A stretch of 64,000 nt of DNA from positions 1-64,000 of IMG/VR virus record IMGVR_UViG_3300042197_004553. The stretch is one strand, 5' to 3'. This document shows positions 1-64,000 of the stretch, in pieces; the first letter of the stretch is position 1, and each line of letters starts with the position of its first letter. The notes beneath the pieces are model-generated. The model made no database searches and was not told where the DNA came from. It saw nothing but the letters and a program-made list of their open reading frames with translations. Both the position numbers and the translations under genes were made by a program. The DNA comes from a virus.

Positions 1-611
1 GCCATCATGACGGCTGCTTCAAACCGCTGCTGAATCCGGCCCTGTTCCTGCGCGTACAACTCGGGGTTGAACGTCATCAGGTACTGCGGCGGCTCAACAG
101 GAGGATACTCCCAGCGGACGGAGAACACGCCTTCCAGCGTTTCGGGATAATCGCTGGCGTTATACAAGTCGCCCAGTTTTTCCCGCGCGGCCGTTTTGAG
201 CGTCTCGTACTCTAACTGGAGATTCGCGGCAGCCGCAGCCAACTGCTCTTTATACTCGGTCATTTTGCTCTCGAACGCCGCGATGTCCGACTGCTTGATG
301 AGCCGGACGCCTTCCTGCGGGTAGGGGAGCGTCATGCTGCGCCAATATCCGGCTGCTTGGCTTTTAAGCGCCGTCAGGGTCTTGTACGTCGTGTTCTTGG
401 TGTCGATCAGTTTCTTGGACGCCGACACAAGGTCGGTGGCCGCGTGAAACGTATCGGCAGCCTGTTTGGTCTGGGCGTCAGAGAGTTTTCTCCGCGTACC
501 CAGCCATGAAAATGACAACTTAACCGCACCCATCGTCTGGCGCAGTTCATTCGCTGTCTCGACAACGCCGGTGTTATCTGTGGCGATCGTGTTCTCTGTT
601 TCTGTTTCCAT
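1..611 (-). CDS. Hypothetical coiled-coil protein associated with the Ycf46-like AAA module (3' end runs off the window)
   Basis: Not in the ORF track because it is truncated. ATG at 611 with AAGGA upstream; open frame METETENTIAT...KLSFSWLGTRRKL...YWRSMTLPYPQEGVRLI... to the window edge. Confidence 0.8.
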   Translation of the reverse strand, partial: METETENTIATDNTGVVETANELRQTMGAVKLSFSWLGTRRKLSDAQTKQAADTFHAATDLVSASKKLIDTKNTTYKTLTALKSQAAGYWRSMTLPYPQEGVRLIKQSDIAAFESKMTEYKEQLAAAAANLQLEYETLKTAAREKLGDLYNASDYPETLEGVFSVRWEYPPVEPPQYLMTFNPELYAQEQGRIQQRFEAAVMM

Positions 612-618
612 AGTTTCC

Positions 619-831
619 TTAGTTGAGTTTGGTCCGTTGTCGCGGCGTGAGGTTTTCGTGCGGCGGCTTGTAGGACTGACCCGGGTCAACAATGCGGCCG
701 CATGACAACTCTAAATAACAATCTTTACACTTTGGTTGTCCGTCAAACATCCATACGGGAGCGCCCGGAGGCGCTTCACTTTCGTCAATAATGTCGCCGC
801 ACGACGTGCATGCCGTTTTTTTGGTTGCCAT
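619..831 (-). CDS. Small Zn-finger-like protein
   Basis: CTSC and CKDC pairs; packs tightly in the operon. Confidence 0.6.
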   Translation of the reverse strand: MATKKTACTSCGDIIDESEAPPGAPVWMFDGQPKCKDCYLELSCGRIVDPGQSYKPPHENLTPRQRTKLN

Positions 832-955
832 GTTCGCTGCCTGCTCTACCGTGGCCTGTCAAGTAGATTGACTGCCGCCATGTGGCAGTCAATTTCGCTC
901 TTCACCCGCTCTTCACCCGGTCTTCACTGCGTAGTGAGCCGTATTGCGGTGAAAA

Positions 956-1240
956 TCAGCCACCAAGGCCGAGTCTGCGCATGCGCTCGTCCCAGTCGGC
1001 GTACTCGCCTTCCCGGCGCGCTTTTCGACCCAGTTTGGCGACGCCGGCTTCGATAGCCTGCGGCGTCAGCGGGTCATCGGTAATGTCGATTACCTGATCG
1101 TCAGGAATGACCTCAATCAAATCCTGAAACGCCTCCCACTGGTCAGCCTTGATGCGCACAAGCGTGACCGTGGACAGCCCGTTTGGGAAAACAATGAGCA
1201 TTTCTCGGTCGATGTCGATAAGTTGTTCAATAGCGTTCAT
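956..1240 (-). CDS. Hypothetical protein
   Basis: ATG overlaps the AAA stop (TGATG coupling). Confidence 0.7.
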   Translation of the reverse strand: MNAIEQLIDIDREMLIVFPNGLSTVTLVRIKADQWEAFQDLIEVIPDDQVIDITDDPLTPQAIEAGVAKLGRKARREGEYADWDERMRRLGLGG

Positions 1241-1788
1241 CAGTTCTCCGACGGTGCGGCTGAAATCTTACGACGGCTTCCTCCCGCGGGAGCCGCCGCG
1301 CGAGGTTTTCCCACGCGTGCGTACAACCCCGGATTGTCAGCCGACAGGCACCGACCAGCCGCCCAGTTCCGCAGGTGCTCGATCTGCTCGGCGGACGTCA
1401 CCGCCACCGGCACGACGTTTTGCGCCGCCTCGGCCAGCGTGATGTCCAGCAGTGCCGCCAGACGGCAGCACGACTTGATCTCGGCACCAGTCCAGTTGGT
1501 GTCGTCGGGCCGTTCTTGCGCCTTGTCGACGCCGAAGTGGTTGAGATAGATGTCCCAGATACGCTGCCGCTGTTCGTCCGCCGGCAGGTCTACGAAGAAC
1601 ACGCCGTCGAAACGCTCGGCACGGGCGAACGGCGCCGGCAACTGGCTGGCGTCGTTACAAGTACCGATAAAGAACACGTCCGACGTGTGGTCATTGAGCC
1701 ACGTCAGGAGCGTACCGAACAGCCGGGCAGAAACGCCGCTATCGGTCTGTCCGGACGAGCCGACGCCAGCCAGACCCTTTTCAATTTC
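1240..1788 (-). CDS. Ycf46-like AAA+ ATPase, exon 2
   Basis: Frame resumes at 1788 as EIEKGLAGVGSSGQTDSGVSARLFGTLLTWLNDHTSDVFFIGTCN...RAERFD..., supplying the second half of Walker B, sensor 1 and the Arg finger. Confidence 0.92.
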   Translation of the reverse strand, partial: EIEKGLAGVGSSGQTDSGVSARLFGTLLTWLNDHTSDVFFIGTCNDASQLPAPFARAERFDGVFFVDLPADEQRQRIWDIYLNHFGVDKAQERPDDTNWTGAEIKSCCRLAALLDITLAEAAQNVVPVAVTSAEQIEHLRNWAAGRCLSADNPGLYARVGKPRAAAPAGGSRRKISAAPSEN

Positions 1789-2597
1789 CGTTATTGTTGC
1801 GAATTAGCCGTTTCCGCTAATTCTCCTACACTTTCATGCAGGACCAGACTATGTCATCTTGTAGCGCCGCACGTTGCAACGGTTACACAAACCTTTTGCC
1901 GCATGTGGTGACGTCGTTAAGCCGCAGGAAATACACGCGGTGTATCGCGTGCGCCACCGACCCGACTTTAATAATTTTGGTGTGGCGTATTTTGCTGTGC
2001 GGGCTGCTTGCATTTCTGTTTTGTGCTCTAACAAATGACAGCGTCTGCAAACAGTTTCAAGATTGTCTAAAGCGTTGTTCGGGTTTTTATTTCCGCGCCC
2101 TAAACGATCTTTGTGGTGTACGACCAGTTTTTTCGTTTTGCCGCAACGAGAACACTGTTGTTCGTCACGGGCAAGTACCGCTGTGCGTTTACCGTCAAAA
2201 TGCCGCCGTTCGCGGTTAATTTTGTATTGCGGTAAAATTTCAGCGCGATATTGTTCGTACCATTGTTTTTTGGCGTTCGCTATTCTTTGACGATTTTTGT
2301 CGTCATTGCGGTAGCGATCCAAATAACAGACTTTGCACAGTCCTTTTGCCATATGTAGCCGATCAGTTCGACCACATGATTGGCAGCAAGGATACTTTTT
2401 TGACCACATCTCAAAACTCTGCTACAAGGCCCCCATTTCGAACCCACTTGGGTCCTACGATCTTTCGATCTAGTCGTTGAACCTTCCAAGTATATGGCTA
2501 CTTGGCTTGGCTGCAAGTTGCCCGGCTTACGCTGAGGGGTTTCTTGCAATTAAAGGGCTTTTCACTGATTTGTCGCCAAATCAGGGGACTGAATTCA
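1789..2597 (-). ncRNA. Group I self-splicing intron (809 nt, IA-like)
   Basis: 5' exon ends in U with P1 GGAU/UG-AAUU-CAGUCC (U.G at the splice site); P2 CUGAUUUG-GCGA-CAAAUCAG; P AAUUGCAAGAAA, Q AACUUGCAGC, R GUUCAACGACUA, S ACAUAGUC; P8 CUUGUAGC/GCUACAAG; P9 with a GAAA loop; terminal G at 1789; splicing restores VLFVD|EIEK. Confidence 0.95.
1849..2409 (-). CDS. Intron-encoded HNH homing endonuclease
   Basis: RD...CSRCG...VHHKD...NN..DNLETVCRRCH HNH motif flanked by two CxxC..H.AKGLCxxC repeats; lies in the P8 loop with its stop in the S element; AT-richer than the flanks. Confidence 0.9.
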   Translation of the reverse strand: MWSKKYPCCQSCGRTDRLHMAKGLCKVCYLDRYRNDDKNRQRIANAKKQWYEQYRAEILPQYKINRERRHFDGKRTAVLARDEQQCSRCGKTKKLVVHHKDRLGRGNKNPNNALDNLETVCRRCHLLEHKTEMQAARTAKYATPKLLKSGRWRTRYTACISCGLTTSPHAAKGLCNRCNVRRYKMT

Positions 2598-3545
2598 ATC
2601 CACAAAGAGCACACACGGAGCCATGGCGTCAATCTGCTTGAGCGCGCGTCGCATGTTGCCCTCGGACTCGCCGACGAACTTACCCATCAGACTGCCGAAG
2701 TCGAGCATGACCGTGGGCCGGCCGACCTCGTTGCCCAGCGCCTTGGCGAACTGGGACTTGCCGCAGCCCGGAGGCGACAGCAGAAGCACGCCCTTGGGTC
2801 GCTTGTCCACGTTCTTTTCGCCCTGCCGACGCATGGCGCGCAGGCAGAATTGCTTGAGGTTCTCAAGACCGCCAAGGTGCTTGAAATCTGCATCGCCGCG
2901 GTAGAGCGACAGCGTGCCGCTTTTTTCCAGCGTCTGAGCCTTGATGCCCCAGATCGTGTCGGCTTCCAACTTGTTGTTGCGGACCAAGGACAGCGCGAAC
3001 GCGTTCTCGGCCTCCTGCCGGGTCAGACCGCGGGCGGCTTCGACGACGCTGGTGACTTGGTCGTCGGTTGGCTTTTCAAACGCCGAGCCCTCGCCGAACA
3101 GGTCGTTGCAGATCGACTTGAGTTGCTCCTCGTCGGGCAACTCGTGATGAACGACGGTGAAGAGTTTTTCGACCTCGGGCTGGAGCGCCACCGTCGGCGA
3201 AATGACAACAAAATACTTGCCTTCACCTTTGCCCTGCACGACGCGGTTGGCCAGCGCTTGCACGACCTCGGGGTTGGGCAGATAGCGATGGAAATTCTTG
3301 AGCACGAGAATCTGCGTCTCGTGCGTCTTGGGCGCGTTATCCAGCGCCCGGATGGCCTGCAGCGGTCCCGGCGCCGGCGTGCCGCTGTACATCTGGCGGT
3401 CGATGTCCCAGACGTCGCAGCCCCACTTGCGCTCCTCGGCCAACTTGCGCAACGTATCCACCGCGTCGTCGCACTCCAGCGACTCGATCCAAATACCAGA
3501 AAAGCCCGCACAGACCAGTTCTTCGATTTCTTTCTTGAGCGACAT
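2598..3545 (-). CDS. Ycf46-like AAA+ ATPase, exon 1
   Basis: LGGLENLK, PKGVLLLSPPGCGKS (Walker A), KFVGESEGNMR pore loop; ends at APCVLFVD. Confidence 0.92.
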
Positions 3546-3547
3546 AG

Positions 3548-3739
3548 TTAGTTCTGCAGTTCCGTGGTTTGTTCGTTTGACGCCGCATAATACTCACCGG
3601 TCAGCGTTTCACCGGTCTTGGCCCCCAGCGCCTGCTCCAGCGCTCGGGAGGCTTCTTGGCACGAACTGCCGGTGAAGCCCGTGGTCTCGATCTTGGTTTC
3701 GCCCGTCGGCGACACGACTACCTGAATGATCTTGCTCAT
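3548..3739 (-). CDS. DUF2997-like protein
   Basis: I.V.VSPTGETKIETTGFTGSSCQEASRALEQALG pattern; usual neighbour of Ycf46-like ATPases. Confidence 0.8.
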   Translation of the reverse strand: MSKIIQVVVSPTGETKIETTGFTGSSCQEASRALEQALGAKTGETLTGEYYAASNEQTTELQN

Positions 3740-3742
3740 GTA

Positions 3743-4108
3743 TTAAGCCTCCACCGTGATGTTAAGTTTGATCGAACCGTCCGGCAGCGTTTCCTCGTAC
3801 ACCGAGTAGCCGCCCTTCTGGGCCTCGTAGATCGCCTTTTCGACAGCGTAGGCCTGCAAGAACTTGTCGAGTTCCTTCTGCTCGCCCCAGTGGCCGTTGT
3901 AATTGTCGTAGGCCGCAGCGCCGGTTTCGACATTGAATACGGCTGGGTACTGCCAGCCCGGGAGTTTGACGGCCAACCCATCGGCCGACTGGTTGCTGAA
4001 AAGGACATGGTGGCCGGCGACGGGCTGTTCCAAGCCCAACCGCTTGCAGGCCGCGGAAATTGCATTAGCGTCACGAACTTCGGTTTTGATTTGAACGATG
4101 TGGGACAT
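3743..4108 (-). CDS. DUF1257 (Ycf35-like) protein
   Basis: MSHIVQIKTEVRD...L..AC.RLG, FLQAYA, C-terminal E...DGSIKL. Confidence 0.8.
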   Translation of the reverse strand: MSHIVQIKTEVRDANAISAACKRLGLEQPVAGHHVLFSNQSADGLAVKLPGWQYPAVFNVETGAAAYDNYNGHWGEQKELDKFLQAYAVEKAIYEAQKGGYSVYEETLPDGSIKLNITVEA

Positions 4109-4110
4109 GG

Positions 4111-4407
4111 TCAGTCCTTGGTTTCGGAAAGTGCTGAAACGATAGTGTCTTCAAATAGTTCTTGCGTCAAAATATTTCGATGCGCAAAACGACCCAGCAC
4201 GTATTCGGCCGTTTGTTTGCCGTGTCGGGCCTTAAATTGTTCGACACCGCGGTCTGTGGTCAGCCGGTAGTCGAGGATATCTGAAATTGCGACGATTTCG
4301 GGAATGGCGATGACGTCGTTATATCGTTCAAGAACGGAGACGATCGCGTCGATGGCTTCTAGTTCTCGTTCTTTGGCGGCGGTGTAGTCTGCGTCGGAGT
4401 ACGGCAT
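4111..4407 (-). CDS. Hypothetical protein
   Basis: TGATG coupling with the upstream gene. Confidence 0.65.
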   Translation of the reverse strand: MPYSDADYTAAKERELEAIDAIVSVLERYNDVIAIPEIVAISDILDYRLTTDRGVEQFKARHGKQTAEYVLGRFAHRNILTQELFEDTIVSALSETKD

Positions 4408-4709
4408 CAGCACACCACGACAACTTCGTCTTCGGTTTCAATCCACACGCGCGCACCGCAAGACAGCGGTTTTAGCGGAGAATAAACCACGCTGGACGGC
4501 CCGTTAATCGCGAGTGTGCGCGCCTTGTATGCGCGAGACCGCCACTGCACGGTGATAACCGGCGCCATTTCGTTCGGGTTTTTCTTGTTGGCCCGAATGC
4601 GCTGCTGGTCAATGTGAATACGTTTAATCGTGCCCGCAGCCATTGTAATGACTGTGCCGGGCGGATTTTCTTGTTCGGTAATCGTACAGCGAGTCAGTGT
4701 TTGACTCAT
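4407..4709 (-). CDS. Conserved phage hypothetical protein
   Basis: KRIHI.Q..IRANKK...PVITV...GPSSVVYSP.KPLSCGARVWIET resembles a common small phage protein; start uncertain. Confidence 0.7.
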   Translation of the reverse strand: MSQTLTRCTITEQENPPGTVITMAAGTIKRIHIDQQRIRANKKNPNEMAPVITVQWRSRAYKARTLAINGPSSVVYSPLKPLSCGARVWIETEDEVVVVC

Positions 4710-4747
4710 GGGCACCTCGGGGCGCGCAGCAGGCGCGCGAAAGAAGT

Positions 4748-4821
4748 CGCCTAGGCCCGCCGGGGCCGGTCGTCCGGTCTAGCAGCCAGCGACCGGCCCC
4801 GTAGTGGCGGGAGGCTAGGCG
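4748..4821 (-). other. Long GC-rich intergenic hairpin
   Basis: Nested inverted repeats CGCCTAG/CTAGGCG, CCCGCC/GGCGGG, GGGGCCGGTCG/CGACCGGCCCC just after a stop codon. Confidence 0.6.
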
Positions 4822-4823
4822 GA

Positions 4824-5705
4824 TCAGCCGCCGAACGTCTGCGACAACTGCGACGCTGCGGTCAGAATGCGCTCGGCGTTCTTGAACGAACCGCCGCACG
4901 CTTCCACAAACGACTCGGCTGCCTGCAACTGCGCCATCGGCACCTTGAATCCGCCATTGCCGGTCGGGCGGGCCTTGGGCGCGACACGCGGCGCCGTTGC
5001 GGTTTCAACTTCTCGCCGGTGAGGCTTTCGCGCCGCGACCCGCGACGGGGCGGCATCGGCGGTGACGGCCGCGGCCGGCTTTCGACTGCGGGTCTTTCCG
5101 CCAAGTCCCGCTTTCTTCAACAGTTGGCTGACCTGCGCCGGGCTGACAGCAATCTTGCGCTTGGCGAGCGCCTCGACGATGTCCTTGCCTCGCAGCGACG
5201 CGCCACTGGCTTCGCGCTTTGAGATTTCATTCCGGATGTGATCAGACAGACTCACCTTAGTATCGGCCATAGAACGCTTACCTCTTGTTGCTGAAACCTT
5301 TTTGGTTTCGACCTCTTCCTGTTCTTCGTCGTCAGCCACAGCGGTGACGACCTCTTCTTCGACAACACTTTCGGACTCAGCCTCGATGTCGCCGTCTTCT
5401 GCGTCATAGTCCGGCTCTTCGTCGGCAGACTCTTTTTCGTCTGGCTCGGAATTGTCGGCGGCGTCTGACACATCAGCGCCCACTTCTGCCTCGACAGCGT
5501 GCAGTTCTTCGTCATCGACGTCTGCGTCGGCTAACTCGGCATCAACATCAATATCAGCATCTTCCATGATGTCATCGTCGTCGGTCATCTTCCCTGTAAC
5601 CTTTTCTTCTTTGGTGGTCTTCGGGGTTGGGGCTGCGTTCGGCAGCGGCTTTCCCCACAGGCTGGCGGGACTGATAAGCCCGCCAATCCCGATTTTCTTA
5701 CCCAT
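4824..5705 (-). CDS. Protein with acidic N-terminal tract and basic helical C-terminal domain (possible DNA-binding protein)
   Basis: D/E-rich stretch then SLSDHIRNEI...KDIVEALAKRKIAVSPAQVSQLL...QLQAAESFVEACGG; start uncertain (5705, 5588 or internal 5270). Confidence 0.7.
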   Translation of the reverse strand: MGKKIGIGGLISPASLWGKPLPNAAPTPKTTKEEKVTGKMTDDDDIMEDADIDVDAELADADVDDEELHAVEAEVGADVSDAADNSEPDEKESADEEPDYDAEDGDIEAESESVVEEEVVTAVADDEEQEEVETKKVSATRGKRSMADTKVSLSDHIRNEISKREASGASLRGKDIVEALAKRKIAVSPAQVSQLLKKAGLGGKTRSRKPAAAVTADAAPSRVAARKPHRREVETATAPRVAPKARPTGNGGFKVPMAQLQAAESFVEACGGSFKNAERILTAASQLSQTFGG

Positions 5706-5823
5706 ATACTCCCTTTCTTTGCCGCAGAAGCGCGGTCTAATTTCACGATATGTCGTGAAAACCAAAAAGCAAGACCCGCCATAAAAATATGCGGCGGCAG
5801 CAGAATACTCGCTGGTTTAGCGG

Positions 5824-6318
5824 TTATTCGCTTTTCTTTTCAAGAATGGCTTTGCGCAGTTTTTCGAGTTGATCCGCTGCGTTGCTGTCTCGAAAATCGA
5901 CGGCGTACACGCCCTCGGCTACGGGCTCGATCGCAATCTCTGTGTTGGATTGCGCGCTTGTCGGTTGCGTGGCGATCGGCGGTGCGGAGCACCCGGGCCC
6001 CCGCAGCCACGCGTCGTTCAAGTGCGGCCACTTTTCGAGCGAGTGGATGGCGCCAAGCAAGTTCCACGCAGCGTGCGCCAAGTGTTCTTCGCTGCGGTCG
6101 CCGCCTAAGAAGTTGTAGATATGCGTGATTGCGTGATTCAAAAGATCAGCAACCGGCATTCCTTGCTCCCAATTGAAGTAGCCAAATTTTTCTGCGCCCT
6201 CGGCATACGTTTGCGCCAGCGCGCGCAAACCAATTGGCGAGATCAGGTCGTAGCGGGCTGTCTCGCAATCGGCACTGCGGACGGCTCCGGTATCGTATTC
6301 ACGGCGTTCCTGCGTCAT
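5824..6318 (-). CDS. dATP/dGTP diphosphohydrolase domain protein (DUF5664-like)
   Basis: TGAVR...RYDLISP..L..LA..Y.EGAEKFG..NWEQGM...H....EEHLAHAAWN. Confidence 0.85.
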   Translation of the reverse strand: MTQERREYDTGAVRSADCETARYDLISPIGLRALAQTYAEGAEKFGYFNWEQGMPVADLLNHAITHIYNFLGGDRSEEHLAHAAWNLLGAIHSLEKWPHLNDAWLRGPGCSAPPIATQPTSAQSNTEIAIEPVAEGVYAVDFRDSNAADQLEKLRKAILEKKSE

Positions 6319-6610
6319 GTTTTTCTTCCGGCTGAAAAGCGAAATAGAGTCGCGGCGAGTCGATAAAAGCCACGGTGCCGCGTTGGCCGTTTGCTTTCTT
6401 GATTACGTGCACACACGGCGGGTCGAAGTGCGAAACCTCAAACTGGTCAAGGAGTTCGTCGTTGGTCCAGACAGGGTCGTGCAAGCGTTCTAGCGCCGTT
6501 TTGGCCTCGGCTTGCCCCATGTGCGAGTACTGAGCCGCCAGCATTTTGATCACGCTGTTTTGCGTGGCGCGGACGGTCACGTCTGTCAGCGTAGCGTCGG
6601 TGTTACCCAT
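6299..6610 (-). CDS. Hypothetical protein
   Basis: VWT.DEL...FEV..F.PP.V.V..K..G.RG...F..SPR.YF pattern; overlaps neighbours in operon fashion. Confidence 0.7.
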   Translation of the reverse strand: MGNTDATLTDVTVRATQNSVIKMLAAQYSHMGQAEAKTALERLHDPVWTNDELLDQFEVSHFDPPCVHVIKKANGQRGTVAFIDSPRLYFAFQPEEKHDAGTP

Positions 6611-7022
6611 TCGGAGTGTTGGTGTCGATTTGTTGTTTAATGGTGTCAAGTTGCGCCGAGTAATCTTTGATCTGCTCGGCAAGTTGTGCCGCATAGTTGT
6701 CGAATACACGAATTTGCGCAACGAGGTCGCGCTGCAGTTCGACGTTGAACGCCGCCAACCGACTCAGCAACCGCAGTACGCTGGCCATATAGGGCGCTTG
6801 AGGGTCGCGCAGCCGCAGCAGTCCCGGCGGCGTGCCTTCTGGATTGTGGTTCCAAATTGGCACGATTGCGAGGCCGTGCAGTTCGGGGATCAGTTCGAGT
6901 GTTTTGACACAAAAATCTTCTGCGAGCCGATAGAGTTCGGCGTCACACGGCAGGCGCTCGGAGGCGATTGCTGGAGTTGTGTCATTGGGATTGGTTGTCG
7001 GCGTGTCCATGCTCGTCTCCAA
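6603..7022 (-). CDS. Hypothetical protein with C-terminal coiled coil
   Basis: ORF in a tight operon. Confidence 0.65.
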   Translation of the reverse strand: METSMDTPTTNPNDTTPAIASERLPCDAELYRLAEDFCVKTLELIPELHGLAIVPIWNHNPEGTPPGLLRLRDPQAPYMASVLRLLSRLAAFNVELQRDLVAQIRVFDNYAAQLAEQIKDYSAQLDTIKQQIDTNTPNG

Positions 7023-7374
7023 AAAGAATGATTGGCGGATCGTACTTTAGCGGGGCCGGCAATAGCCCGTCGATAAGATTGCCGATGCGCGTAGCGGCAA
7101 GGCTGTACACAACCACGCGCACGAGTGCGGCTATCGTACCGCCGGCTCCATCACCCGCCAAGAGGAGCAGGGAAAGATAGAGCGGAACGTGGTAACTCTT
7201 GCAGAATGGGCACATAACCAGTTCCCATAGCCGCCCTTTCGGCGAGTCTGGGGGTGTCGTGTCCTGCCACGCTTGCACGTAGGCCCGCGCCGTTTCAAAA
7301 ATAGACCCTTTGTGCCAGACTTCAATAATCGCCCCAGAGGCGAAAATGACAGCAAAAAGATCGAGTGCGCTCAT
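6982..7374 (-). CDS. DUF1360-like membrane protein
   Basis: Hydrophobic helices around a WELVMCPFCKSYH CxxC motif. Confidence 0.65.
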   Translation of the reverse strand: MSALDLFAVIFASGAIIEVWHKGSIFETARAYVQAWQDTTPPDSPKGRLWELVMCPFCKSYHVPLYLSLLLLAGDGAGGTIAALVRVVVYSLAATRIGNLIDGLLPAPLKYDPPIILFGDEHGHADNQSQ

Positions 7375-7556
7375 CGGCGTTTCTTTGGTGCCTCGCCACG
7401 TTTAATCGAGTTGGTCGCGACCAGCATGAAATAGATCATGAAGCCCGCGGTCAAAAAATAGGACTGCCCGGTAGCAAACAGACTGATTACCGAAGCAAAA
7501 AGAATGAGTCCCGCTAATTGCGCGAATGTGGTGTTGATGTCGTTTGTTTTTGACAT
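7371..7556 (-). CDS. Small two-helix membrane protein
   Basis: Two hydrophobic segments, basic tail, coupled to both neighbours. Confidence 0.6.
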   Translation of the reverse strand: MSKTNDINTTFAQLAGLILFASVISLFATGQSYFLTAGFMIYFMLVATNSIKRGEAPKKRR

Positions 7557-7783
7557 TATTGGCAATCGCCACACGTGCCGTTAGGCCATGGTTGCGTGTT
7601 TCCTCCGTCTACATATTTTCTGTTGTACAGGTATTGCGGGAGCGGCAACGGCGACTCCAGCGTCAGGTGGTTGACTGGGTTGTCCGGCAAATACACTTGG
7701 GGGCCCGGACCCCGCAGGGTAGGCTGGTATTGCGGTAACCGCCGCTCTTGATATAACTTGGCGCTTCTTCCAATGTTGGGCAT
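7556..7783 (-). CDS. Hypothetical protein
   Basis: AAGGAG SD; TATACT box at 7819-7824 upstream. Confidence 0.6.
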   Translation of the reverse strand: MPNIGRSAKLYQERRLPQYQPTLRGPGPQVYLPDNPVNHLTLESPLPLPQYLYNRKYVDGGNTQPWPNGTCGDCQ

Positions 7784-8005
7784 AGTGTGGGCTCCTTTAA
7801 AGACGGCGCATACTGTGCAGTATACACGCCGCTTTTAAGTAGGCCTACCGCTTTGTGAAAAGCGCGCTGAATACCCGACCGAGCACCCAGAACGTGATGC
7901 GGCACAACTCGCAGACCGACGTAAACGCGATGTTGAGCATCATGTTTATGCTGTCTTCGAGCCACTGCAGTTCTGGTTTCTCGTCGTGGCGTAACCGCGA
8001 CGGCC

Positions 8006-8021
8006 TGTTATAGTTACGCAT
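8006..8021 (+). promoter_or_regulatory. Extended -10 promoter (TGn-TATAGT), probably leaderless, for the terminase gene
   Basis: TGT TATAGT at 8006-8014, then 7 nt, then ATG 8022; no SD. Confidence 0.55.
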
Positions 8022-9950
8022 ATGGCACCCAATATCCCGCAGGCTGAGCCCGCGAATCACGAAGCAGCGCTGGAGGTACCGAACGTCGGTATTCGCTCGC
8101 TGCTGGAAGACTTGATGTCAATTGACATCAAAGATCAAAAGTCTGTGCAAGCACGCATGGGCGTGTTAGGTGCTCTTGCCAAACAGTCTGTATTTCCTTC
8201 GTTGGAGCCGTTGCTGCCGATGGTGTTGAACCTCAACGGCAAGCCATACACGCTCCACAATCACTACACTTTTTCTCCATTATTTCGTTGCCTGACGCCG
8301 AAAAATCAGGTGTGGTGCACAGGCCGACAGGTCTCGAAATCGACCAGTCTGGCGGCGCATGGTGTAGTGGTGGCGAACTCGATTCCGTTTTTTAAGACAT
8401 TGTTTATTACGCCGCTATACGAGCAGATTCGACGGTTTTCAAATAACTACGTGCGGCCGTTCATCGACCAGTCGCCGGTTAAGTCGTTGTGGTCGGGTAC
8501 AACGACAGAAAATTCGGTGTTGCAGCGTTCGTTCAAAAACAACTCAATGATGTTGTTCTCTTTTGCGTTGTTGGATGCTGATCGCGTGCGTGGCGTTTCG
8601 GCCGACCGCGTTTGCATAGACGAAGTTCAGGACATGGACCCTGATCATGTACCCATCATTCAAGAAACGATGTCGTACAGTAAATGGGGTACCATGTATT
8701 TCACGGGGACGCCAAAAACTTTCGACAATTTAATTTACGGTTTATACAAGCGGTCATCGCAGGCGGAGTGGTTTATTCCTTGCCACGCATGCGGACATTG
8801 GAACATCCCGGCGTTGGAATACGACCTCGACGCCATGATCGGCCCGTACAACGAGCACATCAGCGAAAAGTATCCCGGCACCGTGTGCGCGAAGTGCCGT
8901 AAACCAGTCAGCCCGCGGCATGGCCGCTGGGTACATCGCTATCCGGAACGGCGGTGGCAGTTCGCCGGCTATCACGTGCCGCAGATTATTCTGCCGCTGC
9001 ACTTCTCCGACGCTGAAAAATGGGCGACGCTGTTAATGAAGCGGGAAGGTTTTGGCAACATGACTCAAGCCCAGTTCTACAACGAGGTCATGGGCGAAAG
9101 TATCGATACGGGCCAGAAACTTGTCAGCGAGACTGAATTAAAGGGCGCCTGTATCTTGCCGTGGGAAAACAAGAAAGAACCCGAGCCCGCCAGTTATGCA
9201 AATTTGCAAAAGTACAAAAACCGCATCTTGGCGATCGACTGGGGCGGTGGCGGCGAAGAAGGCGTCAGTTTTACGGCGATCGCGGTGCTGGGCTTTTCGT
9301 CAGAAGGAACGATCGACGTGTTGTGGGGCAAGCGCCTCCTCATCGGCGGCGACCATCTGCAGGAAGCGATCGAGTGCATGAAATGGTGTAATCGGTTTCA
9401 GTGCGATCTGGTGGCCCACGACTACACCGGCGCCGGCACGGTTCGTGAAACCGTCATGGTGCAGGCCGGATTTAACCTCGACCGCGTCATGGCCATGCGG
9501 TTGGTGCGGTCGGCGGCGCAGGACTTGATCGTGTTCAAACCGGCGACCGAGATCAATCACCGCCAGCACTACAGCCTCGACAAAACACGCTCGCTGCTCT
9601 ACACGTGTCAGGCGATCAAGATGAAGCAGGTGCGGTTCTTTCAATACGATTGGTCGTCGCAGGACGCCCCGGGATTAGTTGCCGATTTCTTGGCGCTCGT
9701 CGAGAACAAGGCTGAATCGCGCCTCGGCGGCGATATTTACACCATTACCCGCAACACGTTGTTGAGCGACGACTTTGCGCAGGCCGTGAATCTTGGCGCC
9801 GCGGGCTTGTGGCACGTCAATCAAGCGTGGCCGAACTTTGCCCGACTGGCAGGTATTGCGCAGATCACAGAGCGACAAGCGGCTTCTCAGCAGCCTGTCG
9901 ATGACTGGGCTGACGACGCGATCGGCGGTCAGTATTTCGGCGGGTATTGA
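8022..9950 (+). CDS. terL: Terminase large subunit (GpA-like)
   Basis: GRQVSKST Walker A variant, VRGVSADRVCIDEVQD Walker B, GTPKT coupling motif, CHAC/CAKC Zn sites, FYNEVMG, AIDWG nuclease motif. Confidence 0.9.
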   Translation: MAPNIPQAEPANHEAALEVPNVGIRSLLEDLMSIDIKDQKSVQARMGVLGALAKQSVFPSLEPLLPMVLNLNGKPYTLHNHYTFSPLFRCLTPKNQVWCTGRQVSKSTSLAAHGVVVANSIPFFKTLFITPLYEQIRRFSNNYVRPFIDQSPVKSLWSGTTTENSVLQRSFKNNSMMLFSFALLDADRVRGVSADRVCIDEVQDMDPDHVPIIQETMSYSKWGTMYFTGTPKTFDNLIYGLYKRSSQAEWFIPCHACGHWNIPALEYDLDAMIGPYNEHISEKYPGTVCAKCRKPVSPRHGRWVHRYPERRWQFAGYHVPQIILPLHFSDAEKWATLLMKREGFGNMTQAQFYNEVMGESIDTGQKLVSETELKGACILPWENKKEPEPASYANLQKYKNRILAIDWGGGGEEGVSFTAIAVLGFSSEGTIDVLWGKRLLIGGDHLQEAIECMKWCNRFQCDLVAHDYTGAGTVRETVMVQAGFNLDRVMAMRLVRSAAQDLIVFKPATEINHRQHYSLDKTRSLLYTCQAIKMKQVRFFQYDWSSQDAPGLVADFLALVENKAESRLGGDIYTITRNTLLSDDFAQAVNLGAAGLWHVNQAWPNFARLAGIAQITERQAASQQPVDDWADDAIGGQYFGGY

Positions 9951-10165
9951 GCCGCGGTCACGATTTCCAGATGATCAGGCGGGCAGACGCAACTCAGTGT
10001 GCGACCGTTGTCCCACTCGACGTGCACCTGTGAAAACTTGTCGTGACCCCAGTCTAGATGCGTCACGTCTTGAACGACGCCTTCAGTGCCCGTCGGGATC
10101 GGGTCTGGGTCATTCGGCATGTACACAAGCCGAACGCGGTCGCCTTTTTTACCGTGAAACGCCAT
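9929..10165 (-). CDS. DUF4314-like protein
   Basis: GDRVRLVYMPNDPDPIPTGTEGVV...QVHVEWDNGRTL; TATACT 7 nt before ATG 10165. Confidence 0.75.
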   Translation of the reverse strand: MAFHGKKGDRVRLVYMPNDPDPIPTGTEGVVQDVTHLDWGHDKFSQVHVEWDNGRTLSCVCPPDHLEIVTAAQYPPKY

Positions 10166-10170
10166 ACGCA

Positions 10171-10527
10171 TTAGTATAGCCTCCAGCAGTAATCCCGGAG
10201 GCGGCTCTTTAATTGCGTCAGTTCGCGGATCGGGCATTCCTCGATGAGGCGCACGACTTTTAGCGCTTGGTCGTGCATTTCCTCGGCGGGCACGGCGCAG
10301 TCCATGCTGTGGGCGTACAGGTCCCAGCCTTCGCCGGTTCGCGGGACGGCCGGGCCTTTTCCTTGCACGGCCGCGTCAACCAGCCGCTGAAAGACGCCGT
10401 CGGGCTCGCTATCTCTTGCGCCGTAGTCTCGGTGTTTGCTGCATAGTTCTTCGAACGCCTTGATCTCGGCGAATATGGCGTCAATCCGTGACTTCTGGGT
10501 GTCGTTTTGTGGTTTTGTTTCAACCAT
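10171..10527 (-). CDS. Hypothetical protein
   Basis: ORF coupled to the upstream gene. Confidence 0.65.
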   Translation of the reverse strand: MVETKPQNDTQKSRIDAIFAEIKAFEELCSKHRDYGARDSEPDGVFQRLVDAAVQGKGPAVPRTGEGWDLYAHSMDCAVPAEEMHDQALKVVRLIEECPIRELTQLKSRLRDYCWRLY

Positions 10528-10840
10528 GGTTTGCGTGCAGTCGCGCGGAGGCGACCGCGGCGTCGTAGGCGCCCTTGGCGAGAATACGCTCACGCACCGC
10601 GTTGCGCTGCCGCTCTAAGTACTGCTGGTACTCTTCGTCGGTGTTTACGAGCGCTTCGGCGGACGAGAACGAATGGGCCTTGCCGGTCAACGGGTTGTCG
10701 CCGGAGTGCATGATGCGACCAACGGCGGCCATTTTGACGTTAATACGGGCATCTTCAATCGCCTGCTCAGCCGACACGGCGTCGGCCAGCCGCAGCGCGG
10801 CGGCTTCGATACCAGTCACAAGATTCTCAGTCTGGGTCAT
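10520..10840 (-). CDS. Hypothetical helical protein
   Basis: ORF with AAGGA upstream. Confidence 0.65.
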   Translation of the reverse strand: MTQTENLVTGIEAAALRLADAVSAEQAIEDARINVKMAAVGRIMHSGDNPLTGKAHSFSSAEALVNTDEEYQQYLERQRNAVRERILAKGAYDAAVASARLHANHG

Positions 10841-11051
10841 AGTTACTCAGGTCCTTTTTGGTTTGGATTTCTTTCAGCGTAGGGATTCTTTTCGGATGCT
10901 TTTCCGGGTGGCAAAGCCTGCAAGAGGTTTTGTTGCATCCGTTGTGTGATTTACGGTAGCGGCCATGCGTGCCGTATTCGTAGCCATAGAGTTGCCGGGC
11001 TTCGTCTCGCCGGCGGTCAATAATGTGCTTTTCTTCGTGATACCGTTTCAT
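10827..11051 (-). CDS. Small basic Cys/His protein
   Basis: GAGG SD; C...C.LCHP motif. Confidence 0.6.
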   Translation of the reverse strand: MKRYHEEKHIIDRRRDEARQLYGYEYGTHGRYRKSHNGCNKTSCRLCHPEKHPKRIPTLKEIQTKKDLSNYDPD

Positions 11052-11070
11052 GCAACACCTCGTAAATAAA

Positions 11071-11141
11071 AGCCCCCAGAAGGAGTCAAACCCTCATCCG
11101 CTGATTACAAATCAGCCGCATTATCATTATGCTATGGGGGC
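11071..11141 (-). tRNA. trnT: tRNA-Thr(UGU), CCA not encoded
   Basis: Cloverleaf: GCCCCCA/TGGGGGC acceptor, GCAT/ATGC D stem, GCTGA-TTTGTAA-TCAGC anticodon arm, GAGGG-TTTGACT-CCTTC T arm. Confidence 0.9.
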
Positions 11142-11156
11142 AATTATTAACGGCTA

Positions 11157-12617
11157 TTAGACCCGTGCCGGGGCGGCGCGCTTCCAAAGCGGATGCGCAA
11201 CGGCATCCGATTGCCGCAAAACGCACTTCTCTTCAATCTTTGTTCCGAGAATCGGCAACGTCTTCTTTGTCTTGACGTTCTTTGCCGCCTCGCGGAAATC
11301 AGCGGCGTACTGCTCTAACAATTCTATATCAACAGCCACGTTATTGCGAAGGCACTGGCTGACGTACACTTTGATGCCGTTCAGCGCCTTTTCAATCTCT
11401 GTGATACTCAGATAAAGACCGCGCGTGTTGATTTGCGTTATGGCGTTAGCCTTGTCGTTCGGACCAAGGTAGCGGCTGTCCAGCAATTCCTTTATCGCGG
11501 TGACGAGATTAGGAATCGCGGCCACCAACACGATAGACACGGTAGAAACGTCTGCGTACTCGTAGGCAGCGGCCGCCGCCGGGGGCGTTTCAACAGGCGT
11601 TTCAACCGCGGCGGCTTTTCCAGCACGCAGTTCCGCGATCTCCTGTTCCATGTGCGCCATCTTAGCCAATACAGCGGCCAACTGCGACGAATCGAGGTTA
11701 GACGGGCTGGGCGGCGGTTCAGGTTGCCGTTTGTGGTCCTTCAACATTGGACTGCGCTTCTGTGTGGTCGTGGGTCGTTCGTCTTTGAAGTCGCCGTCGA
11801 CAGCGACGTCTAATCCAAGTGCGGTCAATCTAATGCCGTGGGCTTTCATCTTGGTTTTACTGTACGGGTTCCGCCGTTCTGAAAAATTTTTAATAAGGCC
11901 GTGCTGCTTCAAAAAGTCGCGGCACCGCGTGTAGTTGTGCCAACCGAAATTGAGTTTTTGCGCGCTAATTGGCGTTTTGTCGCCGTCAGGGGTGTCGAAA
12001 TGAAACGCGCACATCGCGCCCAGCAGATCGGCGGGCGTGCCGGTGGTGCTGCCCCACGTTTCACTGTGATTTCTGACGGTAGCAATCAGTCGCCGCACGT
12101 TGTCTTTATTGTTCGCCGCTGGCGTGGTGTTTTGTTCTGGCATGCGGGGGAATTCCTCTTGGGTAATGGCCGCAACGGTCTCGACAAGCACGGCCGGCAC
12201 GGTAGAAATTTCTTTTTGTTTCGGCGTGATCAGGCCGAATTCAGTCAATAACGCCGCAAGCATGTTGTCGCTCATGGCGGAATGTTTTGCGAGATTTTCT
12301 TCGTCTGTCAAATATTCAATTGCCGGCCGTGTCAGTCCGAACGCGCTGCGCTTGTCTACCGCTTTCGGGCGCGCAAGGCGATCATCGGACCAATCGTCGA
12401 TGACCTCAAACAGTACGCGTTTGGCTTTAAGCGCGCGAAGCGCCGTAACAACAAATGCGTATGCGTTCTTTTTTTCCTTCTCTTTGCGGCGGTGCAGCGC
12501 TTTACAGACTTGGTTTGTAATTTCTTGCGCGTGCAATGTGTTGTCGTTTCCGCGGGCCATGTCTTCGACAAAAACGCGCAGCACAGCGAAAAGGATTTTT
12601 TGTGTTTCTTTAGTCAT
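11157..12617 (-). CDS. Hypothetical protein (486 aa; possible winged-helix segments)
   Basis: Long ORF with GAGGAG SD. Confidence 0.7.
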   Translation of the reverse strand: MTKETQKILFAVLRVFVEDMARGNDNTLHAQEITNQVCKALHRRKEKEKKNAYAFVVTALRALKAKRVLFEVIDDWSDDRLARPKAVDKRSAFGLTRPAIEYLTDEENLAKHSAMSDNMLAALLTEFGLITPKQKEISTVPAVLVETVAAITQEEFPRMPEQNTTPAANNKDNVRRLIATVRNHSETWGSTTGTPADLLGAMCAFHFDTPDGDKTPISAQKLNFGWHNYTRCRDFLKQHGLIKNFSERRNPYSKTKMKAHGIRLTALGLDVAVDGDFKDERPTTTQKRSPMLKDHKRQPEPPPSPSNLDSSQLAAVLAKMAHMEQEIAELRAGKAAAVETPVETPPAAAAAYEYADVSTVSIVLVAAIPNLVTAIKELLDSRYLGPNDKANAITQINTRGLYLSITEIEKALNGIKVYVSQCLRNNVAVDIELLEQYAADFREAAKNVKTKKTLPILGTKIEEKCVLRQSDAVAHPLWKRAAPARV

Positions 12618-12852
12618 TCTTTGGCTCCTCGCGTGTTTGCTTCATATATCGAATGTGTTCGACTACCCTGTCGAAACAATTTTCGCACATCAATGTGGTG
12701 TGACTTTCGCCGTCTTTGCTGCTGCAATAACCCCATGTTGCGCTGAGTTCGGCGTACTCAAAATCGTTTAACTGTGTTTTACAACTCGTGCCGCAGATAT
12801 CGCAGAGAACGTCGGTCAGCGCTGTTGTAGGGATTATTTCGTATTTTTTCAT
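12610..12852 (-). CDS. Small Zn-ribbon protein
   Basis: CDICG...A.WGY.S..DGE.....MCENCF. Confidence 0.7.
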   Translation of the reverse strand: MKKYEIIPTTALTDVLCDICGTSCKTQLNDFEYAELSATWGYCSSKDGESHTTLMCENCFDRVVEHIRYMKQTREEPKND

Positions 12853-13316
12853 GCTACGGCTTCCTCAATCTGTACAGGCCAGCAATAGGGAAGATAGATG
12901 GGATCGTCCCAGCCGAACTGGGAATAGTGCCTCAAGTCTTTGCGCAACAGGCTGCTGCGGTGCGACGCGTGTACGTCTTCGCGGCCGAACCACGCTGGGT
13001 ATCGGTTTGCGCCAATTGTCGGGCGAAGGCGGTTATAGGCCGCCACGAACTCAGGTTCAAGGTTGTCCTGAAAGCCCCGGCCACGCCATTCCCGACACAT
13101 GACGATGCTGTAAACCAGCAGCGCAACCTCGTGGCCGGTCCACATGAGGACCGCGGGGTGGTGGCGCCAGCCCCGTTTGCCGGGCACATGCGCGCCGACG
13201 CTCACGCCAAGACACAGCAAAATCTGCTTGCACTCGACGCGTTGTTTTCCCAACCGCTTGTTATCAAGGCACTTTGCCGAACCCTTAAAACTTGGGAGTG
13301 GCAAAAAGGTTTGCAT
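12849..13316 (-). CDS. Pyrimidine-dimer DNA glycosylase / endonuclease V family (MSMEG_6728-like)
   Basis: MQTFLP...SAKCLDNKRLGKQRVECKQIL, GWRHHPAVLMW, EW..RG, HASHRSSLLRKD. Confidence 0.88.
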   Translation of the reverse strand: MQTFLPLPSFKGSAKCLDNKRLGKQRVECKQILLCLGVSVGAHVPGKRGWRHHPAVLMWTGHEVALLVYSIVMCREWRGRGFQDNLEPEFVAAYNRLRPTIGANRYPAWFGREDVHASHRSSLLRKDLRHYSQFGWDDPIYLPYCWPVQIEEAVA

Positions 13317-13678
13317 TATTCGTCGTCGAAATCCTCGTCGTCATCAAAGTCTTCTTCATAACTCGGGTCGTCGTCGTCCCAGCCGTCTTCGTCATCATCA
13401 TTTTCGTTTTCGTCGTCATCCCAGCCGTCCTCGTCGTCTTCGTCTTCGTCTTCGTCTTCGTCGTCTTCGGCTTCGTCGTCGTCAACAAACCAGTGGGGTT
13501 TTTGCTCTGGTTCAAAGTCGGAGTCGTCGTCATCGTCGTCATCGTCTTCATCCTCAACAAATTGCCATTCTTCTTCAATGAAGTCGTCGTCAAAGTCATT
13601 GCGGCCCACCAGCATGGGAGCCCATATGACCGCGGCGCCTCTGGCCGGATGATAACAGTACGACTCGTGACGCGACAT
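13316..13678 (-). CDS. Extremely acidic low-complexity protein
   Basis: D/E tract punctuated by W/F; TAATG coupling to the glycosylase; start may be 13615. Confidence 0.7.
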   Translation of the reverse strand: MSRHESYCYHPARGAAVIWAPMLVGRNDFDDDFIEEEWQFVEDEDDDDDDDDSDFEPEQKPHWFVDDDEAEDDEDEDEDEDDEDGWDDDENENDDDEDGWDDDDPSYEEDFDDDEDFDDE

Positions 13679-13680
13679 GG

Positions 13681-16299
13681 CTATCCGATCTCTTTGTGTT
13701 GCGCAATTTTGTGTGCCGACAAAAATTTTTCAAACCACGCTGCGCGCACAACAACGCCGGGTTTGTTGAACTCGATGCGTTCTTCAATGTACACATTGTC
13801 TTGCTGCAACAGGTCGACAACTGCCGACCAGTTGGGTGCTGGACTGTGCACCATATAAAAATAACGCTCGATAGCCCGACGATTCAACCATATTTGGTCT
13901 TTTTTGCGGACAAAGTAGTTTCCCGACTGTTCTCGGCGCCGGTGCTGCGGCAAAATGTCTATTTTCCCGGTCGAAACGGCCGCGCTGATTTCCTGCATTA
14001 TTTCGCTATGCGCGCAACCCGGAGGCCGCAGCAAAGTGTTTGCGTGAGGTAGATTGAACGTTGCGCCGTAGACAGTCCGCAGCCATGTGTGTAGGTCTGT
14101 CAGTACGGCGCCGATGAGGTGCGCGGGTGTGCGGAACATGGTCGTTTTTGTCTGTAGTACGTGCTGGATGTACGCCGGTACAACGTCGCGCAGCAGCGTC
14201 GCATCGAAGTTTGTCGCGGCTGGATGCGCCAAAATCCGTGTCCAGCCATAACTGGTCAGCGAGGCGTTGGCGGCGGATCGGCCGCAAATCACAAGCGCTC
14301 TGTTAAAAAACCGGGGGGCGCAAGCGGCAATAGCGTCGTCGTTAAACAACCCGCGGCAAACGATCGGCCATGTAATTGCGTCGGTGAGTTTGTTGAGCCG
14401 CGCGTACACGCTTGAGTGGCTTTTTGTCGCGGCGAACGACACCGTGGCGCAATACAGCGCGTCGGCAATGCGCGTTAAAACGATTTCGTTGCCGGTATCA
14501 ACGCACACTGCCTCGTAGTCTTTTTGGAGCATCGGCGCGACGAGGTTGGACACCACGGCGGCCGTCAGCCCCCACACGACAGAATTTTCGTGGGCATCGG
14601 TTAGCAGGTTGCGCAGCGGCAGCGTCGCCACCGGCGTAGGTTCGGGGAAATCTTTGGACTGCGGTGTTTTGCGGATATACGCCGCGCGGCGGACGTCGCC
14701 GGTGTTTGTCAGTTCGTATTCCGCAAATCGAAACGTATTTGTGTTCTCGTCCCAGCCGCAGAGCGACGACACGGCCGTTACTTTGGGTGGATGCAGTTGC
14801 ATGGCCAGCATGGCGCTGTTGGCGTTCCACAACCGGCTGAAGATAACCATGATGTCGTGCGGCGCGAGCACCGTGCGGACGTACCCGAACAGGCCCAGTC
14901 GTTCGACAACGCTAGACGCCTCTTCAAATTCGTACTCCTTGCTGCCGACCCGCACCACGCCGCGGTAGACGCTTTTTCCGTTGCTAAATTGCAGTACTTC
15001 GGTGATTTTGGGCTGCACATTGCAAATTTTGCGCCCTGTGTGGGTCCACCAGCCGTGGTCGCGCTCGACAACGACGGCTTCACGCACGCACCGCGTCGGC
15101 GCCGCCCGCGCGAGTTTTATTGACGTCAAAACCCGCTCCCGGAACTCTTGCGAAAACTGGTCCGGGTATTTGTTGAAGAACGTGTGCAGTTTGTCGTGCG
15201 GCACGGTCAGCCGCTTGGCGAAATTTTCTGCGGCTATTTCGGGGGCGCCGACGAGCGCCGGCGCCAGCGCATCCTGCCATGTTTTGGCACCAGCCCGAAT
15301 GGCGGCGATGTCGACCATAGGCGGCTTGTGGCGAATAGCCGCGGTGGACACATAGCCTTTTGCCCGGCAGGCTCGGCTGATGAGTTCTGGCGACAGGGCC
15401 ACACTGTGGAACACGCGGGTGGCCGGCGGCATGCCGCCCAGCACAGCCCCAAAACTTTCGGCTTCGGGGCCGCTGTAACTGGCCATGACAGGCAGCGGCG
15501 TCGAGTGTTTAAGCAGGTGCTGGCACTGCGTCTTCAGCGCCCAGAGCGGACTGTCTGAGATAATTTGCGTGGTTTTCAGCACTGGATGCTCGGGAGCCAG
15601 CGCGGTATTGAGTAAAAAATACCCGGCTTCGGGCAGCCGGTTTCGCGCGTTTGTCAGCGGAATGAACGATTGCCGCGCAGTATTAAACTCGCCGTACTGG
15701 CGGACAAGGAAACCCGAGAGTCGGCCGGGAAGGTCGTAAAACGGAAAAACAATACTGGGTTCGCCGTCTGCGATGCGACGCGGTTTTTGCCGTCCGGCGG
15801 CTTCGTACATTTTGTTAATTTGGTCTTGGTGCGCCACGCCGACCAGCCCGTAGTGCTCGCGGACTTCGTGCCGCAGGCCCAGTTCGCGCAGGCAGCAGGC
15901 GACGACGTCGCTGTTGTGGTTCCAAATTTGCGCCCGGGCGTCTGCCCAGAACGCGTCAGCGGCGTCGTGGCAGCGGATACGGCGTTCGTAATCGCCCAGT
16001 ACGCGGTTGGCGTCGTTTTCGTTAAGCAACCCCCGATCGGCGAATTTCGTAAAAGCTTCCAGCAGGCTTATATTCCAGAAATAGGCCGCAAACGTTATGA
16101 TATCTCCATGGACGGAACAGGCATCGCATGACAGCCACGGGCCGTCGGTCAGGACATCGTCAAATATCCGCAACGCTTTTTGCTGGCATTTCGGACAAAC
16201 CACTGTGGCGGGAAAATCGTGAGTTTCCGGGGCGACACCCACTGCCGACAGGGCCGCTAGAATATTGTGTCGGCGCACTAAACAGACAGGGAATCCCAT
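13681..16299 (-). CDS. Primase-like multidomain protein (N-terminal Zn finger, DnaG-like segment), possibly catalytically degenerate
   Basis: CPKC...CDAC..HGDIITF Zn finger; IVFPFYDLPGRLSGF resembles the DnaG F-P-I..G.V.GF motif; no clear TOPRIM acidic triad or Walker A. Confidence 0.55.
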   Translation of the reverse strand: MGFPVCLVRRHNILAALSAVGVAPETHDFPATVVCPKCQQKALRIFDDVLTDGPWLSCDACSVHGDIITFAAYFWNISLLEAFTKFADRGLLNENDANRVLGDYERRIRCHDAADAFWADARAQIWNHNSDVVACCLRELGLRHEVREHYGLVGVAHQDQINKMYEAAGRQKPRRIADGEPSIVFPFYDLPGRLSGFLVRQYGEFNTARQSFIPLTNARNRLPEAGYFLLNTALAPEHPVLKTTQIISDSPLWALKTQCQHLLKHSTPLPVMASYSGPEAESFGAVLGGMPPATRVFHSVALSPELISRACRAKGYVSTAAIRHKPPMVDIAAIRAGAKTWQDALAPALVGAPEIAAENFAKRLTVPHDKLHTFFNKYPDQFSQEFRERVLTSIKLARAAPTRCVREAVVVERDHGWWTHTGRKICNVQPKITEVLQFSNGKSVYRGVVRVGSKEYEFEEASSVVERLGLFGYVRTVLAPHDIMVIFSRLWNANSAMLAMQLHPPKVTAVSSLCGWDENTNTFRFAEYELTNTGDVRRAAYIRKTPQSKDFPEPTPVATLPLRNLLTDAHENSVVWGLTAAVVSNLVAPMLQKDYEAVCVDTGNEIVLTRIADALYCATVSFAATKSHSSVYARLNKLTDAITWPIVCRGLFNDDAIAACAPRFFNRALVICGRSAANASLTSYGWTRILAHPAATNFDATLLRDVVPAYIQHVLQTKTTMFRTPAHLIGAVLTDLHTWLRTVYGATFNLPHANTLLRPPGCAHSEIMQEISAAVSTGKIDILPQHRRREQSGNYFVRKKDQIWLNRRAIERYFYMVHSPAPNWSAVVDLLQQDNVYIEERIEFNKPGVVVRAAWFEKFLSAHKIAQHKEIG

Positions 16300-17467
16300 G
16301 ACAACACCGTTTGATCACACGCAGGACGTCAGTGGCCGTGAAACCCACCGTTTAATCACGTTGTTTTCTGCGCCCGATTTTGTAAAAGCTGCCTCGCACG
16401 AGCGCACGCACGGTGACGGAACCCTGCCGCGGCACATGTACGCCGATATGTACCATAAACTGTATCCATGTCATTCGGCGCCTGCAACATGGCTATCGGC
16501 GCTCTTCTTTGCCGACAAGCGGGCGGAGTTTGACGCCAAACGGGCTGCCGAAATTCAAGAACGTCTTCACGCCTCGGCCCGCTTTTTCGGTATTTTAGGG
16601 GCCGTGCAGGAGATGGAAGAAAAAACGGCTCAGGCCAGCGCTGCCGATGTAAACAATTTGGCGGACGCCGATTTTGCCATTGTGTGGGAAAGCGCAGCCG
16701 GAAAAGAACGGCACTGGCCACTGCGGAACGCGGTGGAAGTAAAATTTGCAGCCGCCGGATTTGCCCAGTGGCGCGACGAGTTTGTCTTCAGTGACCGGCA
16801 GAAGATTGCCGAGCGCATTCTGGAAAAGGCCGCCCATTACGGCGCCGACATTGGCGAGCAGGAGCATATGCTGGCTCTGACAGCCGGCCAAGGCGTCTGC
16901 GCGGCGAAGGTGGCCGGCGAGATGCTCCGTGCCCGCGCGACGCTGGTGGCCCGAACCAACGAGCCGGCCGCGGTGGAGATGCGCAAGTTAGCCGCGATTG
17001 TGGAGAGCAACCCAGAACAGGCCCGGACGCAAGACGTCCGGATTAAGATTGCGGCCGCCGTAGACGAGTTTGACCGGGCAAATCATCTCAACCGGTTGTA
17101 CGACGCGGGCGGGCTGGAGCGCCCCGAAGAAGTGCTTTTTGCCGTCACGGAAAAGGCTGCCCGCGATTTCATGAGCCAGAACGTGGAAACAACCACAGGA
17201 AATGTGTACGCCTTGGAAGACCTTGAGAAACTGGCCGTCGATGACGTGCGCAGTTGGCTCGGTGACGATTTTGCGGATGCGGTCACGGCGGGCGGCGTGT
17301 ACCTCGATCGGGACAAGTTAGCGGCGATTGTGCCGACATTGGATCGCGGAATGGCGGCGGCCCTCGATCGGCTGATGCAGGAGAGCAAGATGGCGGCCGT
17401 CGTGCAGACGAAAGCGGCCGAGTCGCTGCTGCCGTTAGAAAAACTTTTCGCTCTTGCGGCTGAATAG
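16298..17467 (+). CDS. Hypothetical protein rich in K-x-A motifs (candidate prohead core protein)
   Basis: ORF from ATG 16298; 15 of 18 Lys are in KxA. Confidence 0.7.
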   Translation: MTTPFDHTQDVSGRETHRLITLFSAPDFVKAASHERTHGDGTLPRHMYADMYHKLYPCHSAPATWLSALFFADKRAEFDAKRAAEIQERLHASARFFGILGAVQEMEEKTAQASAADVNNLADADFAIVWESAAGKERHWPLRNAVEVKFAAAGFAQWRDEFVFSDRQKIAERILEKAAHYGADIGEQEHMLALTAGQGVCAAKVAGEMLRARATLVARTNEPAAVEMRKLAAIVESNPEQARTQDVRIKIAAAVDEFDRANHLNRLYDAGGLERPEEVLFAVTEKAARDFMSQNVETTTGNVYALEDLEKLAVDDVRSWLGDDFADAVTAGGVYLDRDKLAAIVPTLDRGMAAALDRLMQESKMAAVVQTKAAESLLPLEKLFALAAE

Positions 17468-17482
17468 TTGATTCGGTATAGT
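17454..17482 (+). promoter_or_regulatory. Sigma70-type promoter for a candidate sRNA
   Basis: TTGCGG (17454-59), 17-nt spacer, TATAGT (17477-82). Confidence 0.6.
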
Positions 17483-17487
17483 CCGCG

Positions 17488-17558
17488 GCTCAAGGATGAT
17501 TTACGGCGAACCAAGGAGCGGCTCGCAGCACCCGGCAGGAGGCCGGGTGTTTTTTTTT
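17488..17558 (+). ncRNA. Candidate CsrA-sequestering sRNA (CsrB/RsmZ-like, ~70 nt)
   Basis: Three GGA motifs in hairpin loops (UCA-AGGA-UGA; CGA.CC-AAGGAGC-GG.UCG; GGC-AGGAG-GCC) between a promoter and a terminator, 277 nt from csrA. Confidence 0.6.
17529..17558 (+). terminator. Intrinsic terminator
   Basis: CACCCGGC-AGGAG-GCCGGGTG followed by T9. Confidence 0.85.
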
Positions 17559-17590
17559 CTTTCCGGTCGCTTTTTTGCGGACGATTTTTG

Positions 17591-17860
17591 TCAAAAAGGT
17601 GACTGAATTTCGTCACGCTTGTTGATCGGTTTTTGCGGCTCGGCGCCAAAGACGCGGGCCAATACGCGCCGCATAAAATTGGGTCCGGGCGTCGAAGGGA
17701 TTGCGGCTGGGTCGATATTTTGCGAGGAGAGGCCGCCAGCGGGGTTTTCCGGGCTTTTTTGGCTCTCCAGGTATTCCATCCAGGCTTCGTATTCCTGCCG
17801 CTCGTAATACGATTCTGTGGGGATATAGGGGTCTTCAGGTAGCCGGTCGTTCCAGCCCAT
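17591..17860 (-). CDS. Hypothetical protein
   Basis: ORF overlapping the csrA 3' end. Confidence 0.6.
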   Translation of the reverse strand: MGWNDRLPEDPYIPTESYYERQEYEAWMEYLESQKSPENPAGGLSSQNIDPAAIPSTPGPNFMRRVLARVFGAEPQKPINKRDEIQSPF

Positions 17861-18038
17861 GGGGTTTTTTCTCTGGTTGTGTTAACAGTTCGCGGCGCAT
17901 GACCGACACGTCTGGGGCTGCAGTGACTCCCAGCCTGACTTTGTCGCCCACGATGTCCACGACTTTAATCGTGATTACGCGGCCGTCAGGAATTGTGATG
18001 ACAATATCTTCGTTTTTCTTTCTCGACAGGACTAACAC
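17835..18038 (-). CDS. csrA: Carbon storage regulator CsrA/RsmA family translational regulator
   Basis: GTG start; MLVLSRKKNEDIVI...ITIKVVDIVGDKVRLGVTAAPDVSVMRREL matches the CsrA signature including the RNA-binding Arg. Confidence 0.93.
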   Translation of the reverse strand: MLVLSRKKNEDIVITIPDGRVITIKVVDIVGDKVRLGVTAAPDVSVMRRELLTQPEKKPHGLERPAT

Positions 18039-18048
18039 AGGTGGCCTT

Positions 18049-18717
18049 TCAGCCGGCAGCGGTGTCGAGCATTTTTGCGATTTGTTCCGCAGAGCCGTTT
18101 TTGAGGTTGAGCGCCCGTAATTGGGCCGCCAGTAGTTTGGTTTGGAGCCGGATAGATGTTTCGATGTCCTGCCGTTTGCCCTCTTCCAGATCATAGACAG
18201 CATTGAACATCTCGGGATCATCGGAAAAGTCTTGGATGGACGGGGAGACCCGGGCTTGCCGCAGGGCGATCCGCAGGATATCGGGCGGATTCACTAGGCC
18301 CTCAGAATCCAATACGGCGCCGATATAGGCCCGTATTTCATCGCTGAAGGGCTCTGGATCGTCGTCCTCGGGCGGATAGATCAAAAGGGCCTCTGTGATA
18401 CCCCAAGCCACCTCTTCGGCGTCAGCGGGGTCCCACATGTCCGGACGGTAGGTATCGCCGGACAGGATATTGCACAGGTTCACGAAATCCGGCAGGCTCC
18501 TGTAGAACCGGTCGGTCGTGAGTATCTGAATCGCCGCCATGAGTTTGTCGAGGGACAGTTGGGGCAATTCGACGTCGAACTCCTCTTCAATTTCCAGCGC
18601 GATCGTGGTCGGGTCCCATGTCAGGGCTTCCGTCCCAAACCGGTCCAGAAACATGGTCAGGAGAACCGACCCGAACGTTTCCCGGCTCTTCCACGCTTCC
18701 TGCACGATGTTTGGCAT
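18049..18717 (-). CDS. Hypothetical phage protein
   Basis: 222-aa ORF with globular composition. Confidence 0.75.
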   Translation of the reverse strand: MPNIVQEAWKSRETFGSVLLTMFLDRFGTEALTWDPTTIALEIEEEFDVELPQLSLDKLMAAIQILTTDRFYRSLPDFVNLCNILSGDTYRPDMWDPADAEEVAWGITEALLIYPPEDDDPEPFSDEIRAYIGAVLDSEGLVNPPDILRIALRQARVSPSIQDFSDDPEMFNAVYDLEEGKRQDIETSIRLQTKLLAAQLRALNLKNGSAEQIAKMLDTAAG

Positions 18718-19135
18718 GTAATCCGCTCCGTTTCTCGATATGCCGTCTGCCCCGTCGGTATAACTCGTTTAAATTGTACCCGATTGTCTCCATGGCCGGA
18801 TGGGGGAGTTCGGTGACCCATTCGCCCTGCTGGAGGTCGAGAAAGCCGGTCATACGGGTCCACGTGCAGAACTGGCTGTCGACGAAAACGAACTGATTAA
18901 GTTGACTAAACAGTTGGGGGCCGGCGGATTCCAGCGTCGGCCAGAATTCCGCCAATAAGACGTTCCGCTGTTCGGGCTTTAAAAACGGCAGGCGCTCAAC
19001 AAGGTCCGCGGTGAGCAGAAATAGGACCGCGGCGTCGGACAGCAGGATGGTTTCATCAGGGACCGGCTGGCGCAGAATACCTGAGAAAAGCGCGCGGATT
19101 TGCAACTTGCTCAACCGTATAAGCCCTGTTACCAT
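18587..19135 (-). CDS. Hypothetical protein
   Basis: ORF; 3' end overlaps the next gene by 131 nt; start uncertain. Confidence 0.55.
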   Translation of the reverse strand: MVTGLIRLSKLQIRALFSGILRQPVPDETILLSDAAVLFLLTADLVERLPFLKPEQRNVLLAEFWPTLESAGPQLFSQLNQFVFVDSQFCTWTRMTGFLDLQQGEWVTELPHPAMETIGYNLNELYRRGRRHIEKRSGLHAKHRAGSVEEPGNVRVGSPDHVSGPVWDGSPDMGPDHDRAGN

Positions 19136-19181
19136 GCCCAGAGTCAGGTGTGGTACGGCTTTTTCTTTAGCGGAGGATTCA

Positions 19182-19457
19182 ATGGTTTCCATTCTCGATG
19201 ACCTTTCCAAGGTGACGACCGGCCGGGCTGAGTTCGTGGTGGCGTCTGAGAGTATCGAAGATTTGCTGGCGGCGTCTACGGCGAGTCTCGTGTTGCAGAA
19301 GGCCGCCGAACTGGGCTTTAATCGTCCGGGCGTCTCAACGTCGGGTGGGCCGTATCCGGTCGACGCTGACGGCAAGACCGACGATGAACTGCTCTTGGGC
19401 CGTCGTGGGCCGGTGACGGGCTACCGGCGCGACTTCATCGTGCTGGCGTCGATATAG
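19182..19457 (+). CDS. Hypothetical protein
   Basis: GGAGG SD before ATG 19182. Confidence 0.65.
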   Translation: MVSILDDLSKVTTGRAEFVVASESIEDLLAASTASLVLQKAAELGFNRPGVSTSGGPYPVDADGKTDDELLLGRRGPVTGYRRDFIVLASI

Positions 19458-19927
19458 CCCTCGTCCGGGCCGAATGTTTCAAGGTGAGCCAAGCGCGCGG
19501 CATAAAACTCCGCCACGTGCTTGGCCACTTTTTTGAACCGGGCAAGCATCTGCGGCACGACCTGCTCGTTGAAGGCTTTTACGATCACTTTGCGCAGGTC
19601 GGCAATGGCGTCGGGGGTATATTTCGCCGCGGCACACTTTTCAGCCGCGGCCCGAACAGCCGGGTCTTGGTCCAGCACGACTTGGACGAATTTGGCGTTC
19701 ACGAAATTGATGTCAAAACCGTACTGGTCGCGCAGGGCGTTCTCTTCTTCTATCTGGAAGATCGACGCGCCGGGCCAAACGTCGGTTTTGGTAGACGTTT
19801 CTGCCGGATAGCGCAATTTGTCGAGCGACCAGCCAAAGGCCGCGGCGTCGTCGTTGGGCTCCGGCATGACATACGGCGGTTTCTTGCCCTCGGGCTTCTT
19901 GTCGAGTGTTCGTTTGAGTTTGGCCAT
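19421..19927 (-). CDS. Hypothetical protein
   Basis: ORF from ATG 19927. Confidence 0.65.
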   Translation of the reverse strand: MAKLKRTLDKKPEGKKPPYVMPEPNDDAAAFGWSLDKLRYPAETSTKTDVWPGASIFQIEEENALRDQYGFDINFVNAKFVQVVLDQDPAVRAAAEKCAAAKYTPDAIADLRKVIVKAFNEQVVPQMLARFKKVAKHVAEFYAARLAHLETFGPDEGYIDASTMKSRR

Positions 19928-19970
19928 AAATGCTTGATATCTAAGGAAAAGGGGAAAGGACAAGGCCACC

Positions 19971-20052
19971 CGTTCACGGCCACCCAGCCGGAACGACAGC
20001 ACAAGCACCGGATAGGTGCAGGTGTGTGTTCCGGCTGAGTAGCCGTTGAACG
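19971..20052 (-). other. Long intergenic RNA hairpin
   Basis: 19-bp stem ACGGCUACUCAGCCGGAAC/GUUCCGGCUGGGUGGCCGU with two G.U pairs that form only on the minus strand. Confidence 0.65.
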
Positions 20053-20059
20053 TTTTATG

Positions 20060-20434
20060 TTACGCCAGACTCGCGCTGGTCGCGAGGTGGGCGTCCCGCA
20101 GGGCGATTTGCTCCGCGAAGGGGTTGCTGGGGCGCAGCGCCGAGAGGAGAGACTCGGTGGTCTCCTCGTCGCCCCGCTCCAGCGCCGCCATGTACTCGTG
20201 GAACTGTATCGCCACGAGCCCCCGCCAATTGTCGGCGACTCTGGAGAGAATCTCTTTCTTCCAGTAGTTCACCCGGGCCCACTTGTCCTTGGGGTGCGCG
20301 GCCATCGCGTCTGCTTCTACTTCGCTGATCACGTAGTCGAAAAACTTGATGGCGTGCTCGGCCACGGGGACCGACACGGTGTCACGGTGAATCCGGCCAA
20401 CAATCGCGGACTTGGTGTTCTCGACAGTCGACAT
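20060..20434 (-). CDS. Hypothetical protein
   Basis: GAGG SD; preceded by a conserved promoter-like motif. Confidence 0.7.
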   Translation of the reverse strand: MSTVENTKSAIVGRIHRDTVSVPVAEHAIKFFDYVISEVEADAMAAHPKDKWARVNYWKKEILSRVADNWRGLVAIQFHEYMAALERGDEETTESLLSALRPSNPFAEQIALRDAHLATSASLA

Positions 20435-20490
20435 GGCAAACCTCGTAGGGTTAAAGGACGCACCGCCAACACCATGTTGGGGTACACCTT

Positions 20491-20518
20491 ATATGCCGCG
20501 TTTTTGTCGAGAATTTAG
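20491..20518 (-). promoter_or_regulatory. Putative phage promoter CTAAATT-N15-GCATAT (copy 1)
   Basis: Same boxes and spacing as at 60415-60442. Confidence 0.55.
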
Positions 20519-20522
20519 GCGG

Positions 20523-20822
20523 CTAAAAAGTCGCCGAGAGTGTCTGCCCGCTGCTGTTGGTGTAGACGATCTTGATCTGCTGCGTATTGAGCAGTTGCTT
20601 AATTTCTGTCTGCTTTTCACCGCTGAGTGCGACAAGGCAGGCTTTGATCTTGGCCAACTCTTCGCGCTGTTTGGCGACGCGCTTGCGCGCGCAAGACCCG
20701 CAGCCTCCCGCGCCGCCGGCGAAGAGATTCTTTTTGTTGGCAAAACAGGGGATCGCCTGCGCGTCGGGATTACCGAGCAATGACAGAATCGTACTGTCTT
20801 CCAAAACTACTTGCTGCAGCAT
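20523..20822 (-). CDS. Small Cys-containing protein
   Basis: GGAGG SD; GCGSC motif. Confidence 0.7.
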   Translation of the reverse strand: MLQQVVLEDSTILSLLGNPDAQAIPCFANKKNLFAGGAGGCGSCARKRVAKQREELAKIKACLVALSGEKQTEIKQLLNTQQIKIVYTNSSGQTLSATF

Positions 20823-20842
20823 TTGTGCCTCCGTGCTGTTAA

Positions 20843-21667
20843 TTATGCGGGGCCTGTCGGGCCTGTTGGGCCGGTGGGACCTGTCGGTCCGGTGGGGCCT
20901 GTCGGGCCTGTCGGGGGCGTACCGATCCAGACATCGCCACCAGGGAGCAACTCTGCCGTGATGTCCAGCGTGTTCTTCAGAATCTGTACGTCTTCCAGCA
21001 CGCTGTTAATAAATTCCCGCGTCTCCTCGCGTGAGCGCAGTAAAACGTCAACGTAGTTCATCCGGAACCACGCCGGCCGGGAGTTTTCGATTGGCGCGTC
21101 TTCGGGATACTCTTCCAGGTCTACCGACGAGCACACGTGATCAAACGCCGCGACTTGCTCCATGCTGCCCGGTTTTAACGGCAGCATCTGGTAGGCAAAA
21201 ACTTTAGTCGGCATCTGGTTTGCCGCGGTCGCCTCAATTCTGACGCGAATACCGTCGATGTCGTTGTAGTACTGCCGGCTGACGGCCCACTCGATATGAA
21301 TGTTTCTTGGTGTGGCCTGTAATTTTGGCGCCACAATGATGTCGCGGGAGAAAAAGGTGATCGACAGCGGCTCGGCAAACCACTCTGCGCCTGCGGGGTA
21401 AAGCAGCCGGGCGCGCACGAGCAATGACCCCGGCGCGGTAGCTTTTAAATATCCGATAGCGGCGCCTGTTGCATCCGTGAGGTCAGGCTGCGCGAGAATT
21501 ACGTCGGGCCGGTCATCGACGACAAATTCAACACGCCGGCCGGTGAGCGGGGCGTTGGTCGTGTCCCGCAAACGTACTTTGATGGCGGCGGTGTCTTTTC
21601 CGTTCGCGACGACAAACGGACGGTTGCCGTGCAGCAGCCGAGAATGGGTGGGGCTAAAGTCAGCCAT
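20843..21667 (-). CDS. Ig-like (invasin/Big-1-like) domain protein with collagen-like tail
   Basis: VANGKDTAAIKVRLRD..N.PL.G..V.F...TD..G.A...L.AT.PG; C-terminal (GPT)n. Confidence 0.7.
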   Translation of the reverse strand: MADFSPTHSRLLHGNRPFVVANGKDTAAIKVRLRDTTNAPLTGRRVEFVVDDRPDVILAQPDLTDATGAAIGYLKATAPGSLLVRARLLYPAGAEWFAEPLSITFFSRDIIVAPKLQATPRNIHIEWAVSRQYYNDIDGIRVRIEATAANQMPTKVFAYQMLPLKPGSMEQVAAFDHVCSSVDLEEYPEDAPIENSRPAWFRMNYVDVLLRSREETREFINSVLEDVQILKNTLDITAELLPGGDVWIGTPPTGPTGPTGPTGPTGPTGPTGPA

Positions 21668-21671
21668 GGAA

Positions 21672-22064
21672 TTAACCTGTTTCGTTCAAGGTAGTATCGA
21701 CAAAAATATCGTACGGCTGATTATAGACGATTGTTACCGCCAGATGGTCGACGGCCTCATCCGCACCTTTTTTGGCGACCGCGCGAATAAATTTGCGAAT
21801 CAGCGTGTGGTCGGTTCGCGTTGCGCCGGCGAGCATGTCGAGCAATTTCGTGATACAGGGTCGCATCCATTCTGAAGAAACTCGGCATGAACAACCTTTT
21901 TTTTTAGTTTCTGTTTTATAGTGTTCGCGGCAATGTTCGAAATCAGTTTGGAGCCCAACCAGTTCTGGTACGTGCGTAAAAAAGTCCGGGGCGAAGACAT
22001 GTCGGGCCAGCGTGTCGGCGCCCATGGAAAACCGCCCGGTAATTGATCTAGGCTGTCGCCGCAT
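21672..22064 (-). CDS. Hypothetical protein
   Basis: ORF within the structural operon; GCSC motif. Confidence 0.6.
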   Translation of the reverse strand: MRRQPRSITGRFSMGADTLARHVFAPDFFTHVPELVGLQTDFEHCREHYKTETKKKGCSCRVSSEWMRPCITKLLDMLAGATRTDHTLIRKFIRAVAKKGADEAVDHLAVTIVYNQPYDIFVDTTLNETG

Positions 22065-22077
22065 ACATCATCCCGAA

Positions 22078-25500
<3,423 letters not shown>

Positions 25501-26469
25501 CTACCCGCAATTGCCGGCAATGGCGTTTGTGGCTAGTTCCACGATGACGCTGTGCGTGAGTGGGTCGGTAGTGATATTTACACCCGTGCCGCCGACAAAA
25601 ATCACGTTCGGGCCGCTCACGCCGTTGATGGTGGCGACAAGTTCGTCACACGCCGGTCCGCCGCTAAAGAATTTGCTGCGCACTTCCGGCGTGGTTTCCG
25701 TCGCGCCGAACAATACGGGTTTCGGCTCGTCGGGATAGAGCGGAACCTCGCTGCCATTAGCGCACAGGGCCGCGTCAGCTTGCTCGCCGCTATTCCGGCC
25801 TGCCGTAAAACTGAGTTCGTTGGCAGCCGGGCGCTGGCGAATGATGGCGTTGTAGCCCTCTTTGAACCGGATGTCGCCGCTGAGGCAACGCTTATTGACG
25901 ATGACGCGCCGCGGAGGGTCGGCGTCCGGTGTGCAACTGGAACGGCTTTCCGCCCGGGAAAGGTTGCCGACTGTGATCGCCCGAAGATAGCCGCGGGTCA
26001 AACTTTGCACGCGCGCCGGTTCGAGCACGAAGACCGTCGCCGAACACGCGAGTGTGCCGACGCCGGGCAGGGCGGCGCGGAGGTCATCCATCGGCCCGGT
26101 TACTACAAACCCGCTCCACGCCGGTTCTGTCGCGCAACTGTTGCCGTCTTTGACATACGGCGGGGCTTCAACGTGTTCGACGAGCCACTCGTCTGCGCCA
26201 ACCGGGCGACGAAACACAAGCGGCGCGGAGGCGCCGGGCGCGTCGGTCCGCAATTCAAATTCAAAGGCGTCGCCGGTCGTGCCGGAGACACGGCGGACGG
26301 CGTGCAACCACACAGTATGCGTTTTGGCGTCAAATTCGCTGTCGAGGCCCATGATGACGCCCGCGTCTACGATCGCCGAGTACGGCACGGCGCTGGTGGC
26401 CTGGGCCGGCGTAAACACGAATGGGTACGCGCGGTACTCGTTGTCGTTGTAAAATCCGGGGCGCGGCAT
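25501..26469 (-). CDS. Tail/baseplate-associated protein, paralog family member
   Basis: N-terminal YNDNEYRAYPF, C-terminal TINGV. Confidence 0.7.
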   Translation of the reverse strand: MPRPGFYNDNEYRAYPFVFTPAQATSAVPYSAIVDAGVIMGLDSEFDAKTHTVWLHAVRRVSGTTGDAFEFELRTDAPGASAPLVFRRPVGADEWLVEHVEAPPYVKDGNSCATEPAWSGFVVTGPMDDLRAALPGVGTLACSATVFVLEPARVQSLTRGYLRAITVGNLSRAESRSSCTPDADPPRRVIVNKRCLSGDIRFKEGYNAIIRQRPAANELSFTAGRNSGEQADAALCANGSEVPLYPDEPKPVLFGATETTPEVRSKFFSGGPACDELVATINGVSGPNVIFVGGTGVNITTDPLTHSVIVELATNAIAGNCG

Positions 26470-26471
26470 AG

Positions 26472-27257
26472 TTACACTACTTTTCTTCCAACAGCGTCAA
26501 AAAAGATTATGCCGTCACGCTGAGTGATCCGCAAAACAGTGTCATCGACCTCGTGCCCGGTTGCCGTGATTGTAAAATTGCCGTACGCATCAGGTGGGCA
26601 GCCGTTGATCGTGCGCACGAAGTTTTTGGGTTGAAAACGGTCGAACGGAGTGCAAACAAATCGCTGGAACAGGGGCACGCCGACCACGTCAACGCGAATG
26701 ACGTTCGCGCCCTGGACCACACCTTCGTGCCGCAAGACCACGCCGCCATCGCCGATGAGCCACACGTCGTCTGTGATTAACTGCCCGTCAAACTGCAACG
26801 CCCGCACGCCCGGTTCGTTGGCGGGAATAATCGCGGTCGCTACAAACGTCGTAGCGGCGGGCGGAAACGCGTAGGTTCCGACAGACCACCCGGCAAACGT
26901 GGTGAGCCGATCAGCCGTGCTGACAAGGACGCCGGCTGGCCGCCCCAACATGTCTTGCACGTCCAGTGCGCCCGTCTGCGGGGCCTGCACCGGATTCGGA
27001 ACAAACGACGTGGTCGCGACGACCGTGCCGGTTTCATCACTGAAATTCAGGGTCACCAACCGCGTCGCCACCGTCACCGACGAAATGTAAATTTGCGCCC
27101 CGCCATTGATAACAAAAAACGAGGCGTCGATAAACGTGTCACGCAGGATGCGCGTGACGCCGTCGGTCGCCACGAGCGTTGCGGTGTCGACGAACGGATA
27201 GCGCGAGTCGCCCTGCTCGTCGCGAAAGTCAGGAAAGAGAATACGGGTGCCGCTCAT
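26472..27257 (-). CDS. Tail/baseplate-associated protein, paralog family member
   Basis: DEQGDSRYPF, RTINGCPPDAYGNF. Confidence 0.7.
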   Translation of the reverse strand: MSGTRILFPDFRDEQGDSRYPFVDTATLVATDGVTRILRDTFIDASFFVINGGAQIYISSVTVATRLVTLNFSDETGTVVATTSFVPNPVQAPQTGALDVQDMLGRPAGVLVSTADRLTTFAGWSVGTYAFPPAATTFVATAIIPANEPGVRALQFDGQLITDDVWLIGDGGVVLRHEGVVQGANVIRVDVVGVPLFQRFVCTPFDRFQPKNFVRTINGCPPDAYGNFTITATGHEVDDTVLRITQRDGIIFFDAVGRKVV

Positions 27258-28804
27258 TGGATTGTAAACTCGATAAAGTTGGTCGGCGACGCGTTGGTGG
27301 CGATTCCGGCACGGCCGTCAGCGAGATCAAATACGCTGATGGCAGTTTGGACGCACACCACGGCCGTGTCCGTGTCGCCGGCGTAGAGCGTAGCAACAAG
27401 TGTCGTCGTGCCGTCGGTGTTCGGCTCCGCGCGGGCGGTGAGGCGGTGGTAGCGGGCTGCGGGCGCCGCGACGGCAATCTGGTTTTCTTTGACGAGCAGG
27501 TCGCCTGTGTGGCGGTAGACCATCACCGCGGCGGCGTCGGCGTCGTAGAGCACCAGCACGTATTTCGTTTTTTGTTTTCCGTCTTCGCGCGCGGTGACGT
27601 GATTTAATACGATGCCAGCGTTTTGGCGGAAACCGCCCGCTTCAAAACCAAACGCGGCGCCCACCGTATGCCCGATCGTCCAATCGCTCGGGCAGGGCTC
27701 GAACAGCGCAAGATTCATTCCTGTCCGGCTTTGCGCGCAATACGCTGGCTGGTCCGCATACTGGCCGGCGCTGAAGACGCCGGACCGTATTTCAAACCGG
27801 CGCGACGCATCAGGCGGGAACGTGACGCGGACAGGCAGTGTCGGATATGCCCGCATCGGTTGTGGCGCCGGAGTCGGCGGCGTTATCGGCCAGCAGAATT
27901 CGCTTTCGCCGTCAGTGTTTGGGCAGCAGATGTCCTGCCGTCGCTTTTCTCCGGGAGGCGTCTGGGCGCAGGCGTCCGCGAGTCCGCGGGGCGTTGTAAT
28001 GTCCACGCCGCCGCAGTCGACAAATGGTCGGACCGTCAGGCCGCCCGGAACGACGATGTTGATGTTGCCCGTCAAACAGTCGGGGGCGACGCCGTTAATC
28101 GTCTCGATCGGTGTCTTATTGCAGGTGCCGCTTTCCGGGCGCTGGCCGCACGGCCCGAGAAAATACGAATAGGCATTAAAATCGGCCGTCGGCGCCGCGC
28201 AGGCCAGCACGATGGCTTTCACTGGCGCGGTGTTTGTCGTGTCGGTTTCTGGATCGTATTTGGGCAACGCATAACTTTCATAATACGTCGCGGTCAACGG
28301 CGTATCGGCGACGATGTTGATAACGCCGGTCAGCGCGTCGGCGAGTCCCAGTTTGCCGATTGTTGGAATCGGCAGCGGGTCGTACGCGCGGGCATTTCGC
28401 TGTCCGATAAATGATTGCCGCGGTGTGCTGTATTTGCCGGAAAAGGTGGTATCAACGCCCGGGCCGAAAACCACCCACCCACTGACACCCGGCTGCAAGG
28501 CGCGGACAGCGTAGTTTACACCTGGATCAACGGGCTTAAGCAGTGTCACGGCGGCAATGGTCGTCGGACCTGTCGCGTCTAGTGTGCTTGCAACGCCGAA
28601 CACCAGCGTAACCAGCGTCTCGGAGACCGTGACGCCTTGCACGTAGGCATAGACGCCCAGCGTTTGCGGAAAACGCAGATGGCAGTCGACAAGAATGTCG
28701 TCGCGGAGCGTGCTGCCGGTATTGTCTTCACCGGTTGCACGTTCGTCGATTGGGTAGCGCCGCGTGGCCTGCAGATTGTACCAATTTTGATTACGAACAG
28801 GCAT
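27254..28804 (-). CDS. Tail/baseplate-associated protein with possible C-terminal lectin-like beta domain
   Basis: WYNLQATRRYPI, ETINGVAPD...GNI. Confidence 0.7.
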   Translation of the reverse strand: MPVRNQNWYNLQATRRYPIDERATGEDNTGSTLRDDILVDCHLRFPQTLGVYAYVQGVTVSETLVTLVFGVASTLDATGPTTIAAVTLLKPVDPGVNYAVRALQPGVSGWVVFGPGVDTTFSGKYSTPRQSFIGQRNARAYDPLPIPTIGKLGLADALTGVINIVADTPLTATYYESYALPKYDPETDTTNTAPVKAIVLACAAPTADFNAYSYFLGPCGQRPESGTCNKTPIETINGVAPDCLTGNINIVVPGGLTVRPFVDCGGVDITTPRGLADACAQTPPGEKRRQDICCPNTDGESEFCWPITPPTPAPQPMRAYPTLPVRVTFPPDASRRFEIRSGVFSAGQYADQPAYCAQSRTGMNLALFEPCPSDWTIGHTVGAAFGFEAGGFRQNAGIVLNHVTAREDGKQKTKYVLVLYDADAAAVMVYRHTGDLLVKENQIAVAAPAARYHRLTARAEPNTDGTTTLVATLYAGDTDTAVVCVQTAISVFDLADGRAGIATNASPTNFIEFTIQ

Positions 28805-28811
28805 GCGGCAC

Positions 28812-30431
28812 TCAGCAGTCGAGGATTTGGGTGGCGCTGGCGGAGGCGGGGGCGGCGGTGGCGTCACAGCCGGCTAAAATCGGTCCGCCTGTTTTTGTGC
28901 CGCGCAGTGTTCCTGTGATTGTAAAAGGTTGCTGCGGGCAAAAACACAGGCGAATGCGGGCATATGCCGACTGACCAGCCTGTACACGCCCGAGCGCGAC
29001 CGAAAAAATCGGCCAGCCCCCGGTAATATTTAATTCTTCGCTCTGGTTGTCGCTGACGATCTGAGAATAATCCAAAAACACGCGACCGCTGCCGCCGCTG
29101 GGTGTGGTGGTAAATTCTGTCGTCAAAATGACGTTTTCAGCGCAGGTTTCGCAGTGATTGCAGTACATGAGCACAACGTCGACGCAGGGGCATGGCTGCT
29201 GTGCGATAAACAGCCGCAATGGGCGCTGGTACCGACATTCCCGTTGAGCGTTCCAGCGCGCGATATTCTGCTCGTGCACGGCTTTGACAGCGGCAACCCG
29301 GTCGCCGATCGCGCGATACCGCTCTGCGACGACGTTTAGATATTTCGCTATGTCGACATAATCAACGCAGGCGCAGCACGGGCCGCAATCAGCGCCGAAA
29401 GCGATTTGATTGGCGGTCTGCGTCGGTTGTCCGTTGACATACAGCGCCGGCCGGCGGGTATACAGGCAGCCGTCGGCGTTCATAAAAATATTGCCGTTTT
29501 TGTCCGGACGTACGCCGTTGATGCTTTTAATCTCTTCGCCCGCTGCGTCGTCACAGATCGCGACTAGAATGTCGTCTCCGGGCGGGCAGACATTGGTTGG
29601 ACGATTCTCGGCGCAGTCTGGCGTGGGCGCCGCACATAGACCGAACTGCCCGCGACCGGAACCGGCGGCGGCTGACAACGCAATTTCGGTAACGCGGCGA
29701 CCGGCTTCCGCCGGCGTCAGCCCGAATCCGGGATTGATATCAAACCGGGTGGCGAGGTCGTTGACCGCGCCGATTTGCAGTTCGGTGTTAAAGCCGTTGA
29801 CAAATGTAACTTTATTTTGAAACCACGGTGTCACACAGTTGCCGTTTTGAACGCGCATCGCCAGCACGCGCTTTGGAATTTTTTCAATCGCGCGCTCGTC
29901 GAGGATGGCGGCGCGCGGACAAAACGAGACCGGCCGCATCGGAACAGGATCGTTGTTGGTGTGCACGTCTTTGTATGTCACCGCGCGACACACCGCCGCA
30001 TTGGGTTTGGTCGTTTTCGCCCATTCGTACACGGTGTAATGCTCGCCCCACTCTGTAGCGACAAAGTCGTCTGCAGCCGTGCTGTCAAAAACAACCCGAT
30101 TGGCGGCGTCAATGACAACTAAATCGGCCGCATGGGTGGGCGCCGGAATGGCGACACCGGGCAGCGGCGCGGCGCCGTACGCAAACGCCGGTCCGGTCCC
30201 GAAACCATACAGCCAATACACGCGCAACGGATGCGCGACCCGCGGCACGTTTTGGTAATAACCCGGATCGTCATACGACAAGTAAAAATCAGCAAAGAGG
30301 TTTTCAACGTCGCCGACTGCTTCGGTAGGGGCGCTCCCGCCCGGGGCTACAAACGGATAATCCAGACCGCTCTGCGGCTGCACGACGCCGATTCCGCGCC
30401 CGGCGTGTGGGTCTGTGGATTGCCCCGGCAT
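28812..30431 (-). CDS. Tail/baseplate-associated Cys-rich protein
   Basis: LDYPF, KSINGVRPDKNGNI, CGPCCAC followed by a coiled coil. Confidence 0.7.
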   Translation of the reverse strand: MPGQSTDPHAGRGIGVVQPQSGLDYPFVAPGGSAPTEAVGDVENLFADFYLSYDDPGYYQNVPRVAHPLRVYWLYGFGTGPAFAYGAAPLPGVAIPAPTHAADLVVIDAANRVVFDSTAADDFVATEWGEHYTVYEWAKTTKPNAAVCRAVTYKDVHTNNDPVPMRPVSFCPRAAILDERAIEKIPKRVLAMRVQNGNCVTPWFQNKVTFVNGFNTELQIGAVNDLATRFDINPGFGLTPAEAGRRVTEIALSAAAGSGRGQFGLCAAPTPDCAENRPTNVCPPGDDILVAICDDAAGEEIKSINGVRPDKNGNIFMNADGCLYTRRPALYVNGQPTQTANQIAFGADCGPCCACVDYVDIAKYLNVVAERYRAIGDRVAAVKAVHEQNIARWNAQRECRYQRPLRLFIAQQPCPCVDVVLMYCNHCETCAENVILTTEFTTTPSGGSGRVFLDYSQIVSDNQSEELNITGGWPIFSVALGRVQAGQSAYARIRLCFCPQQPFTITGTLRGTKTGGPILAGCDATAAPASASATQILDC

Positions 30432-30439
30432 GGCGCACC

Positions 30440-31381
30440 TCAACTCTCGCAGCCAAGGTCGTTCAGTCGGCTGCCCAACACCACCAGGGACATTTGCGTG
30501 ACTTCAGCGTTCAGGCGGCTGACAAAATTTTGCAACGTGGTCACGCCGTCACCGAAACGGTCGATTTGCGTGGCGAGTTCGTCGAGTTCGGCGCAGCCGC
30601 AGCAGGGCTGTGCGCAGGTATCGCTAAACGACAGGCTATTTACGCCGGGCGTTACTTCGAGGCACTCGTTGGCCACGAGCGTAAACGTGCCGTTGTCGCT
30701 GCACACGCCGTTGATGCACCGGATACACTCGCCGTCCGCCGGCGTCGGGCACACGCAGTCCGCGTTCAGATTTGCGCCAGAAATGGCGTCAAAAATAATT
30801 TTGGTGTCGTCCGCCGTATACGCTACGCTCAGCCGCACATTCGTGCCGGCGACGAGTGTGACGTCGCCATAGATGTATGGGCTCGATTGCAGGTTGTTGG
30901 TTACACGCAAGCGCGAGACGCCACGAATTGCCGGCCGAATAACGTCGGGCTCCAGCGCCGTTGCCGCGTACTCAAACGTGTAAAACCCGGGCGCCACCGC
31001 GTCGATTTCGGCCAAACTGCCGAGCACAAGATGGCCGATAGTGTCGTCATAGTCGCCGATGCCGCCCAAGGCGTAAGACTGATTGGCGGTAAAAGCCGCC
31101 CGAGCGATATTTGCGCCGGCTACGTCGGTTACACTGTCGTCGCTGTTGAGATACCCGACGACCACGCTAAAACCGGTCGGGCTAATCAGGATATTTCGGA
31201 TGAAAAACCGGTCTGCCGTCACGTTGGCGGCGGCACTGATTGGCAGATACATCGAAACAATAAAACTGTCGGGCAGCCTGCAGGTGCCGCTTTCGTCAAG
31301 TTTTGTGGCCCAGTTCGTCAGCGGGTACGAACGCTGGGAGTTGTGGTTGAGCCACTGCAGGTTCCAGTGTCCGATTGGCAT
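30440..31381 (-). CDS. Tail/baseplate-associated Cys-rich protein
   Basis: WLNHNSQRSYPL, RCINGV, CAQPCCGC followed by a coiled coil. Confidence 0.7.
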   Translation of the reverse strand: MPIGHWNLQWLNHNSQRSYPLTNWATKLDESGTCRLPDSFIVSMYLPISAAANVTADRFFIRNILISPTGFSVVVGYLNSDDSVTDVAGANIARAAFTANQSYALGGIGDYDDTIGHLVLGSLAEIDAVAPGFYTFEYAATALEPDVIRPAIRGVSRLRVTNNLQSSPYIYGDVTLVAGTNVRLSVAYTADDTKIIFDAISGANLNADCVCPTPADGECIRCINGVCSDNGTFTLVANECLEVTPGVNSLSFSDTCAQPCCGCAELDELATQIDRFGDGVTTLQNFVSRLNAEVTQMSLVVLGSRLNDLGCES

Positions 31382-31395
31382 GGCGGCTCACCTGT

Positions 31396-33552
31396 TTATT
31401 CCGTAGCGCTTTGTACGATACCCGCAATCCGCAACACACCCACGTCGTTATCGTATGCGTCGCCCGGCGTGAGTTGCCGCTCGATGGTGACAAGCACTGT
31501 ATCGCCGGCTTGTACGGCAAACTCTGCGCTGTCACACTCGGCAACCGTGTCGATTGGCAACTGTTTGGCGGATGACGAAAAATCTAAACTGGTATCAACG
31601 GTCGGGAGTTGCAGGGCTCCCGAGAAAGGCCGCGGCAGGCGGCGATACGACATGTACAACTCGGGCAGTTGCGAGTTGGTCAGTGGCGTACCGAAGCGAC
31701 CGAACAAACGCACGCGGATTTTCATTTTGAGATTCTGATCGACGTTGGCCTCCGGCACGTTTAGCCGGACGCGCAACAACGAATTCTGCCCGGCCGGAAA
31801 TCCCAGGTACGGGATGTCCATATACAGCCGTTCGACCGTGTCGCTCAGCCGGATGATTTGCGGCGCGAGTTCCCGCTCCACCAGATCGTCGGTGTAGTCC
31901 ACCCGGAGTAACCCCTGATGAATGGGCACGGGGTTTTCTGTGGTGATGCCGAGGGCGGTTTTTTCGGCCGACGTCAGCAGCCGACCGGACACCAGTTTGT
32001 AGGTGCCCGTGCCTGCGGCTGTCGTCGCGACTGGCGTCCCCGCCAGTGTTGTGGCGATTTTAAACGTATTCGCCGTCAGGTCTTTGGCGGCGATAAAATA
32101 CTCCGCATTGGCTGTGAGCCCGGCGGGGAGAACGCTCGCGGCGTCCGGGACGAGGCGGACCTTGGCACCTGGGCCGAACCCGTGCCCTGTGGCGGTAAAC
32201 ACAGTTTCTACGCCGTGGGCGATTGTGACTGCTCGCGGCGTGTTTCGACTGCCGCGGATGGCTAGATACGTCGGCGTCGTGGTGACCACTCCTTCGGCCG
32301 CCCAACCGACGACCAATTGGTGGCGATTGGCGACGCTTTTCACCACCTGCCCGCCAATGCCTTCTTGTTTTGCTGTCTGTAAATCGAGATTAAGTTTCAA
32401 ATCGCCGGTGGTCGCCGGCAAATCGTCGCAGTTTGTGACGGCAACGGGAGCCGTGATTGTTTCGCCATTGACGATGTCTTCGTCCGGCGCCAGACTCGTT
32501 ACGACACTGCGGTTGTTTCCCAACAGCATCCGCAGGAACACGACAGACAGCCGCATGGCTTCTCCGCGCGGGCACTCCGATCCGGGACTAGTCGGGTCGA
32601 CCCACGTTGGCGAGTAAGTCGCCGGCCACGGGACGTCGTTGGCGCAGTCGCTCATCCACCAAATGCCGTTGACGTCGCAGACCACCAATCCCGAGCGCCC
32701 GAGTGGCACCTCTGTGGCGCCGAGGAGGTTTGCGCCTTTGTCCCACAGCACGGATACGGACTGAATCGGGATCGGCGGCCAGACATTGGCCAGTGCCGCG
32801 TGTTTTTGAATGTTGTATCCGAACACCGCGCCAGCCGGTGCTTTCCCGTTAAACACGGCGTGGCTGGCCGGCAGCCAACCCTGCAGTTCCGCGTTGGGAT
32901 TGGTGACGATGCGGCGCGGTTGCGGGTCGGTGGTGAGCGTGTTCGTGCCGGCGGGCTGCGCGACGAGGTCGAAACGATAATGTGTGTGCTCTTCGACATA
33001 GTCGCGGGCTTGCGGCATGACGAGGACGCGCAACTGGTCAGAACAGTTGTCGCGAGAGCCCTGCACGTGACAGACCACGACGGTAACCGGTGGCTTTTGC
33101 TTGGAGAGTTTTCCAGGCTCCACGGCTGACAAGTAATATTTACCCGGCGTCACCGTTTCCCCGATTGATTGTGTTAACTCCGGAAAAGTGACCAGACCCC
33201 GCAGCACAATGTCGGCACGGTCGGCGGCCTTTTTCTTGTAGCACATGCCGACGCAGTCCGAGGACGGCTGGACGCTAAAAATCTGCGTGGTGTCGTCTAG
33301 CGTGACGGCGACCATCGCTGGTTCGTAGCGGCTGGCGGCCCAGTTCCAGTACACCGGCTGCCCCGGTTGCACGTCCGGAGACACGGTGGCGTCAACTTCG
33401 AAAAGCGCGCGGCCCAGTTCGGCCGCGTCCAGCCGATCTTTTAAGTACTCGGTACGCTCTTCAAGCGTGCGGTCGGGGCGGCCGACGACGCCAGCCTGCA
33501 CAGGTTCGCCTGTGGCGACGTGTTTGATGTTGTACGGCCAGTTTCCGGACAT
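31396..33552 (-). CDS. Tail/baseplate structural protein (718 aa)
   Basis: N-terminal V.AGVVGRP...LEERT.YLK resembles fibre attachment domains; position in the tail cluster. Confidence 0.65.
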   Translation of the reverse strand: MSGNWPYNIKHVATGEPVQAGVVGRPDRTLEERTEYLKDRLDAAELGRALFEVDATVSPDVQPGQPVYWNWAASRYEPAMVAVTLDDTTQIFSVQPSSDCVGMCYKKKAADRADIVLRGLVTFPELTQSIGETVTPGKYYLSAVEPGKLSKQKPPVTVVVCHVQGSRDNCSDQLRVLVMPQARDYVEEHTHYRFDLVAQPAGTNTLTTDPQPRRIVTNPNAELQGWLPASHAVFNGKAPAGAVFGYNIQKHAALANVWPPIPIQSVSVLWDKGANLLGATEVPLGRSGLVVCDVNGIWWMSDCANDVPWPATYSPTWVDPTSPGSECPRGEAMRLSVVFLRMLLGNNRSVVTSLAPDEDIVNGETITAPVAVTNCDDLPATTGDLKLNLDLQTAKQEGIGGQVVKSVANRHQLVVGWAAEGVVTTTPTYLAIRGSRNTPRAVTIAHGVETVFTATGHGFGPGAKVRLVPDAASVLPAGLTANAEYFIAAKDLTANTFKIATTLAGTPVATTAAGTGTYKLVSGRLLTSAEKTALGITTENPVPIHQGLLRVDYTDDLVERELAPQIIRLSDTVERLYMDIPYLGFPAGQNSLLRVRLNVPEANVDQNLKMKIRVRLFGRFGTPLTNSQLPELYMSYRRLPRPFSGALQLPTVDTSLDFSSSAKQLPIDTVAECDSAEFAVQAGDTVLVTIERQLTPGDAYDNDVGVLRIAGIVQSATE

Positions 33553-33574
33553 CCTTGTCCTCCGGCGTTAATGA

Positions 33575-34210
33575 CTACTCGAACGCAATCGACCACGTCA
33601 GCCCAATTTGCGATGACGCTTCTTTAGTAACCTGATTCGCGGGCTGAAACATCGTCCGCGCAAAAATGACGTCTTTTGTGCGGTCGCTAAAAGTTGGAGC
33701 AGCAACGAGCGCGGCGGCAAACACCTTGCTTGACCCGCCGGCGCCATTGTGGCTGAACGGCTTGCCGTGAACTCCTGTCGTGCCCGCTGTTTGTGCGAAA
33801 AACGTCAGTTTGTTGAGTTGCTGCTCCGTGGGCAAATTGGCTTCGAATCCGGTCGATACGCCGCCGGTCGGTTCCAGAATCAACGGAATGCGTAAAAAGT
33901 CGCGGGCGCCGGATGTGGCTAAATTGTTGTAATAACTGATTCCAATATCGCGCCCAAACGACCCGACCGCGATCGGCACTTCTGGGTCGGTCTGATTTTC
34001 AAACTCGATGTACAACGCGGAAATGGCGTAATTCGGCCGGTCAGGACTGGGGCGGTAGCCGATCTGGCGGGCGGCGATATATCCCCATGAATACTGAATC
34101 TGATTGGGCTGAGACCCAAGCAGCGTCTGGGCGCCGGACAGTCCGTCAATTCGCCATAGCGTGATCTGGCCGTGGACGCCGCTGCTGCCGTAAACATTGT
34201 CGTTTGTCAT
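33575..34210 (-). CDS. Baseplate-associated protein
   Basis: Position; C-terminal FART...K.....IGLTW.I.F. Confidence 0.6.
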   Translation of the reverse strand: MTNDNVYGSSGVHGQITLWRIDGLSGAQTLLGSQPNQIQYSWGYIAARQIGYRPSPDRPNYAISALYIEFENQTDPEVPIAVGSFGRDIGISYYNNLATSGARDFLRIPLILEPTGGVSTGFEANLPTEQQLNKLTFFAQTAGTTGVHGKPFSHNGAGGSSKVFAAALVAAPTFSDRTKDVIFARTMFQPANQVTKEASSQIGLTWSIAFE

Positions 34211-34217
34211 GGGTTCC

Positions 34218-36074
34218 TCATTGACACGTGCCGGACAATTTTGTCAGGACGGCGCCCTCATCGGTGACATAGGCCGGGGTAACAGTATCGCTCTGCGGCT
34301 CTAACCCCGTAAATTGCTGGAATGTTTCGGTAATGACTTGTGCAGACTTTATTTTGTCGTCGGCAAGGTGGAGTTCGAACACCACAATCATGGCCGTTTG
34401 TGGCGGCAAAATCTGGCGCAAGTGCCGTATATTGTACAATCCCAACCGATTTTGTCCCAGCGCGGCCGCGTCTATTTTGACAACAAAAACATTGTTGCGC
34501 AGCACGTTTTCAATCAAAAACCGCATGGGATTAATTGTGGCGGGCAGGTGGTGTGCTGTTGGCTCGCCGCTCGGGTTTTGTCGTCGGTCAAGGAGATGCG
34601 CCAGCGTGCCCAGTTTTTTTACAACAGGCAACCGTGTAATCTCTGTATACGCCCCGCTGCCGTCCGGCCGTACAAGCCATTCGTAATATTTTTGATCATC
34701 CACAGTCACGTACACGCGACCCGCCAATCCCGGAGTTGGCAGGGCGGCAAGCGTTGGATAGGCCAGGGGATCAGCAAAACACGGGACGGCTGCCACGCTC
34801 GCGGCGGCTACGCCCCGATTGTGAAGTTCGTCAAAAAACCGCGCCGCGTCGTTTGGAAATCCGCCAAGAGGAAAACTGACAAACGTATATCCAGAGCCGT
34901 GCGCCGTATCGACGTGGAGCGGTAGTTCTCGGTTTTCAAAAACCAGATCGCCGTAAAAACAAGTGGCAAGAAATCCGGCGTCGAGCGCCAATGCCGCAAG
35001 TGGTTGCGGCGGTGGCGGGCAGCGCTGGGTGTCGTCCAGCACGATGTCGTCTTGATTTTCTGCCGCCACCGTATCGTACGTGTTGGTCACCAAAAATCTG
35101 GTGATGTCGGGGCGGACCACGGCGGCGTCGGCGGCGTATGTGTTGCCGACAAAAAATTCATTGATCTCAAACCCGCGCACTAGTTGCGCCCCGCCGCCGA
35201 CCGTGTCGCCAACCCGTACGGCGGGCGTCGCCGTGTCGGCGAACTTGTACACGTTTTTGTCGGTCGCGATTAGGAGGCCGTCATTCCCATATTCGACGAC
35301 TTCGACTGTTTCTTGCGGCTCAATGACGAGCGGAATTCCGCAGATTGCAGAAAAGGCAATGTCTAAGTTTTGGGCGGACATACCGCCGTCAAGGAGACCG
35401 CTAAAAATGGTATTGACGAGTGTCTTGTAGTTTTCGCTTGTCCGCAACCGGAGCCCGACCGCATACGCGAATTGGTCAAAAACATATTCGTAGTCAAATT
35501 CTCCGTAAAACCCCCACAGCAAAAGTTCTTCGTCCGCCGCGCTGGCCGTTCCGCCCGCCCGCTTCAAAAAGCCAGGATTGTCGAACGGGTTTTGTGTAAA
35601 CACCAGGGCGTTGCGCCGGACGTCGATCAAGAAATCAACCGCGCCCGCGAGCGCGACCGTGGGAAATGTGATTTTGTTAAAAATATGACTGAGTCCGCGT
35701 AATTTTGCCGGCAATGGAAATGAATACAGTTGCGACTGCGCTACGCCGTCAAAAACCAGTTGCCCATCAAACTGCCCGGTGTTTTCATTAAACAGCACCA
35801 CGTTCGTGAGCGCCGTGTTTAATTCGCTGCGCCGCAATACAATCGGCACCAGGAGTTCTTTGTGGAACAGCGGTACGTCGTAGCGACTTAGCGCCGCCAC
35901 TGTCTCCAGCAACGTGCGGTGCGTTTGGGCTAACGTGTAGGCCGTCGCGCCGGCATACGACGTCAGTTGGTCAGCCGCGGTGTACGTGCGCGACCAGAAC
36001 GTGCCCAGCAACGACAGCAAAATCCTGCTGCGGTCAAGGTCTGATCCGGGATAGACGTATTCAGTTTTTGCCAT
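34218..36074 (-). CDS. Baseplate wedge protein (putative)
   Basis: Directly downstream of the J-like gene. Confidence 0.55.
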   Translation of the reverse strand: MAKTEYVYPGSDLDRSRILLSLLGTFWSRTYTAADQLTSYAGATAYTLAQTHRTLLETVAALSRYDVPLFHKELLVPIVLRRSELNTALTNVVLFNENTGQFDGQLVFDGVAQSQLYSFPLPAKLRGLSHIFNKITFPTVALAGAVDFLIDVRRNALVFTQNPFDNPGFLKRAGGTASAADEELLLWGFYGEFDYEYVFDQFAYAVGLRLRTSENYKTLVNTIFSGLLDGGMSAQNLDIAFSAICGIPLVIEPQETVEVVEYGNDGLLIATDKNVYKFADTATPAVRVGDTVGGGAQLVRGFEINEFFVGNTYAADAAVVRPDITRFLVTNTYDTVAAENQDDIVLDDTQRCPPPPQPLAALALDAGFLATCFYGDLVFENRELPLHVDTAHGSGYTFVSFPLGGFPNDAARFFDELHNRGVAAASVAAVPCFADPLAYPTLAALPTPGLAGRVYVTVDDQKYYEWLVRPDGSGAYTEITRLPVVKKLGTLAHLLDRRQNPSGEPTAHHLPATINPMRFLIENVLRNNVFVVKIDAAALGQNRLGLYNIRHLRQILPPQTAMIVVFELHLADDKIKSAQVITETFQQFTGLEPQSDTVTPAYVTDEGAVLTKLSGTCQ

Positions 36075-36076
36075 AA

Positions 36077-37735
36077 TCAGCCGGTGAAACCTGCGGAGGT
36101 GTATGAAACCGAAACGTCGTCAGGGCTCACAATAAAGACCGTGGTGCGGCCGGTTGTCAGCCGGCTCGGGTCGTCAGGAATGGTGAGCGTCGTGGCGTCG
36201 CGGAGATAGTGCACCGTGCCGTCAGGCCGGCGAATTCTGCCGAACATGTCAATCTGGCCAAGCGCCTGCCGTCCCGTTAAAAATTTGTGTGCGGCACTGG
36301 CAATGACTGATGCATGCAATTGCCCAGAGAACCCGATTGCGCTCACGGCGTTCGCTACTGCTTTTTGAATAGCGGCAATTGTTTCGGCGGTCAGGGTCTC
36401 GTTGTTCTCGGTCCGCACCTCCAATGAAACTTTTGTAAAACACGGCACGGCCGCTTTAACGAGAAGGTCTGTTGCGCGGGGTCGATTGTTGCGCGACGTC
36501 AGCGTGTCGTGAATGTCGGCGATCAATGGCATCCCCCGTGTTGTGACGGTGTACCTCGCCTTGCTCTGTTGCGGCACCAAATTCGTCGACAACTTGTCAC
36601 TGTCTTCAAACCGCACCACCGCGGTTTGGTAGCGCGTGTATGCGCCCTCGATCGTGTAAAGAATGTCTGGTACGTACGAAATCTGTGACAGATCGACGCC
36701 GCGCTCATCGCTGAGCACGGCATACCCGTTCGTTGTCCGATCTGCTGGGCCGGCAATCCGTGTGATGTCATAGAAACCCGGCGCAACGTCGCGGTCCAGT
36801 ACGACCTGCCAGATGGTTCCGCCGGTGCCGACGCCGATGTAGGTCGCCTCTAACGTGTGATCCAGTTCCTGCGCGGCGGCGGTCGTTTGCAGGTACAAAT
36901 CGACTTTCCCGCCCCCTGAAACCGGAAAGAGGCTGTGTTGGTCGCGCTGTTGTTCTGCGTCGCCGCAACCCAGCACAGAACAGTGCAGCACGTTGACGAA
37001 TGCGGGTTGATTACGGATAAAGGCTTCATAACTTTTGCGGCCGCCGATCGTCTTCGCCGCCAGCCCGGTTGCCAGTGTTTGGAGGTACTCCTCGTTGGTA
37101 CGCGGGTTCCGGCCGCCCGTAAAGTCTCCTGTGGCAAAAATATCGGACACGTTGCTGGGCACGATGTTGGCGCGCAATTTTGTGCCCCGGCGGATATTGC
37201 CAACAATACCGGCCGTTGTCGCCACGAATGGCACACTGACTGTGTACGTCCCGTCGCCGACCGGAATCATGACTTTTTCGCTTGTCGCGTCTTGTACTTT
37301 GGCTTCCTGCCCTGGCGGAAACACGGTAAACGTCTGAGCCGGACGAAATTCCGCGTCACCGGCCGAATAAACATGTGCCGACGAAATTGTGGTGACGACG
37401 TCCAGCAGAAACACAAACGTGACCGAACCGGTAGCCGGCGTGCCAGCCCCGCGGCTGATATTGAAATTGGACAGAACCTGATCGACTAACTCGGATTCGG
37501 CTAGCGCCGGGTTTTGCGTGATCTTCAGCAGACTGTTGCTCTGCCGCACCCGCTCGATGTTTTCTCGGACCGCCGTATTTAAAACGCTGTTAAAATACAG
37601 CACCAGATCGTGAAACACGCCGCGGGTGAGTTCTACGTCCGGATGCGCTTCTTGCATCAGTTGCGCCATAGTCGTCAGCGTCGTGGCGATGCTTTCCGGG
37701 TCTAACTCGCGCAAATTGTCGATTTCAAGCGGCAT
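36077..37735 (-). CDS. Baseplate J-like wedge protein
   Basis: R..G.PATGSVTF, ATTAGIVGNI, FTGG...TNEEY..., GGKVDLY. Confidence 0.8.
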   Translation of the reverse strand: MPLEIDNLRELDPESIATTLTTMAQLMQEAHPDVELTRGVFHDLVLYFNSVLNTAVRENIERVRQSNSLLKITQNPALAESELVDQVLSNFNISRGAGTPATGSVTFVFLLDVVTTISSAHVYSAGDAEFRPAQTFTVFPPGQEAKVQDATSEKVMIPVGDGTYTVSVPFVATTAGIVGNIRRGTKLRANIVPSNVSDIFATGDFTGGRNPRTNEEYLQTLATGLAAKTIGGRKSYEAFIRNQPAFVNVLHCSVLGCGDAEQQRDQHSLFPVSGGGKVDLYLQTTAAAQELDHTLEATYIGVGTGGTIWQVVLDRDVAPGFYDITRIAGPADRTTNGYAVLSDERGVDLSQISYVPDILYTIEGAYTRYQTAVVRFEDSDKLSTNLVPQQSKARYTVTTRGMPLIADIHDTLTSRNNRPRATDLLVKAAVPCFTKVSLEVRTENNETLTAETIAAIQKAVANAVSAIGFSGQLHASVIASAAHKFLTGRQALGQIDMFGRIRRPDGTVHYLRDATTLTIPDDPSRLTTGRTTVFIVSPDDVSVSYTSAGFTG

Positions 37736-37737
37736 GG

Positions 37738-38247
37738 CTAGTCTCGCGGCAAAATTTCGATCGGAACAACGACGTTACGGGTGTCGCCAGCTAAACTGAC
37801 AATTCTAACACCCAGCGTTAAAAAGACGGCACTCGTTCCGGACTGTTGGGTGACCGCACTGCTTGGCAAGAGGCCGACGTTCAACAACTCTGCTGACGCG
37901 AACCGCTCGTCGTTGGGCGTCGCGTCTGTCTCTTCTAGCGCTAGATTAACCCGGATCACTGCGTCGGCTGCGGAGAACGCGGCGCGCACGTCAATGGGCA
38001 AGCGAAATCGCCCCTGCCGCGCCAGCCGCATAAACTCGCAACCGCGATCAGGGCGGCCAATCATGGTGCCGCGTTCTGTTAAAAACTCCAGCAGCCACCG
38101 TTGGGCGAGTTTTTGGATTCCGGTGGTGATCTGTCCGGATGTAGTCGCGTCAAATAATTCCAATGCGATTTTACGCTCACCCGTCGCCGCGGTGTTTCGC
38201 AGCGCAAGATAGTCGTATGTTCTGCCAACATAATCTGCCAATGCCAT
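37738..38247 (-). CDS. Baseplate gp25/W-like protein
   Basis: ITTGIQKLAQRWLLEFLT..G....PDRGCEF...DER; adjacent to J. Confidence 0.65.
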   Translation of the reverse strand: MALADYVGRTYDYLALRNTAATGERKIALELFDATTSGQITTGIQKLAQRWLLEFLTERGTMIGRPDRGCEFMRLARQGRFRLPIDVRAAFSAADAVIRVNLALEETDATPNDERFASAELLNVGLLPSSAVTQQSGTSAVFLTLGVRIVSLAGDTRNVVVPIEILPRD

Positions 38248-38250
38248 ATG

Positions 38251-38700
38251 TCACCCGCCGTTGTCGATAGCGCTCTGTACGCCGTCTTTCAAAAAACTGA
38301 AGATGCTCCGGCCAAGTTGTCCGTGCCCATCCAGCCGGCCGTGGGCTAGGGCGGCACAGCGGGCAAAACTGGCGTGCCGCGTCCGAAACGCGCGCTCTTC
38401 CACGGCCATAAAATCCGCTTGCCATTTCATTGCCAGTAAGTCGCCGCACGTCCCGCCGAGATTGCCGGGACCCTTGAGCACTTCGTCGGAGTACACGCGA
38501 TTAATTTCGTTGCGGTCCCACGCGTCATTGTGCAACGAGGGGACATCCAGCGGGTCCTGCAGCGTGTCTGGCACGTTCCACGTTCGATACGCCGTGTAGG
38601 TGCGAAAATGATCCGCCGCTTCGCGGGCGTGCTGCTCCAACGACGTAATCCGCGACGAGAACTTTTCATCAATCACGCCAGTGCGTGTGCCGTGCGCCAT
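38251..38700 (-). CDS. Hypothetical protein
   Basis: ORF with GAGGTG SD. Confidence 0.65.
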   Translation of the reverse strand: MAHGTRTGVIDEKFSSRITSLEQHAREAADHFRTYTAYRTWNVPDTLQDPLDVPSLHNDAWDRNEINRVYSDEVLKGPGNLGGTCGDLLAMKWQADFMAVEERAFRTRHASFARCAALAHGRLDGHGQLGRSIFSFLKDGVQSAIDNGG

Positions 38701-38708
38701 GAATCACC

Positions 38709-39500
38709 TCAAAAGTTATGCGTGTATCGCCGGTCGATCATGTTTTGAATTTTGGCGGCGCGCTGACTGACGGCTCCGGGTGAAATGTTGAGCCGCCGGG
38801 CAATGTCCTGTGTCGTCGTCTGCCGGCGGCCATTTCGGCCCAAGGTTAAATCCATGATGAGTTTGTCGGTTGGCGTCAGATCGCCGTACACGAAATCCAG
38901 CCACGCGTCTGTGCTTTTGGTGTAATTTGGCAGAGTACTGGCGACATCGGTATTAGCTGCCATGCCCGCGGCGACAGGCTGGTGGAACGATCGAATTTTT
39001 TTAATGCGCCGCGTGGACAAGCCGGAGGCGTCGGCGATTTCGTCGTCCGTCGGATCGCGGCTTAGGTCATCTCGCAACTCGTTCTCAATCTGGGCCAGTC
39101 GTTGAAAATCTAACCCAACCTGCTCCGGTAATGAAATGATGTTTTGCTCTTTGGCGGCCAGTCGCCGCAGCCGGTGCATTTGCGACAACAGGTGTGTTTT
39201 TACATTTCCTTTTTGTGGGTCATACGACTGCAGCGCACTTAAAGCCATTAACTTGGCGCGCGTTTTAATGACAGGGCTCGCGTTGGCGCCGACATAACTG
39301 TTCAATGCCGTGTCGATAATCGGCTGCACGGTGCCGAGTATTTTTGTGTTCATCTCCGGCGTGGCGGTTTGTTGCCACTGCGGGTACACCGTGTCGAAGT
39401 CGGCTGAGGCGCCGTGCGTCGTCTGCCCGGAGAACGGTGCCGGCACATCGCCCAGGATCGAGGGCATACCGCGCGGAGCAGAAAATTGAGTTTTTGGCAT
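38709..39500 (-). CDS. RNA polymerase sigma factor, sigma70 family (group 3-like)
   Basis: Region 2 AL.SYDPQKG.VKTH, region 3 LRDDLSRDPTDDEIADASGLS, region 4 TTQDIARRLNISPGAVSQ. Confidence 0.82.
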   Translation of the reverse strand: MPKTQFSAPRGMPSILGDVPAPFSGQTTHGASADFDTVYPQWQQTATPEMNTKILGTVQPIIDTALNSYVGANASPVIKTRAKLMALSALQSYDPQKGNVKTHLLSQMHRLRRLAAKEQNIISLPEQVGLDFQRLAQIENELRDDLSRDPTDDEIADASGLSTRRIKKIRSFHQPVAAGMAANTDVASTLPNYTKSTDAWLDFVYGDLTPTDKLIMDLTLGRNGRRQTTTQDIARRLNISPGAVSQRAAKIQNMIDRRYTHNF

Positions 39501-39510
39501 AAAACACGCG

Positions 39511-41283
39511 TTATATCATGAATGTTTCGGGGGCTAAAAATTCTGGCTCGTTGGGCGTCGGAGCGGCCGGCGGTGTGGGTACGCCGGGCGCCGTTTGCCC
39601 AACAACCAACGGACCGCCGTACCACGCGACAGACGGCTTATACAGCGGCGGGTGTGTTTTCGTGAATTCGTCGGTGTTTTGATTCTCCGTCTGGCTGCGG
39701 ATGTTTGCGAGCGTGAACGACGTGCCGGCGACATGTTGCTCACTGTTTATAATGTACGATACCTGCGTGACCGACGCGTACATGGTCATTTTTTCTTGCT
39801 CAATAGCACTGTCTGGCGGCACAATTTTTACAACGCTTCCCGGAGCGATATCGAGCCGGAACTTGCCCGACAGTTCGCCGTACCGTTGGCCCAAAATAGC
39901 CGATTTGTACCAGTGCTCGGCAAAACGGTTGAGCACGTTGCTGCCTTTGATATTTTGTTCTGTGTCGGGCGCACGCAACGGGCCTTCTTGACTGGCGGAG
40001 TCACCTGCCTGCGGCGCTGCGGTCGAGCCGGCGGGCGGCGCAAGCGTTGTGCCCTTTACCCAGAGCGACGCGTACGCCGAATTTGCCAGCCAGATCGGCG
40101 GTTCGCGCACAAGGATGTTGCCGCGAAAGTTTGTGTTTTTTTCTGGGTATTTTCCCCACGGATCACAGTAGTTGATCGCCGACGGCGTGGAACCGCCCAT
40201 GTACAGCCCCGAACTCGACGGCGGCGAATAAAAGATGTTTACCGATTCCAGCAAATGCGCGACGTTTGAGTTAAAATTTGCGTAGTTGTATTCTTCGCCG
40301 TGGATTGTGGTGTAGGGCGTCTGCAACCCAGGAAAAAACGGCACGACGTTGGCAAACTCCACGCCCGGCGATATGGCGAAAAGAAACGACGGGCCGATTT
40401 CGCCGACCAGTTTGCCCCAAAACGTATTGTACCCCATGCCTTCAGTGATCAGACGCGTGAGCCCGTCGTGCGCGGACACCGTGGCGAGCACTTCGTCGAC
40501 GCCTTCCAGATCGAGGCCGAGTGTGCCGGGAATAGGTGCGACGCCCGGCATGCGTTCAAACGCTTTAAGCGCCGCACCGTTGTTTCCGTTTTCGTCTTTG
40601 GCTTTTTCTTCTTCTAAAATTTGATCGTCGTCGCATTGCGTGTTGGGATGTTGAAACCGGGCCACGCGCGTGAAGATTTCTTTAATGACTTTGCCCCACA
40701 AGTCGTCTTCCATGTTTTCTTTAGAAACAATGGGATTTTTTTCTGCCGTGTCGTCGATCATGGGCGCCACGGCGGTGTAGACCCCGCTGCCGCCGGTCAT
40801 CTGGTTCAACGCGTGCCACGAAGCGCACTGCGCCAAATCATGCGGGGCGCCGGGCGCCCAATTGCCGTTGAGCATAGACGAGCAGTTCAGGTCGTCTAGC
40901 CAATGAATCAGGTGAATGGTGTAGGCCGCGTTGTTGTGCGCGCGCTGGTAACCGACGCCAGCATAGTAACCGCGGAAAATAACGTAGGTGCCGTCGCGCA
41001 TGCCGTTGATGATCGGCGCGTCTCGGTGGCCTTGCGTTGATTTAATAGTCAGCGTCACCTCCGCTTCTGCCCGCGGCGTTAACTTGTCCATGTATTTGTG
41101 AATCGTGGCCGGTTCGCCGGTTCGCACCTCCCGCCCCGCCGCCAACGTGAGCGTCGCTGTCGGGATCATGTTCATGCCAAATGTCGCCGAAATCGCCACG
41201 ACGTCGTCGAATACGACACCGTTGATCGTGGCGCGCAGCGTAAACTCAGTACGCACAAACGGTTCTGTCAGGCTGTTTGCCAT
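39511..41283 (-). CDS. Baseplate hub-like protein (putative)
   Basis: Position after the tape measure; C-terminal G.LSGKFRLDIAPGSVV...YASVTQVSY.I. Confidence 0.55.
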   Translation of the reverse strand: MANSLTEPFVRTEFTLRATINGVVFDDVVAISATFGMNMIPTATLTLAAGREVRTGEPATIHKYMDKLTPRAEAEVTLTIKSTQGHRDAPIINGMRDGTYVIFRGYYAGVGYQRAHNNAAYTIHLIHWLDDLNCSSMLNGNWAPGAPHDLAQCASWHALNQMTGGSGVYTAVAPMIDDTAEKNPIVSKENMEDDLWGKVIKEIFTRVARFQHPNTQCDDDQILEEEKAKDENGNNGAALKAFERMPGVAPIPGTLGLDLEGVDEVLATVSAHDGLTRLITEGMGYNTFWGKLVGEIGPSFLFAISPGVEFANVVPFFPGLQTPYTTIHGEEYNYANFNSNVAHLLESVNIFYSPPSSSGLYMGGSTPSAINYCDPWGKYPEKNTNFRGNILVREPPIWLANSAYASLWVKGTTLAPPAGSTAAPQAGDSASQEGPLRAPDTEQNIKGSNVLNRFAEHWYKSAILGQRYGELSGKFRLDIAPGSVVKIVPPDSAIEQEKMTMYASVTQVSYIINSEQHVAGTSFTLANIRSQTENQNTDEFTKTHPPLYKPSVAWYGGPLVVGQTAPGVPTPPAAPTPNEPEFLAPETFMI

Positions 41284-41285
41284 GG

Positions 41286-42251
41286 TTACTTTCGCAGTTC
41301 TTCTGTGCGGTAAATCAGGGCCAGCACCAAACCAGACAAACGATACGCCGGCAGGGGATGATCGAACCAGAGATTTTTAAACGTGCTGTACGGCTCGGCC
41401 GGGGCCGAACCAAAGAGTTCGAGAAAAATCGGCTCACCCAGCATCTCTAGCGACGGAAACGCTGTGGTGATAATCGGCGCCGGGTTGGCTTTTGTTTCGA
41501 CCAGCCACTGCGCTTGGAGTTCTTGGCCTTCCGTGCTGGGCATCCGCATCCCCATGGCCGACGAAAAAAATGAGACGCCAGCGGGCTCCAACAGCAACTG
41601 GCCGCCTGTTTCCGGCGCATAGGACTCGACCACTAAAATACCGTTTTCTTCTGTCAAAATCCGGCTGTAGACCGCCTGTGCTCCGGCGACGTTGACTCGC
41701 AGATTTAACCCGGTTTGCGCCAACGAAAGAACCGGCGGCGCGGCGGCGTCCGTAATTTGGGCGGTTTGAAATCCGGCGCCGCTGCGTTGCCCCAAATGCT
41801 GGACGTCGATGTGCAGCGCGTCTTCCGCCGTGTCAAGCCGTAAGCGGGCAAGATAGGTGTGGGTTGCCCGCCCGATCTCCGGCTGGGCAAACAGGTCTCC
41901 GGCAATCGTGAGTCGTTTGGGTGCGCCGTACGTCTGCGTGATTGAAACGCGCTTGCCGGACGATTCAAAAAATGGTGTCGATGTTTCCGGCCAATAGGTG
42001 ACCCGCGAGTCAAATCGGTAGGCAAACTCGGCCAACTCCGTTTGATGGATATACGCGAGCAGTTCGCGCGCGCGATAGTTTAAAAAGTAATTGTCGGGCG
42101 CCGCACCAAACAGGATGTTGCGCACCGTGAGCAACGCGGGCGGTAGTTTAACCGGATGAAATGCGGCAGGAATGTGTGCGTAACCCGTGTCCGTCGGGTG
42201 CATCCGGCTCCGCGGGTGATTGAGCAGAAGTGTGCGCGCGTGATTAATCAT
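41286..42251 (-). CDS. Hypothetical structural protein
   Basis: ORF in the tail cluster; start taken at MINHAR. Confidence 0.6.
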   Translation of the reverse strand: MINHARTLLLNHPRSRMHPTDTGYAHIPAAFHPVKLPPALLTVRNILFGAAPDNYFLNYRARELLAYIHQTELAEFAYRFDSRVTYWPETSTPFFESSGKRVSITQTYGAPKRLTIAGDLFAQPEIGRATHTYLARLRLDTAEDALHIDVQHLGQRSGAGFQTAQITDAAAPPVLSLAQTGLNLRVNVAGAQAVYSRILTEENGILVVESYAPETGGQLLLEPAGVSFFSSAMGMRMPSTEGQELQAQWLVETKANPAPIITTAFPSLEMLGEPIFLELFGSAPAEPYSTFKNLWFDHPLPAYRLSGLVLALIYRTEELRK

Positions 42252-42273
42252 GTCGGCGACCCATGCGAAGTTA

Positions 42274-42837
42274 TCATGCGGTGGTGGTTGGGTTGTAATT
42301 CGGTATGACACCGCCCGTGGACCTAAATTCGGGTGCGCCAAAGTCTACTGGCGGTTTTTGTTTTTGGGGCAGCACGTCAAAACGCATGGTCCAGTGCCCA
42401 ATCGGGCCCATTTGATTGTCTGCCGCTTCCATACGAATCCCGACTAAAAACCCATAGAACGTAATTTCTTTGTCCGGTGTGGCCAGCGTAATGGTCACGG
42501 CGCGTCCGCCGCGCTGGGCGGCGCGGTTCGCCATGTAATAGTTGTATGGCTCGATAAACCGGGCGCCACGCTTCTCAACCTCAAGGCAGTTTTTAATAAA
42601 ACTAACACCACTGACGCGCAGCGTGCCGACGCGGTCGCCGAATGCGTAAAAATACACAAAATCGTTCACGGTGTGCAGGAATTGATAATTACCGACCATC
42701 TCCAGCGCGACGCCCGTTACGATAAACGACTGCGTGAGCGTCTCCGTGTCGATTGTAATCGTCAAGAAATCGCCCTCGGAACAGCCGGGACGTGTTACCT
42801 GTACCGCACCTGTGCATGGCGTAAAGACTTGTTTCAT
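42274..42837 (-). CDS. Tail tube initiator-like protein (putative)
   Basis: Immediately after the tape measure; YFYAFGDR...L.VSG. Confidence 0.5.
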   Translation of the reverse strand: MKQVFTPCTGAVQVTRPGCSEGDFLTITIDTETLTQSFIVTGVALEMVGNYQFLHTVNDFVYFYAFGDRVGTLRVSGVSFIKNCLEVEKRGARFIEPYNYYMANRAAQRGGRAVTITLATPDKEITFYGFLVGIRMEAADNQMGPIGHWTMRFDVLPQKQKPPVDFGAPEFRSTGGVIPNYNPTTTA

Positions 42838-42849
42838 AGTGTGTCCTTC

Positions 42850-45800
42850 TTATACTCGCACGCCGGGGCGTAGTGGGCGATCTTTGACCACGGGCGCCCC
42901 TCCGGCTTCGGTGGTCAAAGCGCGGTCGCTGGTGGCTTCAAGCATGACGCTCTCCAGGCCGTCCAGCGTCAGTCGGCCGCTGATCTGCAAAGGTTCATTG
43001 CTGCCGCCACCCTTGGCGCCGGTGTCAGCGCCTGCGGTTTGAATTGCGGCGCTGGCGGCCTGGGCCTGCTGCACGCGACCCGCCGTGCCACCACCCCACG
43101 CTTGCGGGTCGGCGAGTTTACTAAGAAACCCGAGTATTCCGCCAGTTTCTTTCGTATCAGCCGGTGCTGCAGCGGTGTCTGGAGAATTGCCACGCACGCT
43201 GTTTGGCGCGAGAGAAGGCGCGGCAGCCTGTTGTGCCGCCGCGGCGGACGACGCGCCCCACGTCGGTGCCTGCGCGGCGGCGCCGGGTTGTAACTGCGGG
43301 TCTAAAAATTGCTCGAACCTGGCTTTGCCCAACTGCGAAGTCTGCGCGTGATGGAGCGCAACCAGCATGTGGGCTTGGAATTGTTTCCGGTACTCCGGCG
43401 TGCCGCGCGTTAGTTGGCCGCTGGCGAGCGATTTTTCGCCGGCGGTAAACGCCGCCTCGGACATCCCCAATTCTTTGAGCAGGTTTTTGCGCCCTTCCGG
43501 CGAGGCGTCCATGACTGCGGCGGTCAGCGCTTCGGCTTTTTTGCCCTTTACGTCGAAGAGCCGCATGGCTGCAGCGGTGCCGGCACTGACGGCGCCCTTG
43601 TCATCTCCGCGAAAGTAGGCTTTATGTATTTTTCCAAGGTCTTCAAGCGTGCCGGCTTGTCCCTCTTTCGCGGTGCCGACGGCGCCCATCGCGGCTGCGC
43701 GCAACTGATCAAACGACTTTTCTTTTGCTTCTAACAACCCGATGTCGGTCGCATGCTGGTATCCAGCGTGAGCGCCTAATTCGGCGATTTGCTGTGCGCG
43801 GGAAAGGTGGTCACCGCCGCCGATGTGCTGCGCATACGCGGCTTTGATGTCGGCGTCCGACATGCCCTGCAGTTTTTTATTCCGGCGTTTCGCCATGTCG
43901 TCGCGACTGACGATTTTGACGTCTTTATCGAATTTGGCGTATTTGCGCAGGTCGGCTTCGCTGGCTTTGTCGATATCTTCCCGGGTAATCGAGGCGTCGC
44001 GGGTCATCTGCGTCAGGGCGTCAAAACCTCCGCCCATTTCTTTGGCGTACCGCTGAAGCATTTCTTTATCCGAAATGACCGGCGCCATGGCTTTCAAGAA
44101 CTCGTTGAAATTAAACTTTTCACCCCTGGTCGCAATGTCCACGAGATAATCCGAGATACGCCCCAGCGGAGTGCCCTCCAAACCGGCACCCGCCACGCGA
44201 CGCCGTTCGGCGACCGCGGCCGACCGGGCGGCTTCAGCCGCACCCGCGGCGTCCCGACCTCGACCGTGGCTCTGCGCAAACGTCGACAGCGTCTCGCCTC
44301 CGGTGCGCATGCCGTGCACCGCACCGGCCTGGGCAATCATTTGATTGAACGTGGAGCGGTTGTTCATGGCTTTCGCCGCGGCTTTCGCGTCCGCCTCGCT
44401 TCCCAGACCTTTTTCGGCGTACAACGTAACCATCTCGGCTTCAATTTGTTTCTGCATGTAATCGACTTGGTCGTCTAAATTCATGCCCGCCGAGTCGAGA
44501 ATCATTTCTGTGACTCGCTGCCCGACGGCGCGCGACGTCGCGGCTTTGGGCGTCAACCCGGCGCCGCGCAGTGACTTCGCGACAGCGCTACTCGTGGTCA
44601 TTGCGTTGATGTCCCGCGCCGCTTCGTACTTTTGCGTCAAAAATCCGAACCCTGCCTGCATTTTTTCTTTCGTACGCGGGTCTAACATCATCGTGCCCAG
44701 TTCGTCAGACCGGCCGCCGGCACTGGCTAAAATCTGTTCTGCCGCGCCCACGCCGCCGGCACCGATCACCTGTCGAATATTGCGCGTGACTTGTTTCCCG
44801 CTAGCGTCGGTAAACGTGTACGTGCCGTCGCCAGTCGGGTTTCGATAGGCTTCAACAGCTTTGACAAGTTCGCTGTTTGCGCCAAACCGTTTGGGATCAG
44901 CATCGACGATGCGCGTGAGCGCGGCCATGCTCAGCGCGTTGCGTGATGCGTCACCGCGTTGCATGAGTTCACCGACGCGCTGCATGGCCGCCGGTTTGTC
45001 CAGCGTGCCAAACACGTTTCCAGAGAATGCGCCGGTGTTTTGCATAGTCTGGACCATGGCCAGCGTTCCGGCGACGTTGCTCATCGTGGTTTGGGGCGAC
45101 AGGCCGAGTTGCTGGCCGCGTGCGCCCATCGTGGCCGACAGCGTCGCCAGTTGTTCTAAGCCAACGCCGCTTTCTTTCGCTAACGTCTGCATCTGCCGCA
45201 ACGTTGTTTCGACGTGTGCCGGTTTCATCGACCCCATAGCGCCCTGTGTCAACTGATCGAGAACAGCGAGTAACGCCGGCATAGGCGCGTTAGGATTGCC
45301 GTTGTCTCCAAAAATCTCGCGAACCGCAGCCACGGCTCCGGTGTATTGTTTAATTGCCGACGCGCTGCGTTTGGCGTCGACGTTTGTGGCCAGCAGGTCA
45401 AAGCCGCCGAGTTGCTCTAACTCACTTGCAGCCTTGGCCCCTGTCGCGCCGGTCGCCGTCTTGTCAATTTCTTTGAACGTGTCTTCCAACGTGGTTCGCG
45501 CATCGCCCCGTCGTGCACGCAAGAACTCGGTTCGCTGTTCGTCTGTGGTAAGTGCTTTATAGTCTGCCGCTTCCTTGTCGCTCCGTTTGGCGAAATCGGC
45601 TTTTAGATACTCATCCGCCAGCCGATTCATCGTCTCGTCGTCACGGGTCGCCGCAGACATCGCCTTGACGCGCTCTGCCGGAGACATAGCCCCAAGGCTT
45701 TGTGGGAGCAGCCCACGCTGAAACATGGTTTCGCCCAGTTGGCCGACTTGGCTGGCCATCAGCCCGTGCATCTCGTGCACCGGGCGCTGTTTAGCCCGCG

Positions 45801-46647
45801 TCTCCAGTTGGCCAATGGTGGCTTCGTGGTCTTTCAACACGCCCGATGCGGCGACGGCTCGATCAAACTTGGTCAGTTCCTGCGCCTGGGCGGCGGCGGT
45901 GGTGGCGGTACCTCCCTGCACATACTTGTTATAAAGGTCGCCCAGTTTTTCCGTATCCATGCCGCGCAATCGGGCGGCCACGTCGGCGTCGGTCACCATA
46001 TGTTTGTTTTGCATGCCGGCTGCGGCCAGCAGGCGGTCACCGCCGCCGGGAGCGCCGCTGCGCGCGCCCACCACCATGTCGGCGACATTGCCGTGCGGTG
46101 CGTACAGTTCTGAAAACATCGCCGCAGAAAAGCCCGACAGCGCGGCGGCGTCCATCCGACCACCGCCAGTCGGATTCGGGCGATAGTAGCCGACTCTATT
46201 GACGACATTACCCAGCGCCGTAGCGTCCCCGCGTGAGCCGTACAGCATGGCTTCCAGATTTTCCGGACCCACAGCCGAGCCCAGCGCGGCTTTCATAAAA
46301 GGATTGTTAATAATGCCGGCCATGTTGGCCGCCTGCTCTCGGTTGAGCGCGCTCGGTGCAGTCGGCGTGATCGCGCTGCGCAAGCCCAGCAGGAGGTTGG
46401 TCACGTCCGGCTGCTGAATACTTGACAGGTTCCGCGTGGCTTGCAGGGTTTGATTCTGATACGCCCGCAGCGCAAACTGGTCCATCGCGTTCTGGGTGGG
46501 CATCATGTGGGGCATAAAATTGCCCGGCCCGGCGAACGCCCCCAGCAACGGCCCGGCGGCCATGGTGATTAAATGCGACAGTTCGGCGTTATTGTTGAAC
46601 GCCATTTGGCCCGGCGAGTAAAAACCGGGATACATCCATTGCGACAT
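42850..46647 (-). CDS. Tape measure protein
   Basis: 1265 aa, Ala/Gly/Met-rich and helical, downstream of the chaperone pair. Confidence 0.75.
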   Translation of the reverse strand: MSQWMYPGFYSPGQMAFNNNAELSHLITMAAGPLLGAFAGPGNFMPHMMPTQNAMDQFALRAYQNQTLQATRNLSSIQQPDVTNLLLGLRSAITPTAPSALNREQAANMAGIINNPFMKAALGSAVGPENLEAMLYGSRGDATALGNVVNRVGYYRPNPTGGGRMDAAALSGFSAAMFSELYAPHGNVADMVVGARSGAPGGGDRLLAAAGMQNKHMVTDADVAARLRGMDTEKLGDLYNKYVQGGTATTAAAQAQELTKFDRAVAASGVLKDHEATIGQLETRAKQRPVHEMHGLMASQVGQLGETMFQRGLLPQSLGAMSPAERVKAMSAATRDDETMNRLADEYLKADFAKRSDKEAADYKALTTDEQRTEFLRARRGDARTTLEDTFKEIDKTATGATGAKAASELEQLGGFDLLATNVDAKRSASAIKQYTGAVAAVREIFGDNGNPNAPMPALLAVLDQLTQGAMGSMKPAHVETTLRQMQTLAKESGVGLEQLATLSATMGARGQQLGLSPQTTMSNVAGTLAMVQTMQNTGAFSGNVFGTLDKPAAMQRVGELMQRGDASRNALSMAALTRIVDADPKRFGANSELVKAVEAYRNPTGDGTYTFTDASGKQVTRNIRQVIGAGGVGAAEQILASAGGRSDELGTMMLDPRTKEKMQAGFGFLTQKYEAARDINAMTTSSAVAKSLRGAGLTPKAATSRAVGQRVTEMILDSAGMNLDDQVDYMQKQIEAEMVTLYAEKGLGSEADAKAAAKAMNNRSTFNQMIAQAGAVHGMRTGGETLSTFAQSHGRGRDAAGAAEAARSAAVAERRRVAGAGLEGTPLGRISDYLVDIATRGEKFNFNEFLKAMAPVISDKEMLQRYAKEMGGGFDALTQMTRDASITREDIDKASEADLRKYAKFDKDVKIVSRDDMAKRRNKKLQGMSDADIKAAYAQHIGGGDHLSRAQQIAELGAHAGYQHATDIGLLEAKEKSFDQLRAAAMGAVGTAKEGQAGTLEDLGKIHKAYFRGDDKGAVSAGTAAAMRLFDVKGKKAEALTAAVMDASPEGRKNLLKELGMSEAAFTAGEKSLASGQLTRGTPEYRKQFQAHMLVALHHAQTSQLGKARFEQFLDPQLQPGAAAQAPTWGASSAAAAQQAAAPSLAPNSVRGNSPDTAAAPADTKETGGILGFLSKLADPQAWGGGTAGRVQQAQAASAAIQTAGADTGAKGGGSNEPLQISGRLTLDGLESVMLEATSDRALTTEAGGAPVVKDRPLRPGVRV

Positions 46648-46648
46648 G

Positions 46649-47056
46649 TTATTCCCCGGCGTTTCGACCCCCGCGCCATACCTTAAATCTTTCGATCAGG
46701 TTTTGTGTTTCTGCGTCTATTTTACTGTTTTCAACTCCTGATGCCTGCTTTTCTGTTTCCGCGGGCTGTGCTTCAAGCCACGGAAACAATTCTGTTTGCA
46801 GGGCCGTAAGCGTCTCTCCCGCTGTTTTCTTGACTCCGGCAAAACTTTCTTCCGTTAAACCGCCGTGGGATAAATACGCGCACCAGTGGCGATGCACGCT
46901 TTCCAGCATTTTTTGGTCTTCTTGCCGTCGTACTTCGTCCAATAACAAGCGGTGTTTAATTCGCCATTTTACGTCCGTGGGATCGGCTCGGGAGTAATCG
47001 ATCGCTCCCGAGACAGCAGCCCGCACCATGTAGGCCGCTACGCGATCCCGTTCCAA
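46649..47056 (-). CDS. Tail assembly chaperone, C-terminal (GT-like) frame
   Basis: -1 frame overlapping the upstream gene end at GTTTTTG; no SD. Confidence 0.55.
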   Translation of the reverse strand: MERDRVAAYMVRAAVSGAIDYSRADPTDVKWRIKHRLLLDEVRRQEDQKMLESVHRHWCAYLSHGGLTEESFAGVKKTAGETLTALQTELFPWLEAQPAETEKQASGVENSKIDAETQNLIERFKVWRGGRNAGE

Positions 47057-48027
47057 AAACTTGGTTCAAGCGCCATGGCTTCAAGGGCTTCCACAAGGCG
47101 CTGAAATTGTCGGAGGTGCGTTCCGACCAGCCGCCGTGTGACCTCTTGTGCCACTGTTTTGTTCAACAGGTCTAATTGCTTGGGCAGCGCCGTCGCGAGC
47201 GGCTGGTCTGGGTCGTTAACGAACTGCAGCGAATCCAGCGGCGGAATAACGGCCACAATTTTACCGTCCGCTTGCGCAATCGACTCTAGCGAGCACGCAA
47301 GCCGATAATCCATCATCTGCACAAACCATTCGGCTTCGGTCGCCACGCGCTTCTCTTCTTGGTCCAGCACGAGTTGTCGATAAATCAGTTTGCTCTCCTC
47401 GGCCAAAAGGCTGCGGAAAGTCACACTGATTTTGCCGCCAAAAATTTCGTACTTTTTTGAAAACCGTTGGCCGCCCAGTAATGTTGCCAAAAAGTCTTCT
47501 TTATCCTTGTCCGTCGGAACGATTTCAAACTGCTGCCGCATGTCCCAGCCGCAGCGCGGGCAAAATGGCAGCACCCCTGGCGCCGCGGATTCGGCTGGCG
47601 TGGTTGTGGTGTCCGCGACGGGCTCAGGCTCGGGCTTGGCGGCAGGCGTTTCTTCCGCGGGCGCAGCCGGTTCGGCACGGTCGTCGATGATCTCCGGCTC
47701 GGACGCCTGCGCCGTCAACTGGCGATACAGCGCCGCCACGCTGGGGTCCATGTTTTGCGTTTGCGCGTTCATGTCGTCAGCGGCTTTTTTCTTCTTGCCA
47801 AACGCCACCGCCGCTCGCAGGTGCTCGACGATCTGCTCGGCCTGTTCCGGCGCCATCACGTCTCGGTCAATCAAGACATCCGTACGCTTCGACGCGGGCA
47901 ACGTCTCTTTCATTTGCAGCATCATCTGTCCGAGATCGGCCGGAATAGGCTCGCCGGGTTGCCAGCCGAATTGCTCCAACGTTTTCTTGGTGAAGTCTGA
48001 CAGGTGGACATTTTCGACCAATTCCAT
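47038..48027 (-). CDS. Tail assembly chaperone (G-like)
   Basis: Position before the tape measure; CPRCG motif; ends EPSFWNGIA. Confidence 0.6.
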   Translation of the reverse strand: MELVENVHLSDFTKKTLEQFGWQPGEPIPADLGQMMLQMKETLPASKRTDVLIDRDVMAPEQAEQIVEHLRAAVAFGKKKKAADDMNAQTQNMDPSVAALYRQLTAQASEPEIIDDRAEPAAPAEETPAAKPEPEPVADTTTTPAESAAPGVLPFCPRCGWDMRQQFEIVPTDKDKEDFLATLLGGQRFSKKYEIFGGKISVTFRSLLAEESKLIYRQLVLDQEEKRVATEAEWFVQMMDYRLACSLESIAQADGKIVAVIPPLDSLQFVNDPDQPLATALPKQLDLLNKTVAQEVTRRLVGTHLRQFQRLVEALEAMALEPSFWNGIA

Positions 48028-48038
48028 TCGGTCACCTC

Positions 48039-50933
48039 TTAATTCATTCTCGGGACAATTGGATAGTTTCCATTAATCGGCTTTTCGTCAGGCTGTTTGT
48101 ATTGGGGGCTGCGGTATTCGGCTGCGAGCGAACCCGGCGTTCCGCGCGCTTTGTCGATCAGGCCGCCATCTTGGTACTGCGCAATTCGCGGGTCTTGCTC
48201 TTTGTACGCGGGCTCGTCTTCCAGCCACTTCTTGCCAGGAAACGGATAGGTTTTGTCGCAGATTTTGTTCCGCACAGGACGCTCGGTCCAGCGGTCAGGG
48301 ATATCGCCGCTGAGCCGGGCCATCTGCTGCCACCGGTCTTCGAACAGCAGGAAGTCGGGAATCATGTAGTCCTCGTCCTTGCGGAATGAGAACTCCATAA
48401 TCGTCATTACGCGCTCGTTTCCCGCGCGTTTGGCCGTATACCAGAATTCTTTGAACAACGCCTGATGCGTCTGGTCGGCAATCTGGGGGATGGTCTCGGT
48501 GACGAGGTCTTCGATCAGGTCCATCACCGGGTTGATTTCGCCTTGGCACTTTTCGTCGCACGGCGCTACGAAAATAAACCCTCGATTGGCGATCTCTGTA
48601 AAGATGTGCCCCTTGGTCAGCAAACAACTGCCGCGTGCCAAAATATTTCCGTCTAACAAAATGTCACGGTCGGTGCCGATCGGGCCGCACAACAGCGTAA
48701 ATTTTTCGGAAAACATGTTGGATTTGCGCGTCGTCCAATCCTCGTCACCATCCCGGCTGCCGAAGAAGTGAAACTCGGCGCCCGTCATAAAGTTGTAAAT
48801 AGCCCGTGATTTGGTGAGGATGTCGTTCCGGGCCTGCGCGGCGTCGATGGTGATATTTCCGTCTTCGATCTCGCCGCCACCGGTACGCAAGTAAATGTTT
48901 TTGGCGAGGCCGACGACGTTCGAGAAAGGTGCCCGGGCGACAACTCCGGCAAACTTGACGTCGTCGCCGCACTGTTCGAAATCATATTCGATCGATTTGG
49001 CGCGGCTTTCCAGCAAGATGCCGCCTTCGCGGTCAGACGTCTCGTTGCCCGCGAACACCAGTACGTTGCGCTCGGCTTTGATCCGGACGTTCTTTTCATT
49101 GGACGAGATATCGACGCTTTTGTTGGCTTTGGTAATGACGTCATTACCCGCCCACGCCTGCACATCTCGGCCGCCTTTCAGCCACACGTCGCCTGGGGCT
49201 GTGATGAACACGCAGCCGCCAGTCATTCGAATTTCCCCGCCGTAGCCGTCGCCGATGACCACGCCGCCGTCTTCTAGCAGCGAAATGTACGACTCGGTTT
49301 CGTAATAGTTCTGCGTGCCGTACCGGTGGTCGATATAGAACTGTTTGGGCTGCTCTTCTTTTAAATACATCTGCGAGCCGGCCAGCATGCCAAACGGCGG
49401 CACTTTCTGGTTGGCCTCGGCGTACGAAAGGTCTTGCTGTTCCCACGTCCGGTAATCGTTCTCGTGCCAGAAAAACGCATGCAGCCCTGAGTAGTTGTAA
49501 AGATATCCGTGCAGATCGAGTACGGCGGCAGCCCGTTGCAGGTTGGGGTAAGCGCTTTCGGTCGTGGCGATATCGCCCGTAATAGCGTGATCAGGTCCGG
49601 CGCCGTACTTTCCCGCGGCCTTGTAATTCGTGGTGGCGTCATCGCCGTTATTGATGTCTTCGGGACGTTTGAGGCGTTGCGGCATCGGCAGCAGCAGTCG
49701 CTTGGCGATGTGTACGCCCTTGGCCGACGCCATAAAAATACGGCCGTCCAGCGACTTATTCTCTTCGCTGAGGCCGAAGGCTGGTTCGGCTTCGTGCGCA
49801 GTGTCTTTCTCGCGCCCGCTTTTGCAGTTGTAGGTAAATCCACCGGCGGTCCCGACATCCGAGTCAAACGGCGTCGGGCCCTTGTCGCTCACAATGCCGT
49901 CATACGTCCACTCGGCTTTACCCTGTGGTGGTGCGTGTACAACCTGCCGCATGCCCTGGCCGAGATATCCAAAGAACACCTGCGACCGATGATACGGCTG
50001 CGCGAACTCATGTTTATTTTCCCAGCGCGAATAGTACGGTTTCTCACGAAAGCACTGGTAGCAGGCCGGGTCGTATTCTTCGACAACAGGTTGCCCGGGA
50101 ATGAGCACGCCGACGGCTTCCCACGGATAAGGCGCGTAGCCGGTGGCATCGTTGCACTCCGCCTGATCCATGTACGACTCGCGCTCGCTGCCGGCGGTCC
50201 ACATCTGCAGGTTGTACCCAGCAACGCGGAGTAGCGAATCATGGTAAAAACCGTACACGCCGCAAAACTCGTTGACGGCAGTTTTAAACATGAAATCGTC
50301 GACCGTGACGCCAATTCCTGTGGTTGAAATAGCGCCCCATTCGCCGGCCAACGTCGCGTCATACGGGCGCCACGCGCTGTAGTCGGCCACCGCGCTGCTC
50401 TTGTCCTGCTTGATGTACTTTTTATGGGCGTCGTCAACGCGGTTGCGCGAGCATTGCGAGATGTAATCGTGAAACGCCCGCTGGCCAATATCCAGCGGGT
50501 CGGGCAGCACACCCAGAATGACGGCTTTGTTGTCTTTATCCGGTACCATGACGACCACCCGCGCGCCGGGTTGTATCGTCGTAATTTCTGTCGCCCCCAG
50601 GCATCCTTGGCCGGTTTTACTCAGCGCGGTTGCCAGCATGGGGCAGTGACCGTGATCCAGATGCACGCGGTAGCAATTCGCGATTGCCGTGCCGTCCATG
50701 ACGACGCCGGTCAGCAATCGCCCGGTGTCTTGAAACCCGGTTTTGTAGCCCACTAACGCCTGATTCGGGTCGGCTACGGCTGCGGTGTGCGCACCCCACG
50801 CGGTCGTGGTCGTTCGGCCCGCATACTGCGTCTGGCCCTGCAGCCGCCGGGTGGCGTAACTGGGGTCGTTATAGTACTGCGGTGACGTGGCAGGCGAGGC
50901 CTGCACGGGCCGATTCCCGCCGGGCAAAGACAT
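48039..50933 (-). CDS. Baseplate central spike, gp5/VgrG-like
   Basis: N-terminal OB-like segment (GVV...YRV...PGARVVV..AVILG) and beta-helix-like repeats SYISLLEDGGVVIGDGYGGEIRMTGG...APGDVWL. Confidence 0.65.
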   Translation of the reverse strand: MSLPGGNRPVQASPATSPQYYNDPSYATRRLQGQTQYAGRTTTTAWGAHTAAVADPNQALVGYKTGFQDTGRLLTGVVMDGTAIANCYRVHLDHGHCPMLATALSKTGQGCLGATEITTIQPGARVVVMVPDKDNKAVILGVLPDPLDIGQRAFHDYISQCSRNRVDDAHKKYIKQDKSSAVADYSAWRPYDATLAGEWGAISTTGIGVTVDDFMFKTAVNEFCGVYGFYHDSLLRVAGYNLQMWTAGSERESYMDQAECNDATGYAPYPWEAVGVLIPGQPVVEEYDPACYQCFREKPYYSRWENKHEFAQPYHRSQVFFGYLGQGMRQVVHAPPQGKAEWTYDGIVSDKGPTPFDSDVGTAGGFTYNCKSGREKDTAHEAEPAFGLSEENKSLDGRIFMASAKGVHIAKRLLLPMPQRLKRPEDINNGDDATTNYKAAGKYGAGPDHAITGDIATTESAYPNLQRAAAVLDLHGYLYNYSGLHAFFWHENDYRTWEQQDLSYAEANQKVPPFGMLAGSQMYLKEEQPKQFYIDHRYGTQNYYETESYISLLEDGGVVIGDGYGGEIRMTGGCVFITAPGDVWLKGGRDVQAWAGNDVITKANKSVDISSNEKNVRIKAERNVLVFAGNETSDREGGILLESRAKSIEYDFEQCGDDVKFAGVVARAPFSNVVGLAKNIYLRTGGGEIEDGNITIDAAQARNDILTKSRAIYNFMTGAEFHFFGSRDGDEDWTTRKSNMFSEKFTLLCGPIGTDRDILLDGNILARGSCLLTKGHIFTEIANRGFIFVAPCDEKCQGEINPVMDLIEDLVTETIPQIADQTHQALFKEFWYTAKRAGNERVMTIMEFSFRKDEDYMIPDFLLFEDRWQQMARLSGDIPDRWTERPVRNKICDKTYPFPGKKWLEDEPAYKEQDPRIAQYQDGGLIDKARGTPGSLAAEYRSPQYKQPDEKPINGNYPIVPRMN

Positions 50934-50991
50934 AAATATACCGGTTATAGGTTACGGGCATATTGCCCCGGGTGTTGCCACCCAATACCTT

Positions 50992-51024
50992 AAACGGCGG
51001 CTGCGGGTTACGCAACCGCCGTTT
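50992..51024 (-). terminator. Probable terminator after the tube gene
   Basis: AAACGGCGG(T/C)TGCG...CGCA.CCGCCGTTT hairpin with a short U tract. Confidence 0.55.
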
Positions 51025-51051
51025 TGGTGTTTAAATCGACGGCGTGTCGAA

Positions 51052-51522
51052 TCAGTTGTATTCGAGGTCGACGAACATGAAGCCCATGTTTTCGGTTACC
51101 ACGATGTCTTGGGCTGTGACCGACGCGCCAATCGTATTCAGCGTCGCCGAGATCATCTTGTACTTCACGCCCTGACCTGTTGCCGCGCACTGCGCTCCGC
51201 CAACTTCTAACTCAAGGTGGTTTTCCTTGGCTTTGCAGATGTCGCCGAACTGGGTGATCATCGACGTAAAATTCTTCGATCCGCCCACCACGCGGCTGAA
51301 CTGCGCCGTCCCCTGTCGCCGGTCGCCGACGTAATACACGGCCGGTGAGCCGATCTCGTACAACATGTTGAGCGACCGCTGGCAGGTGATCTGCGCCTGT
51401 TGCACCAGCGCCCCCACGTCGCCCTTCGCGAGCCCGGGGAAGGTCAGGTACACGTCTTCAGCGCGGATTACGCCCTGCAGCGATTGCGACTTGCCACTAT
51501 AAATAGACTGTCCAGCGGGCAT
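51052..51522 (-). CDS. Tail tube protein
   Basis: 156 aa directly after the sheath; LYEIGS...YYV.....G......VVG. Confidence 0.8.
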   Translation of the reverse strand: MPAGQSIYSGKSQSLQGVIRAEDVYLTFPGLAKGDVGALVQQAQITCQRSLNMLYEIGSPAVYYVGDRRQGTAQFSRVVGGSKNFTSMITQFGDICKAKENHLELEVGGAQCAATGQGVKYKMISATLNTIGASVTAQDIVVTENMGFMFVDLEYN

Positions 51523-51546
51523 AGTGTTAACTCCTTAAGTTTTCTG

Positions 51547-54500
51547 TCAGACCACTAAGTGCAGTTCGATGTTGTTCAGCGGCGCCGGAACAACAAGGTC
51601 CAACACGATTTCGACTCGGTCACGGAGAAGCGGATGCACGTTCAGTTTCCGGATTTCTCCCGAGATCAGTTGCGAGCCCAATTCCAGCGTGTTGCCGTTG
51701 TTGATCAAGAAGTAGATGATCGACTCAATCTCGAACCGCAGGCGACGGATCATGCCAGCTTGCACGTTGGTCCGGCCGATGTACGGCTTCAGCCGCCGCA
51801 GGAACAAGTACGACATGCTGTCCACGTTCCGGCGGATCATCTCTTCCCGACGATTCAGGTCGAGGTTGTCCGTCGTGAGCGCGTGCCGCGTGTGCGGGGT
51901 GCCGTCGCGGTCTTCCGTGACGATCCACACGCCGGCTTCCGCCATACGATTTAACTGCGTTTCGTTGAAGTACTTGTACGACCGACTGTAGTCGTCGAAA
52001 CCGGCAACTTCAACATTTGTCAGCGGCTGGTGCGGCACCACGCCCGACACAAGCCCGGCAAGCGCCGCCGCCAGATAGTAGCCCGGCTGCAGTGTGCCAG
52101 CCTCGCCCACCTGATCGGGCCACACGCCCACCACGCGCCGATTCGACAGCGAACCGGCCTGCTGCGCAATGTCCTCGGCAACTTCGTTGCGATTCCGGTT
52201 GTGCCAGATTTCAAACCGCTGCGCCTGCGTCACGGCCGCGTCGGCGCCCGTGTACAGAAGCAGCGAATTCTCCGACAGCACCTGATCCACAACGTATTCG
52301 TCGTACTGCTCCTCGCCGAGCGAGTCGACGACGAAGTTGTACCGGACGATATCGCCGGGTTGCACGTTATTGGCAATAAAGTACCCGCTCGAACCCGTCG
52401 GGACCTGCAACCGGGTGTACTGGTTGCCCGTCGCGTTCGGGTCGTCGCCGAGCGTCGCCAGCGTGTCATTTTCAATGACATTGCCGGACACGCCAGCAAT
52501 CGGCGCGCCCTGGCCAACCACCAGTTGCTTGGGCTCTGCCTTGAGGGCGAAGAACCCGGCCTTCCAGTTGTTGGCGATCTCGTTCGATTCGCCGGTGATG
52601 TGCGCAGCCCAGAGATTCTGAACCGAGCGATCAAACGTCAACGGAACGAGGTTATACAGATCGTCGCGACCCTTGAGGCGCTCCAGCACCTCGCCCCAAC
52701 TGTCGAGATCAGGGCCGGTTTCGCGATAATTCTCGGCATGGTATTCAACCGGATGCGCCACGGCGGTGTACTTCACCACGGTGCCGTTGCTGTTAGAGAG
52801 CGCCTTGTACACGCCCCACTTCAGCGGATTATCCGGATGCAACTGGCCCGCAATGTCGTCCAGATCGGCCACCGTGCTAATCGAATTGACCTCATCGGCC
52901 AAATCGGCCAGAAATTCACGATACTCGACGTAGAGGGCGCCAGCGGTGACCGGCAGCGGTTGTTCTACGCCGTCCTCGGTCCACTCGGGGTGGTACGCCG
53001 TGATGCCTTCCTGCACGCAGATTTGCGTGTCCTCGAACCAGTAGTTCGTCAGGTTCGGGGCTTCGGGCCGCGTGCGCGACACCTGAATATCGTCCTTGAT
53101 GAACAACTGCAGGTCTAACGACGTAGCTGCCGCCAGTTCCGACGACAGGTCATCGCGCAGGATTAACTTGCGCACCGGGCCGGCCACACTGGACACCACC
53201 GCGACGTAGAACTTGTCGCCCTTGCGCAGGCCGACGTTTCCAATAGATGCCGTCGCCGTTGCCCCCGTGCCGCCACCGCCCGAAAACGACACCGTCGGAG
53301 CCGACAGGTAGCCGCTGCCCGGGTTAGTGAGCGTGATCGCCGTAACCGCGCCAGAGGCGACCGTGGCCGTCGCCGTCGCCTGGGTGCCGCCAGCCGGCGG
53401 CGCCGACAAGGTTACTGTCGGAGGCGTCGTGTACCCCGTACCGCCGGCGTCCACGGCGACCGACGCCACGGGCGAAACAACCGACAGTTTAACTTTGACA
53501 CCGTTCGTGCCGATTCCGATCGACCCGCCGTTTTGCGTCACTTCCGTCGGGCCAGAGAAATCAAGGCCCTTCACCGTCCGCACGGTGACCTCGGGATAGC
53601 CGTTCGCCGCGGCCGAAATCGCGTCAAACCGGCCACCCTTAGTGACCTCGACAATGTACACGTCATTTTTGCTGCCGGCATACCGGGCAAGAATGTCGCC
53701 GGCGGAGTTGGTGGAGTACGGCGTTGCCGCATCGGAAGCGGCGGTCGCAACGCGAAACGCCTGCCGAACCGACACCACCCACTTCTGCCCGGTCACAAAC
53801 ACGTCCGCCGCCACGCCGTTGTCGTCCGCAGCGTCTTCGCACGCGGTGGTAGACAAAACGTTAAATTTGACGCGCAGCCCGCGTGTGCCAATATTTGTAA
53901 ACTCGTCCATATCCGACGGCACAACGTCATCGACGTCGTCCCGGCCACTCGCGCTCCGGACGCGCAGCCGCGCGGCGGCGCACCCCGATACGCTGCTCTT
54001 CACGACCTGAATCGTGTACTCTTCAGCGACATCGCCGCTGGCCAGCCCGTTGTACAACGAACCGTCCACCGTGGTGAGTTTGACGCAGTTTTCCTTGCCG
54101 GCCACCTGCAGGTAATTGTTGTCGCTGCTCGGGCTGCTGGCGGAGGCGGTGACGGTCGACTGGTTGTTGGCGTCGGCCGAGGCCGGCTTGATCAGCGAGT
54201 TGACGGCATCGCTGGCGAACCCAGTGACTTCCGTCCACAGCGTCTTCTCGTCGCAGGTGTCATTCGTGTTCACGACTGTTCGAACGTAGACCACGTCGCC
54301 CACCTTCACGTCGCGGTCGTTGAACGCGCTGCTCCGAGGATACGCCGACGTGTTGGATTTGAACGAGAGGTTATTCGACTGAATCCAGTTCGACTTGCCG
54401 CTGACGGCGGTGATTGTCGTGGCGGTGTCTTGCAGGTCGTGGTCAAAGTACTTGAGGAGCGCGTTGTCCACGTACAGCTTGCCGTACGACAGGTCAACCA

Positions 54501-54714
54501 CGGACCCGGCCTTCCGGCCCGGCCACGGGTAGCACACGTCGGTCAGCGGATCGTACGCGCCAAGCCCGCTGGCCTGTTTTTCGTCGCGGTCGCTGTAGCG
54601 GTGGAGCACAGCATGCGGACCAGCAACGTGCGCGCGGAGCGGTTCAGTAATCTCCGTCGGGACGATGCTGAACTCTTGGAATACCAGAACCTGTGGCTTA
54701 ATGTAACTCGACAT
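51547..54714 (-). CDS. Tail sheath protein
   Basis: C-terminal AAALAGL...PHQPLTN, QLNRMAEAGV, RHALTT, E....RNVD, VPAPLNNIEL; inserted GGTGYT.PPTV repeats. Confidence 0.88.
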   Translation of the reverse strand: MSSYIKPQVLVFQEFSIVPTEITEPLRAHVAGPHAVLHRYSDRDEKQASGLGAYDPLTDVCYPWPGRKAGSVVDLSYGKLYVDNALLKYFDHDLQDTATTITAVSGKSNWIQSNNLSFKSNTSAYPRSSAFNDRDVKVGDVVYVRTVVNTNDTCDEKTLWTEVTGFASDAVNSLIKPASADANNQSTVTASASSPSSDNNYLQVAGKENCVKLTTVDGSLYNGLASGDVAEEYTIQVVKSSVSGCAAARLRVRSASGRDDVDDVVPSDMDEFTNIGTRGLRVKFNVLSTTACEDAADDNGVAADVFVTGQKWVVSVRQAFRVATAASDAATPYSTNSAGDILARYAGSKNDVYIVEVTKGGRFDAISAAANGYPEVTVRTVKGLDFSGPTEVTQNGGSIGIGTNGVKVKLSVVSPVASVAVDAGGTGYTTPPTVTLSAPPAGGTQATATATVASGAVTAITLTNPGSGYLSAPTVSFSGGGGTGATATASIGNVGLRKGDKFYVAVVSSVAGPVRKLILRDDLSSELAAATSLDLQLFIKDDIQVSRTRPEAPNLTNYWFEDTQICVQEGITAYHPEWTEDGVEQPLPVTAGALYVEYREFLADLADEVNSISTVADLDDIAGQLHPDNPLKWGVYKALSNSNGTVVKYTAVAHPVEYHAENYRETGPDLDSWGEVLERLKGRDDLYNLVPLTFDRSVQNLWAAHITGESNEIANNWKAGFFALKAEPKQLVVGQGAPIAGVSGNVIENDTLATLGDDPNATGNQYTRLQVPTGSSGYFIANNVQPGDIVRYNFVVDSLGEEQYDEYVVDQVLSENSLLLYTGADAAVTQAQRFEIWHNRNRNEVAEDIAQQAGSLSNRRVVGVWPDQVGEAGTLQPGYYLAAALAGLVSGVVPHQPLTNVEVAGFDDYSRSYKYFNETQLNRMAEAGVWIVTEDRDGTPHTRHALTTDNLDLNRREEMIRRNVDSMSYLFLRRLKPYIGRTNVQAGMIRRLRFEIESIIYFLINNGNTLELGSQLISGEIRKLNVHPLLRDRVEIVLDLVVPAPLNNIELHLVV

Positions 54715-54766
54715 GCGAAGGCCTCCGTGCCCCAGTTATTTGTGTGCGGTCAAGTGCTTAGCGAGT

Positions 54767-54772
54767 AGTATA
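54767..54772 (-). promoter_or_regulatory. TATACT -10 box upstream of the sheath gene
   Basis: GTATACT recurs upstream of several structural genes. Confidence 0.5.
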
Positions 54773-54815
54773 CACAACCACTTCAGCAAGAAAAAAACAC
54801 TTGTAAAAGCAAAAT

Positions 54816-55526
54816 TTACCCTGACAACAAATCTGACGCCTTGAAGACAATCCGCTTAAGTCGCGGAACGAGCGGCTGTGTGGCCCATGTTTCTTGCGCC
54901 ACATACGCTACCGTGACCGGGACGGCATAGCCCTGAGTCACCTCTTGGACTTCTCCAACACCACCCACCTGCGCGACATAGAACTTAAAAAAGTCCATTT
55001 GTTGCCGGATGAGCGGCGAGAAAAGGATTAGAAATTTAACGACCTCCGTAGACAAAAATTCGGCCTCGGCGCCTGCTTGGGACAGGCAAAACAACGTGTG
55101 GCTCCCCTCCCAAAACCCCGAATACGACGTTTCTCCAGTATAAACATTCTCCACGGATTTGTCACCAATAACGCGGCTCGACCATTGCCACTGATTACGT
55201 TTAATAAGCACGGCGGGGCGCTTGTCCGCGGTATTTGGCGCCCAGCGGGTGATGCTCTCCACTAAGATGCCGTCTGGACTGGCGCCGTTGTTTTCTGGCT
55301 GCCAGCCGCCGACTGCAGTAATGTGCCGGCGCACTCGCGGGTCTTCGATATTCTGTGGGTCCGTGAAATGGCCGATCAGTAATTGCCGTAAAAAGCCCGT
55401 CATGACGTGGGGCCGCATGCCGTAGGAACACAGCGCACTGACTTTGGGGACACGGTTCTCCGGTAAAGAATCTTCCGGAAAATCGGGGCCGCCGACGATG
55501 TCGTCTGGATTGGGGCAGTCGGTCAT
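54816..55526 (-). CDS. Tail completion/terminator-like protein (putative)
   Basis: Position upstream of the sheath; RPAVLIKR. Confidence 0.55.
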   Translation of the reverse strand: MTDCPNPDDIVGGPDFPEDSLPENRVPKVSALCSYGMRPHVMTGFLRQLLIGHFTDPQNIEDPRVRRHITAVGGWQPENNGASPDGILVESITRWAPNTADKRPAVLIKRNQWQWSSRVIGDKSVENVYTGETSYSGFWEGSHTLFCLSQAGAEAEFLSTEVVKFLILFSPLIRQQMDFFKFYVAQVGGVGEVQEVTQGYAVPVTVAYVAQETWATQPLVPRLKRIVFKASDLLSG

Positions 55527-55629
55527 GGCGTCCCCTGCGGTTTTTTATAGAGGCTGATGGTAGGAATCAGTTTAATTTTGTCGAGACGCAGTGTTACAGG
55601 CGGTGGCGCGGCGGGCGTGACTTTTTGGC

Positions 55630-56874
55630 TCATATATCCCAAAATCCGTTGTCGTTAGCGGGTTTCACAATGCGCCCAGGCGGTTTGGCCGGCGGCCGAG
55701 CCGGTCCCCCCGCAAACACGACCGGCAGCGGCGCTTCGGGGGCGGTGACTGTCAACGCCCGAATATCTGGCCCAAACTCGCCCGGCTTTTCGTACAGAAT
55801 AACGTACTGCCCAGCATCCAGGCGAACAGATTGCGTCCATCGACCATTGACCCGAGTCGTCGTCTTCCCGACAGCCAAGTTGCGGTTGATCGGTAGGCCG
55901 TGTGCATCAAAATGCGCTTTGGTAAAGATGTAAATATCGGCGCCGGTGATCGGACAGCCGTCGGCCTGCGTATAAATAAGGTTGTCGGCGCCGCCATAAT
56001 CCTGATCGACCACGACGGCCCCGCACCCGACGATTGGCAGTGTCGGGCCTTGTCGCGCCGGGGGTTCACCGCCGATTTCTAGCGCGTAGATCGGATTACT
56101 GAACGGCAACAAGCCCATTTTGACTTGGTAAACCACCGGGACGTTGCGGACTGCGGCCAGCACCTGAATGGTTTCGACCAGCCAGCGCTCGTCCGAGGCG
56201 CCGTTAATCCAAACGTCGCCTTTGTTCAACGCCGGAAACCCGATAACGCGCGCATTCACGTAGGCGTTTTCCCGGGTGGCGCCTTTTACATTGTTGTCAA
56301 TATCTTCTTGAATCAATTGCGGCGACAGGTCCCAACACTGCATGGGCAGGGTCGGGTGGAAGCCGATTTCAAAACCGGTACCGCTGCACACCGGGCAATA
56401 CGAGTCGGTCACCTCTTGGGTGAGCCCGTCGCGGCAGCGTTTGCAGGGTACGCCGTAGCGGAGCGGCTTGGCCAGATACCCGGGCGCCGAAACCAGCCGG
56501 TGCCTCAACTTTTCTTTGCGGATGATCTCGCGCACCAGCAGCCAGTCTCGCTCCGGAAGTTCACCGAAACAGTTGGCGGCCTGCGAAACATAGGTGCCGA
56601 CCGGCGTGGTGAGTTTCACGCGGTAGTGCGTCAGAATATCGTACCCGCCTTCGCGCCACGCGGGGTCGGCGGCAAAGTACGTGTTGGTGACCGGCGACCC
56701 GACGTTTTCCCAGTCAAACGAGTCGCGGACGCCAGAGCGCCCGAACTGCAGTTGAAAGGTGTAGGGCCCGGGGTCGTTAAATAGCCGCTCTAACTGCCAC
56801 CACACGCGGGTTACGCCGCGTACCATGTGGTCAACAGATACCCGGCGGAACGGGAAAATGCGAGATTGGCTCAT
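55630..56874 (-). CDS. Neck/head-closure-like protein with Zn finger
   Basis: CKRC...CPVCSGTGF; leaderless-type start. Confidence 0.55.
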   Translation of the reverse strand: MSQSRIFPFRRVSVDHMVRGVTRVWWQLERLFNDPGPYTFQLQFGRSGVRDSFDWENVGSPVTNTYFAADPAWREGGYDILTHYRVKLTTPVGTYVSQAANCFGELPERDWLLVREIIRKEKLRHRLVSAPGYLAKPLRYGVPCKRCRDGLTQEVTDSYCPVCSGTGFEIGFHPTLPMQCWDLSPQLIQEDIDNNVKGATRENAYVNARVIGFPALNKGDVWINGASDERWLVETIQVLAAVRNVPVVYQVKMGLLPFSNPIYALEIGGEPPARQGPTLPIVGCGAVVVDQDYGGADNLIYTQADGCPITGADIYIFTKAHFDAHGLPINRNLAVGKTTTRVNGRWTQSVRLDAGQYVILYEKPGEFGPDIRALTVTAPEAPLPVVFAGGPARPPAKPPGRIVKPANDNGFWDI

Positions 56875-56904
56875 AAACCAAAGTATACCTGACCGCTGAT
56901 AGCT

Positions 56905-56948
56905 AAAAAAAAGGCCGGGGAGAGTTCATGACTCTCTCCCCGGCCTTT
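56905..56948 (-). terminator. Intrinsic terminator
   Basis: GGCCGGGGAGAG...CTCTCCCCGGCC followed by T8 on the minus strand. Confidence 0.88.
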
Positions 56949-57558
56949 CCCCCAATCACCACCTTGCGGTGGGCACACTGATTCAGGGCTCGTTGTTCTC
57001 CGGTCGAGGCGGCTACACCCACGCCAACAAACGCGATGTTTGGCGGCTGCTTTTGGCAGGAATGGGGCACAACGAGAAAGCGTACCTGTGTGGGGTATGA
57101 AACTCCCGCGTTTTGCGACCAGCGCTTAACGCAAAAGTCACACAGGCGTGACAGTAGTTTTAATGGCGCCAAAGTTTACGACGGACAGGGCCCCACACCC
57201 GACTTGGCTGTCCTTCTACAACTCTGGTCTCACACTGCAAGATAACTACCTGAACCGGCGTTTCACTGGCTGGCGCATATAGGGCCAACCGGACGTCCCA
57301 GAAAGTAGTCAGAGCCCACTAACGGTGGTGTTACCAAATCACCGCGAGGCTGGCGTAACTGACAAAGTCACACCTTTGTGTCCAAGGGCTCTTCCTCGAA
57401 AGCCTTGATTCTGTTCGAACTGCCGCGCCTTTGCGACAATTCGCCGGGAATGCTGACAGAACCGACAGCGTTCCCGGCGTGGCTCCTTCGAGAACCACTC
57501 GTATAAATTAAACCTAGTTAGGGAAACGGCATACGTAGCCTCCTTTCTGGCGCCATTA
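56905..57558 (-). ncRNA. Candidate large structured ncRNA (~650 nt)
   Basis: No credible ORF; many hairpins; 11-bp long-range stem 57548-58/57161-71; ends in a terminator. Confidence 0.6.
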
Positions 57559-58983
57559 CGTAGCGAGGGCGATCTTGAAACCTTTCAGCATGGTCGGCAG
57601 ATTGGTACATCCTTGGACCATGCTGAGTTTTGACAACAATTCCGGGTTCCAATCCGGAATCATGCCCGATTCGACCGTCTCTGGCACCGCGTACTTTCCC
57701 GAAAAGTAGTTGTGCAGCCAGATCGCGCGGGTCACGCTTTTCAGTCCAATCACCTTGCGGTATTGCTCCGTGGCGTCGTGGTCGCCGATGAAGACGACAA
57801 CACGAACCCTATAACAACTCTGTCCGCCACAGACCTGATCGAACAGGCGTTCCACCTGTCCGGGGTCTGTGGCCACTGGCTTTCCGTTAAACCACGGGAT
57901 GTAGTTCTCCGTCGAGTCCACCTCGCCGTTGCTGTGGGGAAACACCAGCACGTCGGAGCCAGAAACTCCGGCGTAGCCCGCCGCGTTAGCAAGATCGCAG
58001 GCTATCTGGGCCTGCGCCTCGCAACTCGGCGATACGTCGGGAAGAAACAGCACGCACGGGCGGCCCGTCATACTGTCTTCCTTGAGAGCGTTGGGCAGCG
58101 GCCGGCGGACAACCATTCGCTGCACCAACTTTCGGGCGCTCAACACGGGGATTGGCGCAAAGTTTTCACCCGCGCTGCCTCCCCGGTCGACGAGCCGATT
58201 AATCAGGTCGGCCACCTGTTGTCGCAGTTTTGGCGGAACCCGTTGCAGCCGCCCATGGGCTCCTGCAATCGTTTTCCGCGCCACAAGAGACGGCGCCGAC
58301 GCCTGCGCCACGCGGTTGTGCGACGCTTTCCGCCGGGCCATCTGGAGATTCCGTTTTGCCGCACTAACCGAAGCACTGCCGGAGGACTGAGGGGCTTGTT
58401 TGGCGCGGGCAAGGGCGTCGCGATACGCCTGTTGCGCGGCCTTAAGCGCCTGCTGCTCGGGACTTGGCTGTGGTTTAGGGGGAACGGGTTGTGGCTGGTT
58501 CGTCTCCTGCCCAGACGCAGGACCGGTCGTCTGCGTTTGGGTCGGCTGCGCGTCGTCCGGCGACTGGGGCTGCGACCCCTGTTGCTGGCCGGCGGGCTGT
58601 GACGAATTGTTACTACTGCCGCCCGGCTGCTGTTGCTGCTGGGACTGGCCCTGACCGCTCCCGCCGCCACCGGAATTCGGCTGTTGCCGTTGCCGATTTT
58701 GTCGTTCGCGGTCCCAATTGATCGCCGACGTGACGGGCACATCAGGCCCGTACCGTCGCGCCCACGTGTCGACTCTGGACTGCACGTCGACGACGCGGCC
58801 GGTGGTAGCCTCGATGTTACCGCGTTTCACCGCGGCCCGCTCGATCGCGTATTCCGGCTCGTTCGCGACATGGCAGGCGACTTTGCTTAGCGTCTTAGGA
58901 TACGCGGAGCCGCCGAAACTCTCGCCGCAATTGCGGCGCGAGACGCTAAGCATTTTCTGCAGTTCTCGCACCGTAAGGGCCAC
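57556..58983 (-). CDS. vWA/MIDAS-domain protein with Q/G/P-rich linker
   Basis: VLFLPDVSPSC (DxSxS) and VVFIGDHD; AAGGAG SD; adjacent to a MoxR-type AAA. Confidence 0.75.
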   Translation of the reverse strand: MALTVRELQKMLSVSRRNCGESFGGSAYPKTLSKVACHVANEPEYAIERAAVKRGNIEATTGRVVDVQSRVDTWARRYGPDVPVTSAINWDRERQNRQRQQPNSGGGGSGQGQSQQQQQPGGSSNNSSQPAGQQQGSQPQSPDDAQPTQTQTTGPASGQETNQPQPVPPKPQPSPEQQALKAAQQAYRDALARAKQAPQSSGSASVSAAKRNLQMARRKASHNRVAQASAPSLVARKTIAGAHGRLQRVPPKLRQQVADLINRLVDRGGSAGENFAPIPVLSARKLVQRMVVRRPLPNALKEDSMTGRPCVLFLPDVSPSCEAQAQIACDLANAAGYAGVSGSDVLVFPHSNGEVDSTENYIPWFNGKPVATDPGQVERLFDQVCGGQSCYRVRVVVFIGDHDATEQYRKVIGLKSVTRAIWLHNYFSGKYAVPETVESGMIPDWNPELLSKLSMVQGCTNLPTMLKGFKIALAT

Positions 58984-58999
58984 GAGTTTCTCCTTTCTT

Positions 59000-59827
59000 C
59001 TAGTGTTTCCGCTTAAACTCGCCGTACAGCACGGCGCCGGGAGAAGAAATCTCCCGCTCGATCGCTCGGCGGTCCTTCTCGTCCTTGACGAGGAAGGCGT
59101 CGATCAGCGACTCAGTGTCCTCGACTGAGGTCACCAAATCGCGCGCATGCAGGAGTTCGCGCAACTCCTGCAGGCTGGGCTTGCTTTCGCCCTTGGTGCG
59201 GACGGCGTTGGCCATCTTCACCGCGAGCCGGCACGCGCCGCCGGGCGCGCCCGTGTTCTTGCGGAGCACGTCCACCTCGACGTTCTCCGGCAAGAACTCC
59301 ATCGTCACACGAAAGCAGCGGCGCTTTACTGCCTCCGGGATGTCGCCCTCCTCGTTTGCCGTGAGGACAACAAACATCCGCTTGAGGTCCGCTTGATGCA
59401 TGTGGTGCCGCGCATCAGGCACCCGGCCATGCTGGAGAAAGTCCAGAATGAGCGGGTAGAACCGGCTGCCGGCCTTTTCCACCTCGTCCAGCGTCACGAC
59501 GACGTCGTGGTGCTTTGTAGCTTTGACAGCCCGAAGCAACTGTCCGTCCATGTACGCCTCGTCGGCGTGAGTAACGCCGACCGCGACCTTGCCGATGTCC
59601 ACACCCTGATTGACCTCCTCATTGGTCAACCACGGGTGGCAGGGGATGAAGAACTGCTTTGCACCCCTGCCGCGGGCGAAACAGTCGGCAAAGAATGTCT
59701 TGCCCGTGCCGGGCGAGCCGACCAGCAAAACCGCCCGCATCGTCGCCGTGATCAGCGACAGCCAGCGGGCCGCCAGCGACTCACCGCGGCGAGCGTAGTA
59801 ATCGGGCAGCAATGTGTTCGTCGACAT
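59000..59827 (-). CDS. MoxR/dynein-related AAA+ ATPase
   Basis: GSPGTGKT, VTLDEVEK, VLTAN, EAVKRRC. Confidence 0.88.
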   Translation of the reverse strand: MSTNTLLPDYYARRGESLAARWLSLITATMRAVLLVGSPGTGKTFFADCFARGRGAKQFFIPCHPWLTNEEVNQGVDIGKVAVGVTHADEAYMDGQLLRAVKATKHHDVVVTLDEVEKAGSRFYPLILDFLQHGRVPDARHHMHQADLKRMFVVLTANEEGDIPEAVKRRCFRVTMEFLPENVEVDVLRKNTGAPGGACRLAVKMANAVRTKGESKPSLQELRELLHARDLVTSVEDTESLIDAFLVKDEKDRRAIEREISSPGAVLYGEFKRKH

Positions 59828-59850
59828 GAAACCTCCGCAGGTGTTAATGT

Positions 59851-60258
59851 TTAATTCTCGCTCGGCACCGCGCGGTGCAGAGTGCCGGCTTTCTGGGCCG
59901 CGTACGCCTTGACCTTGGCCTTAGCCGCCTCGGCCGCCGCCTCCTCCTCTCGACGCTCGCGCTCGATGCGCTCGCCATCTTCAAACAAGGCGGTGGCGAC
60001 CGCCTTGAAGTCGATCTCGTCCATGAAGAGTCGGCAGATGTTCTCCACAAACGTCATGCTTGTCATCATGTTGTGGACGGCTTCTTCTTCGCCGTGCTCG
60101 TCCGCAATCTTGACCAGCGCCATGATTTCGTTAAGCACCGTCGCGATAGAAGTGCCGATAATGCCGATCGCCCAGAATGTCATGCCACCGATTGCAGCAG
60201 TCCTGTGCTCTTCGTCCCACTCGGTCTTGCCGAGCGCGACTAATTTCTCTTTGGACAT
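59851..60258 (-). CDS. Hypothetical protein
   Basis: ATG 60258 coupled (TGATG) to a 26-aa upstream ORF. Confidence 0.6.
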   Translation of the reverse strand: MSKEKLVALGKTEWDEEHRTAAIGGMTFWAIGIIGTSIATVLNEIMALVKIADEHGEEEAVHNMMTSMTFVENICRLFMDEIDFKAVATALFEDGERIERERREEEAAAEAAKAKVKAYAAQKAGTLHRAVPSEN

Positions 60259-60338
60259 CAGTACGGGTGCGAAGACCACCCCAGTTCTTCCGCTTTTTTG
60301 CGGAAGTTCTCCAGCGTCTGCTGTGTCGCGTCGTTCAC
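60258..60338 (-). CDS. 26-aa small ORF
   Basis: AAGGAGG SD, GTG start, MNDATQQTLENFRKKAEELGWSSHPY. Confidence 0.5.
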   Translation of the reverse strand: MNDATQQTLENFRKKAEELGWSSHPY

Positions 60339-60414
60339 AAAAACCTCCTTTGCATAAAAGAGCCGGGGCGAAACGCCGCGCCGGCGGGGCCGCACAGATA
60401 AACGGCACCAATGA

Positions 60415-60442
60415 ATATGCCCGTGTTTGCGGCAAAATTTAG
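60415..60442 (-). promoter_or_regulatory. Putative phage promoter CTAAATT-N15-GCATAT (copy 2)
   Basis: Matches 20491-20518; heads the AAA/vWA module. Confidence 0.55.
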
Positions 60443-60566
60443 ACGACAAAACCTTTGCCCAAAAAGTTTTGAGCAGCGGTTTCGTAACACGTGTTCGCGA
60501 ATCGCGAAACGCGAAAGTGTTTGTCGCGTAAAGAGTTACGACGACTGTTCCACGTTCCAGAACGCG

Positions 60567-61565
60567 CTAGTAGCGAATGCGGATGGCGTCGGTGTAGGCG
60601 CTGTACTTGTAATTCGAACTCACCTCGCCGTAGCAACTTTCGAGGTTAATGCTGGCTTTCGTGGCGCGCACCCACTCCCGATACGCCTGCCACCGCGCCT
60701 GCCCTGCCCGCTCGTAACTGGCTTCTTTGTTCTGGTCGTTGACCGCGACACCGCCAGCCGAATACTCCAATTGGTTGCGGCGAAATTGCTCGGCAACCAT
60801 CATAAATAAATTGGCACAAACGCCTTCAAGCCAGTGATATCGGAACGGAAAATTTTGTGTAGTGTAGGTCGGGCTCAGCGGCGGCGGAATTTCGTTCCAA
60901 TACTGCACCGGTCGGGCGATCGCTAGCGCGATCTCAGCGTCGTCAAACATCAAGTTTTCCAGCAGATAACTCTCCCCCGGCGCCGAATCGCGCAGGTGCA
61001 GTCGGACTTCCGCGATGCTGGGCGGTCCGCCGGGTCCGTTATTGCTCCCGGTATCGAATGTGCTCCGGTTGATGATCAAATAAAACGTGTTAGAAAATAT
61101 CACACAAGGCTGTGCGGCCGCCTCCGCCGGGATATTGACCAGCGCCATTTCCGCGTAGTAAACGCCCGGGACGCCGACCATGGCCTGCGTGAGCGCGGCT
61201 TCTACGGTGCCGTCGGCGGCGGTGACAACCGCTGCGTTGACCTGCGTGACCGGATTCTGGTTCCCCAGCGCAATCTGCTCTTTGAGCCGCAGCACGACTT
61301 TAAACAGTGCGGCGTTATTGCAGCCGGTCAGGCTCACCGGGACGCCGTCCTTGTCGTGCATCTGCCAGCGGATCGTGGCGCACTGGCCCTGCGTAATCGA
61401 GATTGCTCGCATCCGGGACAGGAGCGGCTGCCCGTTCTGCGCCGAAACGGGCGCGCTCAGCACGTTCTGACCCGCGCAGGGGACCGGGTTCAGGACTTGC
61501 GGCGTATTGCTGTTGTCGCAACAGGAGACCAGCGGGTGAGACGTTGGCGTGGCGATGACGGCCAT
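60567..61565 (-). CDS. Head-tail adaptor/neck protein with N-terminal beta-sandwich domain
   Basis: VRLHLRD....YLL....FDDAEI..A......WNEIPP; position after the capsid operon. Confidence 0.6.
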   Translation of the reverse strand: MAVIATPTSHPLVSCCDNSNTPQVLNPVPCAGQNVLSAPVSAQNGQPLLSRMRAISITQGQCATIRWQMHDKDGVPVSLTGCNNAALFKVVLRLKEQIALGNQNPVTQVNAAVVTAADGTVEAALTQAMVGVPGVYYAEMALVNIPAEAAAQPCVIFSNTFYLIINRSTFDTGSNNGPGGPPSIAEVRLHLRDSAPGESYLLENLMFDDAEIALAIARPVQYWNEIPPPLSPTYTTQNFPFRYHWLEGVCANLFMMVAEQFRRNQLEYSAGGVAVNDQNKEASYERAGQARWQAYREWVRATKASINLESCYGEVSSNYKYSAYTDAIRIRY

Positions 61566-61598
61566 AAGCGCGGCTCCTTTTTAACCAGTATACAAACA

Positions 61599-61631
61599 GA
61601 AAGGGCTGACCGTTAAACGGCCAGCCCTTTC
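61599..61631 (-). terminator. Terminator of the capsid operon
   Basis: GAAAGGGCTG...CAGCCCTTTC hairpin followed by TGTTT; TATACT at 61587-92 follows. Confidence 0.7.
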
Positions 61632-61655
61632 GCGTTTCAGCACGTCACAGTTGCG

Positions 61656-62078
61656 TCAGGTACCGGCAGGGCCAGTGGCCCCGGTGGCACCCGTGGCGCC
61701 CGTGGCGCCCGTGACACCCGTGGCGCCAGCGCTGACGGCAAAGCCGCCACCGCCCGCACCCTGCCACGACGGATTCGACGTGCCGACTTGGCTCGACGAA
61801 TTCATCGCCAGTTCCTTGGTCACGCTGCCCGTTTCGCTGAGCAGATAGACCGAAGGCGAACGAACAATATCCAACAGATTGTCCGTCAGCGCGCGTTCCA
61901 GCGCCTTGAACTTCCGCTGGCTGCGTTGCGCACCCAGTTTGGTCACAAGGTCGCCCGGAACGGTGTACGTGGCGTTGTCCGCCAGCGTTTTACCGTGCGC
62001 GCCCAGAAATCCAAACGTCATGGTTTTACCCGAGACGTTTTTTACAACAGTGTAAAGATCATCAGAAGTCGTGGGCAT
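61656..62078 (-). CDS. Small virion-like protein with collagen-like tail
   Basis: C-terminal (GAT)n triplets. Confidence 0.7.
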   Translation of the reverse strand: MPTTSDDLYTVVKNVSGKTMTFGFLGAHGKTLADNATYTVPGDLVTKLGAQRSQRKFKALERALTDNLLDIVRSPSVYLLSETGSVTKELAMNSSSQVGTSNPSWQGAGGGGFAVSAGATGVTGATGATGATGATGPAGT

Positions 62079-62089
62079 ATTTTACTCCG

Positions 62090-62479
62090 TTACTCTGCGG
62101 GTTGCATGGCCGCAGCAGCCGCGGCTTGCAGGGTCAGTACAGCATTCGCAATTTCGGGTTGGTCGGCGGCGAGAGCAGCCACGTGGTTAAACGTGGCCTG
62201 CTTCTCGTTTCCGCCGCCAATCCCTGCAGCCGCGAGCGCCGCATCCAGTTGCTGGTTCACAGCAGCCAGACCCGTATGGCGCGCCGCGGCGGTCTTTTCC
62301 TGTTCCGCCGTATAGAGCACGTGCAACTTCTGCGCAGCAGCCCACATTTCCGCGGCTTCACCTTCGGAACCGGGGACAACCCCCGCTCCAGCCAGTTTTT
62401 CGAAGAAATAGGGGGCGGCCAGTTGCGACACAACGGTGGCGTAAGCCTGTTCTGCCGCTTCTTTAACGGTATCAGCCAT
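62090..62479 (-). CDS. Ala-rich helical protein with KxA motifs
   Basis: AAGGAG SD; 4 of 5 Lys in KxA; follows the capsid gene. Confidence 0.7.
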   Translation of the reverse strand: MADTVKEAAEQAYATVVSQLAAPYFFEKLAGAGVVPGSEGEAAEMWAAAQKLHVLYTAEQEKTAAARHTGLAAVNQQLDAALAAAGIGGGNEKQATFNHVAALAADQPEIANAVLTLQAAAAAAMQPAE

Positions 62480-62504
62480 TGGTAGTGCTCCTTGTTATTA
62501 CGGC

Positions 62505-63431
62505 TCAGACAAACGTGACCTTGGCGAGACCGTTCGTGTGACCGAACGAGCCGCCTTGCGTGTTGTAGGCAAAGTACTCAAGCATGTAAGCCTCACGACG
62601 GATGTACATCGTGGTGGGCTCCAACTCGTAGTTCTTGCCGATGAACTTCGGCGAGGCGAACATGTACAACACATCGTTCGGCACGAGGTTCCGCTTGATC
62701 GTGACGATCCAGCGGCAGTTGAGGAAGTTGGTCTCCGCCCAACCGTTCTTGATGATCTCCTGCGAGAAGTCACCACCCATCTCGTCGCGACCAAACTTGA
62801 GGAGTTCCTTGATCGTGATGTTATTCACGAGGCAGGTCTCCACTTCGAAGTGGCTCGGAGTCGAGGGCATAACCTTCAGGGCGTCAACAATCGTCTCGCG
62901 CGTGATGCCGCCGCTGATCGTCACGTTCTGGGGCACGCCCGAAAGAACGTTGTTCGTATCAACAGTGCCCACCGCCGCGTCGAGCGCGTTGATGAACTTG
63001 GAGTCTTCCTCGGCCAGCATGTCCTTGATCATGTTGTCCGAAAGCACCTGACGGATGTCGATGACATACGTCCGGAGTTCGTCAACGTCCTTCACAGCGC
63101 GGGGCGACACGATCCGGTCAAACATGACGCGGTAGCGCGGGCCACGGATGTAGAAGTTGATCGGAAGTGTCGCAAACGGGAGCGACACAGCCGCCGGAGA
63201 ATCGGGCTCCTTGTCCACCACCTTGACCGGCTTGTCAGTGTCGACCTGACGATCCAGTTCATCGTTGGTGATGGTCAGCGGCGGCATAATCCGCCGGTAG
63301 AACCCGTCTTCACGCATCTTGGTGCGCGTGAAGTCGTTAACCGCATCGATGGCCTGCTTCTGCATGCCGGGGGTGTCGAGTTGCTCGAAGAGCGTTTCGT
63401 TGAGCAATTGGATTTCTTGCGGAGTGGGCAT
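62505..63431 (-). CDS. Major capsid protein (probable HK97 fold)
   Basis: 308 aa with strong codon bias; R..MREDGF.RRIMPP, KDMLAEEDSKFI, Y.FA.PKF.GK; GGAGG SD; context. Confidence 0.8.
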   Translation of the reverse strand: MPTPQEIQLLNETLFEQLDTPGMQKQAIDAVNDFTRTKMREDGFYRRIMPPLTITNDELDRQVDTDKPVKVVDKEPDSPAAVSLPFATLPINFYIRGPRYRVMFDRIVSPRAVKDVDELRTYVIDIRQVLSDNMIKDMLAEEDSKFINALDAAVGTVDTNNVLSGVPQNVTISGGITRETIVDALKVMPSTPSHFEVETCLVNNITIKELLKFGRDEMGGDFSQEIIKNGWAETNFLNCRWIVTIKRNLVPNDVLYMFASPKFIGKNYELEPTTMYIRREAYMLEYFAYNTQGGSFGHTNGLAKVTFV

Positions 63432-63461
63432 TGTAAGAACCTCCATGTTCTATGTAGTGAG

Positions 63462-64000
63462 TTAGGCGGACGCCGCTTGTACGCCATTCCAGTTGGACGC
63501 GCCCGGGAGATAAACGCTCCAGAACGACAGGGCTTGAATCCCGTTGTGATTCGAAACGGCCCCGCTAGACACAACACCGACCACTGGCGTGGTGAACTGA
63601 GTGACGCTGTAGTTCGTCAGACGGCCGTCCGTGCTGGCCGGCGTGCTGGCATCCGCCCGCGTGGCCGACAGCAGGTCGCCCGGCTGATAGGTATTCCCGG
63701 TGACGAATTCCGTCGTCGAAATTTCGTAACCGCCGGTCGCCACCAGCCCGGACATCTTGCCGGTCGGCGCAATCGCCCGGTGCATGAACTTACCGCCGGC
63801 GGTCGTGCCGGGGTTGCTCACGTCAGCGTCGGCGCTGCCGTTGAGCAAAAAGATCGCGGGGCACGTTTTGTGCGCGCCGGGAACGAACTCGCCACTTGTG
63901 TTCAAGTGGACCACTCGGCCCGCCACCACGTCAAAAGAGATGCTGCTCGCCAACTTGGCGCTGTAGTCGAGCGAAGCCATGTCGAACCAGCCCTTTTTAA
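63462..64000 (-). CDS. Head decoration/cement protein (putative; frame open to the window edge)
   Basis: Directly upstream of the capsid gene; beta-rich, YEISTTEF...Y.PGDLL. Confidence 0.6.
   Translation of the reverse strand, partial: KKGWFDMASLDYSAKLASSISFDVVAGRVVHLNTSGEFVPGAHKTCPAIFLLNGSADADVSNPGTTAGGKFMHRAIAPTGKMSGLVATGGYEISTTEFVTGNTYQPGDLLSATRADASTPASTDGRLTNYSVTQFTTPVVGVVSSGAVSNHNGIQALSFWSVYLPGASNWNGVQAASA

Follow-up and report, generated by a model that had tools for sequence, protein, structure and literature searches.

A short unit on the plus strand of this phage DNA, lying beside a csrA gene on the opposite strand, is best read as a decoy RNA that would bind CsrA, an assignment to which we give a probability of roughly one half. 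The window, that is, the whole stretch analyzed, comprises the first 64 kb (positions 1–64,000) of the IMG/VR record IMGVR_UViG_3300042197_004553, which is 79 kb long with an estimated completeness of 39%, so that the phage genome is expected to be ~200 kb. Its large terminase (TerL) is at best 28–30% identical to that of any cultured phage, and DNA runs that contain the stretch or parts of it carry labels that are mostly freshwater, with wastewater, aquaculture, and aquatic labels as well. The unit is placed in the 123 nt that separate two convergent genes. The upstream gene, p400 (16298–17467, plus strand, from the open reading frame list), has a stop codon that abuts the unit. It encodes ~390 aa when counted from the ATG used in its homologues (363 sequences of 389–394 aa), and no family match was obtained for it in Pfam or PHROG. 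On the other side is p89 (17591–17860, minus strand), an 89-aa open reading frame whose start overlaps the 3' end of csrA by 26 nt. This product has an invariant N-terminal MGWND and a GLSSQNIDP motif; it matched no Pfam or PHROG family and bears no FliW or other family signature. The p89-csrA overlap and the synteny are kept in ~33 related loci, and the order p222-csrA-p89 converging on p400, where p222 is a conserved 222-aa gene upstream of csrA, is retained in ~35. In other clades the slot is occupied by a tRNA-Met gene or an extra open reading frame. No obvious terminator closes the csrA-p89 operon itself, and transcription of the operon would continue into the strand antisense to the RNA unit.

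The csrA gene lies where it had been placed in the preliminary description, at 17835–18038 on the minus strand, and encodes 67 aa from a GTG start. Its product matches the Pfam CsrA family (PF02599) with an E value of 1.1e-16 and 60.9 bits, above the gathering cutoff of 27, residues 1–54 aligning with profile positions 1–50 of 53, and it also matches a CsrA-like regulator in PHROG (E 8e-10). It aligns over its full length to the chains of Bacillus subtilis CsrA, RsmE, and Escherichia coli CsrA (1t3o, 2jpp, and 1y00), with its M-L-V-L-S-R-K and V-M-R-R-E-L segments falling on the corresponding positions, and is most similar to the B. subtilis-type protein. The RNA-binding residues L2, L4, and R6 and the equivalent of R44 (R48) are retained, and M1, L2, V3, R6, R48, and E50 are invariant among 23 phage CsrA homologues. 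Judged by its sequence, the product is a true CsrA-family protein with its RNA-binding residues intact. Alleles of csrA are carried by 30 phages, and the examples from phages, plasmids, and ICEs include rsmM of the Pseudomonas phage phi297 type and Legionella CsrT (PMC7366521). The Pseudomonas phage CsrA copies are ~43% identical to the phage CsrA of the window.

The RNA body of the window (the short form, 17483–17558, plus strand) comprises a CGCGGC 5' end, two CAAGGA sites, a hairpin, and an intrinsic terminator, and, as had been described, the unit ends 277 nt from csrA. The three GGA motifs reported at 17494, 17515, and 17538 are all present on the plus strand. Site 1, CAAGGAUG at 17491–17498, carries GGA at 17494–17496, and the CAAGGATG noted previously is found at these positions. 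Site 2 (GGA at 17515–17517) is in the loop AAGGAGC of a hairpin at 17506–17526 that appears in both the MFE and the centroid fold, and site 3 (GGA at 17538–17540) is in the loop AGGAG of the terminator (17527–17558), in which a stem of 10 pairs, 7 of them G-C (17527–17536 with 17542–17551), is accompanied by T9. This terminator, likewise proposed earlier, ranks first across 12000–24000 in a terminator scan of 12 kb. If the RNA starts near 17488, the three GGAs are predicted to be unpaired with probabilities of 0.88–1.0 (0.88–0.95 for site 1 with the 5' end at 17488 and 0.94–1.0 for site 2), and if it is read from the p400 stop codon, GGA1 is predicted to be mostly paired. Sites 1 and 2 have weak stems. 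Both the MFE and the ensemble fold place GGA2 in the 7-nt loop of a weak 6-bp hairpin and GGA3 in the terminator pentaloop, in agreement with the earlier view that each GGA occupies a hairpin loop, but GGA1 is predicted to lie in a single-stranded 5' stretch.

The promoter had been given as TTGCGG-N17-TATAGT, and these letters are present on the plus strand, but the -35-like TTGCGG (17454–17459) is inside the p400 codons L-A-A, matches TTGACA at 3/6 positions, and falls below the promoter-scan threshold. It is also not homologous to the TTGACG -35 of the related phages described below. The -10 box, TATAGT (17477–17482), is the positional homologue of TATGCT, TAGACT, and TACATT in those relatives. 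It forms part of GTATAGT; the window has only five sites of the form GTATA[CG]T, all intergenic, and four of them precede structural-gene blocks. On these sequence features, it is doubtful that the window has an independent promoter of its own for the unit.

Statistics from the window leave some room for reading the unit as nothing other than the 3' UTR and terminator of p400 with GGAs that occur by chance. There is no terminator between p400 and the unit, the -35 is weak, the number of GGAs as such is ordinary (p 0.28 versus dinucleotide shuffles), and the fold z-score is only -1.7 to -1.8. Against this, AAGGA is enriched in the unit (two in 71 nt, p 0.003 versus dinucleotide shuffles), and besides the unit only one other place on the window's plus strand has two AAGGA within 60 nt. 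Taken alone, the window therefore holds a unit that exceeds chance only modestly. The chance reading becomes very unlikely when the relatives are considered, in which p400 has its own terminator and is followed by the unit as a separate gene, with conserved motifs and a body that is better conserved than the coding genes.

These relatives were recovered by protein-anchored scans of IMG/VR, which gave 6 loci via p400 and 42 loci via p222. Three of the carriers, L001 (=L007), L003 (=L008), and L009, have a longer version of the unit. In each, the slot contains the 3' UTR and terminator of p400 and then a separate promoter-body-terminator unit, with the promoter TTGACG, a 16-nt spacer, and TATGCT, TAGACT, or TACATT (TTGACG-N16-TAnnnT), and an RNA body of 124 nt closed by a second terminator. 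A generic scan reports both this promoter and the terminator, which is ranked first or second in 5 kb. The hexamers are kept in the three relatives across a diverged spacer, the pattern expected of a working promoter, so that promoter conservation in related contigs, which had been named as a check on the original proposal, is borne out. From its sequence, the unit in the three relatives appears to be an independent, sigma-70-like small RNA gene.

The three CAAGGA motifs of the long form are invariant in its three carriers, and the linkers have diverged to ~30% identity with those of the window, so that the lack of GGA conservation in relatives that would have refuted the original proposal was not observed. 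A fourth GGA is in the terminator pentaloop (AGGAC in L001 and L003) and is lost in L009 (AUGAU). Enrichment of AAGGA versus dinucleotide shuffles has p values of 1e-4 in L001 and 1.5e-4 in L009. Wherever the GGA is present, it is predicted to be exposed in hairpin 3 (0.95–1.0) and in the terminator loop (1.0) of all homologues, and the predicted exposure of long-form sites 1 and 2 is variable. Among the three long forms, nucleotide identity is 88–94% for the RNA body, 85–87% for p222, 78–80% for p400, 79–80% for csrA, 51–64% for p89, and ~61% for adjacent non-coding DNA; the RNA body is thus better conserved than every flanking protein gene. Covariation, which had also been put forward as a check, is slight: the stem of hairpin 3 is retained, but one compensatory change from an A-U to a G-C pair is all that the four sequences contain. 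A small open reading frame was rejected as the basis of the unit because the 53-aa frame of L001 is cut short after 7 codons in L009 and the distances from Shine-Dalgarno sequence to start codon do not suit translation. A spurious 44-aa frame across the unit had no match in a protein search.

A covariance model of the unit, R1, matches the window at 17483–17558 with 70.3 bits (E 7e-16). The window and the long form have in common the -10, the CGCGGC 5' end, two CAAGGA 21 nt apart, the hairpin, and the terminator, the stem of which is identical between the window and the relatives. In alignment A2 of the two forms, 13/13 positions are identical in the two C(C)AAGGA motifs as compared with 8/27 columns (~30%) in the linkers. 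The window is without a 48-nt internal piece of the long form, which holds the first GGA together with a GC-rich hairpin at the center that is conserved but unrelated to the GGA sites, and it is also without the -35 of the relatives and the 3' UTR and terminator of p400. Outside this record, the short form is present in one identical contig (X4) and in ~87% identical, gapless contigs from two other studies (X5 and X6); these contigs cover 17471–17700 and hence the unit, so that the short form exists in DNA other than that analyzed here.

The shared features bear on how the RNA might act. One alternative is that a conserved small RNA acts here in some other way: its repeated CAAGGA seeds might pair with UCCUUG targets, it might be bound by a different protein (p89, for instance), or it might serve as antisense or as an insulator where the convergent p400 and csrA-p89 transcription units meet. 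A promoter, a terminator, and strong conservation mark a functional RNA gene and say nothing about its partner; the csrA-p89 operon would run into the antisense of the unit, and the central hairpin of the long form is conserved independently of the GGA sites. However, what the short and long forms share beyond the 5' CGCGGC is limited to the terminator, the CAAGGA sites, and the hairpin in which one of these sites is displayed; the window does without the central hairpin, and adjacency to csrA together with the A(N)GGA-in-loop format fits CsrA specifically. We regard these other modes as somewhat unlikely and prefer a CsrA-binding decoy.

Model R1 finds exactly one copy of the unit in each of the four carrier records; it matches nothing in 43 further loci, in a relative of 71% completeness, or in a 205-kb relative that is 100% complete. 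In 845 kb of related loci, the non-coding clusters of at least three AAGGA are these units only, and the other clusters of this size are in or overlap coding sequence. Some 30 other csrA-bearing relatives, including the complete 205-kb genome, are without the unit and without an AAGGA cluster; in the 205-kb genome, no stretch of 110 nt holds three AAGGA. A search of other clades for analogous, non-homologous GGA clusters found none. Wider searches were also made. A metagenome scan with p400 gave one distant locus only, and ~30 closer relatives, of up to 91% identity, were found as proteins in Logan/ENA. Pattern scans with the 5' core and terminator found just the three known relatives. Matches to CAAGGA-N-CCAAGGA in viral contigs (15, all in coding regions) were dismissed as chance, and 7 matches from a pattern scan of GTDB genomes proved to be unrelated terminators or coding sequence.

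In a tree of p222 and p400, the carriers group together as a single clade of four (support 95/91), in which the window is sister to the long-form trio; this points to a single and fairly recent gain of the RNA. In the sister group, L010 and L027 (=L028 at the locus) have the p400 3'-UTR motif and terminator and are without the RNA gene. Since these phages retain the p400 terminator, the loss of this terminator and of the -35 in the window is best taken as a derived deletion, and the unit of the window is probably also the 3' UTR of p400. The unit is confined to a four-member clade and csrA is family-wide, so that the unit is not a general part of the CsrA system of this phage family, and the ~30 csrA-bearing relatives without it indicate that CsrA works there without the RNA. 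The phage-encoded Csr circuit put forward in the preliminary description is therefore narrower than proposed: it is restricted to one clade and, in the window, probably takes the form of a 3'-UTR element.

The same distribution is relevant to the intended protein. The RNA might be a decoy against host CsrA/RsmA that reprograms host physiology, its link to the phage csrA being incidental; the promoter of the relatives is of a host sigma-70-like type, implying early or host-dependent expression, and the two are separable, since the RNA is missing from most phages that have this csrA. Yet the RNA is kept beside csrA in all four carriers, and many hosts other than Gammaproteobacteria antagonize CsrA by FliW rather than by RNA (general knowledge; PMC7366521). 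The closest cultured phages share only 28–30% TerL identity. A decoy directed solely at the host is, on balance, unlikely, and we favor one that acts on the CsrA encoded beside it.

A candidate target of this CsrA is a tail gene of 718 aa, at whose start codon GCCGGAGGACAAGGAUGUCCGG (33545–33566, minus strand) would form a GGAC / AAGGAU / GUCC hairpin with the AUG within the loop and 3' arm and a GGAGGA Shine-Dalgarno sequence just upstream. The site contains ACAAGGAUGU, which is the core of the CsrA SELEX consensus, and the 8-mer CAAGGAUG is common to RNA site 1 and the tail-gene site (at 33557). It is letter-for-letter invariant in L076, L077, and L078, in which the protein has 62–72% amino acid identity, and the 10–12 nt just upstream of it have diverged in all three; two of these three relatives are without the RNA unit. 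The near-consensus ACAAGGAUGU hairpin makes the tail gene a plausible and likely target of the phage CsrA. The invariance of the site and the 8-mer that it shares with site 1 support both CsrA control of phage late genes and mimicry of such a site by the RNA.

Alongside the observed anatomy, homology, conservation, and clade distribution of the unit, we infer its transcription, its binding of CsrA, the resulting antagonism, and which gene is the target. A CsrA dimer engages GGA sites two at a time, and the RNA would expose three A(N)GGA sites in the window and four in the relatives. The spacing of these sites, 21–25 nt, would suit bridging by one dimer, so that each RNA molecule could sequester one or two dimers of a CsrA-family protein. 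As a decoy, it would reduce the amount of free CsrA from the gene 277 nt away, and perhaps of host CsrA as well, and sequestration would relieve the repression of targets such as the 718-aa tail gene. In the long-form phages, the RNA would be made from the host-type promoter. In the window, where a deletion is presumed to have taken the p400 terminator and the -35, the p400 mRNA would carry the sites at least in its 3' UTR, and an RNA may also start at the retained TATAGT -10. Several observations count against a decoy: three or four sites are few as compared with RsmZ or CsrB, AAGGAG also resembles a Shine-Dalgarno sequence, the terminator-loop GGA is lost in L009 and the four carriers represent one clade, the promoter of the window is sub-threshold, and there is no match to an Rfam Csr/Rsm family.

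A broader interpretation can be offered tentatively for this clade of uncultured freshwater phages of ~200 kb. CsrA, a family-wide operator on the tail gene, and a recently acquired decoy RNA that is present in this clade only and frees late-gene translation could together constitute a self-contained Csr module, which would be the first viral pair of CsrA and sponge and would include a sponge remodelled from a stand-alone small RNA into a 3' UTR. If binding were shown, the unit would be the first phage-borne CsrA sponge, and if the combination of repressor, conserved operator, and decoy is real, viruses would be shown to control translation with a protein-titration circuit of their own. The unit would then also provide a very small natural sponge (~70 nt, three sites) for mechanistic work, and the four variants, with the long form, the short form, and the loss of the loop GGA, already make up a set of naturally occurring mutants. 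Should binding fail, the unit still represents a new and conserved family of phage small RNAs.

The known CsrA sponges are encoded on chromosomes, nearly all of them in Gammaproteobacteria, and the csrA genes of phages and plasmids have been listed without, to our knowledge, an account of how they are regulated. The earlier statement that no cognate phage sponge RNA is known to have been described agrees with the papers that we searched in full text, in which we found phage csrA alleles on record (PMC7366521) and no account of a phage-encoded cognate CsrA decoy. The unit resembles RsmX, RsmY, and RsmZ and CsrB and CsrC (Rfam clan CL00106, RF00018/RF00084) in being, by the sequences of the relatives, a short non-coding promoter-terminator unit, in having several A(N)GGA in loops or single-stranded linkers with one in the terminator loop, in a site spacing that would suit dimer bridging, and in the presence of a CsrA-family protein. 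Unlike these gammaproteobacterial RNAs, it has only 3–4 sites, is phage-encoded, and adjoins the phage's own csrA, and its host may lie outside the Gammaproteobacteria. It is not homologous to them in sequence or structure: it had no Rfam match at the gathering threshold, and permissive E values give rsmX only, with 11.9–12.2 bits versus 56. No GacA/UvrY box (TGTAAGN6CTTACA) was found within 3 mismatches near the unit, which is explained by the -35 of the relatives abutting the terminator of another gene.

Other known systems share particular features with the unit. Small RNAs with few GGA sites, such as E. coli McaS, can titrate CsrA or deliver it, and RNAs of this type are chromosomal and Hfq-linked and act by base pairing as well. 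The unit is like such low-valency decoys in its few GGA sites, and in the window these sites probably ride on an mRNA 3' end. The locus also recalls the FliW-CsrA pair of the Bacillus type, since it has a CsrA of the B. subtilis type and a translationally coupled small partner gene, p89, although p89 is without a FliW signature. Finally, it is similar to the csrA alleles of phages, plasmids, and ICEs (phi297-type rsmM and Legionella CsrT) in that a mobile element carries its own CsrA paralogue, but differs from them in that here the phage csrA is adjoined by a predicted decoy RNA.

The 3′ end of csrA (17835–18038, minus strand) is overlapped by the start of p89, an 89-residue open reading frame (17591–17860, minus strand), in the window and in every one of approximately 33 related loci, such as L007 (4850–5185). 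The p89 products are a family of small proteins with an invariant MGWND sequence at the N terminus, a helix with a Y..W..Y pattern, and a GLSSQNIDP motif; p89 has no family match in Pfam or PHROG. It is present family-wide, whereas the RNA unit (17483–17558, plus strand) is not, and it is a candidate partner or antagonist of CsrA. In some relatives (L011, L014–L017, L019, and L021), the csrA frame is open to 96 residues across p89.

The slot between the convergent gene p400 and csrA-p89, which holds the RNA unit in the window, is a hotspot of small-gene turnover: some other clades have a tRNA-Met(CAT) gene there (L002, 5217–5291; L004, 5222–5295; L018, 5111–5184; L040, 5313–5386), and others have an extra open reading frame. 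Elsewhere, the window has a tRNA-Thr(TGT) gene (11071–11141, minus strand) and a group I intron (1825–2607, minus strand) that matches the Rfam model RF00028 over its full length with 72.6 bits. In L007, L009, L010, and L027, the 25–40 nucleotides that follow the p400 stop codon contain a conserved 3′-UTR motif, GTCCCnnnnGGGTCrTCCCTwG, and then a terminator with a stem that varies in sequence from phage to phage; the window lacks the motif. Its TCCCTTG portion is almost complementary to CAAGGA. In L001 and L003, the p400 and sRNA terminators (5249–5283 and 5417–5439 in L001) have different loops and an identical stem, CACCCGGC / GCCGGGTG, which suggests duplication or gene conversion between them; in L009, the two stems are not alike.

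The element GTATA[CG]T occurs five times in the window, counting both strands (approximately 10 expected from composition), at 61593, 56888, 54773, and 7825 (minus strand) and 17476 (plus strand). All five copies are intergenic, and four precede structural-gene blocks on the minus strand, mostly directly past terminators and with no clear −35 sequence. It may be a phage-specific promoter element. At the 718-residue tail gene, the sequence GCCGGAGGACAAGGAUGUCCGG (33545–33566, minus strand) spans the start codon and is unchanged in relatives with 62–72% amino acid identity (L076, L077, and L078), whereas the adjoining spacer has diverged; it is a strong candidate for a CsrA operator.

Follow-up and report, generated by a model that had tools for sequence, protein, structure and literature searches.

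The window studied here, meaning the whole stretch of 64,000 nucleotides that was analysed, belongs to a 79-kb IMG/VR virus record with a CheckV completeness of 39%, from which the size of the phage genome may be put at roughly 200 kb. The genes around the element that is the subject of this report are all on the minus strand and lie in a tail/baseplate module. Read along that strand, they are p332, small ORFs, an AAA_5/NorQ-type ATPase, a vWA protein, a gap of 654 nt, p414, and finally a gene for a protein of 236 aa. The window has, elsewhere, a genuine group I intron (1825-2607; Rfam model, 72.6 bits) and also a tRNA. The features of the locus are as follows.

61565-60567, minus strand: p332, a conserved virion gene encoding 332 aa
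59000-59827, minus strand: gene for a NorQ/MoxR-type AAA+ ATPase of 275 aa (Pfam AAA_5, 1.6e-13; nearest solved chain NorQ 9qhd_A, 1.1e-6)
57556-58983, minus strand: gene for a vWA/MIDAS protein of 475 aa with an invariant D-x-S-x-S, directly upstream of the RNA
56905-57558, minus strand: the whole RNA element, about 654 nt in two domains, bounded by the vWA stop codon (57556-57558) and the p414 start (56874)
56875-56904, minus strand: sequence motif resembling a restart promoter, AGCTATCAGCGGTCAGG TATACT, 7 nt ahead of the p414 ATG and outside the RNA
56874-55630, minus strand: p414, a conserved virion gene encoding 414 aa, followed by the 236-aa gene

The two proteins before the gap make up a MoxR/NorQ-vWA pair, in that an AAA_5-type ATPase stands beside a protein with a vWA fold and the D-x-S-x-S of a MIDAS. 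Its residues D316, S318, and S320 are invariant. The vWA-like fold is C-terminal, and it resembles MIDAS/vWA domains with scores from weak to middling. Foldseek found no match to the modelled protein in the PDB at E<=0.001. The best structural neighbour of the vWA domain is that of an RNA-binding Ro60 of a Thermus phage (9l5y_B; Z 8.2, rmsd 3.6 over 141 residues), a borderline match, followed by the Rea1 MIDAS (Z 7.2) and D. radiodurans Rsr (6.8). Unrelated models often reach the level of the Ro60 match, and it covers the generic vWA fold only. The protein also has a helical segment, residues 171-270, with a net charge of +12 to +18 in 22 of 22 homologues. A segment so basic could bind DNA or the ATPase instead of RNA.

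What occupies the gap? The first-pass annotation saw no credible ORF there and postulated a large structured non-coding RNA of no known family. Related loci bear on both claims. A search with an alignment of vWA homologues (A1) gave 11 IMG/VR loci and 2 metagenome contigs; a search with the single vWA protein gave no locus, and the alignment found none amongst GTDB genomes. Comparison with cultured phages, by blastn of the RNA and tblastn of the vWA protein, produced no match. In all of these loci AAA is followed by vWA, then by a gap of about 580-770 nt (L012, with an additional ORF, has a longer one), and then by genes for about 420 aa and about 240 aa. In every one of them nhmmer, run with the RNA of the window (E from 7e-27 to 4e-9) and later with a profile, found a match in the gap behind vWA. 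Although the vWA proteins of these phages share just 36-62% identity, the RNA has blocks without any variation. Deduplication leaves nine sequences of full length (the window, L003, L004, L006, L007, L010, L012, L014, and L111) and a partial tenth (L015). All nine come from one phage lineage. The RNA ranges in size from about 555 to 710 nt.

Each genome does have short ORFs of 55-93 codons in this region, and from these one might argue for a protein gene, decayed or unrecognised, such as the 89-codon frame at 57172-56903. The short ORFs, however, differ in place and frame from one genome to the next. Six-frame translation of the nine sequences shows similar stretches in every frame, with the similarity switching frame along the element, and there is no frame that is open throughout in any two genomes. 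It is the nucleotides that are conserved, not a code. The 89-codon frame passes straight through a terminator hairpin, and substitutions in the element are compensatory within helices rather than periodic. The homologues show no decayed gene: the vWA protein is full length beside 93 database homologues of the same length (100% coverage), and so it is complete, with nothing spliced on. The chance that the gap holds a protein gene is close to nil.

Then there is the folding of the RNA. The minus strand of 56905-57558 has a minimum free energy of -275 kcal/mol, with z = -4.66 against dinucleotide shuffles (z = -5.69 when the calculation was re-run), and all nine homologues, the window included, fold better than their shuffles (z from -3.7 to -10.6). 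By folding energy alone the plus strand does just as well. G.U pairs number 100 against 30 for A.C, which agrees with the minus strand, that of the genes, being the strand of the RNA.

Eight distinct contigs besides the window supplied abundant compensatory change. RNAalifold, given an alignment made blind to structure with MAFFT (A3), proposed 88 pairs, and in 50 of these compensatory change is seen. From its pairs I removed one artefact, a pairing of the Shine-Dalgarno site (SD) with the terminal U-run that consists of A-U and G-U pairs against a homopolymer, and added two pseudoknots, giving a curated model of 114 pairs in 17 helices. In this model 85.2% of cells are paired, versus 71.1% when the sequences are shuffled (no shuffle of 500 reached the observed value); sliding the partners by 1-3 columns lowers it to 38-46%. 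Both sides have changed in 71 of the 114 pairs, where shuffles give 40, and the covariation score is 0.437 versus 0.200. A pairing between the P4 loop and the GGACAA strand was also considered and rejected: it shows no covariation and is sterically implausible.

Helices whose strands lie far apart were judged by an energy test, in which the energy of the duplex formed by two strands of one genome is compared with that for strands taken from different genomes, over 20000 permutations. This suits P1, since MAFFT leaves its strands out of register. P1 is the 11-bp stem that the first reading of the sequence had proposed as the closure of a domain of some 390 nt (57558-57548 with 57171-57161), and the test bears it out: the genomes' own strands average -18.2 kcal/mol, mixed strands -11.1, and none of the 20000 permutations was as good. 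Compensatory changes within it can be found by eye in L003, L111, L004, and L010. P1 is the best-supported long-range helix. The two pseudoknots also pass, PK1 with -10.4 versus -6.4 kcal/mol (1 permutation of 20000 as good) and PK2 with -5.6 versus -2.1 (0 of 20000). With conserved structure, compensatory substitutions, and no conserved reading frame, there is hardly room for doubt that the element is a real, conserved, structured non-coding RNA. Its parts are listed below from 5' to 3'. Position i in the RNA is 57559 minus the coordinate in the window.

57548-57558, minus strand: P1, 5' strand UAAUGGCGCCA, overlapping the vWA stop codon (own-versus-other energy test)
57518-57544, minus strand: SD GGAGG (57543-57539), a 6-nt spacer, and AUG CCG UUU CCC UAA (MPFP*, 57532-57518), conserved, directly after the 5' strand of P1
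57479-57498, minus strand: hairpin GUGGUUCU/GGAGCCAC, an insertion particular to this phage
57444-57477, minus strand: P2 hairpin, CCGGGAACGCUG / CAGCAUUCCCGG, whose loop makes PK1 (7 of 11 pairs altered on both sides)
57456-57463, minus strand: PK1, 5' strand, which is the P2 loop GGUUCUGU (energy test and covariation)
57407-57414, minus strand: PK1, 3' strand ACAGAAUC, directly ahead of P3 (own-versus-other energy test)
57385-57406, minus strand: P3 hairpin, whose loop CGAGG (57398-57394) makes PK2 (covariation, helices 4 and 5)
57374-57383, minus strand: single strand GGACA(N)AAAG, conserved, joining P3 to P4 (invariant columns)
57352-57374, minus strand: P4 hairpin with a 9-bp stem and the loop UUGUC (covariation, helices 6-7)
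57345-57349, minus strand: PK2, 3' strand CCUCG, just 5' of P5 (energy test; 4 of 4 counted pairs change on both sides)
57323-57344, minus strand: P5 hairpin, CGGUG ... CACCG, the weakest helix, its core GG/CC invariant
57255-57301, minus strand: P6, an outer helix around an invariant internal loop (helix 9; 6 pairs without variation)
57299-57292 opposite 57264-57257, minus strand: P6 internal loop, GGGACGUC opposite GAAACGCC, invariant
57169-57227, minus strand: P7, a long hairpin with the conserved internal loop GUAG / GUAAA (10 of 13 pairs altered on both sides)
57161-57171, minus strand: P1, 3' strand UGGCGCCAUUA, its first 3 nt able to pair instead in the base of P7
57081-57150, minus strand: P8 hairpin, CACGCCUGUGUGA / CCACACAGGUACG, whose tip is particular to this phage (8 of 11 pairs altered on both sides)
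56989-57076, minus strand: P9, CUCGUUGU / ACAACGAG, enclosing P9a and P9b, the latter GUWRCCGYC...CGG (covariation, helices 13-15)
56949-56988, minus strand: P10, CCCUGAA / UUGGGGG, with the tip hairpin CCACC-GCAA-GGUGG (6 of 7 pairs altered on both sides)
56905-56945, minus strand: P11 hairpin and U8, an intrinsic terminator with a G+C stem of 14-15 bp (helix 17)

The 5' domain, RNA positions 1-398, is closed by P1 and contains the SD and mini-ORF, P2, PK1, P3, the invariant strand, P4, PK2, P5, P6, and P7. The 3' domain, positions 409-654, contains P8, the highly conserved P9/P9b region, P10, and P11. No part of the RNA is more conserved in sequence than P9 with its P9b. Hairpins that had been picked out from the window by eye are all present in the model: CGCCGGGAA/UUCCCGGCG is P2, CCUGUGUG/CACACAGG is P8, CUCGUUGU/ACAACGAG is P9, and CCACC-GCAA-GGUGG is the tip of P10. 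These four are conserved and covary in the relatives, while GUGGUUCU/GGAGCCAC is peculiar to this phage. Several tips bear variable inserted hairpins, two of them particular to this phage, and in 4 relatives a GNRA loop closes the inner stem of P6, which is extended here. P4 offers a small illustration of how the helices evolve. In a relative 88% identical to the window, the four changes within the hairpin (57356, 57360, 57366, and 57372) all preserve pairing, amongst them U-A to C-G.

Two details of the first-pass annotation survive only in part. The domain does begin exactly at the vWA stop codon in the window, but in the relatives P1 sets in anywhere from 0 to about 30 nt past the stop. And GUGUGACUUU does occur twice, at RNA positions 186 and 416, but the sequences of the P4 and P8 5' strands in which it lies differ in the relatives. 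As about 0.2 exact 10-mer repeats are expected in 654 nt, I treat the repeat as chance; it is not conserved, and a functional repeat is rejected on that ground.

The end of the unit was described as a strong terminator, and so it is: the G+C-rich hairpin with its run of U lies at 56945-56905, and a hairpin with a U-run ends the element in 7 of the 9 genomes. The U-run comes 14 nt past the hairpin in L004 and L111. L012 and L014 have a P11-like hairpin (loop GCUAGCC), then a separate terminator.

Is the RNA one that is already known? Rfam 15 was searched by cmscan. At the gathering threshold, the window had no match at the element; at E<=10, the region 56700-57800 gave only microRNA and sRNA noise on the terminator hairpin; and at E<=5, seven homologous loci had no match within the element. 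The covariance models for GOLLD, ROOL, OLE, HEARO, and raiA had no match in the window or in those seven loci. A tmRNA has a tRNA-like domain formed from both ends and a tag frame without a start signal of its own. ARAGORN found nothing in 56500-58000, no Rfam tmRNA model matched, and the mini-ORF comes with its own SD and AUG. RNase P RNA is recognised by conserved regions CR-I to CR-V and its P4 pseudoknot, and its models gave no match at the element at E<=10. Nor did Y RNA models match in the window or the seven loci, and the adjoining vWA protein has no match to TROVE or to any other Pfam family. The postulate of a large RNA outside known families thus stands, with no match in Rfam 15 and homologues that covary. 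That the RNA belongs to no described family is very probable, and it makes a strong candidate, on comparative grounds, for a new class or family of large, two-domain, pseudoknotted non-coding RNA.

A long-range stem that begins at a stop codon does bring to mind a self-splicing intron, another kind of ribozyme or mobile RNA, or translational bypassing within vWA, the more so as the same window contains the true group I intron at 1825-2607. But Rfam's group I, group II, and ribozyme models are silent at the element even at E<=10, while the group I model scores 72.6 bits at that other site. The vWA protein shares its end point with all 93 homologues, and no conserved frame follows. The element keeps a fixed position within its cassette rather than being scattered. 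I consider any of these very improbable.

That cassette emerges from a wider comparison. The p414 protein is far better conserved than vWA (alignment A4), and a search with it gave 43 IMG/VR loci. AAA, vWA, and the RNA occur together in 12 of the 43 (8 distinct, plus the window); in the other 31 none of the three is present. In those 31, p332 abuts p414 (6-57 nt apart), or else unrelated small ORFs lie between. This all-or-none co-occurrence indicates that AAA, vWA, and the RNA are one accessory cassette at an insertion hot spot between p332 and p414, in the order small ORF(s), NorQ/MoxR-type AAA+, vWA/MIDAS protein, RNA, and terminator. Its bearers are uncultured jumbo phages from fresh water, which form a sub-lineage. 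Mapped on the p414 tree, presence or absence of the cassette takes 2 changes, with 1 also possible, so that co-occurrence is compatible with one insertion and then joint retention through deep divergence. As a single insertion can explain it, linkage alone is no proof of a shared function.

The far border of the cassette is instructive. Inserts of every kind at this site end in a hairpin, TTTTTTTTAGCTATCAGCGC, 6-8 nt, and TATAAT, followed in several genomes by ATG 6-8 nt on. The restart motif also ends inserts unrelated to the cassette (L200, L202, L215, L217, L220, and L222), and it has one exact copy only within the window. The conserved TTTAGCTATCAGCG motif was a candidate part of the RNA and is ruled out as such, as it also terminates unrelated inserts. 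The motif reads as a restart promoter, and possibly it gives a leaderless message.

This border raises the question of whether the RNA is merely the 3' UTR of the message before it. If so, it would act in cis: stabilising the AAA-vWA message against 3' exonucleases, tuning translation or termination of vWA through P1 and the mini-ORF, and insulating the cassette by its terminator. There is something to be said for this. The RNA begins at or just past the vWA stop codon, with which P1 overlaps in the window, no promoter or terminator was found in between, and the terminator is followed at once by the restart promoter common to other inserts. But those other inserts make do at the same site with a simple hairpin and U-run. 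It is too much to ask of stabilisation or insulation that they should need sixteen covarying helices, two pseudoknots, and invariant loops, preserved across vWA proteins of 36-62% identity. The second, separate terminator behind P11 in L012 and L014 shows, moreover, that the body of the RNA is not merely a terminator. I regard a purely cis-acting role as rather unlikely.

There remains the mini-ORF at the 5' edge. In 8 of the 9 genomes the SD is followed by a non-conserved spacer of 5-7 nt, a start codon, 2-4 more sense codons (3-5 in total), and a stop. The peptides are MPFP four times, MNFT, (M)FT, MHWPR, and MTWP, following the pattern M-x-(F/W)-(P/T)-stop; in L014 the mini-ORF is deleted. 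The proline codons of MPFP vary synonymously, CCG/CCC/CCA at the first and CCC/CCU at the second. I infer from this pattern the signature of a genuine translation start. Part of the conservation (CCN UUU CC) may come instead from pairing of CCNUUUCC with the upstream GAAAGG. A C-terminal proline slows termination, and a ribosome bound near the 5' end can stabilise the RNA downstream; both effects may apply to this mini-ORF. A ribosome on it would cover the 5' strand of P1, so that translation and closure of P1 are likely to be mutually exclusive. The last 3 bp of P1, for their part, vie with the base of P7.

With these pieces it is possible to weigh what the RNA might do on its own. It could have an independent role and merely hitch-hike in the cassette, either as a cage or multimer made of RNA only or as a sponge or decoy that titrates some host component, with an RNase, a sensor of a defence system, or ribosomes as candidates, the last caught through the strong SD and the slowly terminating Pro-stop mini-ORF. 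Ornate phage RNAs that assemble into nanocages typically share its size, its pseudoknots, and its GNRA loops. The invariant internal loops of P6, GGGACGUC / GAAACGCC, together with the conserved joining strands, suggest tertiary or intermolecular contacts, the SD and mini-ORF are kept in 8 of 9 genomes, and an accessory cassette at an insertion hot spot is where many host-interaction genes are found. If the RNA were independent, one might look for it alone. It was found nowhere without AAA and vWA, neither in three scans of IMG/VR with RNA motifs (which gave many chance matches and one member, L111, on a contig already reached through vWA), nor in one such scan of GTDB genomes (7 chance matches and no member), nor by nhmmer over the 31 cassette-free relatives. 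The window's own genome has no second copy. Nor is the RNA near tRNA genes, as GOLLD and ROOL are. An independent role seems doubtful, though a somewhat better prospect than the 3' UTR.

I propose, as a best guess and a tentative one, that the RNA is a partner of the NorQ-like AAA+/vWA pair. The link is suggested by strict togetherness, by the basic segment of the vWA protein, and by the Ro60 neighbour of its vWA domain. MoxR-vWA pairs are tied to virion assembly in other large viruses, which favours an RNA that partners an AAA+/vWA remodeller. Few substrates of such remodellers are known.

The proposal might work as follows. The RNA would be transcribed with the AAA-vWA message, there being no terminator between them and P1 beginning 0-30 nt past the vWA stop, and it would end at its own terminator, after which the restart promoter would resume transcription of the virion genes. 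Ribosomes that leave vWA, or that load on the strong SD, would translate the mini-ORF of 3-5 codons that abuts P1, and a ribosome held at the 5' edge of the RNA might protect that end or time the closure of P1. The folded RNA would then be dedicated to the AAA+/vWA remodelling pair, whether as its scaffold, its cofactor, or its substrate, the pair itself probably being, by analogy, a chaperone of virion assembly. That RNA and proteins work together as an RNP is conceivable at about the same tentative level, or slightly below it. A stronger form makes the RNA an obligate subunit of a phage AAA+/MIDAS machine: a scaffold or cage on which the ATPase acts, by loading, remodelling, or opening it, in virion assembly or host takeover, with the mini-ORF engaging ribosomes at the 5' edge. 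This goes further out on a limb, and I think it improbable, to about the degree that a 3' UTR is. If true, a large RNA cofactor dedicated to a MoxR-vWA system would be a first. I know of no RNA component for any MoxR-vWA pair.

How does the locus compare with known systems? PeSL elements are cassettes of promoter and stem-loop that flank accessory genes in T4-type phages. The site between p332 and p414 is similar in that its inserts end in a hairpin and a conserved promoter that restarts the operon, but the likeness concerns the borders of the cassette and not the RNA itself.

A closer parallel at first sight is Ro60 (TROVE plus vWA/MIDAS) and its Y RNA, encoded by adjoining genes in bacteria and some phages (PMC4201824, PMC12135203). 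There, too, a vWA/MIDAS protein and a structured non-coding RNA are encoded by immediate neighbours on one strand. But a Y RNA has a length of about 100 nt, a terminal stem that binds Ro, and often a tRNA-like module, while this RNA is about 600 nt; and Ro60 loci have PNPase or RtcB as partner, where here there is an AAA+ and a vWA protein with no TROVE ring (no Pfam match). The locus falls short on each feature tested, and so the likeness is one of analogy only.

The proteins themselves resemble the MoxR/NorQ-vWA pairs of large viruses, such as Acidianus two-tailed virus and group 2.2 jumbo phages (PMC7824862, PMC2147016), where an AAA_5/NorQ-type ATPase is likewise followed by a MIDAS protein in or near virion genes. 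Such a pair is reported to be required for tail assembly in Acidianus two-tailed virus, and for jumbo phages it has been proposed that such pairs help virions to assemble (PMC7824862). The difference here is a conserved 600-nt RNA within the same cassette, which suggests that MoxR-vWA remodellers can work with RNA.

As for the RNA, its nearest counterparts are ROOL (RF03087) and GOLLD (RF01998), with which it shares a size class of about 600-800 nt, many helices, pseudoknots, a phage origin, and the lack of any obvious coding role. ROOL and GOLLD form nanocages of RNA only, and GOLLD is reported to bind ribosomes in pull-down assays (bioRxiv 10.1101/2024.12.08.627333). They are found near tRNA genes; this RNA is not, matches neither model, is linked to an AAA+/vWA pair, and begins with an SD and a mini-ORF. 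The comparison is an analogy of kind, not homology. Large, intricate RNAs of bacteria and phages are rare (OLE, GOLLD, ROOL, HEARO, raiA), and each so far has opened new biology or a new RNA architecture. Here nine sequences give strong comparative support, and the model, with its two domains and two pseudoknots, is ready for cryo-EM or chemical probing. Unlike GOLLD and ROOL, this RNA has obvious candidate protein partners in the same cassette, so that its function can be tested without culturing the phage.

The place where the cassette (AAA+ ATPase gene, vWA gene and the candidate structured RNA) sits, between the genes for the 332-aa and 414-aa proteins, is an insertion hot spot, as judged by the related loci L190-L224, where the junction lies before position 4501. 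In many phages it is empty, with 6-57 nt between the two genes; in others it is filled by 600-1400 nt whose small ORFs (100-190 aa) bear no relation to AAA/vWA. Two features of the window belong here:

56875-56904, minus strand: restart promoter-like motif, with counterparts near 4440-4500 in L200, L202, L215, L217, L220 and L222
61599-61631, minus strand: 15-bp terminator-like hairpin with TATACT after it, a short distance 5' of the 332-aa gene

In the window and in those same six loci, the unrelated inserts share a 3' end consisting of a hairpin, a T-run, AGCTATCAGCGC, 6-8 nt and TATAAT. This ending looks like a common terminator/restart-promoter module, one that may mediate exchange of the cassettes. 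The -10-like box is separated from the ATG by just 6-8 nt in several genomes, so the message from the restart promoter may be leaderless. The hairpin at 61599-61631, from its sequence, is a further terminator/promoter junction, this one within the structural operon. In the related locus L012, an additional 129-aa ORF lies between the RNA and a 436-aa gene (L012:5681-6159), and the restart motif recurs after it (L012:6121-6159).

Downstream of the motif lies:

55630-56874, minus strand: gene for the 414-aa protein

The protein is strongly conserved (51-73% identity over 43 loci) and matches no Pfam or PHROG family. Its invariant C-x-x-C ... C-x-x-C motif (residues 144-163) is probably a zinc site. 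In the 198-kb contig IMGVR_UViG_3300032298_001038 (L111 / L005), the vWA gene is at one end and the RNA and 414-aa gene at the other, which is consistent with a genome that is circular or circularly permuted.

Elsewhere in the window are:

1825-2607, minus strand: group I intron (Rfam, 72.6 bits, full-length model)
11071-11141, minus strand: tRNA gene (Rfam, 63.2 bits)

The ORFs on either side of the intron suggest that it interrupts a gene.

Within the cassette, the predicted structure of the vWA protein (57556-58983, minus strand) has a confident 100-residue N-terminal domain, joined to a basic helical segment by a long Q/G/S/P-rich low-complexity linker (residues 100-170, pLDDT below 50). 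In the RNA, CUUGUC/CUCGUC of the loop of helix P4 (57361-57366, minus strand) resembles the 5' strand of helix P9, CUCGUUGU. The loop could pair with the 3' strand of P9 (56989-56996, minus strand) in all genomes, mostly through wobble pairs, so that covariation is uninformative. The resemblance may reflect an alternative pairing, or else a tertiary mimic.

Follow-up and report, generated by a model that had tools for sequence, protein, structure and literature searches.

A covarying Shine-Dalgarno hexaloop hairpin at capsid and other virion genes of uncultured jumbo phages: a candidate CsrA-type operator

The Shine-Dalgarno (SD) sequence of the major capsid protein gene in an uncultured freshwater jumbo phage is displayed in the loop of a small hairpin which, judging from the compensatory changes in its stem across homologous leaders, appears to be a real, conserved RNA-level translational operator. 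There is about an even chance that a CsrA-family protein reads this hairpin, and others of the same type in front of further genes of the phage family, as an operator, in which case it would occlude the SD of high-copy virion genes. The DNA analyzed here (the window) corresponds to positions 1-64,000 of an IMG/VR virus record of 79,093 bp, the completeness of which is approximately 39%. The relatives of this record are metagenome phages of 170-235 kb, and DNA of the window is present in freshwater metagenome sequencing runs, one of which may be its origin, with small shares in the others; the source is an uncultured freshwater jumbo phage from a family with genomes of about 200 kb.

The hairpin is located on the minus strand, where the leader reads AGAAC-AUGGAG-GUUCU-UACA-AUG, as the sequence-only reading of this DNA had it, with five Watson-Crick pairs and a C-G closing pair. 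The 5' arm of the stem, AGAAC (63451-63447), and the 3' arm, GUUCU (63440-63436), enclose the loop AUGGAG (63446-63441), and the spacer UACA (63435-63432) sets the stem 4 nt from the AUG; the whole SD hairpin (63436-63451, minus strand) is delineated by sequence, folding and covariation. The SD, GGAGG, consists of loop positions 3-6 and the closing G, so that GGA occupies loop positions 3-5, and the UAA of the upstream gene (63464-63462) ends 10 nt 5' of the stem. The hairpin had been described as perfect, which holds for the pairing but not for the strength: the isolated fold has a free energy of only -3.1 kcal/mol, and the pair probability is 0.08-0.38 in contexts of 61-181 nt, where a rival pairing, GGAG:CUCC, that is absent from most relatives competes with the hairpin. 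Hairpins of this type generally fall between -3 and -5 kcal/mol, and in context their pairs form with a median probability of about 0.2. The maintenance of complementarity in hairpins this weak fits a motif that is stabilized by a protein.

The gene that follows the hairpin (62505-63431, minus strand; 308 aa) encodes a homolog of major capsid proteins, in agreement with the original assignment. Its product matches the major head protein family PHROG 2522 (E 1.5e-5) and, in a tblastn comparison, aligns along 98% of its length, at 27.7% identity, with Gp226 of Salmonella phage Arash (E 9e-24), which is annotated as the major capsid protein and is abundant in the virion proteome by mass spectrometry, with 1,333 spectra (PMC10585845). 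An AlphaFold2 model built from a 24-sequence alignment (pLDDT 52) was too poor for a fold search, so the assignment is based on sequence evidence. The AUG in the hairpin loop (63446-63444) is in frame with the capsid open reading frame, and ORF finders therefore call a 313-aa product. A start at this position, which would give the longest frame, was rejected because the loop AUG is not conserved: relatives with an ACGGAG loop lack it, whereas the N-terminus MPTQQE that begins at the AUG at 63431-63429 (minus strand) is conserved, placing the true start at 63431.

The strongest evidence that the hairpin is a functional RNA element comes from homologous leaders. The same capsid protein, at 54-98% identity, is encoded in 65 loci, and covariation was assessed in 42 distinct homologous leaders against 500 shuffles. 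Paired cells account for 86.2% of the total compared to 67.4% in the shuffled sets, 34 cells are changed on both sides compared to 8.7, and the covariation score is 0.439 compared to 0.131, with none of the 500 shuffles reaching the observed value in any of the three measures and with lower scores in all slid registers. Compensatory changes are found in four of the five pairs of the stem, as illustrated by the variants AGAAC/GUUCU, AAGAC/GUCUU, GGAAC/GUUCC, GGAC/GUCC, GCAC/GUGC, UAAC/GUUA, AAAC/GUUU and CGAUC/GAUCG, C-G closes the stem in 40 of the 42 leaders, and the 6-nt loop register is constant in all relatives that possess the hairpin. The GGAGG is invariant and is preceded by A and then a pyrimidine (loop A-Y-GGA-G); complementarity to the anti-SD alone explains the conservation of GGAGG(U) and hence also that of part of the top of the stem. 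The G.U pairs are on the sense strand and correspond to A.C mismatches on the other strand, which points to a structure formed in RNA and not to a palindrome in the DNA. If the sequence-only reading were wrong, the stem might be expected to decay among relatives that carry csrA; it is instead kept and covaries among them, although one genome without csrA, discussed below, has such hairpins as well. The capsid leaders of csrA-negative relatives and of Arash have no such hairpin.

The device is not confined to the capsid gene. Immediately upstream, a head gene encoding a 193-aa protein (63462-64000 in the window and on to 64043 of the genome, minus strand) has the SD hairpin UAGAC-ACGGAG-GUCUA (genome 64062-64047, or 2047-2062 of locus L002, minus strand), which is present in most of the relatives' capsid loci, with covarying stems. 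This protein might be of the capsid cement or minor capsid type; the lead comes from a protein atlas, in which 'Phage_cement' is indicated with a very high score and the Pfam family is found in 15-24% of the cluster members. The tail sheath gene (51547-54714, minus strand; PHROGs 279 and 2839) is preceded by GGGGC-ACGGAG-GCCUU, with two G.U pairs (54718-54733, minus strand), the leader of its ortholog in one relative (G006) reads UUAGGC-AUGGAG-GCCUGA, and an 802-aa gene of the window's genome is also preceded by a hexaloop SD hairpin. In distant relatives, the hairpin is found before other head-module genes, encoding proteins in the size ranges of approximately 141-172 aa and 410-450 aa. Counted over entire genomes, coding-strand instances in the SD position number from about 12 (G006) to about 40 (G038) in the relatives. 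Thus, the hairpin is indeed a feature of the capsid leader, as originally described, but family-wide it is shared with many other genes and is not capsid-specific. The number of such hairpins in the window's genome alone does not exceed chance: ANGGAN hexaloop hairpins of 5 bp or more number two in the 79-kb record, compared to 0.60 +/- 0.81 in dinucleotide shuffles. Both of these fall exactly on the SDs of adjacent head genes. A further hexaloop hairpin, GGAC-AAGGAU-GUCC, with four Watson-Crick pairs (33547-33560, minus strand), holds in its loop the first bases of the AUG of a 718-aa gene (31396-33552) and could be a CsrA-type site outside an SD.

The presence of the hairpins across the family was assessed at all sites with GGAG in the SD position in front of ORFs of 80 aa or longer, with flank pairing of at least 4 bp counted for each loop register and with a null obtained by permuting the 3' flanks among the sites. 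In the six csrA-positive genomes, hexaloop hairpins are 3-5 fold enriched over the permuted-flank controls: 4 vs 0.7 in the window's own record, 12 vs 2.9 in G006, 31 vs 6.7 in G038, 19 vs 5.1 in G040, 12 vs 4.1 in G041 and 8 vs 2.6 in G042. The counts in the four csrA-negative genomes are 3 vs 3.2 (G047), 6 vs 3.8 (G048), 5 vs 4.3 (G050) and 9 vs 5.7 (G043, 84% complete). Within the family, the enriched register is NNGGAN, with two nucleotides before and one after GGA, and is confined to the csrA-positive genomes; the other peak, seen in three genomes, is one pair wider on each side and is produced by the same hairpins with at least 5 bp. Altogether, hairpins account for 8.7% of the GGAG SD sites in the six csrA-positive genomes and for 2.6% in the four csrA-negative ones (Fisher p = 1.5e-8, ignoring phylogeny, the contrast being largely between one clade and its outgroup). 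The capsid hairpin and the genome-wide enrichment are both absent from the three near-complete relatives that lack csrA. The stem is also coupled to the identity of the first loop nucleotide, which in the csrA-positive genomes is A in 81% of the hairpin sites but only in 28% of the non-hairpin SD sites (p = 2.5e-22); the respective values in the csrA-negative genomes, 39% and 33%, do not differ significantly. Of the 86 hairpin sites of the csrA-positive genomes, 56 are closed by C-G.

The exception among the relatives is G043, which lacks csrA at the site syntenic to that of csrA in G040, with the flanking genes abutting, and has no csrA elsewhere in its 183 kb. This genome nevertheless keeps hexaloop hairpins of 5-7 bp before structural genes for proteins of 448, 161 and 948 aa. 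Their persistence in G043 could be explained by any one of a host CsrA, a csrA gene in the missing 16% of the record or a CsrA-independent function. Of 11 hairpins in G040, 3 are retained in G043 compared to 4 in the csrA-positive G042, so turnover is high among csrA-positive genomes as well. Outside the family, no enrichment was detected in the unrelated csrA-positive LR756511 (8 vs 5.7 in the 200 kb sampled of its 595 kb), and the gene leaders of the csrA-positive Bacillus phage Dartukuta (MW749009.1) have no hexaloop SD hairpins. Carriage of csrA by itself, therefore, does not imply such hairpins, and the association is not independently replicated. Dartukuta, with a 61-kb genome that encodes an integrase, has two annotated CsrA-like genes (25862-26056 and 10703-10876), one of which sits in the structural module, between the genes for a structural protein and a minor tail subunit.

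The high-affinity consensus of Csr/Rsm proteins is an ANGGAX hexaloop set straight on a stem (Duss et al. 2014, PMC4005645), with the C-G closed ACGGAU loop at the hcnA ribosome binding site as the prototype, and nucleotides added between loop and stem or loss of N lower the affinity 10-1000 fold (PMC4005645). The capsid hairpin has the same published geometry, ANGGAX directly on the stem, closed by C-G and overlapping the SD, which bears out the comparison drawn in the sequence-only reading. The likeness can be seen almost letter by letter, given that the hcnA site is UUC-ACGGAU-GAA and phage relatives read UUC-ACGGAG-GAA. As in the hcnA/RsmE system of Pseudomonas protegens/fluorescens CHA0, the phage sites combine the A-N-GGA-X hexaloop, C-G closure and location of GGA within the SD; unlike in hcnA, the GGAGG of the SD places a G at loop position 6, there is one site per leader, the mRNAs are those of phage structural genes, and binding is predicted. 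Regulated mRNAs typically carry a second GGA within reach of the CsrA dimer, about 10-63 nt away. The homologous capsid leaders have one GGA site each, with no second conserved GGA within the bridging distance of the dimer, and the GGA located about 47 nt upstream of the capsid site in the window is missing from most relatives.

A candidate reader is encoded by the phage itself. The csrA gene (17835-18038, minus strand) encodes a 67-aa protein with a GTG start and the N-terminus (M)LVLSRK, and the original identification of a phage-encoded CsrA proved genuine: the product scores 55 bits against PF02599, above the gathering threshold of 27, and contains both the LxLxR[KR] and the VxVxR motifs. 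It aligns to B. subtilis CsrA (1t3o), the best match in the PDB, and to RsmE (2jpp), with MLVLSRK at the N-terminus and VSVMRRE in the VxVxR region. In the records of relatives, csrA is present in 26 of 50, and in 17 of the 20 with a completeness of at least 90%. Species-representative genomes yielded no bacterial protein closely related to that of the phage, and the csrA leaders of the family, inspected for signs of autoregulation, mostly lack the hairpin. One relative, G038, encodes two CsrA domains (74 and 44 bits) in a single 184-aa frame (11292-11729, minus strand; loci L074/L095), possibly a tandem 'single-chain dimer' CsrA, and the SD of this gene lies in the hexaloop hairpin AUCGA-AAGGAG-UCGAU. 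Two separate csrA genes are present in each of the genomes G041 and G031.

Under the CsrA reading, the reader would most likely be the phage's own CsrA, possibly along with that of the host. The bound dimer would cover the SD and stabilize the marginal hairpin, so that binding of the 30S subunit would be held back on the mRNAs for the capsid, cement-like, tail sheath and other virion proteins until the repressor is titrated or outcompeted; binding, repression as the direction of the effect and the relief of repression are what we infer. Beyond this, it is possible, although doubtful, that the jumbo phage family runs a Csr regulon of its own, in which the phage CsrA acts on ANGGAG SD hairpins at about one tenth of the genes with an SD, above all at those that encode the capsid, cement-like and sheath proteins. 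Such a regulon would time or dose the self-assembling virion proteins, with an antagonist other than the small RNA proposed at first.

That small RNA, a candidate sponge at 17450-17575 (plus strand) that carries three GGA motifs along with a strong terminator whose loop is AGGAG, had been suggested to release the capsid mRNA, a suggestion that found no support. An Rfam search identified no Csr/Rsm small RNA and no family matched by the candidate, its fold is unremarkable (z-score -0.5), and sequences resembling it were detected neither in the vicinity of csrA, in 29 such loci from relatives, nor at any place in the records of five relatives. The region was accordingly rejected as a CsrB/RsmZ-type sponge. 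A scan for clusters of GGA-loop hairpins employed criteria that were too loose, such that any signal was inseparable from the background. A search for FliW genes was negative for the window's record and for five complete relatives.

The alternative that fares best is a hairpin that works without CsrA, as a habit of this clade, either keeping the SD single-stranded or protecting the 5' side of the cistron; a device of this kind would increase translation, or insulate it, within polycistronic mRNAs that are GC-rich and structured, and would need no dedicated repressor. This explanation is a tentative one that we consider possible but on the whole unlikely. It accommodates the location of the hairpins on the genes for the virion proteins of highest copy number (those of the capsid and sheath and the cement-like protein), their persistence in G043 and the lack of hairpins in unrelated csrA-positive phages, and the 3' half of the motif, GGAGGU, is by itself merely a strong SD. 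CsrA-type recognition, however, predicts the combination of a stem, a 6-nt register and coupling of the stem to the loop A1, whereas SD display alone predicts neither the strict register with the stem directly on the loop nor the coupling. The pyrimidine at loop position 2 is similarly unexpected under SD display, given that an optimal SD would have A in this position. Furthermore, the csrA-negative G050 shows no enrichment despite a GC content of 66%, which indicates that GC content is not the cause, and csrA-negative relatives and Arash express their capsid proteins without the hairpin.

It is considerably less probable that the hairpins are read by another RNA-binding factor of the phage or the host, for instance, a dedicated translational repressor or a T4 RegB-type endoribonuclease that targets GGAG, with only a coincidental likeness to CsrA targets. 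The loop always contains GGAG, most proteins of the phage family are without an assigned function, and the csrA-less G043 retains its hairpins, all of which would be compatible with such a factor. Against it, coincidence would have to account for both the ANGGAX-on-stem match and the association with csrA, and no RegB homolog (PF10715) was detected in four records, in a search without a positive control. Finally, a chance or DNA-level origin, with the hairpins being palindromic operators or promoters for a multisubunit phage RNA polymerase, is highly improbable: although the hairpin count within this genome is not above that in shuffles and the phage encodes an RNA polymerase beta' subunit, the stems vary freely, each with its complement (AGAAC, AAGAC, GGAAC, GCAC, UAAC, CGAUC), and the hairpins lie on the coding strand at a fixed distance from the start codon, and the covariation, together with the confinement of G.U pairs to the sense strand, rules out the DNA palindrome or late-promoter version.

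Small hairpins or sites that include the SD or the start codon, and through which a phage protein times or doses translation, are well known from the classical phage operators, namely those of the MS2/Qbeta coat protein on the replicase hairpin and of T4 RegA, gp32 and gp43. The present sites would be alike in these respects but differ in the proteins and motifs involved, in that the candidate repressor is a CsrA homolog and the operator is found on many genes. Another parallel is the CsrA-FliW-Hag system of B. subtilis, whose CsrA, with an MLVLSRK-type N-terminus, is of the kind closest to the phage protein; B. subtilis CsrA represses flagellin (Hag), a self-assembling structural protein made in very high copy number, at a site that overlaps the SD. 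The differences are that no FliW gene was detected in the phage record or its five complete relatives and that the phage leaders carry one site, whereas hag carries two CsrA sites. CsrA homologs are common on phages and plasmids, and their assumed targets are host genes. Mobile carriers of CsrA/Rsm proteins similar in this respect to the phages analyzed here include F116-like and phi297-like Pseudomonas phages, Vibrio phages, coliphage PTXU04 and the plasmid that encodes RsmQ, but their proteins have been proposed to manipulate the host regulon, unlike in the reading favored here. A csrA annotation is found in 83 records of cultured phages. A 2025 study, which describes itself as the first test of the role of CsrA in a phage life cycle, reports that knock-down of csrA in PTXU04 resulted in smaller plaques (PMC11879866). 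None of the literature searched describes a phage whose own virion genes carry CsrA-type operators.

The hairpins described here thus provide a sequence-defined set of candidate CsrA targets on the late genes of the phage itself, and the approximately 60 natural variants of a single operator amount to a ready mutational series. If CsrA binds to them, these phages would have adopted a well-understood post-transcriptional switch of bacteria for the control of viral late-gene translation, a viral counterpart of the control of flagellin by CsrA. If it does not, the strict A-N-GGA-G hexaloop device would still call for another reader, which would be of interest in itself.

Several other features of this genome can be pointed out. 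The window encodes a tRNA-Thr (UGU; 11071-11141, minus strand) and the large terminase subunit (8022-9950, plus strand; PHROG 675, E 1.7e-56), the gene for which is on the strand opposite to that of most genes. Beyond the window, an RNA polymerase beta'-like subunit (Rpb1 domain 5) is encoded at genome positions 74592-77723 (L002 12592-15723, minus strand), indicating that the phage family has its own multisubunit RNA polymerase, as does the distantly related Arash; an intein, in which LAGLIDADG and Hint domains were identified, interrupts this subunit. Directly upstream of the cement-like gene, there is a gene for a 143-aa protein (genome 64084-64515; L002 2084-2515, minus strand) that has a sub-threshold similarity to the glycine-radical domain PF01228 (21.7 bits, with a cut-off of 22.2) and may be a GrcA-like spare glycyl-radical module. 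The window also contains a group I intron (1825-2607, minus strand) that matches the full-length Rfam model RF00028 with 72.6 bits and encloses a 186-aa ORF (1849-2409), presumably a homing endonuclease.
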